Shown: positions 1-64,000 of the stretch, one piece after another
Position numbering within the stretch: position 1 is the stretch's first letter
Layout: every line of letters starts with the position of its first letter
NCBI RefSeq assembly: GCF_044704955.1
Contig: NC_091993.1
Coordinates: forward strand, 128,650,001 to 128,714,000
Direction of reading: 5' to 3'
Length of the DNA stretch: 64,000 nucleotides
DNA from: Pristiophorus japonicus
Taxonomy: Eukaryota
Translations under genes and position numbers: made by a program
Notes under the pieces: model-generated
What the model saw: only the letters and a program-made list of their open reading frames with translations
What the model was told of the DNA's origin: nothing
The model's database searches: none

Positions 1-1053
1 TGCCATGCATTTGCCCACTCACATAACCTATCCAAGTCGCTCTGCAGCCTCACAGCATCCTCCTCGCAGCTCACACTGCCACCCAACTTAGTGTCATCCG
101 CAAATTTGGAGATACTACATTTAATCCCCTCATCTAAATCATTAATGTACAGTGTAAACAGCTGGGGCCCCAGCACAGAACCTTGCGGTACCCCACTAGT
201 CACTGCCTGCCATTCTGAAAAGTACCCATTTACTCCTACTCTTTGCTTCCTGTCTGACAACCAGTTCTCAATCCATGTCAGTACACTACCCCCAATCCCA
301 TGTGCTCTAACTTTGCACATCAATCTCTTGTGTGGGACCTTGTCGAACGCCTTCTGAAAGTCCAAATATACCACATCAACTGGTTCTCCCTTATCCACTC
401 TACTGGAAACATCCTCAAAAAATTCCAGAAGATTTGTCAAGCATGATTTCCCTTTCACAAATCCATGCTGACTTGGACCTATCATGTCACCTCTTTCCAA
501 ATGCACTGCTATGACATCCTTAATAATTGATTCCATCATTTTACCCACTACCGATGTCAGGCTGACCGGTCTATAATTCCCTGTTTTCTCTCTCCCTCCT
601 TTTTTAAAAAGTGGGGTTACATTGGCTACCCTCCACTCCATAGGAACTGATCCAGAGTCAATGGAATGTTGGAAAATGACTGTCAACGCATCCACTATTT
701 CCAAGGCCACCTCCTTAAGTACTCTGGGATGCAGTCCATCAGGCCCTGGGGATTTATCGGCCTTCAATCCCATCAATTTCCCCAACACAATTTCCCGGCT
801 AATAAGGATTTCCCTCAGTTCCTCCTCCTTACTAGACCCTCCGACCCCTTTTATATCCGGAAGGTTGTTTGTGTCCTCCTCAGTGAATACCGAACCAAAG
901 TACTTGTTCAATTGGTCCGCCATTTCTTTGTTCCCCGTTATGACTTCCCCTGATTCTGACTGCAGGGGACCTACATTTGTCTTTACTAACCTTTTTCTCT
1001 TTACATATCTATAGAAACTTTTGCAATCCGTCTTAATGTTCCCTGCAAGCTTC
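1..1053 (-). mobile_element. Young CR1 LINE, 5'-truncated ORF2 (RT region), continues beyond window start
   Basis: Reverse complement of ~60975-62015. The antisense ORF translations are near-identical to those of the 58890-62850 copy. Similarity ends abruptly at ~1053. Confidence 0.93.
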
Positions 1054-1610
1054 ATGAACTCAATTATTTTAGGCTGTCTTCGAATGTATTTTATCCCTTT
1101 ACAGCCTTCATTTTGCTTTTTTTTCTCTTCTTCCTGATTAATTCATTTATTTTCTTAATTCTAATTTACTCTAGCAAACGCACAGCACTGGAGGTGGGCC
1201 AATGAATAGGAAGGCTTCAATTGCAGCCTATCTGAATCAGTGCCAAATGTGGTCAAGGCATCACTTGGGTTTTATTAGTTAGGCTGAGGATATCCTCGTG
1301 ACCTGGTGCGGAGTATTGGTGGAGGAAGGGTGAGAGGTGACGGGCCGGGTCACGAGACAGGGCCAGAAACGCTGAAGCTGAGATATTGCCCATGTTAGCA
1401 ACTCTCGTCTGCCCCGGTGAGGAAGAGTCCAGGTCGGGCCATCGCGGAGATTTCCCGCTGCACCTGCCTCATCGGCGGAGAGCAGCCTGGGCTGGTGGCC
1501 AGGCGAGTGGAGTGGAGTGGAGGGGTTGGGGATGGTCGTGGTCTCCTGGCCTGGGTCTGGGCCTGGTCCTCTATCTGTCTGACTCTTCCTCGGAGAAATC
1601 CTGCCTCCTC

Positions 1611-1980
1611 TGTAATGTATTTGCTTCATGGGTTCTTTGCTTAAGAATTCACAGCAACACATTGCTATTAAGGACTAATTGGGTTTATTAACAAAGGTTT
1701 AACAATCACACTACAAGTTACCAATTCATCCACCGGGCTCACATCTACCTGCCTCATTGTGGATCCCCCAAATCCAACTGGCTGGGGTTTTATTGAGTCT
1801 TGTGAACATCACATGACTGGCTAAGCCACTCCCAACTCAACAGCTTTACAACTCTTTTGTTGCAAAATAAAAATAAACATTAAATCAAGTGCCCCCTTAT
1901 TAAAGATAGGGGGTGGGGGCGGGGGCGGGGATCAACAGCTCTACAGATCTATGAGCATACTCGCAGGTGCGTACATTCCA
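1611..1980. mobile_element. LTR-like/MITE-like repeat copy 1, with a ~80-bp internal insert
   Basis: Starts TGTAATGTAT and ends GTACATTCCA. Homologous to 2206-2435 and 21304-21574. The insert is flanked by duplicated TCAACAGCT(T/C)TACA (~1838 and ~1932). Confidence 0.65.
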
Positions 1981-2205
1981 CCCTCCAAGCAGCTGTCCAG
2001 GATGTGAGTTTGTTTCAACTCCATAAACCCACATACTTTGTGCAGAGAACTGGGCACCAATTTCCAATGGGAGACCATTCCTGTTCCGCCATACAGCTGG
2101 ATGGGATCCCAGATATTTGCCCTGTCTCGGACTCCAAATATTCACATTTTAAGAATAGCTCTGAAGTTGAATGATGACACTCGGTTGTTCTAAGGGATCC
2201 CTGCC

Positions 2206-2435
2206 TATAACGTATTTGCTCCATGGGTTCTGTGCTTAAGAATTTGCAGCAACACATTGCTATTAAGAACTGGTTGGTTTATTAGCCAAAGGTTTAATGA
2301 TCACACTACATGTTACCAGTTCATCCACCAGGCTCACAACCACCTGCCTCATCGTGGATCCCCCAACTGGCTAAGCCACTCCCAACTCAACAGCTCTACA
2401 AACCCGTGAGCATACTCGCAGGTGCATACATTACA
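2206..2435. mobile_element. LTR-like/MITE-like repeat copy 2, internally deleted
   Basis: TATAACGTAT...ATACATTACA. Lacks the segment between two CTGGCT direct repeats that is present in copies 1 and 3. Confidence 0.65.
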
Positions 2436-2490
2436 CCGCAGTCAATAAGATTGAAATGTGCTGACGGAAATATTTTCGCTGTGCCTGCAG

Positions 2491-2748
2491 GTCGAGACCC
2501 ACCTGGAGAATCCCACCAAATACCACATCCAGCAGTCGCAGAGGCAACAGGTGAAGCAATACCTGTCCACCACCTTGGGCAACAAGCTGGCCACACAGGC
2601 CCTGTCGCTGGGACACTCGCATTCTCCTCAACCTACCACCGCATCGCCCGGCATCAGGAATGACCATGTGCTGCCCAACTCCACTGGAAACAGCGCCCCG
2701 AACAGCCCGATGGCCATGCTCAACATCGGCTCCAATCCCGAGCGAGAG
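2491..2748 (+). CDS. TFEB: TFEB coding exon (N-terminal regulatory region with mTORC1/ERK serines)
   Basis: ctgcAG|GTC...GAG|GTacag, 258 nt, phase 0/0. Encodes [32 protein letters not shown]...[35 protein letters not shown], matching the [23 protein letters not shown] segment. Confidence 0.95.
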
Positions 2749-2805
2749 GTACAGCTCACACTGCCTCGCCAAGATAGAACAAATAGAATGAGTGAAGGGC
2801 CTTTC

Positions 2806-3395
2806 ACCCATTAACCCCACTCCTCCCACAGCCCATGCACACTCTCCCCTATCATAGACCCCACCCAACCATTTAATCCTCTCCCACAGCCCATGTACGC
2901 TCTCCCCTATCATAGACCTTACCCACCCATTTAATCCCCTCCCACAGCCCATGGACATTCTCCCCTATCATAGACCCCACCCACCCATTTAATCCTCTCC
3001 CACAGCCCATGCACGCTCTCCCCTATCATAGACCTTACCCACCCATTTAATCCCCTCCCACAGCCCATGCACGCTCTCCCCTATCATAGACCCTACCCAC
3101 CCATTTAATCCCCTCCCACAGCCCATGCACACTCTCCCCTATCATAGACCCTACCCACCCATTTAATCCCCTCCCACAGCCCACGGACACTCTCCCCTAT
3201 CATGGACTGTACCCCACCCATTTAATCCCCTCCCACAGCCCATGTACGCTCTCCCCTATCATAGACCCCACCCACCCACTTAATCCCCTCCCACAGCCCA
3301 TGTACGCTCTCCCCTATCATAGACCCCACCCACCCATTTATTCCCCTCCCACAGCCCACGAACACTCTCCCCTATCATGGACTGTACCCCACCCC
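2806..3395. repeat. 58-bp minisatellite, ~10 units
   Basis: Unit CCACCCATTTAATCCCCTCCCACAGCCCATGCACGCTCTCCCCTATCATAGACCCTAC. Fills most of the short intron. Confidence 0.95.
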
Positions 3396-3509
3396 AGTGA
3401 ATGTGTTTTAGACAGGGTATGATTGTGGGAGAATTTGCCATGTGTCAGACACGCGGAGCGGGTATGTTGCACGTAAAGTTGTCTTGTTAACTCTCTGGTC
3501 TATTTCTAG

Positions 3510-3605
3510 ATGGACGATGTGATTGACGATATCATTAGCCTGGAATCCAGCTACAATGACGATATTCTGGGGTACACAGAGCCTGAACTACAGACGCCGA
3601 ATACT
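3510..3605 (+). CDS. TFEB: TFEB coding exon (acidic activation domain)
   Basis: tttctAG|ATG...ACT|GTaagt, 96 nt. Encodes [32 protein letters not shown]. Too short to appear in the ORF track. Confidence 0.95.
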
Positions 3606-4539
3606 GTAAGTCCCTGACGTGTTAGCCAGCGCTCTGATATGAGACTGGGAGGGCTTCCCTTGGGAAAAAAGTTTTAAAAATATACTTTTATAGAGAATTA
3701 TGATTCATCCTCTGCATCTGGTGCTGAAATAACCATAAGTTGTGTTTCTAAATCATTGATGATACCATTGAGGAAGGTTTTGAGCCAAATGTTGTGGCTG
3801 AGTGGAAATAGATCGACTCCCAGCCAGTCCTCCAATTGTGTCACTCATGGATGCTGTAGAACAATGTATTAATCATCAGTCATGAGCAATATCGATCAAT
3901 TAATTGATTTCAGTAGAAATTAAAGTCGAGCAGGTTTTATAGCGGGTGATGGATTCACTCCACGCGTTTCCCACCCAACCAGTGAAGGGGAAATAACCCT
4001 CAATGAGTCGAGAATTGGTGAGTCAGCACTGAGGTCAGCTAGAGACTAATTGCTTTCTTTATCTTTCGTTGATACTTTTTGTTTTGAAATATTGCTTGTT
4101 CATTGATTGGTTTCAGATCTGTTTGGTTGTAATTGTTTATAGCTTCATGAATATGATCATGGAGCCAATCAGCAGCAAGTGTGGCACTGACTTTGAAGTG
4201 CGGCATTTTGAAGTGAGAGACTATTAGTTGCTGTCGGTGGCATTGCGCATAGAGGGTCAGAGGGTCAGGTGCTGTTTCCAGGGGGTGGTCTGTCCAGGCG
4301 CCCGATGGTGCTGGCGGGGGGCTTGGTCCGTTTGTCGGTAACTCATGTCCTGGGCACCACGGCCGTGGAACAGGCTGCCCCGATGCAGTCCCACCAGCTC
4401 CGGGACACTGCAACATTGGGCGTAGGTCCCGGAGCGCTGGGGGTTTCTGCGGAGGTGGGAAGGACCCAGTTCGCAAGCAGCCCAGGGTCACATGGAGCCC
4501 GGAGGAGCTGCGGATCCTCCTAGCCCCACAACATGAAAA

Positions 4540-5185
4540 AAGACAAGCATTCTATAGCGCCTTTCACAACCTCAGGATTCCCCAAAACCCTTTGCAGCCC
4601 GTTATGAACTTTTGAAGTGCAGTCACTGTTGTAATGTGGGAAACACGGCATCCAATAGTGCACAGCAAGGTCCCACAACAGCAATGTGATAATGAGCAGA
4701 TCAACTGTTTTAGAGATGATAATTGCAGGATAAATATTGGCCAGGACACTGGGGAGAACTCCCCTGCTCTTCTTCAAAACAGTGCTCTGGGACTTTTTAC
4801 GTCCACCTGAGAGAGCAGACGGGGCCTCGGTTTAACGTCTCATCCGAAAGACGGCACCTCCGACAGTGCAGCACTCCCTCAGTACTGCCCCTCCGACAGT
4901 GCGACGCTCCCTCTGTACTGCCCCTCCGACAGTGCGGCACTCCCTCAGTGCGGCGCTCCCTCAGTACTGCCCCTCGGACAGTGCGGCGCTCCCTCAGTAC
5001 TGCCCCTCCGACAGTGCGGCACTCCCTCAGTACTGCCCCTCCGACAATGCAGCACTCCCTCAGTACTGACACTCCGACAATGCGGCACTATATTATATGC
5101 TCAAGTCTCAGGAGTGGGACTTGAACCCTCGACCTTCTGACTCCGAGATGAGAGAGTGCTGACCACTGAGCCACAGCTGACACCC
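4540..5185 (-). mobile_element. DeuSINE (SacSINE1/AmnSINE1-related) with internal 33-bp array (~7 units, 4858-5090)
   Basis: On the minus strand: tRNA-like head (TGGCTCAGTGG, GGTTCAAGTCC), Deu core GGATGAGACGTTAAACCGAGG, and tail GGCGCTATAGAATGC. Confidence 0.85.
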
Positions 5186-5542
5186 TGGTTCAATAAATCA
5201 GAACTTGCCTTCTGAGCATCTCATTGGCTGGACAGGCAGCTGAGACTGAGCTGAGCCAAGCTCAGTCCGTGAATGCCCAATTGGGGGTCCCATGTAAGTC
5301 ATCGTACCCCGATCTTTATATTAAAAGGTGCCTCCTGTCATCCTCGGGCAGGTATCCCGGCCGCCCAGAGGGAGGTCTCTGGGAGTATAGGAGTGTAGCC
5401 TCAAGCACACCGTCAGTAGGGAGCGGTAAGTCAGGAACCCATTTCCACCGGGGTGGGGGGGGAATGTCTCAAAACCTCCCCCAGATAGTCAAGACCTTTA
5501 TAGATTGCAGGTGTGCGGGAATGGCTTGAGAATAACCAGCCG

Positions 5543-5845
5543 ACAACAACAACAACTTGTATTTATATAGCGCCTTTAACGTAGTAAAACGTACCAAAGG
5601 CGCTTCAGATGACTATTATGAGATTAAGAATTTGACACCGAGCTGCATAAGTAGAAAGCTTGGTCAAAGAGGTTGGTTTTAAGTCGTGTCTTGAAGGAGG
5701 AAAGAGAAGTCGAGAGTTTTAGGGAGGGAATTCCAGAGCTTGAGGCCCAGGCAACAGAAGTCACGGCCACTAATGGTTGAGCGATTATAATCGAGGGGCA
5801 GCATCAGAGGAGCGCAGAATCTCGGGGCGTTGTGGGTGACTGGAG
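5543..5845 (-). mobile_element. L2-clade LINE 3' fragment
   Basis: (CAA)n CTTGTATTTATATAGCGCC tail. Minus-strand translation includes RSTISGRDFCCLGLKLWNSLP. Homologous to 62851-63390. Confidence 0.8.
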
Positions 5846-6418
5846 GAGACTCGGAGTCAGAAAAATGTAGGAGCAAGTTCTCGGATTGAGTGCTCCGAGT
5901 GGAGCTTTGCCCAGTCCCGTATCGAGGAAGAAGAATGAATGTGGCTTCAAGCTGTCCGTGCTGACTGTCACACACAAACTCTGCACTAACTCAGAGATCT
6001 GCCTGGGAGAGACAGAGAGAGGTCGATCGGCCGACGCTGCATTTCACAGCACAGCGAGGCTTGTTGAGTGGTTGTGTGTGACACAGCTCCTCAGTGTTGT
6101 GGTTCCCAGTCTGTGCCAGCCAACTCTTGGCACATTTGTCTGAGCCTCTCACTGCTGCCAAACTGAAGTGCTGGCAATTTATTGATGAAGTTGGGTCCAG
6201 CCATGAGATGGAAGGATTGCCTACCTTGTTGAGTCACTATTATTCTTTCAGCGACGGAGTGTTACGGCCCAGCTTGATGTAGGAAAGTGTGCTGATTCTG
6301 GGACTATGCTGCGCTCCATCACCCTATACCACCGCTCTGCAGCCTTTCATATGATTGACCACACACACAAATCTCCTCCAAAGCTTCTTCTCTGTTGTCC
6401 AGCTCAGTGGGACTACCC

Positions 6419-6840
6419 AGCATTTCTATAGCACCTTTCACAACCTCAGGATTCCCCCAAAACACTTTGCAGCCAATGAAGTACTTCTTGGAATGTAGTC
6501 ACTGTTGTAATGTGGGAAATGCAGCAGCCTATTTGCGCACAGCAAGCTCCCACAAACAGCAAAGTAATAATGACGAGATCATCTGTTTTAGTGATGTTGA
6601 TTGTGGGATAAATATTGGCCCCAGGACACCGGGGATAACTCCTTTGCTCTTCTTTGAAATAGTGCCGTGGGATCTTTTACGTTCACCTGAGAGGGCAGGC
6701 GGGGCCTCGGTTTAACGTCTCATCTGAAAGTGCACCTCCGACAGTGCAGCACTAGGTTATGTGCTCAAGTCTCAGGAGTGGGACTTGAACCCACGACCTT
6801 CTGACTCAGATACGAGAGAGTGTTGCCCACTGAGTTACGG
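6419..6840 (-). mobile_element. DeuSINE without array expansion
   Basis: Same head, core and tail as 4540-5185, with only one partial 33-bp unit. Confidence 0.85.
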
Positions 6841-8364
6841 GTTCAGTAAATCAGAACTTACCTTCTGGGCATCTCATTGGCTGGACGGGCAGCTGAGACT
6901 GGGGGTGGGCGAGACTCATTTGGTTCCACTCTTACTCATCCGATTGTAGCCAGAGCATCGCCAGCAACGGCTTCTCTTCCCGCTTCAGCCTGTACCTCAA
7001 CAACACAGCCCAACCCTTCCAACACCTGCCTCAATCTCTCCGCTACCTTCGTGACGTCACACTGACTGTCCTACATTCGGTCTTGGGCGGAATGCAATCT
7101 CCGCCAGTTGAACATTGGGAAGACTGAAGCCGTCATTGTTGGACCTCGCTACAATCGCCGTACCCTTGCTGCTGATTCCGTTCTCTGTCCCCGCCCATTG
7201 AGGCCGAACCAGAAATCAGTGAACGGGAGCATGGCAAGCCATGGCGGTTGGAGAGGACAAAGGGAGAGAGATGAATTGGACTTCGTGTGGGGCAAGATGT
7301 GGGCAGCGGAGTCCTGAATGAGTTGGTGCAGAATCCAAGTGGTCCAGATTTAGGAGAGTAGGGAGTGTGTCGGGACCATAACACCAGATGTTAAGATCAA
7401 TCTGCCAAACATGATGTTACGCGCTGTCGCTAACTTTAGACTGCAATGTTTAGTGAGTCTGTGAGGCTTGCTTCCAACGGCTATAAGATAGGACCTGACT
7501 GCGAAATGCCCAGGAAACAGCCATCGAATGGGAGGCAATAATGTTATAGGATGGACTCAACCCTCCATTTGTTTGTCCATTACATCGTCACCATCAGAAA
7601 TTAATAACTGGTGAAACTCCCTAAATACTTCTGAATAAGAAATATAATAATTTAGCCCTTGATGGTTGTCTGTATATTGGAACCAATGATCCAGTTCTGA
7701 CCCGTGTGGTGGTGCATGCAATGATGGGATAACAATTTGTCCCAAATGAAATTGAGAAAGACCCCTAGGAGTCACCGAGCGTTTTTAACGTGAAGACCCG
7801 CACCTCTCGGAATCCTCAGTCCTGTTGAGCTGCAGCAAGGGCTGGTAGCTCGCTCTCTCCCTGAGCCCAATGCTAAGACATCACACTCTCCACAGTAGCT
7901 ACTTTTGAAGAACCGAGAATCAGCAGGGTCCAATCTGACAAAGTGCTGACTCACATTGGGTGCCGTTCCGCAGGCCGACAAGAAATATCGCAACACAAGG
8001 AAAGTTGGAGGCGGGAGAAAGTTCACCAGTCAGAAACCTTCCCTGCTCCTGGTCGAGGAATGTGAGCTAGGTGTGTGAAGTGTGTCACCACAACCGGGAG
8101 CAGGATTCGGCTCTGGGACCACTTCATTCCAAGTTGTTGAGGGGGCGGGAAGTATTTGGCAAGAAAGGGGATTTTGAGTTTCTTGCACAGTTCCTTCTAA
8201 CCTCATCCACTCAGCACAATCTTTGACCCGTTGCAAACTCGGGACTTGCTTAATCTCAGGTTTTTTTTTGAAAGCCTCTGCTGTAAACATTAACAATGTT
8301 GCTTCCAGAGGTTACGTTCTAACTGCTGGGAACAAGCTAAAACCTTGCTGCTGTTCCGTCTCGC

Positions 8365-8462
8365 CCAATAAAGAGCTGAAAGTCTGAGAGGGAGGGGGAG
8401 GGGGAGGGGGAGGTTAAAGTTCTCTCACTCCTCCCTTGAGCTGCGATCCTCTGCCCTCCCAG
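8365..8462 (+). promoter_or_regulatory. Candidate intronic promoter and/or 3' splice site
   Basis: CCAAT at 8365-8369, (GGGGGA)n boxes at 8390-8413, Inr-like TCACTCC at 8425-8431, and a pyrimidine tract plus AG ending at 8462. Confidence 0.35.
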
Positions 8463-8464
8463 CA

Positions 8465-8554
8465 ATGCCGGTCTCTGAAGACAATGAGAGCCTAAAGGAG
8501 CCAAGGAGGACCATTGCCATCCTTAAGATCCATAACCCTCTGCACTTCCAGCGG
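8465..8554 (+). CDS. Candidate alternative TFEB exon (30 codons)
   Basis: gcaATG...CAGCGG|GTAAGA. Encodes MPVSEDNESLKEPRRTIAILKIHNPLHFQR. Phase 0, compatible with the exon at 16274. No homology recognised. Confidence 0.4.
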
Positions 8555-8649
8555 GTAAGACCTCTGCCAGCAAACGGCAAATCCAGCATGGCGCTGTCGG
8601 ATTCAGACAACGCGATGGCGAAGTGTGGCTGCATTCTGTTCAAGCCCGC

Positions 8650-9219
8650 TCCCTGCCCATCTCTCCGTTTGTCTCTGTCTCTTTCGCTCTCTTTCCCGTC
8701 GCTCTCTTTCTCTCATTATCTCTTTCTGCCCCACTCTCTCTCTCTCTCTCTCTCTCTATGTAATATTGAAATAATCTCCTTTGCCCCCCATGCTCTGAGT
8801 AGAGCACTGTTGTTGGGGTATGTCAAGCCCCACTGCAGCGTGCATGTGCTGTGCACTTTTCTCGCGTGGATAATAGATTTTAGTCTTAGCTTTTATTTTT
8901 TCCACTCTGATTTCCTCCCCCCTCTCCTGAAGGTTCTGACAGGGACCAGGAAATGCCTCAAACTGCAGCCTCTGTCTCTGTTTCTCTCTCTCTCTGCATC
9001 TGTGTCTGTCTTTCTCATTTGTTTCTCGCTCTGGAGCTCTCGCTCTCTTTGCTCGTCCCCTCCCTCCCTGTCTTTCTGTGACTCTGCTGCTATTTCTGTC
9101 GCTCTCTCTTTTTCGCTCCCTGATTTCTGATTCTTTATCCTGCCTGTAGCTCTCTCTGTCTTTGTTTCTGACTCTCTCCCTCGCTCTCTCTCTCTCGGTC
9201 TGCCCATCCCTCCGTTTGT

Positions 9220-9252
<33 letters not shown>

Positions 9253-9745
9253 GGTCTGCCCATCTCTCCATTTGTCTCTCCCTCGCTCACTCTCTCTCGA
9301 TCTGCCCATCACTCTGTTTGTCTTTCCCTCGCTCGCTCTCTCTCGGTCTGCCCATTTCTCTGTTTGTCTCTCCCTCGCTCTCTCTCTCTCTCTCGATCTG
9401 CCCATCACTCTGTTTGTCTCTCCCTCGCTCGCTCTCTCTCGGTCTGCCCATTTCTCTGTTTGTCTCTCCCTCGCTCTCTCTCTCTCACCCAGTCTGCCCA
9501 TCTCTCCATTTGTCTCTCCCTCGCTCGCTCTCTCTCTCTCGGTCTGCCCATTTCTCTGTTTGTCTCTCCCTTGATCTCTCTCTCTGTCTGCCCATCTCTC
9601 CGTTTGTCTCTGTCTCTTTCGCTCTCTTTCTCTTGTTATCCCTTTCTGCCCCTCTCTCTGTCTCTGTCTCTGTCTCTCTCTATGTAATATCAAAATAATC
9701 TCCTTTGCTCCCCAGTGCTCTCTGAGTAGAGTTCTGTTGTTGAAA
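8650..9745. repeat. CT-rich low-complexity block with a ~55-60-bp tandem unit (GGTCTGCCCATCTCTC..TTTGTCTCTCCCTCGCTC(TC)n)
   Basis: Direct inspection. About 9 units between 9160 and 9620. Confidence 0.9.
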
Positions 9746-10061
9746 TACCAGTTTAAATCTTTTAACATCAGTGCAGAGATAATAGAACACACAGTTCTGC
9801 TGTCAGCACTGAGAAATTTTACAAAGTGAAGTTTTTGATGGTCTTTGCATGCTGATTGCATCTGCACAGCAGGCCCCGAGGAGCTGACGGGTTGTGAGAG
9901 CAACTCTTGCATTGCTTGCCGACACGCAATGCATCAGTTGTGTAACCGAGTTACACTGTAACTGACCCACCACTGAGTCAAACTTTTATCAGCCCAGTTT
10001 TAAGGAAGGTGCTCGATGAGATCATAGTTTAGCAGCAGGCTTCACAATAGATCAGTGCTGC

Positions 10062-11487
10062 ACAAAAGCAAAATAATGCGCATGCCGGAATCTGGAATAA
10101 AAACAGAAAATGCTGGAAATATTCAACAGGTCGGGCAGCGTCTGTGGAGAGAGAAACAGAGTTAATGTTTCGGGTCAGTGACCCTTTGTCAGAACTGGAG
10201 AGTGTTCGGAAAGAACGGATTCTTAACCAGCACTGAAAGGGGGAGGGGAAGGAAGAACAAAAGGGAAGGTCTGTGACAGGGTGGAAGGCAGGAGAGATTA
10301 GAGACAAAAGGGACGATGGGCCGAATTGAAATGGTCATGCCAGGAGTTAGACAAACATTAGTCAAGATCGGGTGTGAATGGTGTGATAATGACCAACTGC
10401 CATTAGAGATACGGAGAAAAAAAGAAAGAAACAGGCTCAGGGGGATGGAGGGTGGGGGACGGGGATGGGGGGGAGCCAAAGATTGGCAGTGGTTACACTC
10501 TGAAATTGTTGAACTTGATGTTGAGTCCCGAAGGCTGTAAAGTGCCTTAACGAAAGATGAGGTGCTGTTCCTCGAGCTTGCGTTGAGCTTCGTTGGAACA
10601 GTGTAGGAGACCGAGGACGGAGAGGTCAGAGTGGGAGTGGAGCGGGGAATTAAAGTGACAGGCGACCGGAAGCTCAGGGTCACACTCACGGACTGAACAG
10701 AGGTGCTCCACAAAGCGATCACCCAATCTACACTTGGTCTTCCCAATGTAGAGGAGACCACATTGGGGCCAGTTCATTAGATATATTCAAAAGGGAGTTA
10801 GATGTGGCCCTTGCGGCTAAAGGGATCAAGGGGTATGGAGAGAAAGCAGGAATGTGGTACTGAAGTTACATGACCAGCCATGATCTTATTGAATGGTGGT
10901 GCAGGCTCGAAGGGCCGAATGGCCTACTCCTGCACCTATTTTCTATGTTTCTATGTGAGCAGCGAATACAGTATACTATATTGAAAGAAGTACAAGTAAA
11001 TCGCTGTTTCACCTGGAAGGAGTATTTGGGGCCCTGGACAGTGGGAAGAGAGGGGGTAAAAGGGCAGGTGTTTGCATGGGAAGGGGAGGGGGTGCTGGGG
11101 GTGACTGCAGAATGGACCAGGGTGTCGCGGAGGGAGTGGCCCCTTCGGAATGCTGAGAGGGGAGGGGAGGAGAAGATGTGATTGGTGGTGGGATCACGCT
11201 GGAGGTGGTGGAAATGGCGGAGAGTGATCCGTTGAACGTGGAGGCTGATGGAGTGAAAGGTGCGGACAAGGGGAACCCTGTCATGGTTCTGAGAGGGAGG
11301 ACAAGGGGTGAGAGCAGAGGTGTGGGAAATGGAACGGACATGGTCGAGGGCCATGTTAACCACGGCGGAGGGCAATCCTCTGTTGAGGAAAAAGGAAGAC
11401 ATGTCAGAGGGACTAGTGTGAAAGGTGGCATCGTCCGAGCAGATGCGACGGAGGTGGAGAAACTGGGAGAATGGAATGGAGTCCTGG
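10062..11487 (-). mobile_element. Penelope-like retroelement 3' part (RT C-terminus + GIY-YIG endonuclease + 3' end), degenerate
   Basis: Minus-strand ORFs ...FTCTSFNIVYCIRCS / CGLLYIGKTKCRLGDRFVEHL...PVACHFN...RKLEEQHLIFR show the Penelope GIY-YIG with CCHH motif. The 3' end is shared with 55625-56090. Confidence 0.88.
10766..10955 (+). mobile_element. CR1 3' end inserted in the Penelope-like GIY-YIG region
   Basis: Matches 62655-62850, including GAATGGCCTACTCCTGCACCTATT and (TTCTATGT)n. Splits the YCIRCS..CGLLYIG motif. Confidence 0.9.
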
Positions 11488-11551
11488 ATCAGAGCTGTCT
11501 ATCTCATTTCTTTTTTAAATTATAATTTATTATCTTTACCTATTTACCTAG

Positions 11552-11962
11552 GTGTCAGCCTCAGTGGGTAGCACACTCACCTCTGAGACAGGAGGTCATG
11601 GGTTCCTGTCCCACTCCAGAGACTTGAGCGCATAATCCAGGCCGACACTCCCAGTGCAGTACTGAGGGAGCGCTGTACTGTCGGAGGGGCAGTACTGAGG
11701 GAGCGCTGCACTGTCGGAGGGGCAGGACTGAGGGAGCGCTGCACTATCGGAGGGGCGGTACTGAGGGAGCACTGCACTGTCGGAGAGGCAGTACTGAGGG
11801 AGCGCCGCACTGTCGGAGGGGCAGTACTGAGGGAGCGCTGCACTGTCGGAGGGACAGTACTGAGGGAGTGCTGCACTGTCAGAGGGACAGTACTGAGGGA
11901 GCGCTGCACTGTCGGAGGGGCAGTACTGAGGGAGCGTTGCACTGTCAGATGAGACATTAAAC
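11552..11962 (+). mobile_element. DeuSINE 5' half with 33-bp array (~9 units)
   Basis: Head GTGTCAGCC..CAGTGGGTAGCAC, array at 11653-11948, truncated after GATGAGACATTAAAC. Followed by (CA)-rich sequence to ~12125. Confidence 0.85.
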
Positions 11963-12724
11963 TCATGCATACACACACTCGCATACATGCATACACACAC
12001 ATACAGATGCGTACACATGCACACACAGACAGACAGACACATACACAGACAGGGGGATAGACAGAGAAAGACACACACACACACACACACACCACACACA
12101 AACAGAGACAAACACACACACAGAACATATGCCTTGAGAGAGCATTATTTTCTCACAAGAACCCAACAGTGGTGGAGAGGAGATGGTTGCCTCGTTGAGT
12201 GTGGGCTGAGCCTGCGGACAGTGTGTAACCTGTTGTGACCAGTGACCCATTTAGACGGGTGTTATCCGGGTTTTGAGAGACTCAGCAGCTCACCTCAGAG
12301 TGCCGTGTGTTGTAAGAGAAGCAGCTGATGGGGCATTTTACAGGTCAGTGCCTGGAGCAGTGTGAGGTCAGGGTTCCCTCACACCTAGTCCAAGAGGCAA
12401 TTGGCTCTGACTCACACTTTTCCGTCTCCTGTCCTGAAGGGGTTCGGGGCAGCATTGCCGGCCTCTCTCTAGCCCAGCCGAGGGGCCGCTCGTCAGGCGT
12501 GAACCCGGGAAGCCAGTGCCAGCAGGCTATCCAACCACGGGAGGCATCACGGGTGTGCCCGATCCCGCCCTCTCTAACCCGGTAATCCGGCCAATTGCAG
12601 CGAGCTGTGTGATCAGGTAACCCCGCACAGACCAGGGATGGAAGGCAGTACGTTTCTCGGTCTTGATGGCCCCTTTCGGAGGCACTCCCCAGTGGGAGGG
12701 ACCATTCCACAGACTCAGGCATTA

Positions 12725-13085
12725 GTCTTTACCAAATACAACGAGGCGGAAGTGATGCTTCAGTGGTCTAAAGCTCTGGTCAGACCACATCTGGAGTACA
12801 GCATCCAGTTGTGGGCACCGCATCTCCGGGAGGATATATTGGCCTTGGCGGGGTGCATTGTGGATTTACCAGAATGATACCGGGGCTTGGAGGGTTAAAT
12901 TATGAGGACAGGTTCCAAAGACGTTGAAAATTTCAAAAGTGAGATGGATCGATTTTTGTTGGGTCAGGGCATTAAAGTTTGCGGAACCAAGGCGGATAAA
13001 TGGAGTTAGGTCGCAGATCAGCCGTGATCTAATTGAATGGCGGAACAGGCTCGAGGCGCTGAACGGCCTCCTCCTGTTCCTATGG
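12725..13085 (+). mobile_element. Degenerate CR1 fragments (ORF2 C-terminus + 3' UTR)
   Basis: KALVRPHLEYSIQLWAPHLREDILAL. Tail GAACGGCCTCCTCCTGTTCCTATG. Confidence 0.85.
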
Positions 13086-13515
13086 GAACTGTTTAGGGCA
13101 TTAATTCAACAGTGTAGAACAGTCAAAGGGAAAAGAGCAGATCCAGGTTTTTAAAAAGAAAGGGGCTTCTTAAAGTTAAAAAGCAGGAACAAGGCTGGAT
13201 GTGAAGCAGACATTGCCTGCAGAATGGTGAGGAACATTTCCAAAGTTTCCCAGCCATTTCCTGCAGCAGTTTGCAGCAAGTAGGCCTGTGTGCTTCACGT
13301 TAATCCTTGGTGGACAGTTTTGTGAACGGGGAGTTATTGTCCGTTGCTTAGATCAGAAGAGAGTTTCAGGGTACATGGTAGACTGGTGAGAGGTCTGGGC
13401 ACAGGCTCTCTCGCTCCTCTGCTGGTCTGCTATAGGGAGGGGCTCACCTGGACCTGCCCCGACTCTGCCTGCCTTCCTGAAGGCCAGGGCCAGCGGCACT
13501 GAGTATGGTGCAGTC

Positions 13516-13960
13516 CCCAGAGAGGTGTGCATTATCCCGAGCCTACTCCCAGAGAGGTGTGCATTATCCCGAGCCTACTCCCAGAGAGGTGTGCATTATC
13601 CCGAGCCTCCTCCCAGAGAGGTGTGCATTATCCCGAGCCTCCTCCCAGAGAGGTGTGCATTATCCAGATTCTGTTCCCAGAGAGGTGTGCATTATCCCGA
13701 GCCTACTCCCAGAGAGGTGTGCATTATCCAGGGTCTGCTCCCAGAGAGGTGTGCATTATCCAGGGTCTGCTCCCAGAGAGGTGTGCATTATCCAGATTCT
13801 GTTCCCAGAGAGGTGTACATTATCCCGAGCCTACTCCCAGAGAGGTGTGCATTATCCCGAGCCTACTCCCAGAGAGGTGTGCATTATCCAGAGTCTGTTC
13901 CCAGAGAGGTGTGCATTATCCAGGGTCTGCTCCCAGAGAGGTGTGTGTTATCCAGGGTCA
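13516..13960. repeat. 32-bp minisatellite, ~14 units
   Basis: CCCAGAGAGGTGTGCATTATCC followed by a 10-nt variable segment. Confidence 0.95.
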
Positions 13961-14140
13961 GGGCCAGAATATCCACTGACTCCTCCATTAATGCCCTCTT
14001 TATCTTACTGAGGTTATGAAAATTGAGTTATGAAGAAATCATTTCTGCCCATTAAGCATATTTTGTTTCAGAAAATGTAATTGTGGAAACTTTACTCATT
14101 TTACAGTAACAGACCTGACACCACAATGATATTGAACATG

Positions 14141-14718
14141 AGAACATAAGAAATAGGAGCAGGAGTCGGCCATTTGGCCCCTCGAGCCTGCTCCGCCATT
14201 CAATAAGATCATGGCTGATCTGATCATGGACTCAGCTCCACTTCCCTGCCCGATCCCTATAACCCTTCACTCCCTTATCGTTCAAAAATCTGTCTATCTC
14301 CACCTTAAATATATTCAATGTCCCAGCCTCCACAGCTCTCAGGGGCAGAGAATTCCACAGATTTACAACCCCCTGAGAGAAGAAATTCCTCCTCATCTCA
14401 GTTTTAAATGGGCAGCCCCTTATTCTGAGACTATACCCCCTAGTTTTAGTTTCTCCTATGAGTGGAAATATCCTCTCTGTATCCACCTTGTCGAGCCCCC
14501 TCATTATCTTATATATTTCGACAAGATAACCTCTCATTCTTCTGAACTCCAATGTGTAGAGACCCAACCTACTCAACCTATCTTCATAAGTCAACCTCCT
14601 CATCTCCGGAATCAACCGAGTGAACCTTCTCTGAACAGCCTCCAATGCAAGTATAACCTTCCTTAAATACAGAGACCAAAACTGTACGCAGTACTCCAGG
14701 TGTGGCCTCACCAATACT
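14141..14718 (-). mobile_element. CR1 3' fragment
   Basis: ORF 14232-14714 (VRPHLEYCVQFWS...RVVNLWNSLP). AAGAACAT-type tail at the left end. Confidence 0.92.
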
Positions 14719-15040
14719 CTGAAAATATCTCGCGGGTATCAGCGTGGAGAAATAAAAATAATGGCATAAAACAATCGCTACGGATACCAGGAATAGAAGC
14801 TTCGGGTCCAGCTGCACCTAAAGTTCAGGGTGTAATTTTACATCGGTGCAGAACCGGTGTAAATACAGGAACTCGTGCACTCTGACCTTTCGCATGGGGG
14901 TGGGGCTATGTTAAGGAGCTGAGTGGCGTTTGGTAGGTGCAACTCGCGAGGAAATTCGTGGAGGGATGCTTCGCCACAAAACCAGCATCAGTCAGTCACG
15001 GGCAAATATCCTCAGAACTAAACGGCACAACTCAGTTCTT

Positions 15041-15872
15041 GTGTCAGCCGTGGCTCAGTGGGCAGCACTCTCGCCTCTGAGTCAAGGTTGTGGGGTCAAG
15101 TCCCACTCCAGGAACTTGAGCACAAAAATCTAGGCTGACACTCCAGTGCAGTACTGAGGGAGTGCTGCACTGTCGGAGGGGCAGTGCTGAGGGAGTGCCG
15201 CACTGTCGGAGGGGCAGTGCTGAGGGAGTGCCGCACTGTCGGAGGGGCAGTACTGAGGGAGTGCCGCACTGTCGGAGGGGCAGTACTGAGGGAGTGCCGC
15301 ACTGTCGGAGGGGCAGTACTGAGGGAGGGCTGCACTGTCGGAGGGGCAGTACTGAGGGAGTGCTGCACTGTTGGAGGGGCAGTACTGAGGGAGTGCTGCA
15401 CTGTCGGAGGGGCAGTGCTGAGGGAGTGCCGCACTGTCGGAGGGGCAGTGCTGAGGGAGTGCCGCACTGTCGGAGGGGCAGTACTGAGGGAGTGCCGCAC
15501 TGTCGGAGGGGCAGTACTGAGGGAGTGCCGCACTGTCGGAGGGGCAGTACTGAGGGAGCGCTGCACTGTCGGAGAGGCAGTGCTGAGGGAGCTCCGCACT
15601 GTCGGAGGTTTCATCTTTAGGATGAGACATTAAACCGAGGTCCCGTCTGCCCTCTCAGGTGGACGTAAAAGATCCCATAGCACTATTTCGAAGTGCAATA
15701 TTTATCCCTCAATCAACATACCAAAAAAACATTATCTGGTCATCATCACATTGCTGTTTGTGGGAGCTTGCTGTGCACAAATTGGCTGCCATGTTTCCCA
15801 CATTATAAAAGTGACGACATCCAAACGTTCATTGGATGTGAAGCGCTTTGAGATGTCCGGTGGTCGTGAACC
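15041..15872 (+). mobile_element. DeuSINE with 33-bp array (~14 units, 15146-15608)
   Basis: A box TGGCTCAGTGG, degenerate B box, Deu core and most of the tail. Confidence 0.88.
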
Positions 15873-16273
15873 GTTCTTACACCATTGTTATACCGAAAGG
15901 TTGCAGCAATTGTGAATTGAGGTAGGAGCTGGAGCGCTGGGTGAAGCAGGCGAGAGTCGGGGTGAGGATGAGCTGGAGGAGGGGAAGGGGTGATGGGTGA
16001 AAATGTGGCTAAGTTAGAGGCAGAAACTTTTAATCTTGATAGTTGGTGCAACTACAACAACAACTTGCCTTTGTACAGCGCCTTTAAAGCCCCACGGCGC
16101 TGCAAAGGAGCGTTCTCAGATAAAATTTTACACTGAGCCACATAAGGAGAGATTAGGACAGGTGACCAAAAGCTGGGTCAAAGAGGTATGGTCTACGAGT
16201 CGGTGTGGTATACTGTAACTTCCAACATCCCGGGTGATAATCACCATATTTTTTCCCATTTCTCTTCCTCCAG

Positions 16274-16379
16274 TTGCCTCTTTCCACGAGCCATTTAGAT
16301 GTCTACACGAGCCATGGGATTGCAACACCCACCAGCATATCGTGTCCTGCAAATATTGCCATTAAAAGGGAAATGTCAG
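16274..16379 (+). CDS. TFEB: TFEB coding exon (14-3-3 site SCP, S211-equivalent)
   Basis: cctccAG|TTG...TCAG|GTaaac, 106 nt, phase 0/1. Encodes LPLSTSHLDVYTSHGIATPTSISCPANIAIKREMS. Not in the ORF track. Confidence 0.95.
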
Positions 16380-16394
16380 GTAAACTGTAGCAAG

Positions 16395-17268
16395 GCAGTA
16401 TAGAGGGAGCTTTCTGTACCTAACCCCATGCTGTACCTACCCTGAGAGTGTTTGATGGGACAGTGTAGAGGGAGCTTTACTCTATATCTAACCCCCTGTA
16501 CCTGCTTTGGGAGTGTTTGATGGGACAGTGTAGAGGGAGCTTTACTCAGTATCTAACCCCCTGTACCTGCCCTGGGAGTGTTTGATGGGACAGTGTAGAG
16601 GGAGCTTTACTCTGTATCTAATCTGTGCTGTACATACCCTGGGAGTGTTTGATGGGACAGTGTAGAGGGAGCTTTACTCTGTATGTAACCCCCTGTACCT
16701 GCCCTGGGAGTGTTTGATGGGACAGTGTAGAGGGAGCTTTACTCTGTATCTAACCCCCTGTACCTGCCCTGGGAGTGTTTGATGGGATAGTGCAGAGGGA
16801 GCTTTACTCTGTATCTAACCCCCTGTACCTGCCCTGGGAGTGTTTGATGGGACAGTGTAGAGGGAGCTTTACTCTGTATCTAATCTGTGCTGTACATACC
16901 CTGGGAGTGTGTGATGGGACAGTGTAGAGGGAGCTTTACTCTGTATCTAACCCCCTGTACATACCCTGGGAGTGTGTGATGGGACAGTGTAGAGGGAGCT
17001 TTACTCTGTATCTAACCCCCTGTACATACCCTGGGAGTGTGTGATGGGACAGTGTAGAGGGAGCTTTACTCTGTATCTAACCCCCTGTACATACCCTGGG
17101 AGTGTGTGATGGGACAGTGTAGAGGGAGCTTTACTCTGTATCTAACCCCCTGTACCTGCCCTGGGAGTGTTTGATGGGACAGTGTAGAGGGAGCTTTACT
17201 CTGTATTTAACCCCCTGTACATATCCTGGGAGTGTTTGATGGGACAATGGGTGTTTGGGATGCAAATG
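16395..17268. repeat. 65-67-bp satellite, ~13 units
   Basis: GGGACAGTGTAGAGGGAGCTTTACTCTGTATCTAACCCCCTGTACCTGCCCTGGGAGTGTTTGAT. Same family as 51549-52045. Confidence 0.95.
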
Positions 17269-18195
17269 TGGCCCATTCCCAGCACTAACATCCCTCAACC
17301 TGACCAACATAAAATGGCCACCAAAGAAACAAACCAAATGCACAAATATATAAGTCTGTCTGTGACTCCCAGTGACCCCCCAGCCTTGAGTGGCCGAGGA
17401 ATCCCCTGGGAGAGGCAAATGAACAAAACTCTCGGCCAATTCAGGGAAAGTGGAATTCTGCAAAATTCCTCTCTGACGGGGTAACAGTGACCTCAAGACA
17501 CACCACCAACGTCCCAGCAGCATTTTGCACACAGTGAGATCGGTCCCCTCCAGGTCCAGCCCCCTCCTGAACATTTACAGCGAATCAGCCAGCACTGCAT
17601 GGGGCTGTAACTTATTCGCAAGGTCAGTGACCTCTGTGAAATGGGGAGCTTGTGAAATCCAAACTAGCTCCATGCTTATTACGCAACATATACTCGGGTC
17701 CTCTCTCGCCCAAACTTAATCTAATTCAAATAATCTGCCCACATGTAAACAATCTGTTCCCTTCATCATTTTAAACATTTCAGTCTCCATGTCTACAATA
17801 TACTGACCTTAACCCCCACCTTCTCCCCATATCCCTCAGCCCCACCTACTCACCTTCTCCCCATATCTCCCTCAATCTCTTTTCTGAGCAGCAATGTCTC
17901 ACTTGCCCCTTGACCCCATTTCCCCAATCTACTTCAATGTCCTTCCCTGGTGACCTTATGTAACTCTCTGTCACCCTTTGGTGGAAAAAGCTCTCCCTGA
18001 CTTCCCTTCTCAAGGCTCGCTTTCTCATTTTTCTCGTGTTCTAAGGGATTTGAAGCCTTGAAAACATGGATTGGTGCAACTTCTTCCACTAAAATGAGTC
18101 GATTTCTGCAACCTTTGCTAAGAATTTCAATTTCTGACATTGACTGCAGTGAATGGGGCCACTCCAAGGTGATGAGTCTCCATTAAGCTTGTATA

Positions 18196-18595
18196 ATCAT
18201 AGAATGATACAGCACAGGAGGCCATTGGGCCCATCGAGCCTGTGCCGGCTCTGTGACAGAGCGATCCAATCAGTCCCACTCCAAGCTCTTTCCCCACAGT
18301 CCTGTGAATTTTGCCCCTTCAGTTATTTATCCAATTCCCTGTTTGAAAGTTACTATTGAATCTGCTCCCACCTCCCTTTCAGGCAGCGCGTTCCCGATCA
18401 CAACAACTCGCTGTGTAAAAAACAAATTCTCCTTATGTCGTCTTTTGTCGATCACCTTAAATCTTTGCCCTCTGGTTACCGACCCTCGGGCCGCTGGAAA
18501 CAGTCTCTCCTTATTTACTTCATAGTTTTGAACACCTCCATTAAATCTCCTCTTAACCTTCTCTGCTCTAAGGAGAACAGATCTGGCTTCTCTAG
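18196..18595 (-). mobile_element. Older CR1 3' fragment
   Basis: ERLFP...TRGQRFKVI...FFTQRVV..NALPE in minus-strand ORF 18327-18599. Confidence 0.85.
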
Positions 18596-19232
18596 TCATA
18601 ATAACTCTATTTTCTGATAGGCAACATAAGTAGGTGCACTTTTCTGAGAGATAGGGTTAGTACCTTGAATAGAATGTGACTCCCCCTTCCCCCCGCTCCC
18701 AACCCCCCCCCCCCCCCCCCCCCTGAACCTTCCTTCTTTGTTACCATAGTTAATGATAACTCTCTTTCCCTGATGTACTGAATCCCTTGAGGAGGCCTTC
18801 ACGGCATCAGAGAACCACCAGCCTCCTAAATTTTCTGTCCGCTAAAGATGAAGCAACAGTGCCCCCCTGTGGCTTGGAAACGTGTTCCCCGGCACTCGGC
18901 AACGGCGGGTCATTCAGCAATAAGTGGAACAATGGATTTCCCTTCAGTCTCATTGACCGGCACCGGTTGCCATGGCGAAGCCTCGGGCCCAGGCCAGGCC
19001 TTTCCCCAGGGGGGGGGGGGGGGGGGGGGAGAGCCCCCCCAGGCAGGAGTGGCGGGGGTCGGTGATGTGAGGTTGCTGAACACCAGGTACAGTCACCAGC
19101 CCAGGGAGCTCCTGCCGATTCCCCGAGCATGCTGCTGTGGTTCCTCCGGGTGTTGGGCCCAGGGCCACGGCTGCTACTGAGCTGCCTTTCAAACTGGCGT
19201 CCCGAAATCTCTAAATTATATATCAGACACAC

Positions 19233-19812
19233 GGGGGCCGAAATGGCCCTGCGCTGGGTTTGGGCCGGTCATTTTGGTCAAAGTGAATTATTTTGCACCG
19301 GCGTGGGAAGGGCGGCCCAATTGATGATTTGGGGTCTTTGATAAAAATCGTTGGCTGCGGTAATGGAGCGTTCCCCCGGCGCTCGCGGGGCGTAACACTC
19401 AGCGCCGAGCGAACAGGCCGCGTCACGCTGACACCTCACAGTGTCTCTCCCCTTCAGTTAAAGGGGACGGCCGCTGCGTGCTCTGCAGCCGGGGGGAGCG
19501 GTGTCGGCCAGGCTGGCAGGAAGGGAGTGCGCCGGACCGGCGGCTGCCATTGCTGGGCCCATTAAGGGTAACTGGGACACCACAGCTTCTGGCGCCAAAG
19601 TCCACAGCTGTCGCTGGCATCGTGCCCCGCTGACCTCCCGTCCCATGGGATTATTTGCCCCGAGGGGCGCAAAGAGGTCGGCGCGCACGGTGATGACGTC
19701 ATCGCCGTGTGTGCGTCGCGCCGGTGCGGTAATAGCAGGTACCGGGTTGGTGTGGCCGCCGTGCCCGCTGGTGGCACTAACTGGCCCGGCACAAAGGGGC
19801 AATTTCAGCTCC
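19233..19812. mobile_element. GC/CpG-rich MITE-like element with imperfect TIRs
   Basis: Left end GGGGCCGAAATGGCCCT; the right end reverse-complements to GGAGCTGAAATTGCCCC. Sharp composition boundaries. Confidence 0.45.
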
Positions 19813-19844
19813 TAAATATCCCTCAAACTTTAATACCCACCTCC

Positions 19845-19975
19845 TACTCTCGCCCCTCACTCTCGCCCCTCACTCTCGCCCCTCACTCTCGCCCCTCACT
19901 CTCGTCCCTCACTCTCGCCCCTCACTCTCGCCCCTCACTCTCGCCCCTCACTCTCGCCCCTCACTCTCGCCTCTC
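19845..19975. repeat. 13-bp tandem repeat (CTCTCGCCCCTCA), ~10 units
   Basis: Direct inspection. Confidence 0.95.
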
Positions 19976-20027
19976 TTCCTTCACTTTCGCCTTTTGATGC
20001 AGACTCCTGTCTCTTGTCCCCAACACA

Positions 20028-20455
20028 TACTCTCGCCTACCACCTCTGTCAGAAAGTTGTGGGTTTGAGCTCCACTCCAGGACTTGAGCCCATAACCTTG
20101 GCTAACACTTCACTGCAGTACTGAGGGAGTGCTGCACTGCCACAGATGCTATATTTCAATGAAACATCAAACCAAGGCCCCTTTTACTGCTCTGGTAGAC
20201 TTTAGAGATCCCACTGCACTGTTTGAAAAAGAGCAGAAAGTTCTCCCCGTGTCCTTGAACCAATACCATCAAAAACAGATTATCTGGTCAATTATCTCAT
20301 TGCTGGTTGTGGGAGCTTGCTGTGTGCAAATTGGCTGCGCGTTTCCCACATTACATCAGTGACTACACTCCGAAAAGTACTTAATTGGCTGTAAAGCGCT
20401 TTGAGATGTCTAGTGATCGAAAGGCGCGATATAAATGCAAGACTTTCTTCTCTCT
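20028..20455 (+). mobile_element. DeuSINE, single-unit (unexpanded) form
   Basis: One CAGTACTGAGGGAGTGCTGCACTG unit, Deu core, tail ATATAAATGCAAG. Confidence 0.85.
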
Positions 20456-21303
20456 CTCACAATAACGTATCGGAGGCCTTGTGGAGCTTTCTGATTGGTT
20501 CTCAGGAGACCCCTCTCAATGGTTCAGTATTTCTACTGTGATATACATTAAAAGCAATTCAACTTCCCTTTCTGATTTCCACGTGAAATATGACCAATCC
20601 GCTACCGTGGGGGAAAAAAAAACAATTCCACGAACTGAACATGTCCTGGCAAAGGAGAAGCCGAACTTGCTTCTATGATGACTGCAGACAAGCCCAAAAT
20701 GCCCAGCGGCACCTGCCACACTTGTTCCCAAGCCTCTTCCGAGAACTCTCCACCCACCAGGCCTCCTGTCTAACAACTCTCAGCCTTTGTCCATTGGGCC
20801 TGTTGTCTAACAACTCTCCACCATTGCCTCCCACTCCGTCTTTGCCCTGACGCATTTCCTGCTTTGCTGCATGCACTCACTCCACCAGCCTACAGCCGGA
20901 AAGCTTTGGCAGATGCTCCTGTACTTCTGAAAGTATTCCCTCGAGTTTAGAGAGCAAAATGTGCATTGCAATCCATGTCCTCTCCCGTTAGGAAAATCCC
21001 ACCTTTACCGTCATTCCCGCTTGCTGAGCTCCTCTGGCACCCTGATTTCAGGGAGATCTTTCCTTGTCCTCAAAGCCTTCCATGACCATCGATCCAACCC
21101 AGCGACCCTGCTCACACCTTGGATATCGAGTCTCGCTAGGTGCCGAAGCTCTCTGCACCTGGGTAACTGAGCTATGTTCCTAGACAGGCAGCAAATACCT
21201 GCGCAGGTTTCCCTGTCCCGTGACTTGTGACTCTTACACACAGTCATGGGTTTCTGCTTGTGGCTGACATGAAAAAGACAGGATAGAAACAGGTCTTCGT
21301 TAG

Positions 21304-21574
21304 TGTAATGTATTTGCTTCAAGGGTTCTTTGCTTAAGAATTCTTAGCAATACATCACTACTAAGAACTAGTTGGTTTATTAGCAAATGGTTTAACAATC
21401 ACACTACACATTACCAGTTCATCCACCAGGCTCACAACCACCTGCCCCATCGTGGATCCCCTGAACCCAACTGGCTGGGGTTTTATTGAGTCTTGTGAAC
21501 ATCACGTGACTGGCTAAGCCACTCACAGTGCAACAGCTTCACAAACCTGTGAGCATACTGATGCATACGTTACA
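21304..21574. mobile_element. LTR-like/MITE-like repeat copy 3 (271 bp, most complete)
   Basis: TGTAATGTAT...ATACGTTACA (TG...CA ends, 10-bp TIR). AATAAA twice on the minus strand. ATCACGTGAC at 21501-21510. No TSD seen. Confidence 0.7.
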
Positions 21575-21909
21575 CCTCCCACTTCAACCATAACCTCTCT
21601 GTACTTCCCATCAAAAGCGACCTCGGTTTCCTGCTCATTCCCCCCACCCCCGAGTGAGCAGTATGATATAAATTCAAGTCGTTAAAAGAAAATGGTATTC
21701 CCTGTCTTGGATGCCCCTTTCTCTCGGCCTCTTTGGGGACATCACTGACAGCAGCCCAGAGTTCCTGCACTCATTGCATTGGGGGCCATGACCACAGGCG
21801 GGTCTGAGAGTGGGTCAGATGTCACTTGTCCCTGACCGTCTGAGTACATAGCACACCCAGGGATAGGAGAACAGAAAGTATTCTCCACAGAGACCTTCCT
21901 TCCGCTTTT

Positions 21910-22735
21910 CATAGAATCATAGAACGACACAGTACAGGAGGCCATCGGCCCTTCGATCCTGTGTCAGCTCTGACAGAGCGATCCGATCAGTCCAACTCCC
22001 CCCCCCCGCTCTTTCCCCACAGCCCTGTGAATATTTCCCCTTCCAGTATTTATCCAATTCCCAGTTTGAAAGTCACTATTGAATCTGCTCCCACCGCCCT
22101 TTCAGGCAGCGCGTTCCCGATCACAACAACTCGCTGTGTAGAAACATTCTCCTCATCTCCCCCTCTGGTTCCATCGCCGATTATCGTCAATCTGTGTCCC
22201 TCTGGTTACCGACCCTCCTGTCCCGGGGAACAGCTTCTTATTTACTCTCAAAACACCTTTACTAAACCTTCCCTTAACCATCCCTGCTCTAAGAACAATT
22301 TTTTTTCTAAAAAGCCTCAGCTTTATCTCTGGAATTTAGAAGGTTAAGGGGCAATCTGATTGAAGTTTTCAGGATATTAAGGGAGCAGATAGGGTAGACA
22401 GAGAGAAACTATTCCTGCTGGTTGGGGAGTCTGGGACTAGGGGGTAGAATCTAAAAATTAGAGCCAGACCTTTCAGGAGTGAGATTAGGAAACACTTCTA
22501 CACACAAAGGATGGTAGAGGTTTGGAACTCTCTTCCCCAAACGGCAATCGATGCTGGGTCAATTGTTAATTTTAAATCAGAGATTGATAGATTTCTGTTA
22601 ACCAAAAAGGTATTAAGGGATATGGGGCAAAGGCGGGTATATGGAGTTAGGTCACAGATCAGCCGTGGTCTGATTGAATGGTGGAACAGGCTGGAGGGGC
22701 TGAATGGCCTCCTCCTGTTCTTGTGTTCCTCTGAG
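21910..22735. mobile_element. Two CR1 3' fragments in opposite orientation (- ~21910-22295, + ~22310-22735)
   Basis: ATAGAATCATAGAA tail on the left. MVEVWNSLPQ..FKSEIDRFL and GAATGGCCTCCTCCTGTTC on the right. Confidence 0.85.
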
Positions 22736-22759
22736 TGCAGCCTCAAAGACTGGTTTTGT

Positions 22760-23092
22760 ACAGGGGGTTCACAGTGACTCAACCCTGACCCCATAGTGCT
22801 GTGTCAGGGGTTCAGTGACACAACCCTGACCCCATAGTGCTGTGTCAGGGGTTCAGTGACACAACCCTGACCCCATGGTGCTGTGTCAGGGGTTCACAGC
22901 GACACTAAGCCTGACCCCATAGTGCTGTGTCAGGGGTTCAGTGACACAACCCTGACCCCATAGTGCTGTGTCAGGGGTTCAGTGACACAACCCTGACCCC
23001 ATAGTGCTGTGTCAGGGGTTCACAGCGACACTAAGCCTGACCCCATAGTGCTGTGTCAGGGGTTCAGTGACACAACCCTGACCCCATGGTGT
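22760..23092. repeat. 41/44-bp hairpin-forming minisatellite, ~8 units
   Basis: CAACCCTGACCCCATAGTGCTGTGTCAGGGGTTCAGTGACA. Confidence 0.95.
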
Positions 23093-23148
23093 GTGAGTAG
23101 CAGTTGTGCCAATGTTGTGACCAGTTGTTTGTTTTTGGCTACATACAG

Positions 23149-23199
23149 AAGCTCGTGCTCTGGCCAAAGAGCGACAGAAGAAAGACAATCACAACCTGA
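23149..23199 (+). CDS. TFEB: TFEB coding exon (start of basic region); 5' border uncertain (23125, 23143 or 23149)
   Basis: (E)ARALAKERQKKDNHNL(I), donor A|GTGAGT at 23200, phase 1/1. Confidence 0.93.
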   Translation, partial: KLVLWPKSDRRKTITT

Positions 23200-23789
23200 G
23201 TGAGTAACCTTCGCTTCAACTAATACCTTGTGTCTGGGGGGGGGGGTGGGGGGCAGGGTGCATGGTCCGGTGGGGGGGTGCCCCTGGGTGCATGGTCCGG
23301 GGGGGGGGGGGGGGGGCAGGGTGGACGGTCCGGGGAGGGGGGGGGTCATCTTGGGTGGATGGTCGGAGGTGGGGGGGAGCCCAGGCTGGGACATACCCCC
23401 CACAGAAACAGGTGGGAAGCGGGAGGGGCTAGAAGAAGCCAAGCAGAGTAAGAGTTATATATTCTCCGGGAGTCGTCGTTCCAGTCCCCGGCTGCCACAG
23501 ACCTGCCACAGCCCCGCCACTTGTTCAGACTGCCCCCCATCCCCCTCTGGCACTCACCATATGCCGGGGGCCGTTCACAGCTCCTCTGCCCCAATTCCTG
23601 CTCCTGCCTGTCGCCCTTGATGTCAATCCCGCTGGCTTGGGGCGGGAGACCCTGTGAATCAGAGGAAATGGGGGTCTCGGGGGTCTGCAGATGGACACCT
23701 CCTGTGGCTTCATTTGTCCAACACAAACTCGCAACTATTGCTGAGTAAACTCTCCGTGATGTGAATGGACGGCACCTTCTCTTATTCGT

Positions 23790-24662
23790 GCCAGTGGGCA
23801 GTGGGTAGCACTCTTGCTCCTGAATCAGAATGTTGTGGGTTCAAGTCCTGCTCCAGACACTTGAGCACAAAATTCAGGCTGACAATCCCAGTGCTGAGGG
23901 AGTGCCGCACTTTCGGAGGGGCAGTACTGAGGGAGTGCCGCACTGTCGGAGGGGCAGTACTGAGGGAGCGCCGCACTGTCGGAGGGGCAGTGCTGAGGGA
24001 GTGCTGCACTGTCGGAGGGGCAGTGCTGAGAGAGCGCCGCACTGTCGGAGGGGCAGTACTGAGGGAGCGCCGCACTGTCGGAGGGGCAATACTGAGGGAG
24101 TGCCGCACTGTCGGAGGGGCAGTACTGAGGGAGCGCCGCACTGTCGGAGGGGCAGTGCTGAGGGAGTGCTGCACTGTCGGAGGGGCAGTGCTGAGAGAGC
24201 GCCGCACTGTCGGAGGGGCAGTACTGAGGGAGCGCCGCACTGTTGGAGGGACAGTACTGAGGAAGCGCTGCACTGTCGGAGGGACAGTACTGAGGGAGCG
24301 CCGCACTGTCGGAGGGACAGTACTGAGGGAGCGCCGCACTGTCGGAGGTGCAGTCTTTCTGATGAGACGTTAAAACGAGGCCCTGTCTGCTCTCTCAGGT
24401 AAAATATCCGATGGCACTATTTCGAAGAAGAGCAGGGGAGTTATCCCCGGTGTCCTGGGCCATCAAACAACATCACAAAAACAGATTATCTGGTCATTAT
24501 CACATTGCTGTGTGTGGGAGCTTGCTGTGCACAAATTAGCTGCCGCGTTTCCCACATTACAACAGTGACTGCACTCCAAAAGTACTTCATTGGCTGTAAC
24601 GCACTTTGGGATGTCTGGTAGTCCTGAAAGGCGCTATAGAAATGCAAGTCTGTCTTTCTCTC
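23790..24662 (+). mobile_element. DeuSINE with 33-bp array (~14 units, 23889-24348)
   Basis: B box GGTTCAAGTCC, Deu core, tail AAAGGCGCTATAGAAATGCAAGTC. Confidence 0.9.
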
Positions 24663-25081
24663 CTTTAGTTTTAGATCCTCGCACACCTGGGGCAGAGTTC
24701 CACTTGCCAAGATTTTTCTTACTCGAGTTTTATTTTTATTTCCCGGAATGTACAAGACCAGCCGGCCCTCGGAGACTGGGCTTTCCCTGGTGGAATTGTG
24801 AATTTGGGAATTAAATTGAGGCGCTGGAGGTGGAGAGATTGTGGGACTAAATCGCAGGCGGAGGGGAGGGGAGGGGAGGGGAGGGGAGCAGAGCAGAGCA
24901 GAGCAGAGCAGAGCAGAGCGTCGGCACTGATGCCCAGACAGGGGAGTGTGAATGAACAGGGGGTGTCACTGCACTGCACCCTCACTTGGGACTGCTGGTC
25001 CCCACTGTGAGCAGGAGTGGGGTGTCTCGGGCGATCGCTGTCTGCTATGAGGGTGGGGAGCTCGAGAGGCAGATGAGCTGA

Positions 25082-25300
<219 letters not shown>

Positions 25301-25704
25301 TGAGTAGCCACTGCTTCTGTTATGCATTATTAATACTGACGCCTCACACAGCTACCTCCGTCCCGTGTGCAATGTCCATTTGGAGCTGGTCTGCTCCCGT
25401 GTGCTTGCCAACATTTTGAAAATATTTTGATAATTTTCCACCTTTAGGGCTGGCTGAAATTGGCCGTGGTTTGACCCAGTGAATTGTGGTTGGGTTTTCA
25501 ATCAAGAGCTCCCTCGTTCTAACACCCAACTCAGAAACTAAAATATTGTTGCTTGGCCAATCTTTTTGAATATGGAATGTGCCATAAATGTTCTGTTAAA
25601 TAGTTCCGCTTTTGTTGGGCAGTTGGCAAAAGTCCTGTGGGAATAACTGGCCACAACCCTCAGGAACCACACTGCCTGCCCTTACCCCTCAGGCAGACCA
25701 GGGA

Positions 25705-26075
25705 TAAGAACATAAGAAATAGGAGCCATTCGGCCCCTCTAACCTGCTCCGCCATTTAATAAGATCACGACCTCAACTCCACTTGCCTGCACTATCCTCA
25801 TATCACTTGATTCTCTTAATATTCAAAAATCTATCGATCTCTGTCTTGAATATACTCAACGACTGAACCTCCACAGCCCTCTGGGGCAGAGAGTTCCAAA
25901 GATTCACCTCCCTCTGAGTGAAGAAATTTCTCTTCATCTCAGTCCTAAATGGCCGACCCCTTATCCTGAGACTGTGACCCCTGGTTCTAGACTCTCAAAC
26001 CCGGGGGCAACATCCTCCCTGCATCTACCCTGTCAAACCCTGTATGTTTCAATGAGATCACCTCTCATTCTTCTT
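25705..26075 (-). mobile_element. CR1 3' fragment
   Basis: ATAAGAACATAAGAAATAGGAG tail; homologous to 14141-14718. Confidence 0.88.
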
Positions 26076-26961
26076 CAGTAGCGAGATTGCTACTCTTCCA
26101 TTGGTCGGCCGAGATTTTAATTTCAACTTTAGCAGCAACAAGGATGGTGGTCTGTACCTAATAAATAAAATCATGATGTGAAGGTTTTAGGTCTACGCTG
26201 GGGTACTTTATATTCCATGTATTCTCCCTGCTGTATACATATTGATAAAGATATTCTGTTACAAACATCGATTTTCTTACCTGCATGGAAGTATGTCACG
26301 CCACATTAGGTCGCACCTTGTCACGTCACGTTACATCACATATTCTCACCTTTGAGCGACGTCAGTGTTTTCAGTGTCAGGGAGGCTTCTTGTGCATCCT
26401 GGAGTTGCTCCGTTGAAATTCCCAAGATCTGAGAACAGCAGGAGCCCTGCCTGACCTGGGAGCAAAATGCTACCAACTCTGGCATGTGGTAACCGAGAAT
26501 ATTCCAGGTGCAGAGCGGGGGCGAGGTGCCTGTGCAATCTGCTCCACACATTCCCCACCCTCTGTGCAAGATACTTCAATCCAAACTGCCTGTTCACCTT
26601 CCCTCTTGAGCTTGAGTTTGTATGTCCCCAGTTACAGAGTTTGTGATTATGACAAGAATATTATTCAGTTAACTGGTTCCCTTTAGAGCCTTGAATAGCT
26701 GGGGGTGTCCCCTGTAACACGGTGCAGTACGATGTACATCGGTAGGGCTAGCTCAGTCCTCTATGCAAGCTCACTATCTTTTCCTGGGAGGTCCTTTATC
26801 CCACTGACTATGCCCAAAGACCTTTATCGCTTCTTTCCACTCCTGGGTCTCGTGACCTTCCAGCTAAGGTCATCACGGGTTTATTACAGGGTTATGACCC
26901 TGTGAGACTGTTGGTCAGTGGTTTCTAACCCTCAATGAGTCCCCGCTCGTTGCTGCTGCAG

Positions 26962-27109
26962 GGATGTCCGCTGGAACAAGGGGACGATACTGAAAGCCTC
27001 GGTGGAATACATCAAAAGACTCCAGAAGGATCAGCATAGAACCAGAGAGATGGAGGGCCACTCGAAGCGGCTGGAGATGAACAACAGCCACCTCCGCTTT
27101 CGCATTCAG
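26962..27109 (+). CDS. TFEB: TFEB coding exon (helix 2 + leucine zipper)
   Basis: ctgcAG|G GAT GTC CGC TGG...ATT CAG|GTgaga, 148 nt. Encodes [49 protein letters not shown]. Confidence 0.97.
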
Positions 27110-27162
27110 GTGAGAACAGGAACTCCTCACTGCCCCACAATAATGAGCAATAACCAATCGGC

Positions 27163-28345
27163 TGTCGGCCAAGGCTCAGTGGGCAGCACTCTCGTCTCTG
27201 AGTCAGAAGGTCGTGGGTTCAAGTCCCACTCCTGAGACTTGAACACAGAATCTAGGCTAACACTCCCAGTGCAGTACTGAGGGAGTGCTGCACTGTCGGA
27301 GGGGCAGGACTGAGGGAGTGCTGCACTGTCGGAGGGGCAGTACTGAGGGAGTGCTGCACTGTCGGAGGGGCAGGACTGAGGGAGTGCTGCACTGTCGGAG
27401 GGGCAGGACTGAGGGAGTGCTGCACTGTCGGAGGGGCAGTACTGAGGGAGGGCTGCACTGTCGAAGGGGCAGTACTGAGGGAGTGCTGCACTGTCGGAGG
27501 GGCAATACCGAGGGAGTGCTGCACTGTCGGAGGGGCAGTACTGAGGGAGCGCTGCACTGTCGGAGGGGCAGTACTGAGGGAGCGCTGCACTGTCGGAGGG
27601 GCAGTACTGAGGGAGCGCTGCACTGTCGGAGGGGCAGTACTGAGGGAGCGCTGCACTGTCGGAGGGGCAGTACTGAGGGAGTGCTGCACTGTCGGAGGGG
27701 CAGTACTGAGGGAGCGCTGCACTGTCGGAGGGGCAGTACTGAGGGAGCGCTGCACTGTCGGAGGGGCAGTACTGAGGGAGCGCTGCACTGTCGGAGGGGC
27801 AGTACTGAGGGAGCGCTGCACTGTCGGAGGGGCAGTACTGAGGGAGCGCTGCACTGTTGCAGGTGCTGTCTTTCAGATGAGACGTTAAACCGAGGCCCCG
27901 TCTGCTCTCTCAGGTGGACGTAAAAGATCTTTTGGCACTATTTCAAAGAAGAGCAGGGGGAGTTCTCCCTTGTGTCCTGGCCAACATTGATCACTGAAAC
28001 AGATTATCTGGTCATTATCACATTGCTGTTTGGGCCTTGCTGTGCGCAAATTAAGTGCTATGTTTCCTACATTAAAGAAAGAAAGACTTGCATTTATATA
28101 GCGCCTTTCACGACCACGGGATGTTGCAAAGCGCTTTACAGCCAATGAAGTACTTTTGGAGTGTTGTCACAGTTGTAATGTGGGAAATGCGGCACCAATT
28201 TGCGCACAGCAAGCTCCCACACACAGCAATGTGATGACCAGATCATCTTTTTTTTGTTATGTTGGTTGTGGGACATCACTTAAAAAGTACTTCATTGGCT
28301 GTGAAGTGCTGAGGTTGTGAAAGGCGCTATATAAATGCAAGTTTT
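27163..28345 (+). mobile_element. DeuSINE with 33-bp array (~18 units, 27268-27858) and an inverted SINE tail inserted at ~28074-28270
   Basis: A/B boxes at 27173-27225 and Deu core. The + tail is interrupted by AAAGAAAGACTTGCATTTATATAGCGCC (minus-strand tail). Confidence 0.88.
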
Positions 28346-28398
28346 TTCTAATAAAAAAAATTCTAATGACAGCCATTTTTTTTCTTGCCTGCCCGCAG

Positions 28399-28803
28399 GA
28401 GCTGGAAATGCAAGCTCAGGCCCACGGACTGTCTACCGTCTCGCCCTCGGGGCTCAACACATCGGAGCTCACGGGCCCCTTCATCAAACATGAGCAGAAT
28501 GTCATGGACTCGCTCCAGCATCACCAGCTACACCAGCAGCCTCCCCAGAGCCAACTGGACTTTGCTCAGTCCCTTGACCTGTGCGACAACTCGCTGGGCT
28601 TCGCTGACCCCATGGGCCAATTTACTGACCTCTCCTTCGGCATCGCCGCCAAAAAGGAATACCAGCTGGATGACATGCTGATGATGGACGACACGCTCTC
28701 CCCCTTGGGCAGAGACCCTTTGCTCTCCTCAGGGTCCCCCGAAGCTTCCAAAGCCAGCAGCAGAAGGAGCAGCATTAGTATGGACGATGCTGACATTCTG
28801 TGA
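28399..28803 (+). CDS. TFEB: TFEB last coding exon
   Basis: ccgcAG|GAG CTG...ATT CTG TGA. Encodes ELEMQAQAHGL...LDFAQSL...DDTLSPLGRDPLLSSGSPEASKASSRRSSISMDDADIL*. The SPEASKASSRRSS ending is TFEB-type. Confidence 0.96.
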   Translation, partial: ELEMQAQAHGLSTVSPSGLNTSELTGPFIKHEQNVMDSLQHHQLHQQPPQSQLDFAQSLDLCDNSLGFADPMGQFTDLSFGIAAKKEYQLDDMLMMDDTLSPLGRDPLLSSGSPEASKASSRRSSISMDDADIL

Positions 28804-29559
28804 CACGCGACACTTGGCCGCAGTTATCCGCACACACACAGGGCATAAAACTATCCGATGGGTAAGGTGCGGAGACACCAGCCGCTTGAGGCTCGAGAGC
28901 CCGTGTCCTGAACTTCGACTGAATTTTACGAATGTGTCAAAAGTTGCCCTTGTCTTTTTACTGGACCTCTTGGGCCGGAGGATTTTCATATTGTCATCTC
29001 ATTTCACAGACCATATTTTACAGTGATTTTGTGGAGCTAAGTTTCCGTCTTTCATTCGTTCTTCCGCCCTATTGAAGTGTGATGCCGGCGGCCATTATAC
29101 ACCGTAGTCTATATGGGCGATTCCTCAAGCCCATGTTTCCAACTGGGGGCAGCAGTTCACCACAGGCAACTTGCAGATCACTGAGACACTCCTTCCCAGA
29201 GACGCCTTGGCTTCAAGTTCCTGTTGAGCCACAGTTTGTATTGTGAAAACCCAACAGTGTTCAGCGTACTGTGGGTGGGGTGGGGGTGTGGGAGGAGGGG
29301 ATGGGGAGGTGGAGGGGAGGGCAGCGGGTTGTCTCCAGATAACATTTAAAATTAGAATTTTCTAAAATCTTCCCTTTTGACCCGGGAGTGGTTAAAGTTC
29401 CCGAGGTCACCTGCTGGCTGGATGGAATGACATGGCTTTTGGTGCTGTACCTGAGCCAAACAGCCCAGAAGATCTGAGACCCCCCCCCCATCCCTCATCT
29501 GGGCTAGGACAGTGGTGTTCAATACCCCCAGGCTAGGAGTTGGAAATTCCTTGATATGT

Positions 29560-30200
29560 AAGAACATAAGAAATAGGAGCAGGCGTCGGCCATACGGCCC
29601 CTCGAGCCTGCTCCGCCATTCAATAAGATCATGGCTGATCTGATCATGGACTCAGATCCACTTCTCTGCCCGCTTCCCATAACCCTTCACTCCCTTATCG
29701 TTCAAAAATCTGTCTATCTCCACCTTAAATATATTCAATGAGCCAGCCTCCACAGCTCTCTGGGGCAGAGAATTCCAAAGATTTACGACCCTCTGAAAGA
29801 AGAAATTTCTCCTCATTTCTGTTTTAAATGGGTGACCCCTTATTCTGAGACTATGCCCCCTAGTTCTAGATTCCCCCATGAGGGGAAACATCCTCTCTGC
29901 ATCTACCCTGTCGAGCCCTCTCAGAATCTTATATGTTTCAATACGATCACCTCTCAATCTTCTAAACTCCAATGAGTACAGGCCCAACCTGCTCAACCTT
30001 TCTTCATAGACAACCCCTTCATCCCAGGAATCAACTAGGTGAACCTTCTCTGAACTGCCTCCATTGCAAGTATATCCCTTCTTAAATATGGAGACAAAAA
30101 CTACACGCAGTACTCCAGGTGTGACCTCACCAATACCCTGTACAGTTGTAGCAGGACTTCCCTACTTTTATACTCCATCTCCCTTGCAATAAAGGCCATT
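29560..30200 (-). mobile_element. CR1 3' fragment downstream of the TFEB stop
   Basis: ORF 29652-29996 (RLGLYSLEFRRLRGD...WNSLP); tail at 29560. Confidence 0.92.
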
Positions 30201-31823
30201 ATCATTATCCAGTGACTCCTAGTGTATGGGTCTCAGTGTCGTGTGAAGCCTGGATTGGGCTCAGCTCTCATTCCCCCGGCCCACCCTGCTCCCCACATTA
30301 GACAACTTGCTAAGAGTTACTGTCCACTTTCACTCATGTGTTAGTTATTTCAGTAGAGCAAAGAGATTATTGGAGAATGACATTTTCTGTGGCCCTATCA
30401 ACATGAAATTGAAACCATGAGTCTCTTTCTGTCCAATTGTTTGTCAGCAACAGTGCGGGCGTGGGTGGGGTGAGTTTGCGCTAAGTTTCGGAAGTGCCCC
30501 CCATTTTAACTTGCCCGAATTCAGGCACACAAAACCCGCCCTCTCGAGAGGGGGGGGGGGGGGGCGCGGGGGGGGCCTGATTTCAATGGCAAAGTTGCAT
30601 CCCGATTACATCAACGAGACGTGCACACAAGTTTAACCATGGGTCTGTCTAAGGGCCGCAGAATTTCTAACCAGTGGCTAATACATAGTTGAAGCACAAG
30701 TGTATGGACAGTAACATGGTCCTGGCACAGATTTACCAGCAGCTGCCAACCTACTGAAACTTCCCCCAGTATGTAACCTCTAATTGAGCTCAGCATGTGA
30801 GCATTGTGACCACATGACGTACCTGGGCAGTGGGATTGGTGAGGTTAAACGTCGCAAGTGCTGCAGGCCTTAGACAACCATGCGAGCAATGCCACCAGGG
30901 GTGGGGGGGAGTTAGCTCGCATGGCCCCCAAAAAAAGTTTGATAAAAACATCTTTGAAATGGAGTAGTCTTATCAGGGAAACATTCACACCGGCAGGAAC
31001 GCTGATTATCGTGAACAATACAGGTTGGAGGGCTAGAAGTGATGCAGCTTAAGTTAGTCAGATAGAGATATCAAATTGGTTGAAATTGTTGGTCGGAAAT
31101 TCTTGCAGATCGCGACTGAAGTCTTCCTATGCGTGAAGCTCAGCCAAGGGAGATGTGGGTTGTCAAATTACCGCTAAAAGTTTTTGAGTAGCGTAAAATG
31201 CTAAATTGAGACGTAGAATCGATACAGTACAGAAGGCCATTCGGCTCATCGTGCCTGTGCCGGCTCTGTGTAAGGGCAACCCAATTAGTCCCACTCCCTA
31301 TTGCCTTGTAATTGTTTCCTTTCCAAGTATTTTTTGTCCACAGCATTTGCCCAGTATGTGGCTTCCTCTCCGTGTGACGGGTTAGATGCTCCACATAACT
31401 GTCTGCAAAATATGGTCTGCAATAGTCTCGACCACCACTCATTGTAAGATGGTTCATGGCTGTTGGCCAACTGATCTTCCCCCAATTTCTTGGTGACCAC
31501 CCAGAAGCAATTTTGATCTTCCTATCGGAGAAAATAAACCACTACAGGGAATTCTACATCCCTGGAATTCTTTAAAACTTTTCAACGCCATGAATGTTGG
31601 GAATTCGTATTGCTCTGTGTTGGGGCGAGCAGCTCGGGGTCTGATATATCTGCTCCTGAAACCTATTGGTGTTGGTTGAGGGAACAAGCCATCCAGAACA
31701 TCAAGGAATGTAGTTTGGGAGCCTAAGGGGTGAATCTCTTCCCCTCATCAAGGGATTTACTGAGGCGGGGAGAGTGTGTGACAGTGCAATGGTCTGTTTG
31801 GAAGGGACAACTTTGTTCCTTTC

Positions 31824-32288
31824 TCAGTGGCTCAGTGGGCAGCACTCTCGCCGTTGCGTCAGAAGGTCGTGGGTTCAAGCCCCATTCCAGACACTTGAGC
31901 CCATAATCTAGGCTGACATCCCTGTGCAGTACAGAGGGAACTGCTGCAGTGTCGGAGGTGCTATCTTTCAAATGAGATATTAAACCGAGGCCCCGTCTGC
32001 CCGCTTAGGTGGATGTAAAAGATCCCATAGCACTATTTAGAAGGACAACAGGGGATTTCTCCCCAGTGACCTGGCTAATATTCATCCCTCAGTCAATACT
32101 ACCAAAAAACAGATTATCTGGTCATTATCCCATCGCTGTTTGTGGGAGCTTGCTGTGCGCAAATTAGCTGCTGCATTTCCCACATTACAACAGTGACCAC
32201 ACTCCAAAAGTACTTCATTGGCTGTAAAGCGCTTCGAGATGTCCTGCGGTTGTGAAAGGCGCTATATAAATTCAAGTTCTCTTCTTCC
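31824..32288 (+). mobile_element. DeuSINE, near-complete unexpanded copy
   Basis: TGGCTCAGTGG...GGTTCAAGCCC, one hairpin unit, Deu core, tail AAAGGCGCTATATAAATTCAAG. Confidence 0.9.
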
Positions 32289-32799
32289 ATACTTGTCCAT
32301 GCTCGCTATGTTCCGAAAATGTGCTAAATGTATGGAAAAGGATTGCGTGCCTGTTTGGTGTGTATAATAGTTGGAGATGGGCTGCGTTTGTAAATAGTCT
32401 GTACCCAATGTTTTAAAAAGTATTGCAAACTTTGTGTGAAGCCAAGCAGATTGTGATTGCTACTTATACCTTGAGATTGTGTTACAATCTGTATCTCGCC
32501 CCCTCCCTCACCAAACTTTTCATTTTGCTGTTACGCTCAGTGCCTGTGTTAATGTTTGGCAGATCTTTGGAGTCCCATTTGGCCAGTGTAGCTGCAGTTG
32601 GACATATCCATCCATCGTCCCCCTACGGGACAGGAGAGGGCAGTACATGGCCAGCTGGGATGGAAGGTCGAGTGTACATCACGGGACATAACACCGAGGG
32701 CTGCTCCTGTCACAACTTCACCTACCTTGATCTTTGAGAATTATTGTCACTGTGTGTTATATCTACTGGGCATGGGGGTGGTCATAGTGTGTGTTTTGG

Positions 32800-33033
32800 A
32801 AAATTTATTCTCGGGATGTGGGCATCGCTGGCAAGGCCGGCATTTATTGCCCATCCCTAATTACCCCTTGAGAAGGTGGTGGTGAGCTGCCTTCTTGAAC
32901 TGCTGCAGTCCGTGTGGTGAAGGTGCTCCCACAGTGCTGTTATGGAGGGAGTTCCAGGATTGTGACCCAGCGACGATGAAGGAACAGCCGATATATTTCC
33001 CAGTCAGGATGGAGTGTGACTGGGAGGTGGTCG
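32800..33033. mobile_element. Old interspersed repeat (probably LINE 3' part), apparently resuming at ~36890-36957
   Basis: GTCGCTGGCAAGGCCGGCATTTATTGCCC-type motif, also present reverse-complemented at ~49605-49635. Family assignment is from memory. Confidence 0.5.
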
Positions 33034-33728
33034 TAGAATCACAGAACGGTTACAGCACAGAAGGAGGCCATTCGGCCCATCGAGCCCGTGCCGGCTCTCT
33101 GCAAGAGCACCTCAGCCAGTCCCACTCCCCTGCCCTTTCCCCGGAGTCCTGCAATTCTTTTTCCTTCAGGTACTTATCCAGCTCCCTTTTGAAAGCCACG
33201 ATTGAGTCTGCCTCCACCACCCTCTCAGGCAGCGTATTCCAGATCCTAACCACTCGCTGCGTAAAAACGTTTTTCCTCATGTCGCCTTTGGTTCTTCGGC
33301 CAATCGCCTTAAATCTGTGTCCTCTGGTTCCCGACCCTTCCACCAATGGGAACAGTTTCTCTCGATCTACTCTGTCCAGAGCCCTCATGATTTTGAACAC
33401 CTCGATCAAATCTCCTCTCAACCTTCTCTGCTCCAAGGAGAACAACCCCAGCTTCTCCAGTCTATCCATGTAACTGAAGTCCCTCATCCCTTGAACCATT
33501 CTCGCAAATCTTTTCTGCACCCTCTCTAAGGCCTTCACATCCTTCCCACAGTGTGGTGCCCAGAATTGGACACAATACTCCAGTTGGGGCCGAACCTGTG
33601 TTTTATACAGGTTCATCATAACTTCCTTGCTTTTGTGCTCTGTGCCTCTATTTATGAAGCCCAGGATCCCGTAAGCTTTTGTAACCATTTTCTCAACCTG
33701 CCCTGTCCCCTTCAGCGATTTGTGCACA
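33034..33728 (-). mobile_element. Older CR1 3' fragment, resuming at ~36846-36890
   Basis: ORF 33050-33820 (KAYGILGFINRG...VRPQLEYCVQFWAP...WNTLPE). Continues as GGTCTCTCTGTTCATGCAC after the young insertion. Confidence 0.88.
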
Positions 33729-36700
33729 TAGAAACATAGAAACATAGAAAATAGGTGCAGGAGTAGGCCATTTGGCCCTTCCAGCCTGCACCGCCATTCA
33801 ATGAGTTCATGGCTGAACATGCAACTTCAGTACCCCATTCCTGCTTTCTCGCCATACCCCTTGATCCCCCTAGTAGTAAGGACTTCATCTAACTCCTTTT
33901 TGAATATATTTAGTGAATTGGCCTCAACAACTTTCTGTGGTAGAGAATTCCACAGGTTCACCACTCTCTGGGTGAAGAAGTTTCTCCTCATCTCGGTCCT
34001 AAATGGCTTACCCCTTATCCTTAGATTGTGGCTCCTGGTTCTGGACTTCCCCAACATTGGGAACATTCTTCCTACATCTAACCTGTCCAAACCCATCAGA
34101 ATTTTAAACGTTTCTATGAGATCCCCTCTCATTCTTCTGAACTCCAGTGAATACAAGCCCAGTTGATCCAGTCTTTCTTGATAGGTCAGTCCCACCATCC
34201 CGGGAATCAGTCTGGTGAACCTTCGCTGCATTCCCTCAATAGCAAGAATGTCCTTCCTCAGGTTAGGAGACCAAAACTGTACACAATACCAAGGCCCTGT
34301 ACAACTGTAGCAACACCTCCCTGCCCCTGTACTCAAATCCCCTCGCTATGAAGGCCAACATGCCATTTGCTTTCTTAACCGCCTGCTGTACCTGCATGCC
34401 AATCTTCAATGACTGATGTACCATGACACCCAGGTCTCGTTGCACCTCCCCTTTTCCTAATCTGTCACCATTCAGATAATAGTCTGTCTCTCTGTTTTTA
34501 CCACCAAAGTGGATAACCTCACATTTATCCACATTATACTTCATCTGCCATGCATTTGCCCACTCACCTAACATATCCAAGTCACTCTGCAGCCTCATAG
34601 CATCCTCCTCGCAGCTCACACTGCCACCCAACTTAGTGTCATCCGCAAATTTGGAGATACTACATTTAATCCCCTCGTCTAAATCATTAATGTATAGCGT
34701 AAACAGCTGGGGCCCCAGCACAGAACCTTGCAGTACCCCATTAGTCACTGCCTGCCATTCTGAAAAGTCCCCATTTATTCCTACTCTTTGCTTCCTGTCT
34801 GACAACCAGTTCTCAATCCATGTCAGCACACTACCCCCAATCCCATGTGTTTTAACTTTGCACATTAATCTCTTGTGTGGGACCTTGTCGAAAGCCTTCT
34901 GAAAGTCCAAATATACCACATCAACTGGTTCTCCCTTGTCCACTCTACTGGAAACATCCTCAAAAAATTCCAGAAGATTTGTCAAGCATGATTTCCCTTT
35001 CACAAATCCATGCTGACTTGGACCTATCATGTCACCTCTTTCCAAATGCGCTGCTATGACATCCTTAATAATTGATTCCATCATTTTACCCACTACCGAT
35101 GTCAGGCTGACCGGTCTATAATTCCCTGTTTTCTCTCTCCCTCCTTTTTTAAAAAGTGGGGTTACATTGGCTACCCTCCACTCGATAGGAACTGATCCAG
35201 ATTCAATGGAATGTTGGAAAATGACTGTCAATGCATCCGCTATTTCCAAGGCCACCACCTCAAGTACTCTGGGATGCAGTCCATCAGGCCCTGGAGATTT
35301 ATCGGCCTTCAATCCCATCAATTTCCCCAACACAATTTCCCGACTAATAAAGATTTCCCTCAGTTCCTCCTCCTTACTAGACCCTCTGACCCCTTTTATA
35401 TCCGGAAGGTTGTTTGTGTCCTCCTTCGTGAATACCGAACCAAAGTACTTGTTCAATTGGTCTGCCATTTATTTGTTCCCCGTTATGACTTCCCCTGATT
35501 CTGAGGGGGACCTACGTTTGTCTTAACTAACCTTTTACTCTTTACATATTTATAGAAACTTTTGCAATCTGTCTTAATGTTCCCTGCAAGCTTCTTCTCG
35601 TACTCCATTTTCCCTACCCTAATCAAACCCTTTGTCCTCCTCTGCTGAGTTCTAAATTTCTCCCAGTCCCCGGGTTCGCTGCTATTTCTGGTCAATTTGT
35701 ATGCCACTTCCTTGGCTTTAATACTATCCCTGATTTCCCTTGATAGCCACGGTTGAGCCACCTTCCCTTTTTTATTTTTACGCCAGACAGGAATGTACAA
35801 TTGTTGTAGTTCATCCATGCGGTCTCTAAATGTCTGCCATTGCCCATCCACAGTCAACCCCTTAAGTATCATTCGCCAATCTATCCTAGCCAATTCACAC
35901 CTCATACCTTCAAAGTTACCCTTCTTTAAGTTCTGGACCATGGTCTCTGAATTAACTGTTTCATTCTCCATCCTAATGCAGAATTCCACCATATTATGGT
36001 CACTCTTCCCCAAGGGGCCTCGCACAACGAGATTGCTAATTAATCCTCTCTCATTACATAACACCCAGTCTCAGATGGCCTCCCCCCTAGTTGGTTCCTC
36101 ACATATTGGTCTAGAAAACCATCCCTTATGCACTCCAGGAAATCCTCCTCCACCGTATTGCTTCCAGTTTGGTTAACCCAATCTATGTGCATATTAAAGT
36201 CATCCATTATAACTGCTGCACCTTTATTGCATGCACCCCTAATTTCCTGTTTGATGCCCTCCCCAACATCACTACTACTGTTTGGAGGTCTGTACACAAC
36301 TCCCACTAACGTTTTTTGCCCTTTGGTGTTCTGCAGCTCTACCCATATAGATTCCACATCATCCAAGCTAATGTCCTTCCTAACTATTGCATTAATCTCC
36401 TCCTTAACCAGCAATGCTACCCCACCTCCTTTTCCTTTTATTCTATCCTTCCTGAATGTTGAATACCCCTGGATGTTGAGTTCCCAGCCCTGATCATCCT
36501 GGAGCCACGTCTCCGTAATCCCAATCACATCATATTTGTTAACATCTATTTGCACAGTTAATTCATCCACCTTATTACGGATACTCCTTGCATTAAGACA
36601 CAAAGCCTTCAGGCTTGTTTTTTTAACACCCTTTGTCCTTTTAGAATTTTGCTGTACAGTGGCCCTTTTTGTTTTTTGCCTTGGGTTTCTCTGCCTTCCA

Positions 36701-36848
36701 CTTTTCCTCATCTCCTTTCTGTCTTTTGCTTTTGTCTCCTTTTTGTTTCCCTCTGTCTCCCTGCATTGGTTCCTATCCCCCTGCCATATTAGTTTAACTC
36801 CTCCCCAACAGCACTAGCAAACACTCCCCCTAGGACATTGGTTCCGGT
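33727..36848 (-). mobile_element. Young CR1 LINE, 5'-truncated at end of ORF1; ORF2 (APE + RT) broken by 3 frameshifts
   Basis: ORF pieces 36040-36711, 35483-36064, 34263-35468 and 33827-34336 ([27 protein letters not shown]). (CATAGAAA)n tail at 33727. Confidence 0.96.
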
Positions 36849-38209
36849 CTCTCTGTTCATGCACTCCCTTTAGAATTGTACCCTTTAGGGATGTTCGCCT
36901 GTGCCTGCTCTCCTTGTCTAGCTAGGTGGTAGAGGTCGCAGGTTTGGGAGGTGCTGTGAATTGTGCAAAGAGACTTGTGTTGTGTTTGGTTGGCGTGGGT
37001 TGAACCGTTTGTGGAGCCTGAGCCTCCTGCAGCAGGTGTGGTGACCAGCCATGCTCCAGTTGCCAGGAAATGGAACCTGTTTGGCCCCATTGAGCTGCCG
37101 CAGCTTTTATGGGCTGAATTAGAGCGGCTTTGCTCCCAGCATCTCACTGGAAGGCAGTGTGGGTCTAAGTGGGTCTATAACACTCCCGGGCTGGATCTGT
37201 GACCTGCCAAGGCTCTGTGCCGAGAGAATCACACCTCTACTGCATCAGTCAAACCCGTGAGTTCAGGAGTGCCCGAGCTTTCTGTTTTCGTTGCTCACAT
37301 GGTGTGTGTCATGTGCTGTTGGGGCGGTGCCTTGAACTTAAATCCCTTTCACAGTCATTTGCTGCCACTAATAGTTCTTAGTGTTGTGATTTAGGGGTTT
37401 ATCCACCAGGCCCATGAAGCTCAAACTGAGAGAGAACTACGTGCAAATACCGGATTGCCAGGGCTGAGGGCCACCTGTCTCTCTGGACATGTGCTGCTTT
37501 AGTTTGCAGTTGTGGTTTCAGTGAAAGTGCGGTCACTTGTCAGGAGGAGGAGGGAAAGCCCCAGAGTCTCGGGACTGCTCCCAACCACCATCTGGTTTCG
37601 TTCTTCCTCCACCCTCGCCCCCTGCCCGCCCCCCCAACTTCCCCCCTCCCCCAACCCCCCTCCCGCCAGGGGTGGTGGGTGAGCTGGTCTCGGTGTGAGT
37701 TCGGGCATGAAGCAGCTGAGTTTTGGATGAGCTGAAGTTTATGGAGGATTCTTTCAAATTGTTAAATTCAAGCTTTGTTGCAATAATAATTAAAGATGGA
37801 GTCAGGGAGAAACCACTCGGGGTGTGGGACTAGAAACAGAGAATGCTGGTATCTCTCGGCGGGTCTGTGCGGAGAACGGGGGAGTCAGTGTCTCAGGAAT
37901 GGACGCCTTTGTCAGTTGGGCTCTGATGAAGGTTTTTTTGTCTCACTTTGGGTGTTGATGAGCTGGGTTTCTGATGAAGATAAATGATCAGGTGGCCTAA
38001 TAGAGACGGCACGATAAGCGATATTGTGTATTGAGGGTATTGCCCCCGGATGGGAATAAAGAATTTCACTGTTGTGAATTGTTCAAAGCCAAATAATTTG
38101 CACCCATTGATTGAATAGAATCCGGAAATATTGCGCTACAATTTTTGCATTGTAACATTTATTTATAAAAGTAAAACATTTGTAAATGTCACTCCTTTTT
38201 CACATGCGT

Positions 38210-38600
38210 GACAAACACACACACTCTCACACTCACTCACACACACATACTCACACTCACATACTCACANNNNNNNNNNNNNNNNNNNNNNNNNNNNNNN
38301 NNNNNNNNNNNNNNNNNNNNNNNNNNNNNNNNNNNNNNNNNNNNNNNNNNNNNNNNNNNNNNNNNNNNNNNNNNNNNNNNNNNNNNNNNNNNNNNNNNNN
38401 NNNNNNNNNNNACACACACATACTCACACTCTCACCTCACACACACATACTCACACTTACACACTGCCCTCACACACACATACTCACACTCTCACCTCAC
38501 ACACACTGCCCTCACACTCACACACACTGCCCTCACACACACATACTCACACACACATACTCACACTCACACACACACACACTGCCCTCACACTCACACC
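38210..38600. repeat. CA-rich simple repeat containing an assembly gap (N at 38270-38411)
   Basis: Direct inspection. Confidence 0.97.
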
Positions 38601-39261
38601 GCTGCCCTGTGACATGCGTGGGAAGACTTGAGTCAGTGCCGATGCATTCTCGCAACCCGTCCATGGAGCACAACTAGCGGAGAGACCCACCCTCTGACTG
38701 CCCCAGACCCCACAGACAATACCCTCCGCAGCTTGCTCCAACTGGCCAGCCGAGATTAGGAAGTCGCCCTGAGGGGGAATGACGGATGTATATTCACGGC
38801 GCTCGATCAGTGCAAGGTTCTGTGGCCAGCAGCTTCTCATTGCCCTACGCGTGTTCTTTTAAAATCAAAGATTGAATTCGGAAACTTCACTGTGCTATCA
38901 TCGCAGTGCTGGGTTGATCTGAAGCCACTCGCCATCCCATCCTATCCGATCGGAAACTCCGGCTTTGAACCTAACCTGCCCGAGCAGGTGTGGCTCGGGC
39001 CCTTGGCCAACGGAGAGTGGGACAGGGTGTAATGTGGGCTTTGTGCTGAATTTGTAGTGAACAGTGGCTCACCAACGTGTAACCATTTTAAGGTTGCTAC
39101 AGAAATGCCATTTGCCATCATGTCCTTCCAAGAAACTGTTGAATCAAGATGTGGCAGGTAATTATTTTTGTGTCTTAATATTTATTTTAGATTTAGATGA
39201 ACTAAAAGCATTTATCATGCAACAAAGAATCATGTGTTGATGCAAGCAGAAGCTTTGTTTC

Positions 39262-39267
39262 AATAAA
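39262..39267 (+). terminator. Candidate distal poly(A) signal
   Basis: AATAAA in an AT-rich context followed by a T-rich tract (CCTTTTAATTTTTATTTACAGTTTTT). Confidence 0.45.
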
Positions 39268-39309
39268 AAGTGCCTTTTAATTTTTATTTACAGTTTTTCA
39301 AAGTGCTCA

Positions 39310-40035
39310 GCAGGGCCCTGGGATACTCTCTGGGCAGGGGCAGGGGCAAGGCCCCGGGATACTCTCTGGGCAGGGGCAGGGGCAAGGCCCTGGGATACTC
39401 TCGGGGCAGGGGCAAGGCCCTGGGATACTCTCGGGGCAGGGGCAAGGCCCTGGGATACTCTCGGGGCAGGGGCAGGGGCAAGGCCCTGGGATACTCTCAG
39501 GGCAGGGGCAGAGGCAGGGCCCTGGGATACTCTCGGGGCAGGGGCTGGGGCAAGGCCCTGGGATACTCTCGGGGCAGGGGCAAGGCCCTGGGATACTCTT
39601 GGGGCAGGGGCAGGGGCAAGGCCCTGGGATACTCTCGGGGCAGGGGCTGGGGCAAGCCCCTGGGATACTCTCGGGGCAGGGGCAGGGGCAAGGCCCTGGG
39701 ATACTCTCAGGGCAGGGGCAGAGGCAGGGCCCTGGGATACTCTCGGGGCAGGGGCAGGGGCAAGGCCCTGGGATACTCTCAGGGCAGGGGCAGAGGCAGG
39801 GCCCTGGGATACTCTCGGGGCAGGGGCAGAGGCAGGGCCCTGGGATACTCTCTGGTCAGGGGCAGGGGCAAGGCCCTGGGATACTCTCTGGGTAGGGGCA
39901 GGGGCAAGGCCCTGGGATACTCTCGGGGCAGGGGCAAGGCCCTGGGATACTCTCGGGGCAGGGGCAAAGCAGTGGGATACTCTCTGGGCAGGGCCCTGGG
40001 ATACTCTCTGGGCAGGGCAGTGGAATACTCTGGGT
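39310..40035. repeat. G-rich 30/36-bp minisatellite, ~21 units
   Basis: GGCCCTGGGATACTCTC(GGGGCA)2-3A. Confidence 0.95.
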
Positions 40036-40589
40036 TTGGCAGCTGGCAAAGCACGTGCCAATTTGCTGGACAGGATGGCACAAGCTAACGGCATTATCTT
40101 TGTACAGAGTCGGGACAAGGGGACAGTTTTCCTTAAAGATCAGGCCTCCCAAAACATAGGAGGCCATTGAGCCCCTCGAGCCTGTTCCACCATTCGATGA
40201 GATCGTGGCTGATCTGTATCTTAACCCTATCTACCTGCCCTAGCTCTATAATTCTTTTATACACTTGGACTCTCTGATCTGCTCTGAAATTGGGCAGTTA
40301 ATTAACTTATTTGTAAAGGAGTTGGATAGACGTGGCTGGGAATCAGGTTGACGTTTAGAGGAACCGGTGTTGACTGAGAGCGTTGAATACTTTGCAAAGA
40401 TTGATGGTCCATGTGCTGTGGGGATGGGAGGAGGTGTAGTCTATGAGTGAGAGCAGGAAGCCAGGGTTCAATCCTGGAGAAGTGAGAATGGATTCATATC
40501 CCAGAGATTTGCTTGATTCCCTTTGGGAATTAGGGAGTATTTATAGAACATTTCCTGAACAATGTAAATGGGATGGAGTCCATGATCGG

Positions 40590-41040
40590 GTTGTGAGAGG
40601 TTATAACTATCAGGAATGGCTGAACATTGGGGGCCCTTTTCTCCAGAAAAGAGAAGGCTGAGGGATGACCTAATAGGGATATTTAATATTATGAAAGGGT
40701 TCGATAGGGTAGACGTAGAGAAGATGTTCCCACTTGCGGGGACGAGCAGAACTAGAGGCCATCAATATAAGATAGTCACTAATAAATCCAAATGGGAATT
40801 CAGGAGAAACTTCTTTCCCCAGAGAGCGGTGAGAATGTGGAACTTGCTGTCACAGGGAGGGGTTGAGGCGAATAGTATCGATGTATTTAAGGGGAAGCTG
40901 GATAAAAACATGGGGGAGAAAGGAATAGAAGGATATGGTGATGGGGTGAGATGGAGAGGGGTGGGAGGGGGCTGGTGTGGAGAATAAACCCCGGCACGGA
41001 GCGGTGGGCCCAATGGCCTGTTCCTGTGCCGTACACTCTG
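40590..41040 (+). mobile_element. CR1 3' fragment
   Basis: ORF 40616-40987 (EKRRLRDDLI...SRTRGHQYKI...RMWNLL). Confidence 0.88.
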
Positions 41041-42685
41041 TGATGTGAAACAAATGGTGGATGCTTCCGTCACCACGCCCTGTACTTTCATCTCCTTTCC
41101 CATTGAATAGCATGTCCCCGCTGCCCAACATAACTGCACTGGTCTATCTCTCGGTTCGGGGGGGGGCGGGGGGCTGGCTGCGCTCAGGTTGTGCAAAGCG
41201 CTGTATCAATCCAAGTCTTTCTTTTTCACTGGTAGATGTCATATGCCCAACTTGGAGCCCGTCCTGGGTGTCAGTACATGGATGTGAGAAACACTGCTTG
41301 AATGTAATCCCTGCTGAATTATGAGATGCAAGGGAATTTTGTGAGGGATCGGCAGAGAGGAGCAGTAAATGTGGACAACATTATGTGGCATGTAATCTTG
41401 GGCCATCGAGATGGTGCATGGCACTGTTGGCTGTTCTCAGCTTGCATGAAGTCTGTCACCTTCCCCACACCTGTCTCCCACATACTGTGCACAGAGCTGG
41501 GGGTCCCAGCTATACCGCACTACCATGCTTGGGGGGGTGTTCCCTGGGGTGCCAAAGAGGGTAACACCCTCCCTCAACGAGCGGCCATCTACTTCACTAG
41601 GCATTGACCCGGGGTCGGGGTAATGTGCTGACCTGTCACCTTTGCTTGCCCTCCTCACTGGATTCACCCTCCTTCCTCCTCCCTTCTAACCTTTGGGGAG
41701 GTTGAGGATTATTCTGCTCTCCCCGCTATCACTGACCGGGTCCGGAATCTAATGCTCACAATCAGGTGAGACCAAGTCCAGACCAGGAGCAGAATCCTCG
41801 CTCCCACTGGCTCAGAGCATCGCTGCCCAAATATACAGTCACCCTGCTCACATCCTGACTGTGTGTCGTGTAGATCATAGAATAATACAACACAGAGCGA
41901 GGCCATTCGGCCCATCGATCCTGTGCCGGCTCTGTGACAGAGCGATCCAATCAGTCCCACTCCCCCCCCCCCCGCTCTTTCTCCACAGCCCGGCACATTA
42001 TTCCCTTCACGTATTTATCCAATTCCCGTTTGAAAGTTCCCGATCACAACAACTCGCTGCATAAGCATACTTGTACCTCGAGTTAAATGTTCAAGGTTTA
42101 AGATCGTGACATGTGCAAGACCTTAGTGGGGTGGGGTGGGGTGGGGTCGCGGGGGACCGAGGTGGAAGTAGTAGAATACAGGACTGTAGATAATGTTTTT
42201 CGACGATGAGTGCAGTGTTGAGGTGCCAGACTCTCGGATCACGCTCCTGCCTTGCTGTATCTTCAGTTGCGGAGCTCAGTTCAACAACGGTGCCATGCCC
42301 TGTGCCTTTAAGAACCTTCAGGAATCCCCAGGCAAGCCCTGAGCAGCTTTGCCACGTACCAGTTGAAATATTGGACAATGTCCGAATGCTCCTCACGCCC
42401 AACAGTGCTTGAGTCGAATAATTCTTTGCTGAGGTCCCAGTGGGGCGTCTGATGAGTGAAGTGATGATGAGGCAGTATCTTGCACTGGTCAGATCACCGC
42501 TGGAGCACTGTGCACTGTCTGTTCACCAGACTATACAGGGAGGGGCAGTCAGACTGACCCCACAAAAAAACTCGGGTCTGCACGGCCCAGAGACAAGGTG
42601 GCCAACAGGAGATCTCATTGAACCTTTGGCTGGGCTCAGTAGGTTAAGATTGTGAAACTCCCCCACAGGATCTGTGTTGGGAATC

Positions 42686-43705
42686 CCAGTGCAGTACTGA
42701 GGGAGCGCTGCACTGTCGTAGGGGCAGTACTGAGGGAGTGCCGCGCTGTTGGAGGGGCAGTACTGAGGGAGTGCCGCACTGTCGGAGGGGCAGTACTGAG
42801 GGAGCGCTGCACTGTCGGAGGGGCAGTGCTGAGGGAGCGCTGCACTGTCGTAGGGGCAGTACTGAGGGAGTGCCGCACTGTTGGAGGGGCAGTACTGAGG
42901 GAGTGCCGCACTGTCGGAGGGGCAGTGCTGAGGGAGCGCTGCACTGTCGTAGGGGCAGTACTGAGGGAGTGCCGCACTGTCGGAGGGGCAGTACTAAGGG
43001 AGTGCCGCACTGTCGGAGGGGCAGTACTGAGGGAGTTCCGCACTGTCGGAGGGGCAGTACTGAGGGAGTGCCGCACTGTCGGAGGGGCAGTACTGAGGGA
43101 GCTCCGCACTGTCGGAAGGGCAGTACTGAGGGAGTGCCGCACTGTCGGAGGGGCAGTACTGAGGGAGCGCTGCACTGTCGTAGGGGCAGTACTGAGGGAG
43201 TGCCGCACTGTTGGAGGGGCAGTACTGAGGGAGTGCCGCACTGTCGGAGGGGTAGCACTGAGGGCGCGCTGCACTATCGGAGGGGCAGTACTGAGGGAGT
43301 GCCGCACTGTCGGAGGGGCAGTACTGAGGGAGCGCCGCACTGTCGGAGGGGCAGTACTGAGGGAGTGCCGCACTGTCGGAGGGGCAGTACTGAGGGAGCG
43401 TCGCACTGTCGGACGGGCAGTACTGAGGGAGCACTGTTGGAGGGGCTGTACTGAGGGAGCACTGTCGGAGGGGCAGTACTGAGGGAGTGCCACACTGTCA
43501 AAGCTACTGTCTCATGGATGAGACATTCAACCAAGATCACGTCTGCCTGTTCAGGTGGATGTTAAAGATCCCATGGCATTGTTCAAAGAGCAGGTGTCTT
43601 GGCCAACTGAGCCAACACCACCGAATGCTGAATTAACTGGTCATTTATCTCTCTCTGTTGCTTGTGGGATCTTACTTTGCGCTAAACGGCTGTCACGTTT
43701 GCCTC
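42686..43705 (+). mobile_element. Headless DeuSINE with the longest 33-bp array (~24 units, 42687-43500)
   Basis: Array followed by GGATGAGACATTCAACC..AAAGATCCCATGGCA. Confidence 0.88.
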
Positions 43706-43735
43706 CCCCACCTCCCCGGCCCATCACGGGGCTAT

Positions 43736-44047
43736 CCTGCTGGGCTGGGGAGGTGGGGCACTGCCCCCTGCTGGGCCGGGGAGGTGGGGCACTGCCCCCT
43801 GCTGGGCCGGGGAGGTGGGGCACTGCCCCCTGCTGGGCCGGGGAGGTGGGGCACTGCCCCCTGCTGGGCCGGGGAGGTGGGGCACTGCCCCCTGCTGGGC
43901 TGGGGAGGTGGGGCACTGCCCCCTGCTGGGCCGGGGAGGTGGGGCACTGCCCCCTGCTGGGCCGGGGAGGTGGGGCACTGCCCCCTGCTGGGCCGGGGAG
44001 GTGGGGCACTGCCCCCTGCTGGGCCGGGGAGGTGGGGCACTGCCCCG
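43736..44047. repeat. 31-bp GC-rich minisatellite, ~10 near-identical units
   Basis: CTGCTGGGCCGGGGAGGTGGGGCACTGCCCC, containing the palindrome GGGGCA-C-TGCCCC. Confidence 0.96.
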
Positions 44048-45046
44048 TGTTTGGGCGGTGTGTAGGCCCCATGTTTTCACCGGTTAATTTGGAGGTAAAG
44101 CACTGGGGCTGTGAATTCTCGATAGAGCTCCAAAGGTGAACAGCTCTCCCTTGGAGCTTGAAAGTTGGAAATGAACCCCAAAGATCTCAGGGTAGAGGGA
44201 CATCCGCAACACGGTTGGGTATTCAGGGCTGGGGATGGTGAAGTACCAGAGGCTTAGGCTTCGCTAGGCCGAGTTTCCTCCTTGGCTTCTCAAACTCAGG
44301 AGTGGAAATGAAATATCGGGAACGGACCCCATTTAATGCCACCCAGTTCCTTCCACCACCCCCACACCCCCACACCTCCAGATACTATCTGCCATCCACA
44401 CTTGTATAAGGGGGGGGGGGGGGAGGGATGAACAGTTCAGATCCTGTCCGTGGTGAGGGAATGGGGTTCCCGGCAATGCCACTGGGACTAAAATGCCGCC
44501 CAAGGTGGTATGAGGTGAAATCCATTCATAACTTTCATGGTGTGGCGAATAAAACCTTTTTCTTAAACAAAAATACGGTTTGAAGATTAAGACAAAGCAG
44601 CTGAGAGGAGAAGGGCCAGCACTGTGCCCCGAGGTAACTCGACTCACTCTCGGGAGACTGGGGCGAGTGACCTTCTGAGGGTTTTTCGTTGATGTGGCTT
44701 GTCAGCGTTTGAACATGTGTTGAAACAAATAGGTGCTATGACCCCTCACACCTACCCACTGTCCCCTCACCAGCACACGGGGGTAAAATCACACAATTCT
44801 TTCCCGAGTTGTTGTAATGCGAAGGAACAAAAAACTTCAAACAATGACGTTCACACGATGTTAATCCAGAGTGTTACTGGCATAAGCATCACACTGCCGC
44901 TGAGAAGCTCACCTCGATAAATACACAGATGGGTTTCTTTGAAATTGTAGTTTGGTGTTCCGGTGTGCTTATTGCAAGAGTGAATCACGAGCAAAGCGAA
45001 TTCTGGGGAGGTTTATCAGCTACTCTGTATTGGGTTCGACAGTGAT

Positions 45047-48000
45047 GGGCGGAGACTGTCCTGTCCCCGGGGGAGACTGTCCTGTCCCCGGGGGAGACTG
45101 TCCTGTCCCCGGGGGAGACTGTCCTGTCCCCGGGGAGACTGTCCTGCTCTGGGGGAGACTGTCCTGTCCCCGGGGAGACTGTCCTGTCCCCGGGGGAGAC
45201 TGTCCTGTTCCCGGGCGAGACTGTCCTGTTCCCGGGGGAGACTGTCATGTCCCCGGGGGAGACTGTCCTGTTCTGGGGGAGACTGTCATGTCCCCGGGGA
45301 GACTGTCCTGTCCCGGGGGAGACTGTCCTGTCCCCGGGGAGACTGTCCTGTTCTGGGAGAGACTGTCCTGTCCCCGGGGAGACTGTCCTGTCCCCGGGGA
45401 GACTGTCCTGTCCCCGGGGAGACTGTCCTGTTCCAGGGGAGACTGTCCTGTCCCCGGGGAGACTGTCCTGTCCCTGGGGAGAGACTGTCCTGTCCCTGGG
45501 GAGAGACTGTCCTGTCCCTGGGGGGAGACTGTCCTGTCCCTGGGGGAGACTGTCCTGTCCCCGGGGAGACTGTCCTGTCCCGGGGGAGACTGTCCTGTCC
45601 CCGGGGAGACTGTCCTGTTCTGGGAGAGACTGTCCTGTCCCCGGGGAGACTGTCCTGTCCCCGGGGAGACTGTCCTGTCCCCGGGGAGACTGTCCTGTTC
45701 CAGGGGAGACTGTCCTGTCCCCGGGGAGACTGTCCTGTCCCTGGGGAGAGACTGTCCTGTCCCTGGGGAGAGACTGTCCTGTCCCTGGGGGGAGACTGTC
45801 CTGTCCCTGGGGGAGACTGTCCTGTCCCCGGGGAGACTGTCCTGTCCCCGGGGGAGACTGTCCTGTTCCCGGGGGAGACTGTCATGTCCCCGGGGGAGAC
45901 TGTCATGTCCCCGGGGAGACTGTCCTGTTCTGGGGGAGACTGTCCTGTTCCCGGGGGAGACTGTCCTGTTCCCGGGGGAGACTGTCATGTCCCCGGGGGA
46001 GACTGTCATGTCCCCGGGGGAGACTGTCATGTCCCCGGGGGAGACTGTCCTGTTCTGGGGGAGACTGTCATGTCCCCGGGGAGACTGTCATGTCCCCGGG
46101 GAGACTGTCCTGTTCTGGGGGAGACTGTCCTGTCACCGGGGAGACTGTCCTGTTCTGGGGGAGACTGTCCTGTCCCCGGGGAGACTGTCCTGTCCCCGGG
46201 GAGACTGTCCTGTCCCCGGGGAGACTGTCCTGTCCCCGGGGAGACTGTCCTGTTCCGGGGGAGACTGTCCTGTTCCGGGGGAGACTGTCCTGTCCCGGGG
46301 GAGACTGTCCTGTCCCGGGGAAACTGTCCTGTCCCCGGGGGAGACTGTCCTGTCCCCGGGGGAGACTGTCCTGTCCCCGGGGGAGACTGTCCTGTCCCCG
46401 GGGGAGACTGTCCTGTCCCCGGGGGGACTGTCCTGTCCCCGGGGAGACTGTCCTGTCCCCGGGGAGACTGTCCTGTCCCCGGGGGAGACTGTCCTGTCCC
46501 CGGGGGAGACTGTCCTGTCCCCGGGGAGACTGTCCTGCTCTGGGGGAGACTGTCCTGTCCCCGGGGAGACTGTCCTGTCACCGGGGGAGACTGTCCTGTC
46601 CCCGGGGGAAACTGTCCTGTCCCCGGGGAGACTGTCCTGCTCTGGGGGAGACTGTCCTGTCCCCGGGGAGACTGTCCTGTCCCCGGGGGAGACTGTCCTG
46701 TCCCCGGGGGAAACTGTCCTGTCCCCAGGGAGACTGTCCAGTCCCCGGGGAGACTGTCATGTCCCCGGGGGAGACTGTCCTGTTCTGGGAGAGACTGTCA
46801 TGTCCCCGGGGAGACTGTCCTGTTCTGGGGGAGACTGTCCTGTTCCCGGGGGAGACTGTCCTGTCCCCGGGGGAAACTGTCCTGTCCCCGGGGGAAACTG
46901 TCCTGTCCCCGGGGAGACTGTCCTGCTCTGGGGGAGACTGTCCTGTCCCCGGGGAGACTGTCCTGTCCCCGGGGGAGACTGTCCTGTCCCCGGGGGAGAC
47001 TGTCCTGTCCCCGGGGAGACTGTCCTGTCCCCGGGGAGACTGTCCTGTCCCCGGGGGAGACTGTCCTGTCCCCGGGGTAAACTGTCCTGTCCCCAGGGAG
47101 ACTGTCCAGTCCCCGGGGAGACTGTCCTGTCCCTGGGGGGAGACTGTCCTGTCCCTGGGGGAGACTGTCCTGTCCCCGGGGGAGACTGTCCTGTCCCCGG
47201 GGGAGACTGTCCTGTCCCCGGGGGAGACTGTCCTGTTCCCGGGGGAGACTGTCATGTCCCCGGGGGAGACTGTCCTGTTCTGGGGGAGACTGTCATGTCC
47301 CCGGAGAGACTGTCCTGTTCTGGGGGAGACTGTCCTGTTCCCGGGGGAGACTGTCCTGTTCCCGGGGAAGACTGTCATGTCCCCGGGGGAGACTGTCCTG
47401 TTCTGGGGGAGACTGTCCTGTTCTGGGGGAGACTGTCATGTCCCCGGGGAGACTGTCCTGTTCTGGGGGAGACTGTCCTGTCCCCGGGGAGACTGTCCTG
47501 TTCTGGGGGAGACTGTCCTGTCCCCGGGGAGACTGTCCTGTCCCCGGGGAGACTGTCCTGTCCCCGGGGAGACTGTCCTGTTCCGGGGGAGACTGTCCTG
47601 TTCCGGGGGAGACTGTCCTGTCCCGGGGGAGACTGTCCTGTCCCGGGGAAACTGTCCTGTCCCCGGGGGAGACTGTCCTGTCCCCGGGGGAGACTGTCCT
47701 GTCCCCGGGGAGACTGTCCTGTCCCCGGGGAGACTGTCCTGTCCCCGGGGGAGACTGTCCTGTCCCCGGGGGAGACTGTCCTGTCCCCGGGGGAGACTGT
47801 CCTGTCCCCGGGGAGACTGTCCTGCTCTGGGGGAGACTGTCCTGTCCCCGGGGAGACTGTCCTGTCACCGGGGGAGACTGTCCTGTCCCCGGGGGAAACT
47901 GTCCTGTCCCCGGGGAGACTGTCCTGCTCTGGGGGAGACTGTCCAGTCCCCGGGGAGACTGTCCTGTCCCCGGGGGAGACTGTCCTGTCCCCGGGGGAGA

Positions 48001-48340
48001 CTGTCCTGTCCCCGGGGAGACTGTCCTGTCCCCGGGGGAGACTGTCCTGTCCCCGGGGGAAACTGTCCTGTCCCCAGGGAGACTGTCCAGTCCCCGGGGA
48101 GACTGTCCTGTCCCCAGGGAGACTGTCCTGTCCCGGGGGAGACTGTCCTGTCCCCGGGGAGATTGTCCTGTCCCCGGGGAAACTGTCCTGTCCCCGGGGA
48201 GATTGTCCTGTCCCCGGGGGAGACTGTCCTGTCCCCGGGGAGACTGTCCTGCTCTGGGGGAGACTGTCCAGTCCCCGGGGAGACTGTCCTGTCCCCGGGG
48301 AGACTGTCCTGTCCCGGGGGAGACTGTCCTGTCCCCGGGT
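45047..48340. repeat. 3.3-kb 20/21-bp satellite, ~160 units
   Basis: GGGG(G)AGACTGTCCTGTCCCC with recurring variants. Confidence 0.98.
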
Positions 48341-48745
48341 GGTCCGGTGATGTGGACTGAGCGAGTGGTGGAACATAAATCTTTCTATACGGACGTCTCA
48401 GAGCCAGCGAGGGTGTCTGCAGCTCCGAAGCTCCCCTGTGTCGGGGCTGACCCCAGGCCTGTGCTGTGCAGCTGGACTGAATTTCAATTCAGTTTTAAAA
48501 ATCTGGAAATAAGAAGCTCCTCTCAGTAAAAGTGAGCATGAAGCTGTCAGATTGCTGTAAAAACCCAACTGGTTACTGCTGTCCTTCAGAGAATGAAACC
48601 TGCCATCCTTACCCAGCCTGAGCTCACATTACAACAGTGACTGCACTCCAAAACTACTTCATTGGCTAAAAAGCGCTTTGGGATGTCTGGTGGTTGTGAA
48701 AGGTGCTATATAAATGCAAGTCCTTCCTCCCCTTCCCTTTTTTAT

Positions 48746-49582
48746 TTACAGCACGGAAGGAGGCCATTCGGCCCATCGTGTCTGTGCCGGCCGACAAAGA
48801 GCTACCCAGCCTAATCCCACTTTCCAGCTCTCGGTCCGTAGCCCTGCAGGTTACGGCACTTTAAGTGCACATCCAAGTACTTGATAAATGTGGTGAGGGT
48901 TTCTGCCTCTACCACCCTTTCAGGCCGTGAGTTCCAGACCCCCACCACCCTCTGGGTGAAGACATTTCCCCTCAAATCCCCTCTAAACCTCCCCCCAATT
49001 ACTTTCAATCTATGACCCCTGGTTATTGACCCCTCTGCTAAGGGAAGCAGGTCCTTCCTACCCATCTATCCAGGCCCCTTATAATTTTATACATCTCAAT
49101 AAAATCTCCCCTCAGCCTCCTCTGTTCCAAAGAAAACAGCCCCAGCCTATCCAATCTTTCCTCATCGCTAAAATTCTCCACTCCCAGCAACATCCTCGTA
49201 AATCTCCTCTGTACCCTCTCTAGTGCAATCACGTCCTTCCCGTAATGTGGTGACCAGAACTGCATGCAGTACTCCAGCTGTGGCCTAACCAGTGTTTTAT
49301 ACAGTTCAAGCATAAACACCCCATCTCTTGTATTCCATGCCTTGGCTAATAAAGGCAAGTATTCTGTATGCCTTCTTAACCACCTTATCTACCTACCTTC
49401 AGGGATCCTTGGATATGCACCCCAAAGTCCCTTTGTTCCTCTATACTTTTCAATGCCCTACCATTTAATGTGTATTTCCTTGCCTTGTTAACCCCTCCCC
49501 AAATGCATTCCCTCACACTTCTCTGAATTAATTTCTCTGGATTGAATTCCATTTGCCATTGCTCTGCCCACCTGCCCAGTTC
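48746..49582 (-). mobile_element. CR1 3' fragment
   Basis: LYKTLVRPQLEYCMQFWSP...TQRVVGVWNSRPE; WAEQWQMEFNPEK. Confidence 0.9.
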
Positions 49583-51548
49583 AGACCCATCAGTGCAGCT
49601 GGAGAGGGGCAATAAATGCCGGCCTTGCCAGCGACGTTGCAAGAATGAATTAACAGAAAATAACTGGATCCTTACAAATGTCCAAGTGTTGTTGCCCCTT
49701 CCCGTGATTGGGAGTGAAGTCAAGCTCTTGCAGTACTGCCTGCTGGCTTTAGATGGCAGTGTTGCGTTGCATAAAGCAGGAGGCATCAATATTATCATCT
49801 GGCTCTAATGTGAGAGGCTTGTGTCGGGAAATTGGGCACAGAGATCGTCGATTAACGGAAAACCGAGTCGTCTGTCTAACCTCCATGGCCGATTTCCATC
49901 CTCCGCCCGTGTCACGCACAGAGCTGACCCCAGGAGCGCTGAGGCCTAACTTTTAGCCCTTAGTTTCAAAACAAAATCCTGTTGCATCTCAACAACAACA
50001 AATTGCATTTATAAAGCACCTTTAACTTGGTAAAACGTCGCAAGGCGCTTCACAGGAACGATTATCAAATGGACAGACATTGGGGCAGGTGACCAAAAGC
50101 TTGGTCACAGAGGGAGGTTATACAGAGCGTCCAAGGGGGAGAGAGGTGGAGAGGTTTAGGGAGGGAGTTCCAGAGCTTGGGGCCAGGCAGCTGAAGGCCC
50201 GTCCATCAATGGTCAATGACAAGTTACGCGAAAGTTTCCTGAGAATCTCACTGGAAGTTTAAAAACCGGAGTAAACGAGTTTAACCAATGTAACAAGGGG
50301 AATATCTGCCCTCCGCCCTCCTTATCTCACTGAGTTTCTGAAGATTAAAGTTTGGAACCACCGTTTATGTGCATTAAACACAGCTCGCTTAAGACATTAC
50401 TTTTCATTTTTCAATGTAACCGATTATAATGCCATAAATAAAACATCCAAAGATTTTGGAAATATGCGGTGCAAAAATGAAATAAATTGCTAAAAAAATT
50501 GCGACAACCCACCGACGGTTTTGTGTCCCGCTACGCCTGAAATTCTGCGCGGAATTTACAGACATTCCGAAGTGGCGGAACCTCGCGCACTCTGACCTTT
50601 TGCACGGTGGGGGCGGAGCTATGTTAATGAGCTAAGTGAGATTATGCTGAACGTAACTCAGGAGTGGCGCAAATTACATCGAATATACGGCCCAGAAACA
50701 GGCCGTTCGGCCCAACCAGTCTATGCCGGCGTTTATGCTCCACTCGAGCCTCCTCCCGTCTTTCCCCATCTAAATCTATCAGCATAACCCTCTATTCCCT
50801 TCTCCCTCATATACTTGTCCAGCCTCCCCTGAAATACATCGATACTATTCGCCTCAACCCCTCCCTGTGGCAGCGAGTTCCACATTCTCACCGCTCTCTG
50901 GGTAAAGATTCAGCTGATCTGTGATTAGCGACACTCCAACATTAGCCTCGATGTTGTGCCCTTACACTGATGCTGCATCGAAGGTGACGAAGAAATTCTG
51001 GGCCATTTGAATCAATTTAAGTTTGGTCTGGAGTCAGTCCACGATGGGTTAAGGAGAGGTGAGTTCCTCTCGAAGAACCTTTGCAGAATTTGGGGGGAAA
51101 CACAAATATATTTCAGAGAGTGGCGAAGATCAGTCACTTGGCCACAGGCTTTGCAAGATTTACTTTGCGGAATCCTCGTGCAGAAACGACCCATCTTCCC
51201 TCCCGTCAGACAAATCTAAACCAAATCAGTTCACCGTCAGCGAATCGGTGACATGTCGGTCCCAGCTTGCCCCCTGTTCCCAGCCCAGCCGGAGGAGGCT
51301 CATGGGCTGAATGCAGGCCCAACAGGTCACAATCCAATCACACCAATCGTGGTCGAACACTGACGATTACAAGAGTAAATGAAACGTTAGCTTTTCCCCA
51401 TCGCTTGGTTAGCATAACCTTTCATCTCCAGAACCAAAGTATTGGTTATTACACAACTGGTGACCCCACTCTTGTGTGACATTTTGAAAACTATTGTAAA
51501 CTTAGCATAACATTAAAAAAATGAACAAACTTCTCCATTTATGTCACT

Positions 51549-52045
51549 CCGTGCTGTACCTGCCCTGGGAGAGTTTGATGGGACAGTGTAGAGGGAACTT
51601 TACTCTGTATCTAACCCCGTGCTATACCTGCCCTGGGAGTGTTTGATGGGACAGTGTAGAGGGAGCTTTACTCTGTATCTAACCCCCTGTACCTGCCCTG
51701 GGAGTGTTTGATGGGACAGTGTAGAGGGAGCTTTACTCTGTATCTAACCCGTGCTGTACCTGCCCTGGGAGTGTTTGATGGGACAGTGTAGAGGGAACTT
51801 TACTCTGTATCTAACCCCGTGCTATACCTGCCCTGGGAGTATTTGATGGGACAGTGTAGAGGGAGCTTTACTCTGTATCTAACCCCATGTACCTGCCCTG
51901 GGAGTGTTTGATGGGACAGTGTAGAGGGAGCTTTACTCTGTATCTAACCCCCTGTACCTGCCCTGGGAGAGTTTGATGGGACAGTGTAGAGGGAGGTTTA
52001 CTCTGTATCTAACCCGTGTTGTACCTGCCCCGGGAGTGTTTGATG
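51549..52045. repeat. 65-67-bp satellite, ~7.5 units
   Basis: Same unit and orientation as 16395-17268. Confidence 0.95.
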
Positions 52046-52197
52046 CTGGACTGGTTGCCTGGTTTAAACCATGTCCTATTTCCAAGTGCTGATATCCATC
52101 TTGTGGAGTCTGGTATTTGAGGTGTCCCAGACAGCAGGACATTCAGGCTCCATGTTCCACCCACCCTCTCCATGGCTGGTGTGCCCGCGAGGTCATT

Positions 52198-53095
52198 GGA
52201 ACACAGGAACAGGAGGAGGCCCATTCAGACTCTCGAGCCTGTTACACAGGAACAGGAGGAGGCCCATTCAGCCCCTCGAACCTGTTACACAGGAACAGGA
52301 GGAGGCCCATTCAGCCCCCCGAGCCTGTTACACAGGAACAGGAGGAGGCCCATTCAGCCCCTCGAGCCTGTTACACAGGAACAGGAGGAGGCCTATTCAG
52401 CCCCCCGAGCCTGTTACACAGGAACAGGAGGAGGCCATTCAGTCCCTCGAGTCTGTTACACAGGAACAGGAGGAGGCCCATTCAGCCCCTCGAGCCTGTT
52501 ACACAGGAACAGGAGGAGGCCATTCAGTCCCTCAAGCCTGTTACACAGGAACAGGAGGAGGCCGTTCAGCCCCTCGAGCCTGTTACACAGGAACAGGAGG
52601 AGGCCCATTCAGCCCCTCGAGCCTGTTACACAGGAACAGGAGGAGGCCCATTCAGCCCCTCGAGCCTGTTACACAGAAACAGGAGGAGGCCCATTCAGCC
52701 CCTCGAGCCTGTTACACAGAAACAGGAGACCCATTCAGGCCCTCGTCTGTTCTGCCATTCAATCAGATCATGGCTGATCTGTACCTTAGCACCATCTACA
52801 CGTCTTGGTTTCGTGACCCTTAATACCCTTACCCAACAAAAGCTTATCAATCTCAGTTTTGACATTTTCAATTGACTCCCGGCATCCACAGCTTTTTGGG
52901 GGAGAGAGTTCCAGATTCCCTTTGTGTGAAGAAGTGCTCCCTGACATCACCCCTGAACGGCCTGGCTCTAATTTTAATGTTCTGCACCTTGTTCTGGACT
53001 GCCCCCACCAGAGGGAAAAGTCTCTCTCGATCTACTCCATCGACTCCTTTAATCATCGTAAACACCTCGATCAGATCACCTGCTAATCTTCTACC
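52198..53095 (-). mobile_element. CR1 3' fragment whose terminal 43 bp is tandemly repeated ~12-13 times (52198-52745)
   Basis: Unit ACACAGGAACAGGAGGAGGCCCATTCAGCCCCTCGAGCCTGTT runs directly into CTGCCATTCAATCAGATCATGGCTGATCTG and ORF2 remnants (GDLIEVFTMIKG). Confidence 0.92.
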
Positions 53096-53984
53096 CTGGA
53101 GGGAAGGCGAGCCCAGTCTGGGAACCTGCTCCCGTATTTTGGGACTATTAGCAGCAATACATTTTACCAACCCGTCCACCTCCAGTCTGTAATATATATT
53201 GAAGTGTGTGCTCTCACGAGTTCACAAGGAGAGTTTTTTGAAGATTACACCAAGTGATTTGATTCACTTTATTCCGTGTGCAGTATTCGAGGCTCAGGAA
53301 CTGAACAATTGTGTTTCTATGTCGCAGTCACTCGGGGAATTCAGAATCTAAATGAAAAAACATTTCTAACATATGACTTTCTGTGTGTGCTGTGAAGGAA
53401 AAGATTGAGAACCTTTTCATGTCGGTACAATACTGAATATGATATTGTACCATTAACTCTCTATCAATGGAGGATCAAATTGCGTACTCAGGGATTAGTG
53501 CCCCTCCCCCACTCCCTGCCCTCACCCCAGCTCGGGAGACTTCAATAACTCTAATTAGGTAACTGAAATGAAAATGGGAAAATAAGGTGCCAATTTGCAG
53601 CGCGCAGAGCTAGAAGATCAAAATCAGGTTAAGAGCAATTAACGTGGCCCAGTCTGGGGCTGGAGAAAGAACCTTCTCCGCTTCATTGTGAAGTCTTTCA
53701 TTTAATTCCTGCTGCTCAGTGTCGGGTAAACGGATTATGTTCAAGGACACGTGTAGCCAGATATGACCTTGTGCTTTTTTTTTGTAATAAAGAGATTCTG
53801 TTTTATTATATAATACAATACCACAGAGCGGTTTAAAACAGCGATTCCTGAACAGACTTCACGGGGACAGCATGAAATGATTCCGACTGACAAAGTTCCT
53901 CTGCTCATCTCTGCCCCTCAGTTTAGTCTTCAAGGTCGTCGTGTGTTCGTTTTGTGGGTCACATTTTAAGGAAAAGAGTGACAA

Positions 53985-54373
53985 CCTGGCTTTTCAAACC
54001 CCTCCCTGGCCTCCTCGCCCCCTCCCTATCTCTGTAATCTCCTCCAGCCTCACAACCCCCCCGAGATCTCTGCGCTCCTCTAATTCTGCCCTCTTGAGCA
54101 TGCCTGATTATAATCGTTCCACCATCGGTGGCCCTGCCTTCTGTTGCCTGGGCCCCAAGCTCTGGAACTCCCTCCCTTAACCTCTCCGTCTCTCTGCCCC
54201 TCTCTCCTCCTTCAAGATGCTCCTTAAACCCTACCTCTTTGACCCAGCTTTTGGTCACCTGCGCTAATTTCTACTTCTGCGGCTCGGTGTCAAATTTCTA
54301 TCCCATAATACTCCTGTGAAGTGGCTCGGGACGTTTCACTACGTTAAAGGCGCTATATAAATACAAGTTGTTG
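53985..54373 (+). mobile_element. L2-clade LINE 3' fragment
   Basis: RSLRSSNSALL...AFCCLGPKLWNSLP; tail AAAGGCGCTATATAAATACAAGTTGTTG. Confidence 0.85.
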
Positions 54374-55624
54374 AAAGTAGCTCTGTGAACAACAGCAGCC
54401 TCCCTCCCCAATGAATCCAATGAAGTGATGCCGAGACCAGTACTGCAAGTTTGAGGGAATGCTACCCTCATTAATTAGTGTAGAAATTAAGAGCGATTCG
54501 TTTTGACATTAATAAATTAGTGGGTCGAGATCAGCTGAAATATTATCTAAAATAATGATGTTCATTTTAAGGTTTGAACATAACATTTATAACCCAGTTC
54601 CCCAGTGGCTGCAGCGTATCTGATCAAGTCCCTCATTTTATGGGCTCTGTAAAATAAAAATAAGTACAAAGTTTAGAGATATTTTTTCCGCACAATAGAT
54701 TATGACGTTGAAAAATATATTTGATTTCAGTACCCTTACCTTCCCACATTACAACAGTGACTACACTCCAAAACGACTTCATTGGCTGTAAAGCGCTTTG
54801 AGACGTCTGGTGTTCGTGAAAGGCGCTATATAAATGCAAGTCTTTCTTCCACCAGTGTCAGCTGTGGCTCAGTGGGCAGCACACCCGAGTGCTGAGTCAG
54901 AAAGTTGTGGGTTCAAGTCCCACTCCAGGGACTTGAGCATAAAAAAAAAGCCAGGCTGACACTCCAGTGCAGTACTGAGGGAGCGCCGCACTGTCGGAGG
55001 GGCAGTACTGAGGGAGTGCCGCACTGTCGGAGGGGCAGTACTGAGGGAGCGCCGCACTGTCGGAGGGGCAGTGCTGAGGGAGCGCCGCACTGTCGGAGGG
55101 GCAGTGCTGAGGGAGCGCCGCACTGTCGGAGGGGCAGTACTGAGGGAGCGCCGCACTGTCGGAGGGGCAGTACTGAGGGAGCGCCACACTGTCGGAGGGG
55201 CAGTGCTGTGGGAGTGCCGCACTGTCGGAGGGGCAGTGCTGTGGGAGCGCCGCACTGTCGGAGGGGCAGTGCTGTGGGAGTGCCGCACTGTCGGAGGGGC
55301 AGTGCTGTGGGAGCGCCGCACTGTCGGAGAGGCAGTGCTGTGGGAGTGCTGCACTGTCGGAGGGGCAGTACTGAGGGAGTGCTGCACTGTCGGAGGGGCA
55401 GTGCTGTGGGAGAGCCGCACTGTCGGAGGGGCAGTACTGAGGGAGTGCTGCACTGTCGGAGGGGCAGTGCTGTGGGAGCGCCGCACTGTCGGAGGGGCAG
55501 TACTGAGGGAGAGCCGCACTGAAGGAGATGCAGCCTTTCTGATGAGCTGGTAAACCGAGGCCCTGTCTGCTCTCTCAGGTGGATGTAAAAATCCTGTGGG
55601 AATATTTTGAAGAAGAGCAGGGGG

Positions 55625-56090
55625 GTTAGGCACTTTACAGTCTTCTGGACTCAACATCGAGTTCCACAATTTCAGAGCGTAACCTCTGGCCATCTTTGGC
55701 TCCCTTTCTCCCCCCATCTTATGTTTTTTTCTCTTTGTCTCTAATGGCAGCTGATCATTCCTCTGCTATTCACACCCTATCCAGATCAACCTTTTTCTAA
55801 CTCCTTCCATTACCATTTCAATTCGGCCCACCATCCCTTTTGTCTCTCTAATCTCTCCTGCCTACCACCCTATCACAGACCTTCCCTTGTGTTCTTCCTT
55901 CCCCTCCCCCTTTCAGTACATGTTCAGAATCCGCTCTTTCCGAACACTCTCCAGTTCTGACGAAGGGTCATCGACCCGACATATTAACTCTGTTTCTCTC
56001 TCCACAGACGCTGCCCGACCCACTGAGTGTTTCCAGCATTTTCTGTTGTTACTTCAGATTCCAGCATCCGCAGTATTTTGCTTTTGTTTG
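55625..56090 (+). mobile_element. Penelope-like 3' fragment
   Basis: Reverse-complement homologue of 10062-10550. Confidence 0.85.
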
Positions 56091-56222
56091 AGTTATCCCC
56101 GGTGTCCTGGGGCCAATATTTATCCCTCAATCAACATCACTAAAACAGATTATCTGCTCATTATCACATTATCACATTGCTGTGTGTGGGAGCTTGCTGT
56201 GAACAAATTGGCTGCTGCGTTT

Positions 56223-57161
56223 CATAAGAACATAGGAATTAGGAACAGGAGTAGGCCATCTAGCCCCTCGAGCCTGCTCCGCCATTCAACAAGATCATGG
56301 CTGATCTGGCCGTGGACTCAGCTCCACTTACCCGCCCGCTCCCCGTAACCCTTAATTCCCTTATTGGTTTAAAAATCTATCTATCTGTGACTTGAATACA
56401 TTCAATGAGCCAGCCTCAACTGCTTCCTTGGGCAGAGAATTCCACAGATTCACAACCCTCTGGGAGAAGAAATTCCTTCTCAACTCGGTTTTAAATTGGC
56501 TCCCCCGTATTTTGAGGCTGTGCCCCCTAGTTCTAGTCTCCCCGACCAGTGGAAACAACCTCTCTGCCTCTATCTTGTCTATCCCTTTCATTATTTTAAA
56601 TGTTTCTCTAAGATCACCCCTCATCCTTCTGAACTCCAACGAGTAAAGACCCAGTCTACTCAATCTATCATCATAAGGTAACCTCCTCATCTCCGGAATC
56701 AGCCTAGTGAATCGTCTCTGTACCCCCTCCAAAGCTAGTATATCCTTCCTTAAGTAAGGTGACCAAAACTGCACGCAGTACTCCAGGTGCGGCCTCACCA
56801 ATACCCTGTACAGTTGCAGCAGGACCTCCCTGCTTTTGTACTCCATCCCTCTCACAATGAAGGCCAACATCCCATTTGCCTTCCCGATTACCTGCTGCAC
56901 CTGCAAACTAACTTTTTGGGATTCATGCACAAGGACCCCCAGGTCCCTCTGCACCGCAGCATGTTGTAATTTCTCCCCATTCAAATAATATTTCCTTTTA
57001 CTGTTTTTTTTCCCAAGGTGGATGACCTCACATTTTCCGACATTGTATTCCATCTGCCAAACCTTAGCCCATTCGCTTAACCTATCTAAATCTCTTTGCA
57101 GCCTCTCTGTGTCCTCTACACAACCCGCTTTCCCACTAATCTTTGTGTCATCTGCAAATTT
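56223..57161 (-). mobile_element. CR1 3' fragment with open ORF2 C-terminus
   Basis: ORF 56361-57053 (230 aa). Confidence 0.93.
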
Positions 57162-58054
57162 TACACATTACAACAGTGACTACACTCCAAAAGCATTTCA
57201 TTCTCTGTAAAGCACTTTGGGACGTCCGATGGTCATGAAAGGCGCTATAGAAATGCAAGTCTTTCTTTCTTCCATTCACTGTTTCAAGCATGCAGGAAAA
57301 TTAATATTGGAAAGGCCAGTCCGGGCTGCGGGAAGTATCGGGACCGTTGGTGGGCGTGTAAATACTGCGATGCACAGGGTCGGTGAGTTGTGTGGGACAG
57401 GCTGGATGGTCCAAAGGGATGTCACCGGCCTGTCGTTGTTTGTTCAGACTGATTGCTATCCAATGATCCTCGCTGGAAAGAGGGAGTCAGCTGAAGACAG
57501 GCTCAGGGTGGACTGTGATGCTGTCCATGGTTAAATATCCTTTCACCCACTGTGCTGTGATGTACGGAGTCAAACAGGGTGAAGTTCCTGGATGGTGGCG
57601 GGAGTCTGTAGCCTGGGGAAGGGCGGGGGAATGAATAGTAAGTAAATGGAAAGGGTAACATGGATAAATGGCCCAATATGTCCTCAATCAATTCCCCAAT
57701 TTCCCATCAGAATGGGACTGAACTTCACCAAGAGCTCTTCGTGGATACCTGAGTTACAGAATCATAGGAGGAGGCCATTCGGCCCATTGTGGCTGTGTTG
57801 TCTCTTTGGTAGAGCTTTCCAATCTGTCCCACTCCCCACTACGCCTCCCCACAGCCCTGAGAATTTCCCCAAGTATTTATCCGATTCCCGTTTGAAAGTT
57901 GCCACCGCCTGTTCAGGCAGCACAGCGCGTTCCCGATCACAACATCTCGCTGCGTGAATGTTTGAGGGGGTTTTGCGCTGTTGCCGCGGTTGTTTGCGTG
58001 AGGGCCGCCTCTAGCGGGTGGCAACACATTGGAGACTGGCTCTGTGTCTCAGGC

Positions 58055-58587
58055 AGAGTCAGACCCAGCGTGTGTGACACCCATCGGGTGCTGTGAGAGG
58101 AGGCGGAGTCAAACCCAGCGTGTGTGACACCCATCGGGTGCTGTGAGAGGAGACGGAGAATGCAAAGCCCCCAATATGACACCCATCGGGTGCTGTGAGA
58201 GGAAGCGGAATCAAACCCAACGTGTGTGACACCCATCGGGTGCTGTGAGAGGAGGCGGAGTCAAACCCAACATGTGTGACACCCATCGGGTGCTGTGAGA
58301 GGAGGCGGAGAATGCAAAGCCCCCATGTGACACCCATCGGGTGCTGTGAGAGGAGACGGAGAATGCAAAGCCCCCAATGTGACACCCATTGGGTGCTGTG
58401 AGAGGAGGCGAAGAATGCAAAGCCCCCAATGTGACACCCATCGGGTGCTGTGAGAGGAGGCGGAGAATGCAAAGCCCCCAATGTGACACCCATCGGGTGC
58501 TGTGGGAGGAGGCGGAGAATGCAAGAGAATGTGACACCCATCGGGTGCTGTGAGAGGAGGCGGAGAATGCAAGAGAATGTGACGCCC
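58055..58587. repeat. 48-52-bp minisatellite with constant 34-nt core, ~10 units
   Basis: GTGACACCCATCGGGTGCTGTGAGAGGAGGCGGAG plus three alternative 3' segments. Confidence 0.94.
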
Positions 58588-58889
58588 TTACACTTGGCCC
58601 AGCGGAAACTCTTTGCACATTTCTGGGAGCAAACTCGAGCTTCAGCATCATCCTTACATCTCAACCGATCTCATCATCCCTCCTACTCTTTCCTCTCTTG
58701 CTATCTGTCTTGCTCCACACAGAGGCCCCTCTGTGTTATGGGATCAAACGACATTGTCAGGAAGCAGATGAGCTCACGATGATACAGAGGCAGAAGTGGA
58801 CAGGCTGATTGCTTGCAGAATGTGGCTGGAACAAGCCATCTCTTCAGGCGTTAAAACAGTACAGGCATTTAATGGGAGGCTAGATAACA

Positions 58890-59776
58890 ACACCAGTGTC
58901 CCTGACGACTACATGTGCGGGAAGTGTGTCCACCTCCGGCTACTGACGGTCCGCGTTGCGGAGTTGGAGCTGAAGGTGGATTCACTCTGGAGCATCCACG
59001 ATGCTGAGAATGACGTGAGTATCACGTGTAGCGAGTTGGTCTTACTGCAGGAGAAGGGTCCACAGCCAGCGAGGGAATGGAAGACCAGCAGGAAGAGTAG
59101 TGCAAGGAAGGTAGTGCAGGGGTCCCCTGTGGTCATCCCCCTGCAAAACAGATACACCGCTTTGAGTACTGTTGAGGGGGATGACTCATCAGGGGAGGGC
59201 AGCAGCAGCCAAGTTCATGGCACCGTGGCTGGCTCTGTTGCACAGGAGGGCAGGAAAAAGAGTGGAAGAGCGATAGTGATAGGGGATTCAATTGTAAGGG
59301 GAATAGATAGGCGTTTCTGCGGCCGCAACCGAGACTCCAGGATGGTATGTTGCCTCCCTGGTGCAAGGGTCAAGGATGTCTCGGAGCGGGTGGAGGACAT
59401 TCTAAAAAGGGAGGGAGAACAGCCAGTTGTCATGGTGCACGTTGGTACCAATGACATAGGTAAAAAAAGGGATGAGTTCCTACGAAATGAATTTAAGGAG
59501 CTAGGAGCTAAATTAAAAAGTAGGACCTCAAAAGTAGTAATCTCGGGATTGCTACCAGTGCCACGTGCTAGTCAGAGTAGGAATCGCAGGATAGCTCAGA
59601 TGAATACGTGGCTTGAGCAATGGTGCAGCAGGGAGGGATTCAAATTCCTGGGGCATTGGAACCGGTTCTGGGGGAGGTGGGACCAGTACAATCCGGACGG
59701 TCTGCACCTGGGCAGAATCGGAACCAATGTCCTCGGGGGAGTGTTTGCTAGTGCTGTTGGGGAGGAGTTAAACTAA
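58890..59776 (+). CDS. CR1 ORF1p (partial Zn-finger/leucine zipper + SGNH esterase domain), N-terminus missing
   Basis: YMCGKC...LELKVDSL; IVIGDS, LPGA, VHVGTND and DGLHL blocks. Confidence 0.9.
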
Positions 59777-59853
59777 TATGGCAGGGGGATGGGAACCAAT
59801 GCAGGGAGATAGAGGGAAACAAAAAGGAGGCAAAAACAAAAGACAGAAAGGAG

Positions 59854-62752
59854 ATGAGGAAAAGTGGAGGGCAGAGAAACCCAAGGCAAAGAACAAAAAG
59901 GGCCATTGTACAGCAAAATTCTAAAAGGACAGAGGGTGTTAAAAAAACAAGCCTAAAGGCTTTGTGTCTTAATGCAAGGAGTATCCGCAATAAGGTGGAT
60001 GAATTAACTGTGCAAATAGATGTTAACAAATATGATGTGATTGGGATTACGGAGACGTGGCTCCAGGATGAGCAGGGCTGGGAACTCAACATCCAGGGGT
60101 ATTCAACATTCAGGAAGGATAGAATAAAAGGAAAAGGAGGTGGGGTAGCATTGCTGGTTAAGGAGGAGATTAAGGCAATAGTTAGGAAGGACATTAGCTT
60201 GGATGATGTGGAATCTATATGGGTAGAGCTGCAGAACACCAAAGGGCAAAAAACGTTAGTGGGAGTTGTGTACAGACCTCCAAACAGTAGTAGTGATGTT
60301 GGGGAGGGCATCAAACAGGAAATTAGGGGTGCGTGCAATAAAGGTGCAGCAGTTATAATGGGTGACTTTAATATGCACATAGATTGGGCTAACCAAACTG
60401 GAAGCAATACGGTGGAGGAGGATTTTCTGGAGTGCATAAGGGATGGTTTTTTAGACCAATATGTCGAGGAACCAACTAGGGGGGAGGCCATCTTAGACTG
60501 GGTGTTATGTAATGAGAAAGGATTAATTAGCAATCTCGTTGTGCGAGGCCCCTTGGGGAAGAGTGACCATAATATGGTGGAATTCTGCATTAGGATGGAG
60601 AATGAAACAGTTAATTCAGAGACCATGGTCCAGAACTTAAAGAAGGCTAACTTTGAAGGTATGAGGCGTGAATTGGCTGAGATGGATTGGCGAATGATAC
60701 TGAGGGGGTTGACTGTGGATGGGCAATGGCAGACATTTAGAGACCGCATGGATGAACTACAACAATTGTACATTCCTGTCTGGCATAGAAATAAAAAAGG
60801 GAAGGTGGCTCAACCGTGGCTATCAAGGGAAATCAGGGATAGTATTAAAGCCAAGGAAGTGGCATACAAATTGGCCAGAAATAGCAGCGAACCTGGGGAC
60901 TGGGAGAAATTTAGAACTCAGCAGAGGAGGACAAAGGGTTTGATTAGGGCAGGGAAAATGGAGTATGAGAAGAAGCTTGCAGGGAACATTAAGACGGATT
61001 GCAAAAGTTTCTATAGATATGTAAAGAGAAAAAGGTTAGTAAAGACAAATGTAGGTCCCCTGCAGTCAGAATCAGGGGAAGTCATAACGGGGAACAAAGA
61101 AATGGCGGACCAATTGAACAAGTACTTTGGTTCGGTATTCACGAAGGAGGACACGAACAACCTTCCGGTTATAAAAGGGGTCGGGGGGTCTAGTAAGGAG
61201 GAGGAACTGAGGGAAATCCTTATTAGCCGGGAAATTGTGTTGGGGAAATTGATGGGATTGAAGGCCGATAAATCCCCAGGGCCTGCATCCCAGAGTACTT
61301 AAGGAGGTGGCCTTGGAAATAGTGGATGCGTTGACAGTCATTTTCCAACATTCCATGGACTCTGGATCAGTTCCTATGGAGTGGAGGGTAGCCAATGTAA
61401 CCCCACTTTTTAAAAAAGGAGGGAGAGAGAAAACAGGGAATTATAGACCGGTCAGCCTGACATCGGTAGTGGGTAAAATGATGGAATCAATTATTAAGGA
61501 TGTCATAGCAGTGCATTTGGAAAGAGGTGACATGATAGGTCCAAGTCAGCATGGATTTGTGAAAGGGAAATCATGCTTGACAAATCTTCTGGAATTTTTT
61601 GAGGATGTTTCCAGTAGAGTGGATAAGGGAGAACCAGTTGATGTGGTATATTTGGACTTTCAGAAGGCGTTCGACAAGGTCCCACACAAGAGATTGATGT
61701 GCAAAGTTAGAGCACATGGGATTGGGGGTAGTGTACTGACATGGATTGAGAACTGGTTGTCAGACAGGAAGCAAAGAGTAGGAGTAAATGGGTACTTTTC
61801 AGAATGGCAGGCAGTGACTAGTGGGGTACCGCAAGGTTCTGTGCTGGGGCCCCAGCTGTTTACACTGTACATTAATGATTTAGATGAGAGGATTAAATGT
61901 AGTATCTCCAAATTTGCGGATGACACTAAGTTGGGTGGCAGTGTGAGCTGCGAGGAGGATGCTGTGAGGCTGCAGAGCGACTTGGATAGGTTAGGTGAGT
62001 GGGCAAATGCATGGCAGATGAAGTATAATGTGGATAAATGTGAGGTTATCCACTTTGGTGGTAAAAACAGAGAGACAGACTATTATCTGAATGGTGACAG
62101 ATTAGGAAAAGGGGAGGTGCAAAGAGACCTGGGTGTCATGGTACATCAGTCATTGAAGGTTGGCATGCAGGTGCAGCAGGCGGTTAAGAAAGCAAATGGC
62201 ATGTTGGCCTTCATAGCAAGGGGATTTGAGTACAGGGGCAGGGAGGTGTTGCTACAGTTGTACAGGGCATTGGTGAGGCCACACCTGGAGTATTGTGTAC
62301 AGTTTTGGTCTCCTAACCTGAGGAAGGACATTCTTGCTATTGAGGGAGTGCAGCGAAGGTTCACCAGACTGATTCCCGGGATGGCGGGACTGACCTATCA
62401 AGAAAGACTGGATCAACTGGGCTTGTATTCACTGGAGTTCAGAAGAATGAGAGGGGACCTCATAGAAACATATAAAATTCTGACGGGGTTAGACAGGTTA
62501 GATGCAGGAAGAATGTTCCCAATGTTGGGGAAGTCCAGAACCAGGGGTCACAGTCTAAGGATAAGGGGTAAGCCATTTAGGACCGAGATGCGGAGGAACT
62601 TCTTCACCCAGAGAGTGGTGAACCTGTGGAATTCTCTACCACAGAAAGTTGTTGAGGCCAATTCACTAAATATATTCAAAAAGGAGTTAGATGAGGTCCT
62701 TACTGCTAGGGGGATCAAGGGGTATGGCGAGAAAGCAGGAATGGGGTACTGA
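59854..62752 (+). pseudogene. CR1 ORF2p (APE endonuclease + RT) with a single frameshift at ~61285
   Basis: ORFs 59854-61302 and 61307-62752. An 8-nt deletion is seen relative to the copies at 1-1053 and 33727-36848. Confidence 0.93.
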
Positions 62753-62850
62753 AGTTGAATGTTCAGCCATGAACTCATTGAATGGCGGTGCAGGCTAGAA
62801 GGGCCGAATGGCCTACTCCTGCACCTATTTTCTATGTTTCTATGTTTCTA

Positions 62851-63392
62851 AACAACAACAACACAACAACTTGTATTTATATAGCGCCTTTAACATAGTG
62901 AAATGTCCCAAGGTGCTTCACAGGAGTGTTATGAGCTTAAAAAAATTAACCCGAGGCGCATAAGTAGAAATTAGCGCAGGTGACCAAAAGCTTGGTCAAA
63001 GAGTTAGGTTTTAAGGAGGAAAGAGAGGTAGAGAGGTTTAGGGAGGGAGTACCAGAGCTTGGGTCCCAGGCAGCTGAAGGCATGGCCACCGATGGTGGAG
63101 CGATTATAATCAGGGATGCTCAAGAGGGCAGAATTGGAGGAGTGCAGACATCTTGGGGTTTTGAGGGGCTGGAGGAGATTACAGAGATAGGGAGGGGCGA
63201 GGTCATGGAGGGATTTGAAAATGAGGATGAGAATCTTGAAATTGAGGCGTTGCTTAACTGGAAGCCAATGTAGATCAGCGAGCACAGGGAGTGATGGGTG
63301 AGCGGGACTTGGTGCCAGTTAGGACACGGGCAGCCGAGTTTTGGATCATCTTTAGTTTACGGAGGGTAGAATGTGGGAGGCCAGCCAGGAGT
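62851..63392 (-). mobile_element. L2-clade LINE 3' fragment
   Basis: LADLHWLPVKQRLNFKILILIFKSLHDLAPPYL is a typical L2 ORF2 C-terminus. (CAA)n tail at the left end. Confidence 0.9.
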
Positions 63393-63589
63393 GCATGAGG
63401 GAGAAAGGAATAGAAGGATATGGTGATGGGGTGAGATGAAGAGGGAGGGGAGGGGGCTGGTGTGGAGCATAAACCCCGGCACGGAGCGGTGGGGCCCAGT
63501 GACCTGTTTCTGTGCCGGACACTCTCTGTAATTCTATGGATTCCCAGATTGAGCTCCTAGGAGTTGAGAGGCGAACATTGAAGCCATTG

Positions 63590-64000
63590 GGTGGCATTCT
63601 CATCTCTGGGTCAGAAGGTCAAATCCCACAACAATCAGCCGAGATTGTTCTGGGACTTGACCACAACAATCTAGGCTGACACTTCAGTGCAGTGCTGAGG
63701 GAGAGCTGCACTGTCGGAGGGGCAGTACTGAGGGAGCGCCACACTGTCGGAGGGGCAGTACTGAGGGAGTGCCACACTGTCGGAGGGGCAGTACTGAGGG
63801 AGTGCCACACGGTCGGAGGGGCAGTACTGAGGGAGTGCCACACTGTCGGAGGGGCAGTACTGTGGGAGCGCCGCACTGTCAGAGGGGCAGTACTGAGGGA
63901 GTGCCACACTGTCAGAGGGGCAGTACTGTGGGAGCGCCGCAGTCAGAGGGGCAGTACTGAGGGAGTGCCACACTGTCGGAGGGGCAGTACTGTGGGAGCG
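63590..64000 (+). mobile_element. DeuSINE with 33-bp array (at least 9 units), runs off window
   Basis: CTAGGCTGACACTTCAGTGCAG followed by the array. Confidence 0.88.

What the first reader, a model, noticed from the sequence alone, without database searches (positions are those of the whole stretch)
8365..8560. Hidden exon in the long TFEB intron: N-truncated isoform start or poison exon
Seen: in non-repetitive intron sequence, an ATG at 8465 (purine at -3) opens exactly 30 codons ending at a strong donor CGG|GTAAGA (8554/8555) in phase 0. That is the phase needed to join the exon at 16274. Upstream lie CCAAT, tandem GGGGGA boxes and an Inr-like TCACTCC. Reading A (inference): an alternative first exon giving a TFEB without the N-terminal Rag-binding region, S122/S138/S142, NES and acidic activation domain, but keeping the S211 site and bHLH-Zip. 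That would be a candidate mTORC1-uncoupled or dominant-negative form. Reading B: CCTCTGCCCTCCCAG (ends 8462) is a good acceptor, giving a 92-nt cassette read QCRSLKTMRA* after the 3510-3605 exon, i.e. an NMD poison exon. Either would be a regulatory switch invisible to homology-based annotation.
Basis: partly seen in the sequence, partly recalled or inferred. Interest (0 to 1): 0.75.

Follow-up and report, generated by a model that had tools for sequence, protein, structure and literature searches.

The report
Ancient internal start exon of TFEB
This stretch of a shark-type TFEB intron matches the alternative first exon annotated in sawfish and bony-fish TFEB and in mammalian TFEC, so it likely starts a short TFEB that lacks the nutrient-sensing end and is predicted to sit in the nucleus whatever the feeding state, a kind of isoform already described in zebrafish.

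Summary
Observation confirmed: ATG 8465, 30 open codons, phase-0 donor GTAAGA at 8555; joined to the five downstream exons it gives 291 aa without internal stops. Reading A is supported. RefSeq sawfish TFEB X5 begins with a 17/30-identical peptide joined to the same exon. A profile of 24 teleost-TFEB and TFEC leaders, with no shark TFEB, ranks 8492-8554 first of 63,650 windows, ending exactly at the donor. The zebrafish 'tfeb short' qPCR primer lies in this leader, and human TFEC-C starts in an internal exon. So the isoform kind is known. Reading B (poison exon) computes correctly, but its acceptor is one of 10 equally good in the intron and conservation lies in the ATG frame. No RNA reads for this species could be examined. 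Possibly new: the TFEB and TFEC leaders are one homologous exon, likely older than their duplication, with a conserved hydrophobic motif and a 59-bp upstream block shared with one fish locus. A nuclear, weakly activating form fits zebrafish genetics better than a pure dominant negative.

The parts
2491..2748 (+). TFEB coding exon with the S122, S138 and S142 equivalents; skipped by the short isoform
   Evidence: tblastn; Pfam PF15951; numbering from alignment to human TFEB 7ux2_P; splice sites
3510..3605 (+). TFEB coding exon with the acidic activation motif DDVIDD; skipped by the short isoform; ends in phase 0
   Evidence: matching region of horn shark TFEB hits the MITF TAD peptide 8e1d_B, the TAZ2-binding motif in bioRxiv 10.1101/2022.08.28.505448
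8281..8339 (+). Non-coding block aligned to L001:1114-1171 upstream of the homologous teleost exon; holds an HNF1-like site (8282-8294); likely proximal promoter element
   Evidence: local score 39; 0 of 1254 window tiles and 0 of 88 L001 tiles reach it; HNF1-like match with 3 mismatches is at chance frequency window-wide
8365..8372 (+). CCAAT box overlapping an AATAAA hexamer
   Evidence: sequence; no function shown
8375..8384 (+). GCTGAAAGTC, a 10-nt exact match to L001:1277-1286, where it is part of a DR1/HNF4-like site
   Evidence: exact-match chain statistic not significant
8386..8413 (+). GA-rich tract (tandem GGGGGA); a longer GA tract also lies upstream of the teleost exon
   Evidence: low complexity, masked in the conservation test
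8411..8423 (+). DR1/HNF4-like site (2 mismatches to a recalled consensus); counterpart at L001:1292-1304
   Evidence: 15 such matches in the window against 15.6 expected
8425..8431 (+). Inr-like TCACTCC, candidate start site
   Evidence: unverified, pattern is common
8446..8462 (+). Pyrimidine-rich 5' UTR ending in CAG; could act as a cryptic acceptor (poison reading)
   Evidence: 13 of 17 pyrimidines; one of 10 such sites in the intron
8465..8554 (+). Coding part of the internal first exon, 30 codons
   Evidence: 17/30 identical to residues 1-30 of sawfish TFEB X5 XP_051890433.1; other frames match 1-3 of 30 and contain stops
8492..8554 (+). 21-codon core homologous, without gaps, to teleost TFEB-short and TFEC leaders; the ancestral Met position is Leu (CTA) here
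8555..8560 (+). Splice donor GTAAGA, phase 0; same position as the donor in L001 (GTAAGG)
16274..16379 (+). First shared exon, with the S211 equivalent
23149..23199 (+). Basic-region exon
25224..25299 (+). bHLH exon with the ERRRR nuclear localisation arginines
   Evidence: role of R245-247 from PMC3575543 section 10
26962..27109 (+). HLH-leucine zipper exon
28399..28803 (+). Last coding exon with the C-terminal region and stop

Best explanation
8465-8554 is homologous to the first coding exon of the annotated short TFEB and TFEC isoforms, so it is likely the start exon of an internal promoter whose transcript would splice to 16274 and give a 291-aa TFEB without Rag-binding region and acidic activation domain, predicted to be nuclear regardless of nutrients and likely a weak activator. 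Shown: sequence features, open 291-aa frame, orthology to sawfish X5, homology of the 21-residue core to teleost TFEB and to TFEC leaders. Inferred: transcription from about 8425 in this species; escape from Rag/mTORC1 control (from human delta-30 data); low activity through the retained C-terminal region or through heterodimers with full-length MiT/TFE proteins, so that it sets a basal level of lysosome-gene output and can dampen peaks by competing for sites. More weakly inferred: HNF1/HNF4-type control in kidney and gut epithelia, as for human TFEC-C, and a protein-docking role for the conserved T-[IVY]-A-I-[VL]-[EK]-[VI] strand.
For: Sawfish RefSeq TFEB X5 (296 aa) starts with a 30-aa peptide 17/30 identical, joined directly to the homologue of exon 16274; predicted product 237 identical positions to it. 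Conservation is confined to the ATG frame. Independent profile ranks the core 1 of 63,650 and it ends at the GT. 38 of 40 hits and 23 of 24 carry the leader. The tree puts leader-bearing proteins in both the TFEB (100/99) and TFEC (100/97) clades, each with cartilaginous and bony vertebrates. Zebrafish tfeb has an alternative-promoter short form lacking Rag-binding and transactivation domains (PMC12225984), and its qPCR primer encodes TYAIVE. Human TFEC-C was found by 5'-RACE in an exon between exons 3 and 4, restricted to kidney and small intestine (review PMC13115231). TFEB delta-30 loses S211 phosphorylation and 14-3-3 binding and stays nuclear (PMC3575543). Long-only zebrafish mutants live, long-plus-short mutants die. 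Upstream block conserved with a teleost locus.
Against: No transcript from this species was seen. The sawfish support is one computed RefSeq model; 35 of 36 chondrichthyan TFEB proteins fetched lack the leader. The shark leader is the most diverged of the family (ancestral Met replaced; positions 14 and 21 differ from 26 of 33 and 31 of 33 leaders). HNF1- and HNF4-like matches are at chance frequency, and the exact-match chain test was not significant (71 of 1254, 21 of 88). The promoter comparison rests on one fish locus. MITF's C-terminal activation region depends on the N-terminal domain (abstract of PMC10522771), which argues for little activity of a short homodimer. The authors of PMC12225984 leave compensation by other genes open. 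In the full-length model the leader is disordered (pLDDT about 44).
Confidence: 0.82

Rival explanations
1. Same exon and protein, but it acts mainly as a dominant negative or repressor: it holds CLEAR/E-box sites and traps full-length TFEB, TFE3 or MITF in weak dimers.
For: It lacks the DDVIDD motif needed for TAZ2 binding; MITF C-terminal activation needs the N-terminal domain (abstract); a TFE3 form without the activation domain is titled dominant negative in a cited paper (reference list only); TFEC is reported to antagonise TFE3 (review).
Against: Zebrafish that keep only the short forms are viable and fertile while loss of all forms is lethal; PMC12225984 says the murine short TFE3 keeps some activity.
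Confidence: 0.3
2. The main role is a 92-nt poison cassette (8463-8554) that brings a stop at 8493 into full-length transcripts and sends them to nonsense-mediated decay.
For: Acceptor has 13 of 17 pyrimidines, equal to the gene's own exon 3510; the stop lies 59 nt before the donor with more junctions downstream.
Against: Ten sites in the intron score as well. Amino-acid conservation is in the ATG frame, not the cassette frame. The teleost locus has a purine-rich stretch before its ATG and no CAG/TAG acceptor above 10 of 17 pyrimidines in the 150 nt upstream. Minor leaky use cannot be excluded.
Confidence: 0.06
3. The exon is a decaying relic in this species: homologous, but no longer transcribed.
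For: Most diverged leader; ancestral Met lost; not annotated in the other sharks fetched.
Against: ATG, length, frame and donor are intact; the first seven residues are identical to sawfish, while other frames are broken; upstream block still aligns to a teleost.
Confidence: 0.07
4. The exon is used as an in-frame cassette (GAG acceptor at 8440/8441, 114 nt) that inserts 38 residues into full-length TFEB.
For: 8441-8554 is in frame and stop-free with 16 of 17 pyrimidines upstream; seven database models place the leader internally (P0093, P0129, P0137, P0140, P0186, P0196, P0197).
Against: GAG acceptors are rare (established knowledge). Four RefSeq-listed models of the same catfish (P0198-P0201) lack the insertion, so the internal forms are likely gene-prediction fusions. 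32 of 33 distinct leaders begin at a Met (the pattern used to collect them required it).
Confidence: 0.04

Closest known systems
Pristis pectinata TFEB isoform X5 (RefSeq XP_051890433.1, P0007)
   Same: 30-residue leader joined to the same exon, 17/30 identical; same domain content (no PF15951; HLH and DUF3371 kept).
   Different: A computed model; keeps the inner Met at position 10 that is Leu here; five residues longer.
Zebrafish tfeb short form (alternative promoter; PMC12225984 citing Lister 2011)
   Same: Lacks Rag-binding and transactivation domains, keeps 14-3-3 motif and bHLH-LZ; primer encodes TYAIVE, the homologous core; teleost leaders are 21 residues ending at the same donor.
   Different: Shark leader has a 9-residue N-terminal extension and a diverged second half; expression measured in zebrafish, not here.
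Human TFEC-C (exon 1c) and the 279/280-aa mammalian TFEC isoforms
   Same: Internal first exon between exons 3 and 4; mammalian, turtle and skate TFEC leaders align without gaps to 8492-8554 and join the paralogous exon.
   Different: Paralogous gene. That the database leader is exon 1c is inferred from position; the primary paper (Kuiper 2004, recalled) was not read.
MITF-M and engineered TFEB delta-30
   Same: Loss of the Rag-binding N-terminus, hence nuclear accumulation (shown for delta-30; MITF-M recalled).
   Different: Both keep the acidic activation domain; this isoform loses it. MITF-M uses an unrelated exon further upstream.
Human small TFEB (PMC8548335; listing and start of abstract only)
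   Same: A short TFEB isoform proposed as a regulator.
   Different: Opposite anatomy: it lacks HLH and zipper and arises by splicing, not by an internal promoter.

Membership tests
TFEB gene (MiT/TFE family) | Groups with TFEB rather than TFEC or MITF | tested here: met
   Best hits are shark and ray TFEB at 72-85% on the last exon; tree places the window in a 7-row chondrichthyan TFEB set, 100/96; no TFE3 row was available
MiT/TFE internal-promoter short isoforms (zebrafish tfeb short, TFEC-C type) | First coding exon lies in the intron between the activation-domain exon and the S211 exon | tested here: met
   8465-8554 lies between 3605 and 16274
MiT/TFE internal-promoter short isoforms (zebrafish tfeb short, TFEC-C type) | Leader homologous to the family leader and ending at a phase-0 donor | tested here: met
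   rank 1 of 63,650 with a shark-TFEB-free profile, ends at GT; 17/30 to sawfish
MiT/TFE internal-promoter short isoforms (zebrafish tfeb short, TFEC-C type) | Open frame through bHLH-zipper to the normal stop | tested here: met
   876 nt, 291 aa, no internal stop
MiT/TFE internal-promoter short isoforms (zebrafish tfeb short, TFEC-C type) | Capped transcript starting in the intron and spliced to the next exon | not testable with these tools
   no run was available to lay reads on
MiT/TFE internal-promoter short isoforms (zebrafish tfeb short, TFEC-C type) | Conserved proximal promoter | tested here: inconclusive
   local alignment to one teleost locus beats all 1254 and 88 control tiles, chain statistic and motif counts do not
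MiT/TFE internal-promoter short isoforms (zebrafish tfeb short, TFEC-C type) | Kidney and small-intestine restricted expression (TFEC-C) | not testable with these tools
   literature only
Poison (NMD) cassette exon | Premature stop more than about 50 nt before a downstream junction | tested here: met
   stop at 8493, 59 nt before the donor
Poison (NMD) cassette exon | Conserved acceptor, and nucleotide rather than reading-frame conservation | tested here: not met
   conservation is of the ATG-frame peptide; no comparable acceptor in L001; other shark DNA not available
Poison (NMD) cassette exon | Inclusion rises when NMD is blocked | not testable with these tools
   needs RNA-seq with NMD inhibition

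The most novel reading that the evidence does not exclude
TFEB-short and TFEC-C are one ancestral internal promoter-exon unit older than the TFEB/TFEC duplication, kept for over 450 million years as an HNF1/HNF4-driven, nutrient-insensitive MiT/TFE arm of kidney and gut epithelia, whose 21-residue leader is a beta-strand docking motif that replaces the Rag-binding end with another partner; mammals kept it in TFEC only, which would explain what TFEC-C is for.
Probability: 0.3. Interest if true: 0.62.

Novelty: new member of a known kind. Interest (0 to 1): 0.38.

Why it matters
The exon is real and fixes an annotation gap in shark TFEB, but the isoform kind is known from zebrafish tfeb and human TFEC. 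The added value is evolutionary: the same leader is found in TFEB and TFEC of both cartilaginous and bony vertebrates, which ties two separately described isoforms to one likely ancestral design and points to a short conserved motif and a candidate promoter block that can be tested directly in zebrafish or human kidney cells. It also warns that TFEB knockouts aimed at the first exons in fish leave a likely nutrient-insensitive form intact.

Tried and rejected
Protein search with the window's 40 codons from 8465 found no candidate (word-index limit). No whole genome is held for this window. RNA run search for 8300-8652: no RNA holder listed, none was listed at all, so no reads were laid; this is no evidence either way. 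The search for related loci could not use alignment A2. The metagenome pattern scan gave 1 locus, L001. A motif fitted by eye was mis-specified and found nothing; not used. Global two-sequence DNA alignment misplaced the promoter motifs; only its exon and donor register was used. ESM Atlas with a teleost leader: best score 0.79, below the 0.9 lead threshold. Pfam: no family for the 30-mer. Rfam 6900-8700: 0 matches. AlphaFold: leader disordered in the 296-aa model; in a 42-aa model two strands at 17-21 and 28-32 with mean pLDDT 61, a weak hint of a hairpin only. No TFE3, MITF or tetrapod TFEB protein with the leader was named among the hits; both searches have limited reach, so loss is not shown. 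One search used four mis-set exon ends and gave a broken frame; corrected. Lister 2011 (PMC3197887) and Vu 2021 (PMID 32846025) are not held; Kuiper 2004 was not looked up; any of them may already state the TFEB/TFEC leader homology. Paper searches for the leader peptides and for its evolution showed no such statement in listings. Earlier scan findings: none. Calcineurin PxIxIT-like or SUMO-interacting readings of the motif are recalled resemblances and were not tested.

Full report
Observation. The stretch lies in 1.75 kb with no other match in the window. These signals alone are not unusual: 9 of 17 GTRAG donors in the intron have an in-frame ATG upstream, 10 acceptor-like sites score as well as 8463, and the CCAAT and Inr patterns occur 155 and 619 times in the window.

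The gene. The last exon's best relatives are shark and ray TFEB (72-85% identity), and a tree of 29 selected rows puts the window among chondrichthyan TFEB, 100/96 (no TFE3 row). Coding exons in the window are 2491-2748, 3510-3605, 16274-16379, 23149-23199, 25224-25299, 26962-27109 and 28399-28803. The exon with the Rag-binding N-terminus was not found in the window. By alignment to human TFEB (7ux2_P) the S122, S138 and S142 equivalents are in 2491-2748 and the S211 equivalent in 16274-16379; the acidic motif DDVIDD, which in MITF binds TAZ2 of CBP/p300 (passages of bioRxiv 10.1101/2022.08.28.505448), is in 3510-3605.

Orthologue. Among 120 proteins, one matched the 30-mer far above the rest (score 81, next 39): RefSeq Pristis pectinata TFEB isoform X5, whose first 30 residues are 17/30 identical and are joined directly to the homologue of exon 16274. 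tblastn with it hits 8465-8557 at E=2.9e-05. Joining 8465-8554 to the five downstream exons gives 876 nt and 291 aa without internal stop, 237 positions identical to X5; the shifted frames of the exon match 1-3 of 30 and carry stops. Only this 1 of 36 chondrichthyan TFEB proteins fetched has the leader, so it is under-annotated, and the sawfish record is a computed model.

Deeper homology. The next three scores were 261-280 aa mammalian TFEC isoforms. A profile search returned 40 proteins, 38 with the leader: mammalian, turtle and skate TFEC and teleost TFEB; a second search returned 24, 23 with the leader. A profile from 24 distinct 21-residue leaders, none from shark TFEB, ranks 8492-8554 first of 63,650 stop-free windows (25.0, next 17.9; z=5.4), and that window ends exactly at the GT. 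The core T-[IVY]-A-I-[VL]-[EK]-[VI] is the best kept part; the family's Met is Leu here, and sawfish has both Met codons. Leader-bearing proteins fall in the TFEB clade (sawfish, teleosts) and in the TFEC clade (skate, turtle, mammals), so the exon likely predates both the cartilaginous/bony split and the TFEB/TFEC duplication (inference; transfer by gene conversion was not tested). No TFE3, MITF or tetrapod TFEB protein with the leader was named among the hits, which is weak evidence.

What is known. PMC12225984 (section 6, passages, supplements 1 and 10, primer rows of supplement 8) states that zebrafish tfeb and tfe3a have an alternative promoter giving short forms without Rag-binding and transactivation domains. 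Its 'tfeb short' primer translates to TYAIVE, so the measured zebrafish exon is this leader. A review (PMC13115231 section 8) reports human TFEC-C, found by 5'-RACE, starting in exon 1c between exons 3 and 4 and restricted to kidney and small intestine; PMC9363479 (passages) agrees that TFEC-C is a shorter protein. The primary papers were not available or not looked up, and may already note the homology; the searches listed no paper that does.

Promoter. One teleost-type locus with the leader was recovered (L001; assignment from its peptide). Its donor is in the same register. With GA-rich tracts masked, window 8281-8339 aligns to L001:1114-1171 with score 39; 0 of 1254 window tiles (mean 21.3, max 37) and 0 of 88 L001 tiles reach it. 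A chain of exact matches was not significant (71 of 1254; 21 of 88). The block holds an HNF1-like site in both species, and DR1/HNF4-like sites follow in both (8411-8423; L001 1276-1288 and 1292-1304), with a shared 10-mer GCTGAAAGTC. The consensus motifs are recalled and their counts are at chance level, so HNF control is a lead that fits the TFEC-C tissue pattern, not a finding.

Mechanism. Shown: anatomy and homology. Inferred: an internal promoter fires near 8425, the exon splices to 16274, and translation from 8465 gives a 291-aa protein. In human cells TFEB lacking its first 30 residues cannot bind Rags, loses S211 phosphorylation and 14-3-3 binding, and stays nuclear (PMC3575543 section 10); the short form also keeps the NLS arginines, so it is predicted to be nuclear whatever the nutrient state. 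It lacks the main activation motif. MITF's C-terminal region binds CBP/p300 but relies on the N-terminal domain (abstract of PMC10522771), which points to weak activity. Zebrafish keeping only the short forms are viable and fertile, while loss of all forms is lethal, with compensation by other genes left open by the authors. I therefore favour a weak constitutive activator that can also compete with full-length protein, over a pure dominant negative. The leader is disordered in the full model and forms a low-confidence two-strand element alone; a docking role is inferred from conservation only.

Poison reading. It computes (stop 59 nt before the donor), but the acceptor is ordinary, the conservation is in another frame, and L001 has no comparable acceptor. 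It may occur as minor leakage. An in-frame cassette from a GAG at 8440 is possible on paper; seven database models place the leader internally, but RefSeq-listed models of the same catfish do not.

Limits and verdict. No reads from this species could be examined, so expression here is untested. The finding is a real, conserved internal first exon, a new member of a known kind. Interest 0.38; the unifying TFEB/TFEC reading with a functional leader and epithelial promoter would merit about 0.62 at probability 0.3.

Noticed in passing
window 8367-8372: AATAAA overlaps the CCAAT box just upstream of the internal exon; one of 4 in the intron. It could serve as an intronic polyadenylation signal for upstream transcripts, or be chance.
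   Followed up: no
window 8484-8495: A second, out-of-frame ATG at 8484 opens a 3-codon ORF; with the ancestral Met at 8492 replaced, leaky scanning past 8465 would give no TFEB product.
   Followed up: partly
window 8441-8554: A GAG preceded by 16 of 17 pyrimidines would allow an in-frame 114-nt cassette.
   Followed up: partly
window 23140-23149: Several shark TFEB entries come as pairs two residues apart (450/448 aa) and sawfish X5 has two extra residues at this junction; the window has no AG six bases upstream of the 23149 acceptor, so that alternative acceptor seems absent here.
   Followed up: partly
window 4857-5089, 11656-11946, 15148-15608, 23889-24354, 27271-27857: Arrays of one 33-bp unit recur in both orientations within the TFEB introns, likely inside a SINE-type element.
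   Followed up: no
window about 1-1050, 34263-36813, 59748-62752: Related long ORF fragments that look like LINE reverse transcriptase (resemblance recalled).
   Followed up: no
window 44943-48529: GC-rich tandem repeat region with ORFs over 1100 aa in two frames; likely a satellite, not a gene.
   Followed up: no
window 38270-38411: Assembly gap of 142 N.
   Followed up: no
P0128, P0131, P0154, P0158 (rodent-type TFEC) and P0132, P0146, P0159, P0166 (teleost TFEB): Some lineages have their own in-frame upstream Met extending the leader by 7-15 residues, like the 9-residue extension in shark and sawfish TFEB.
   Followed up: no
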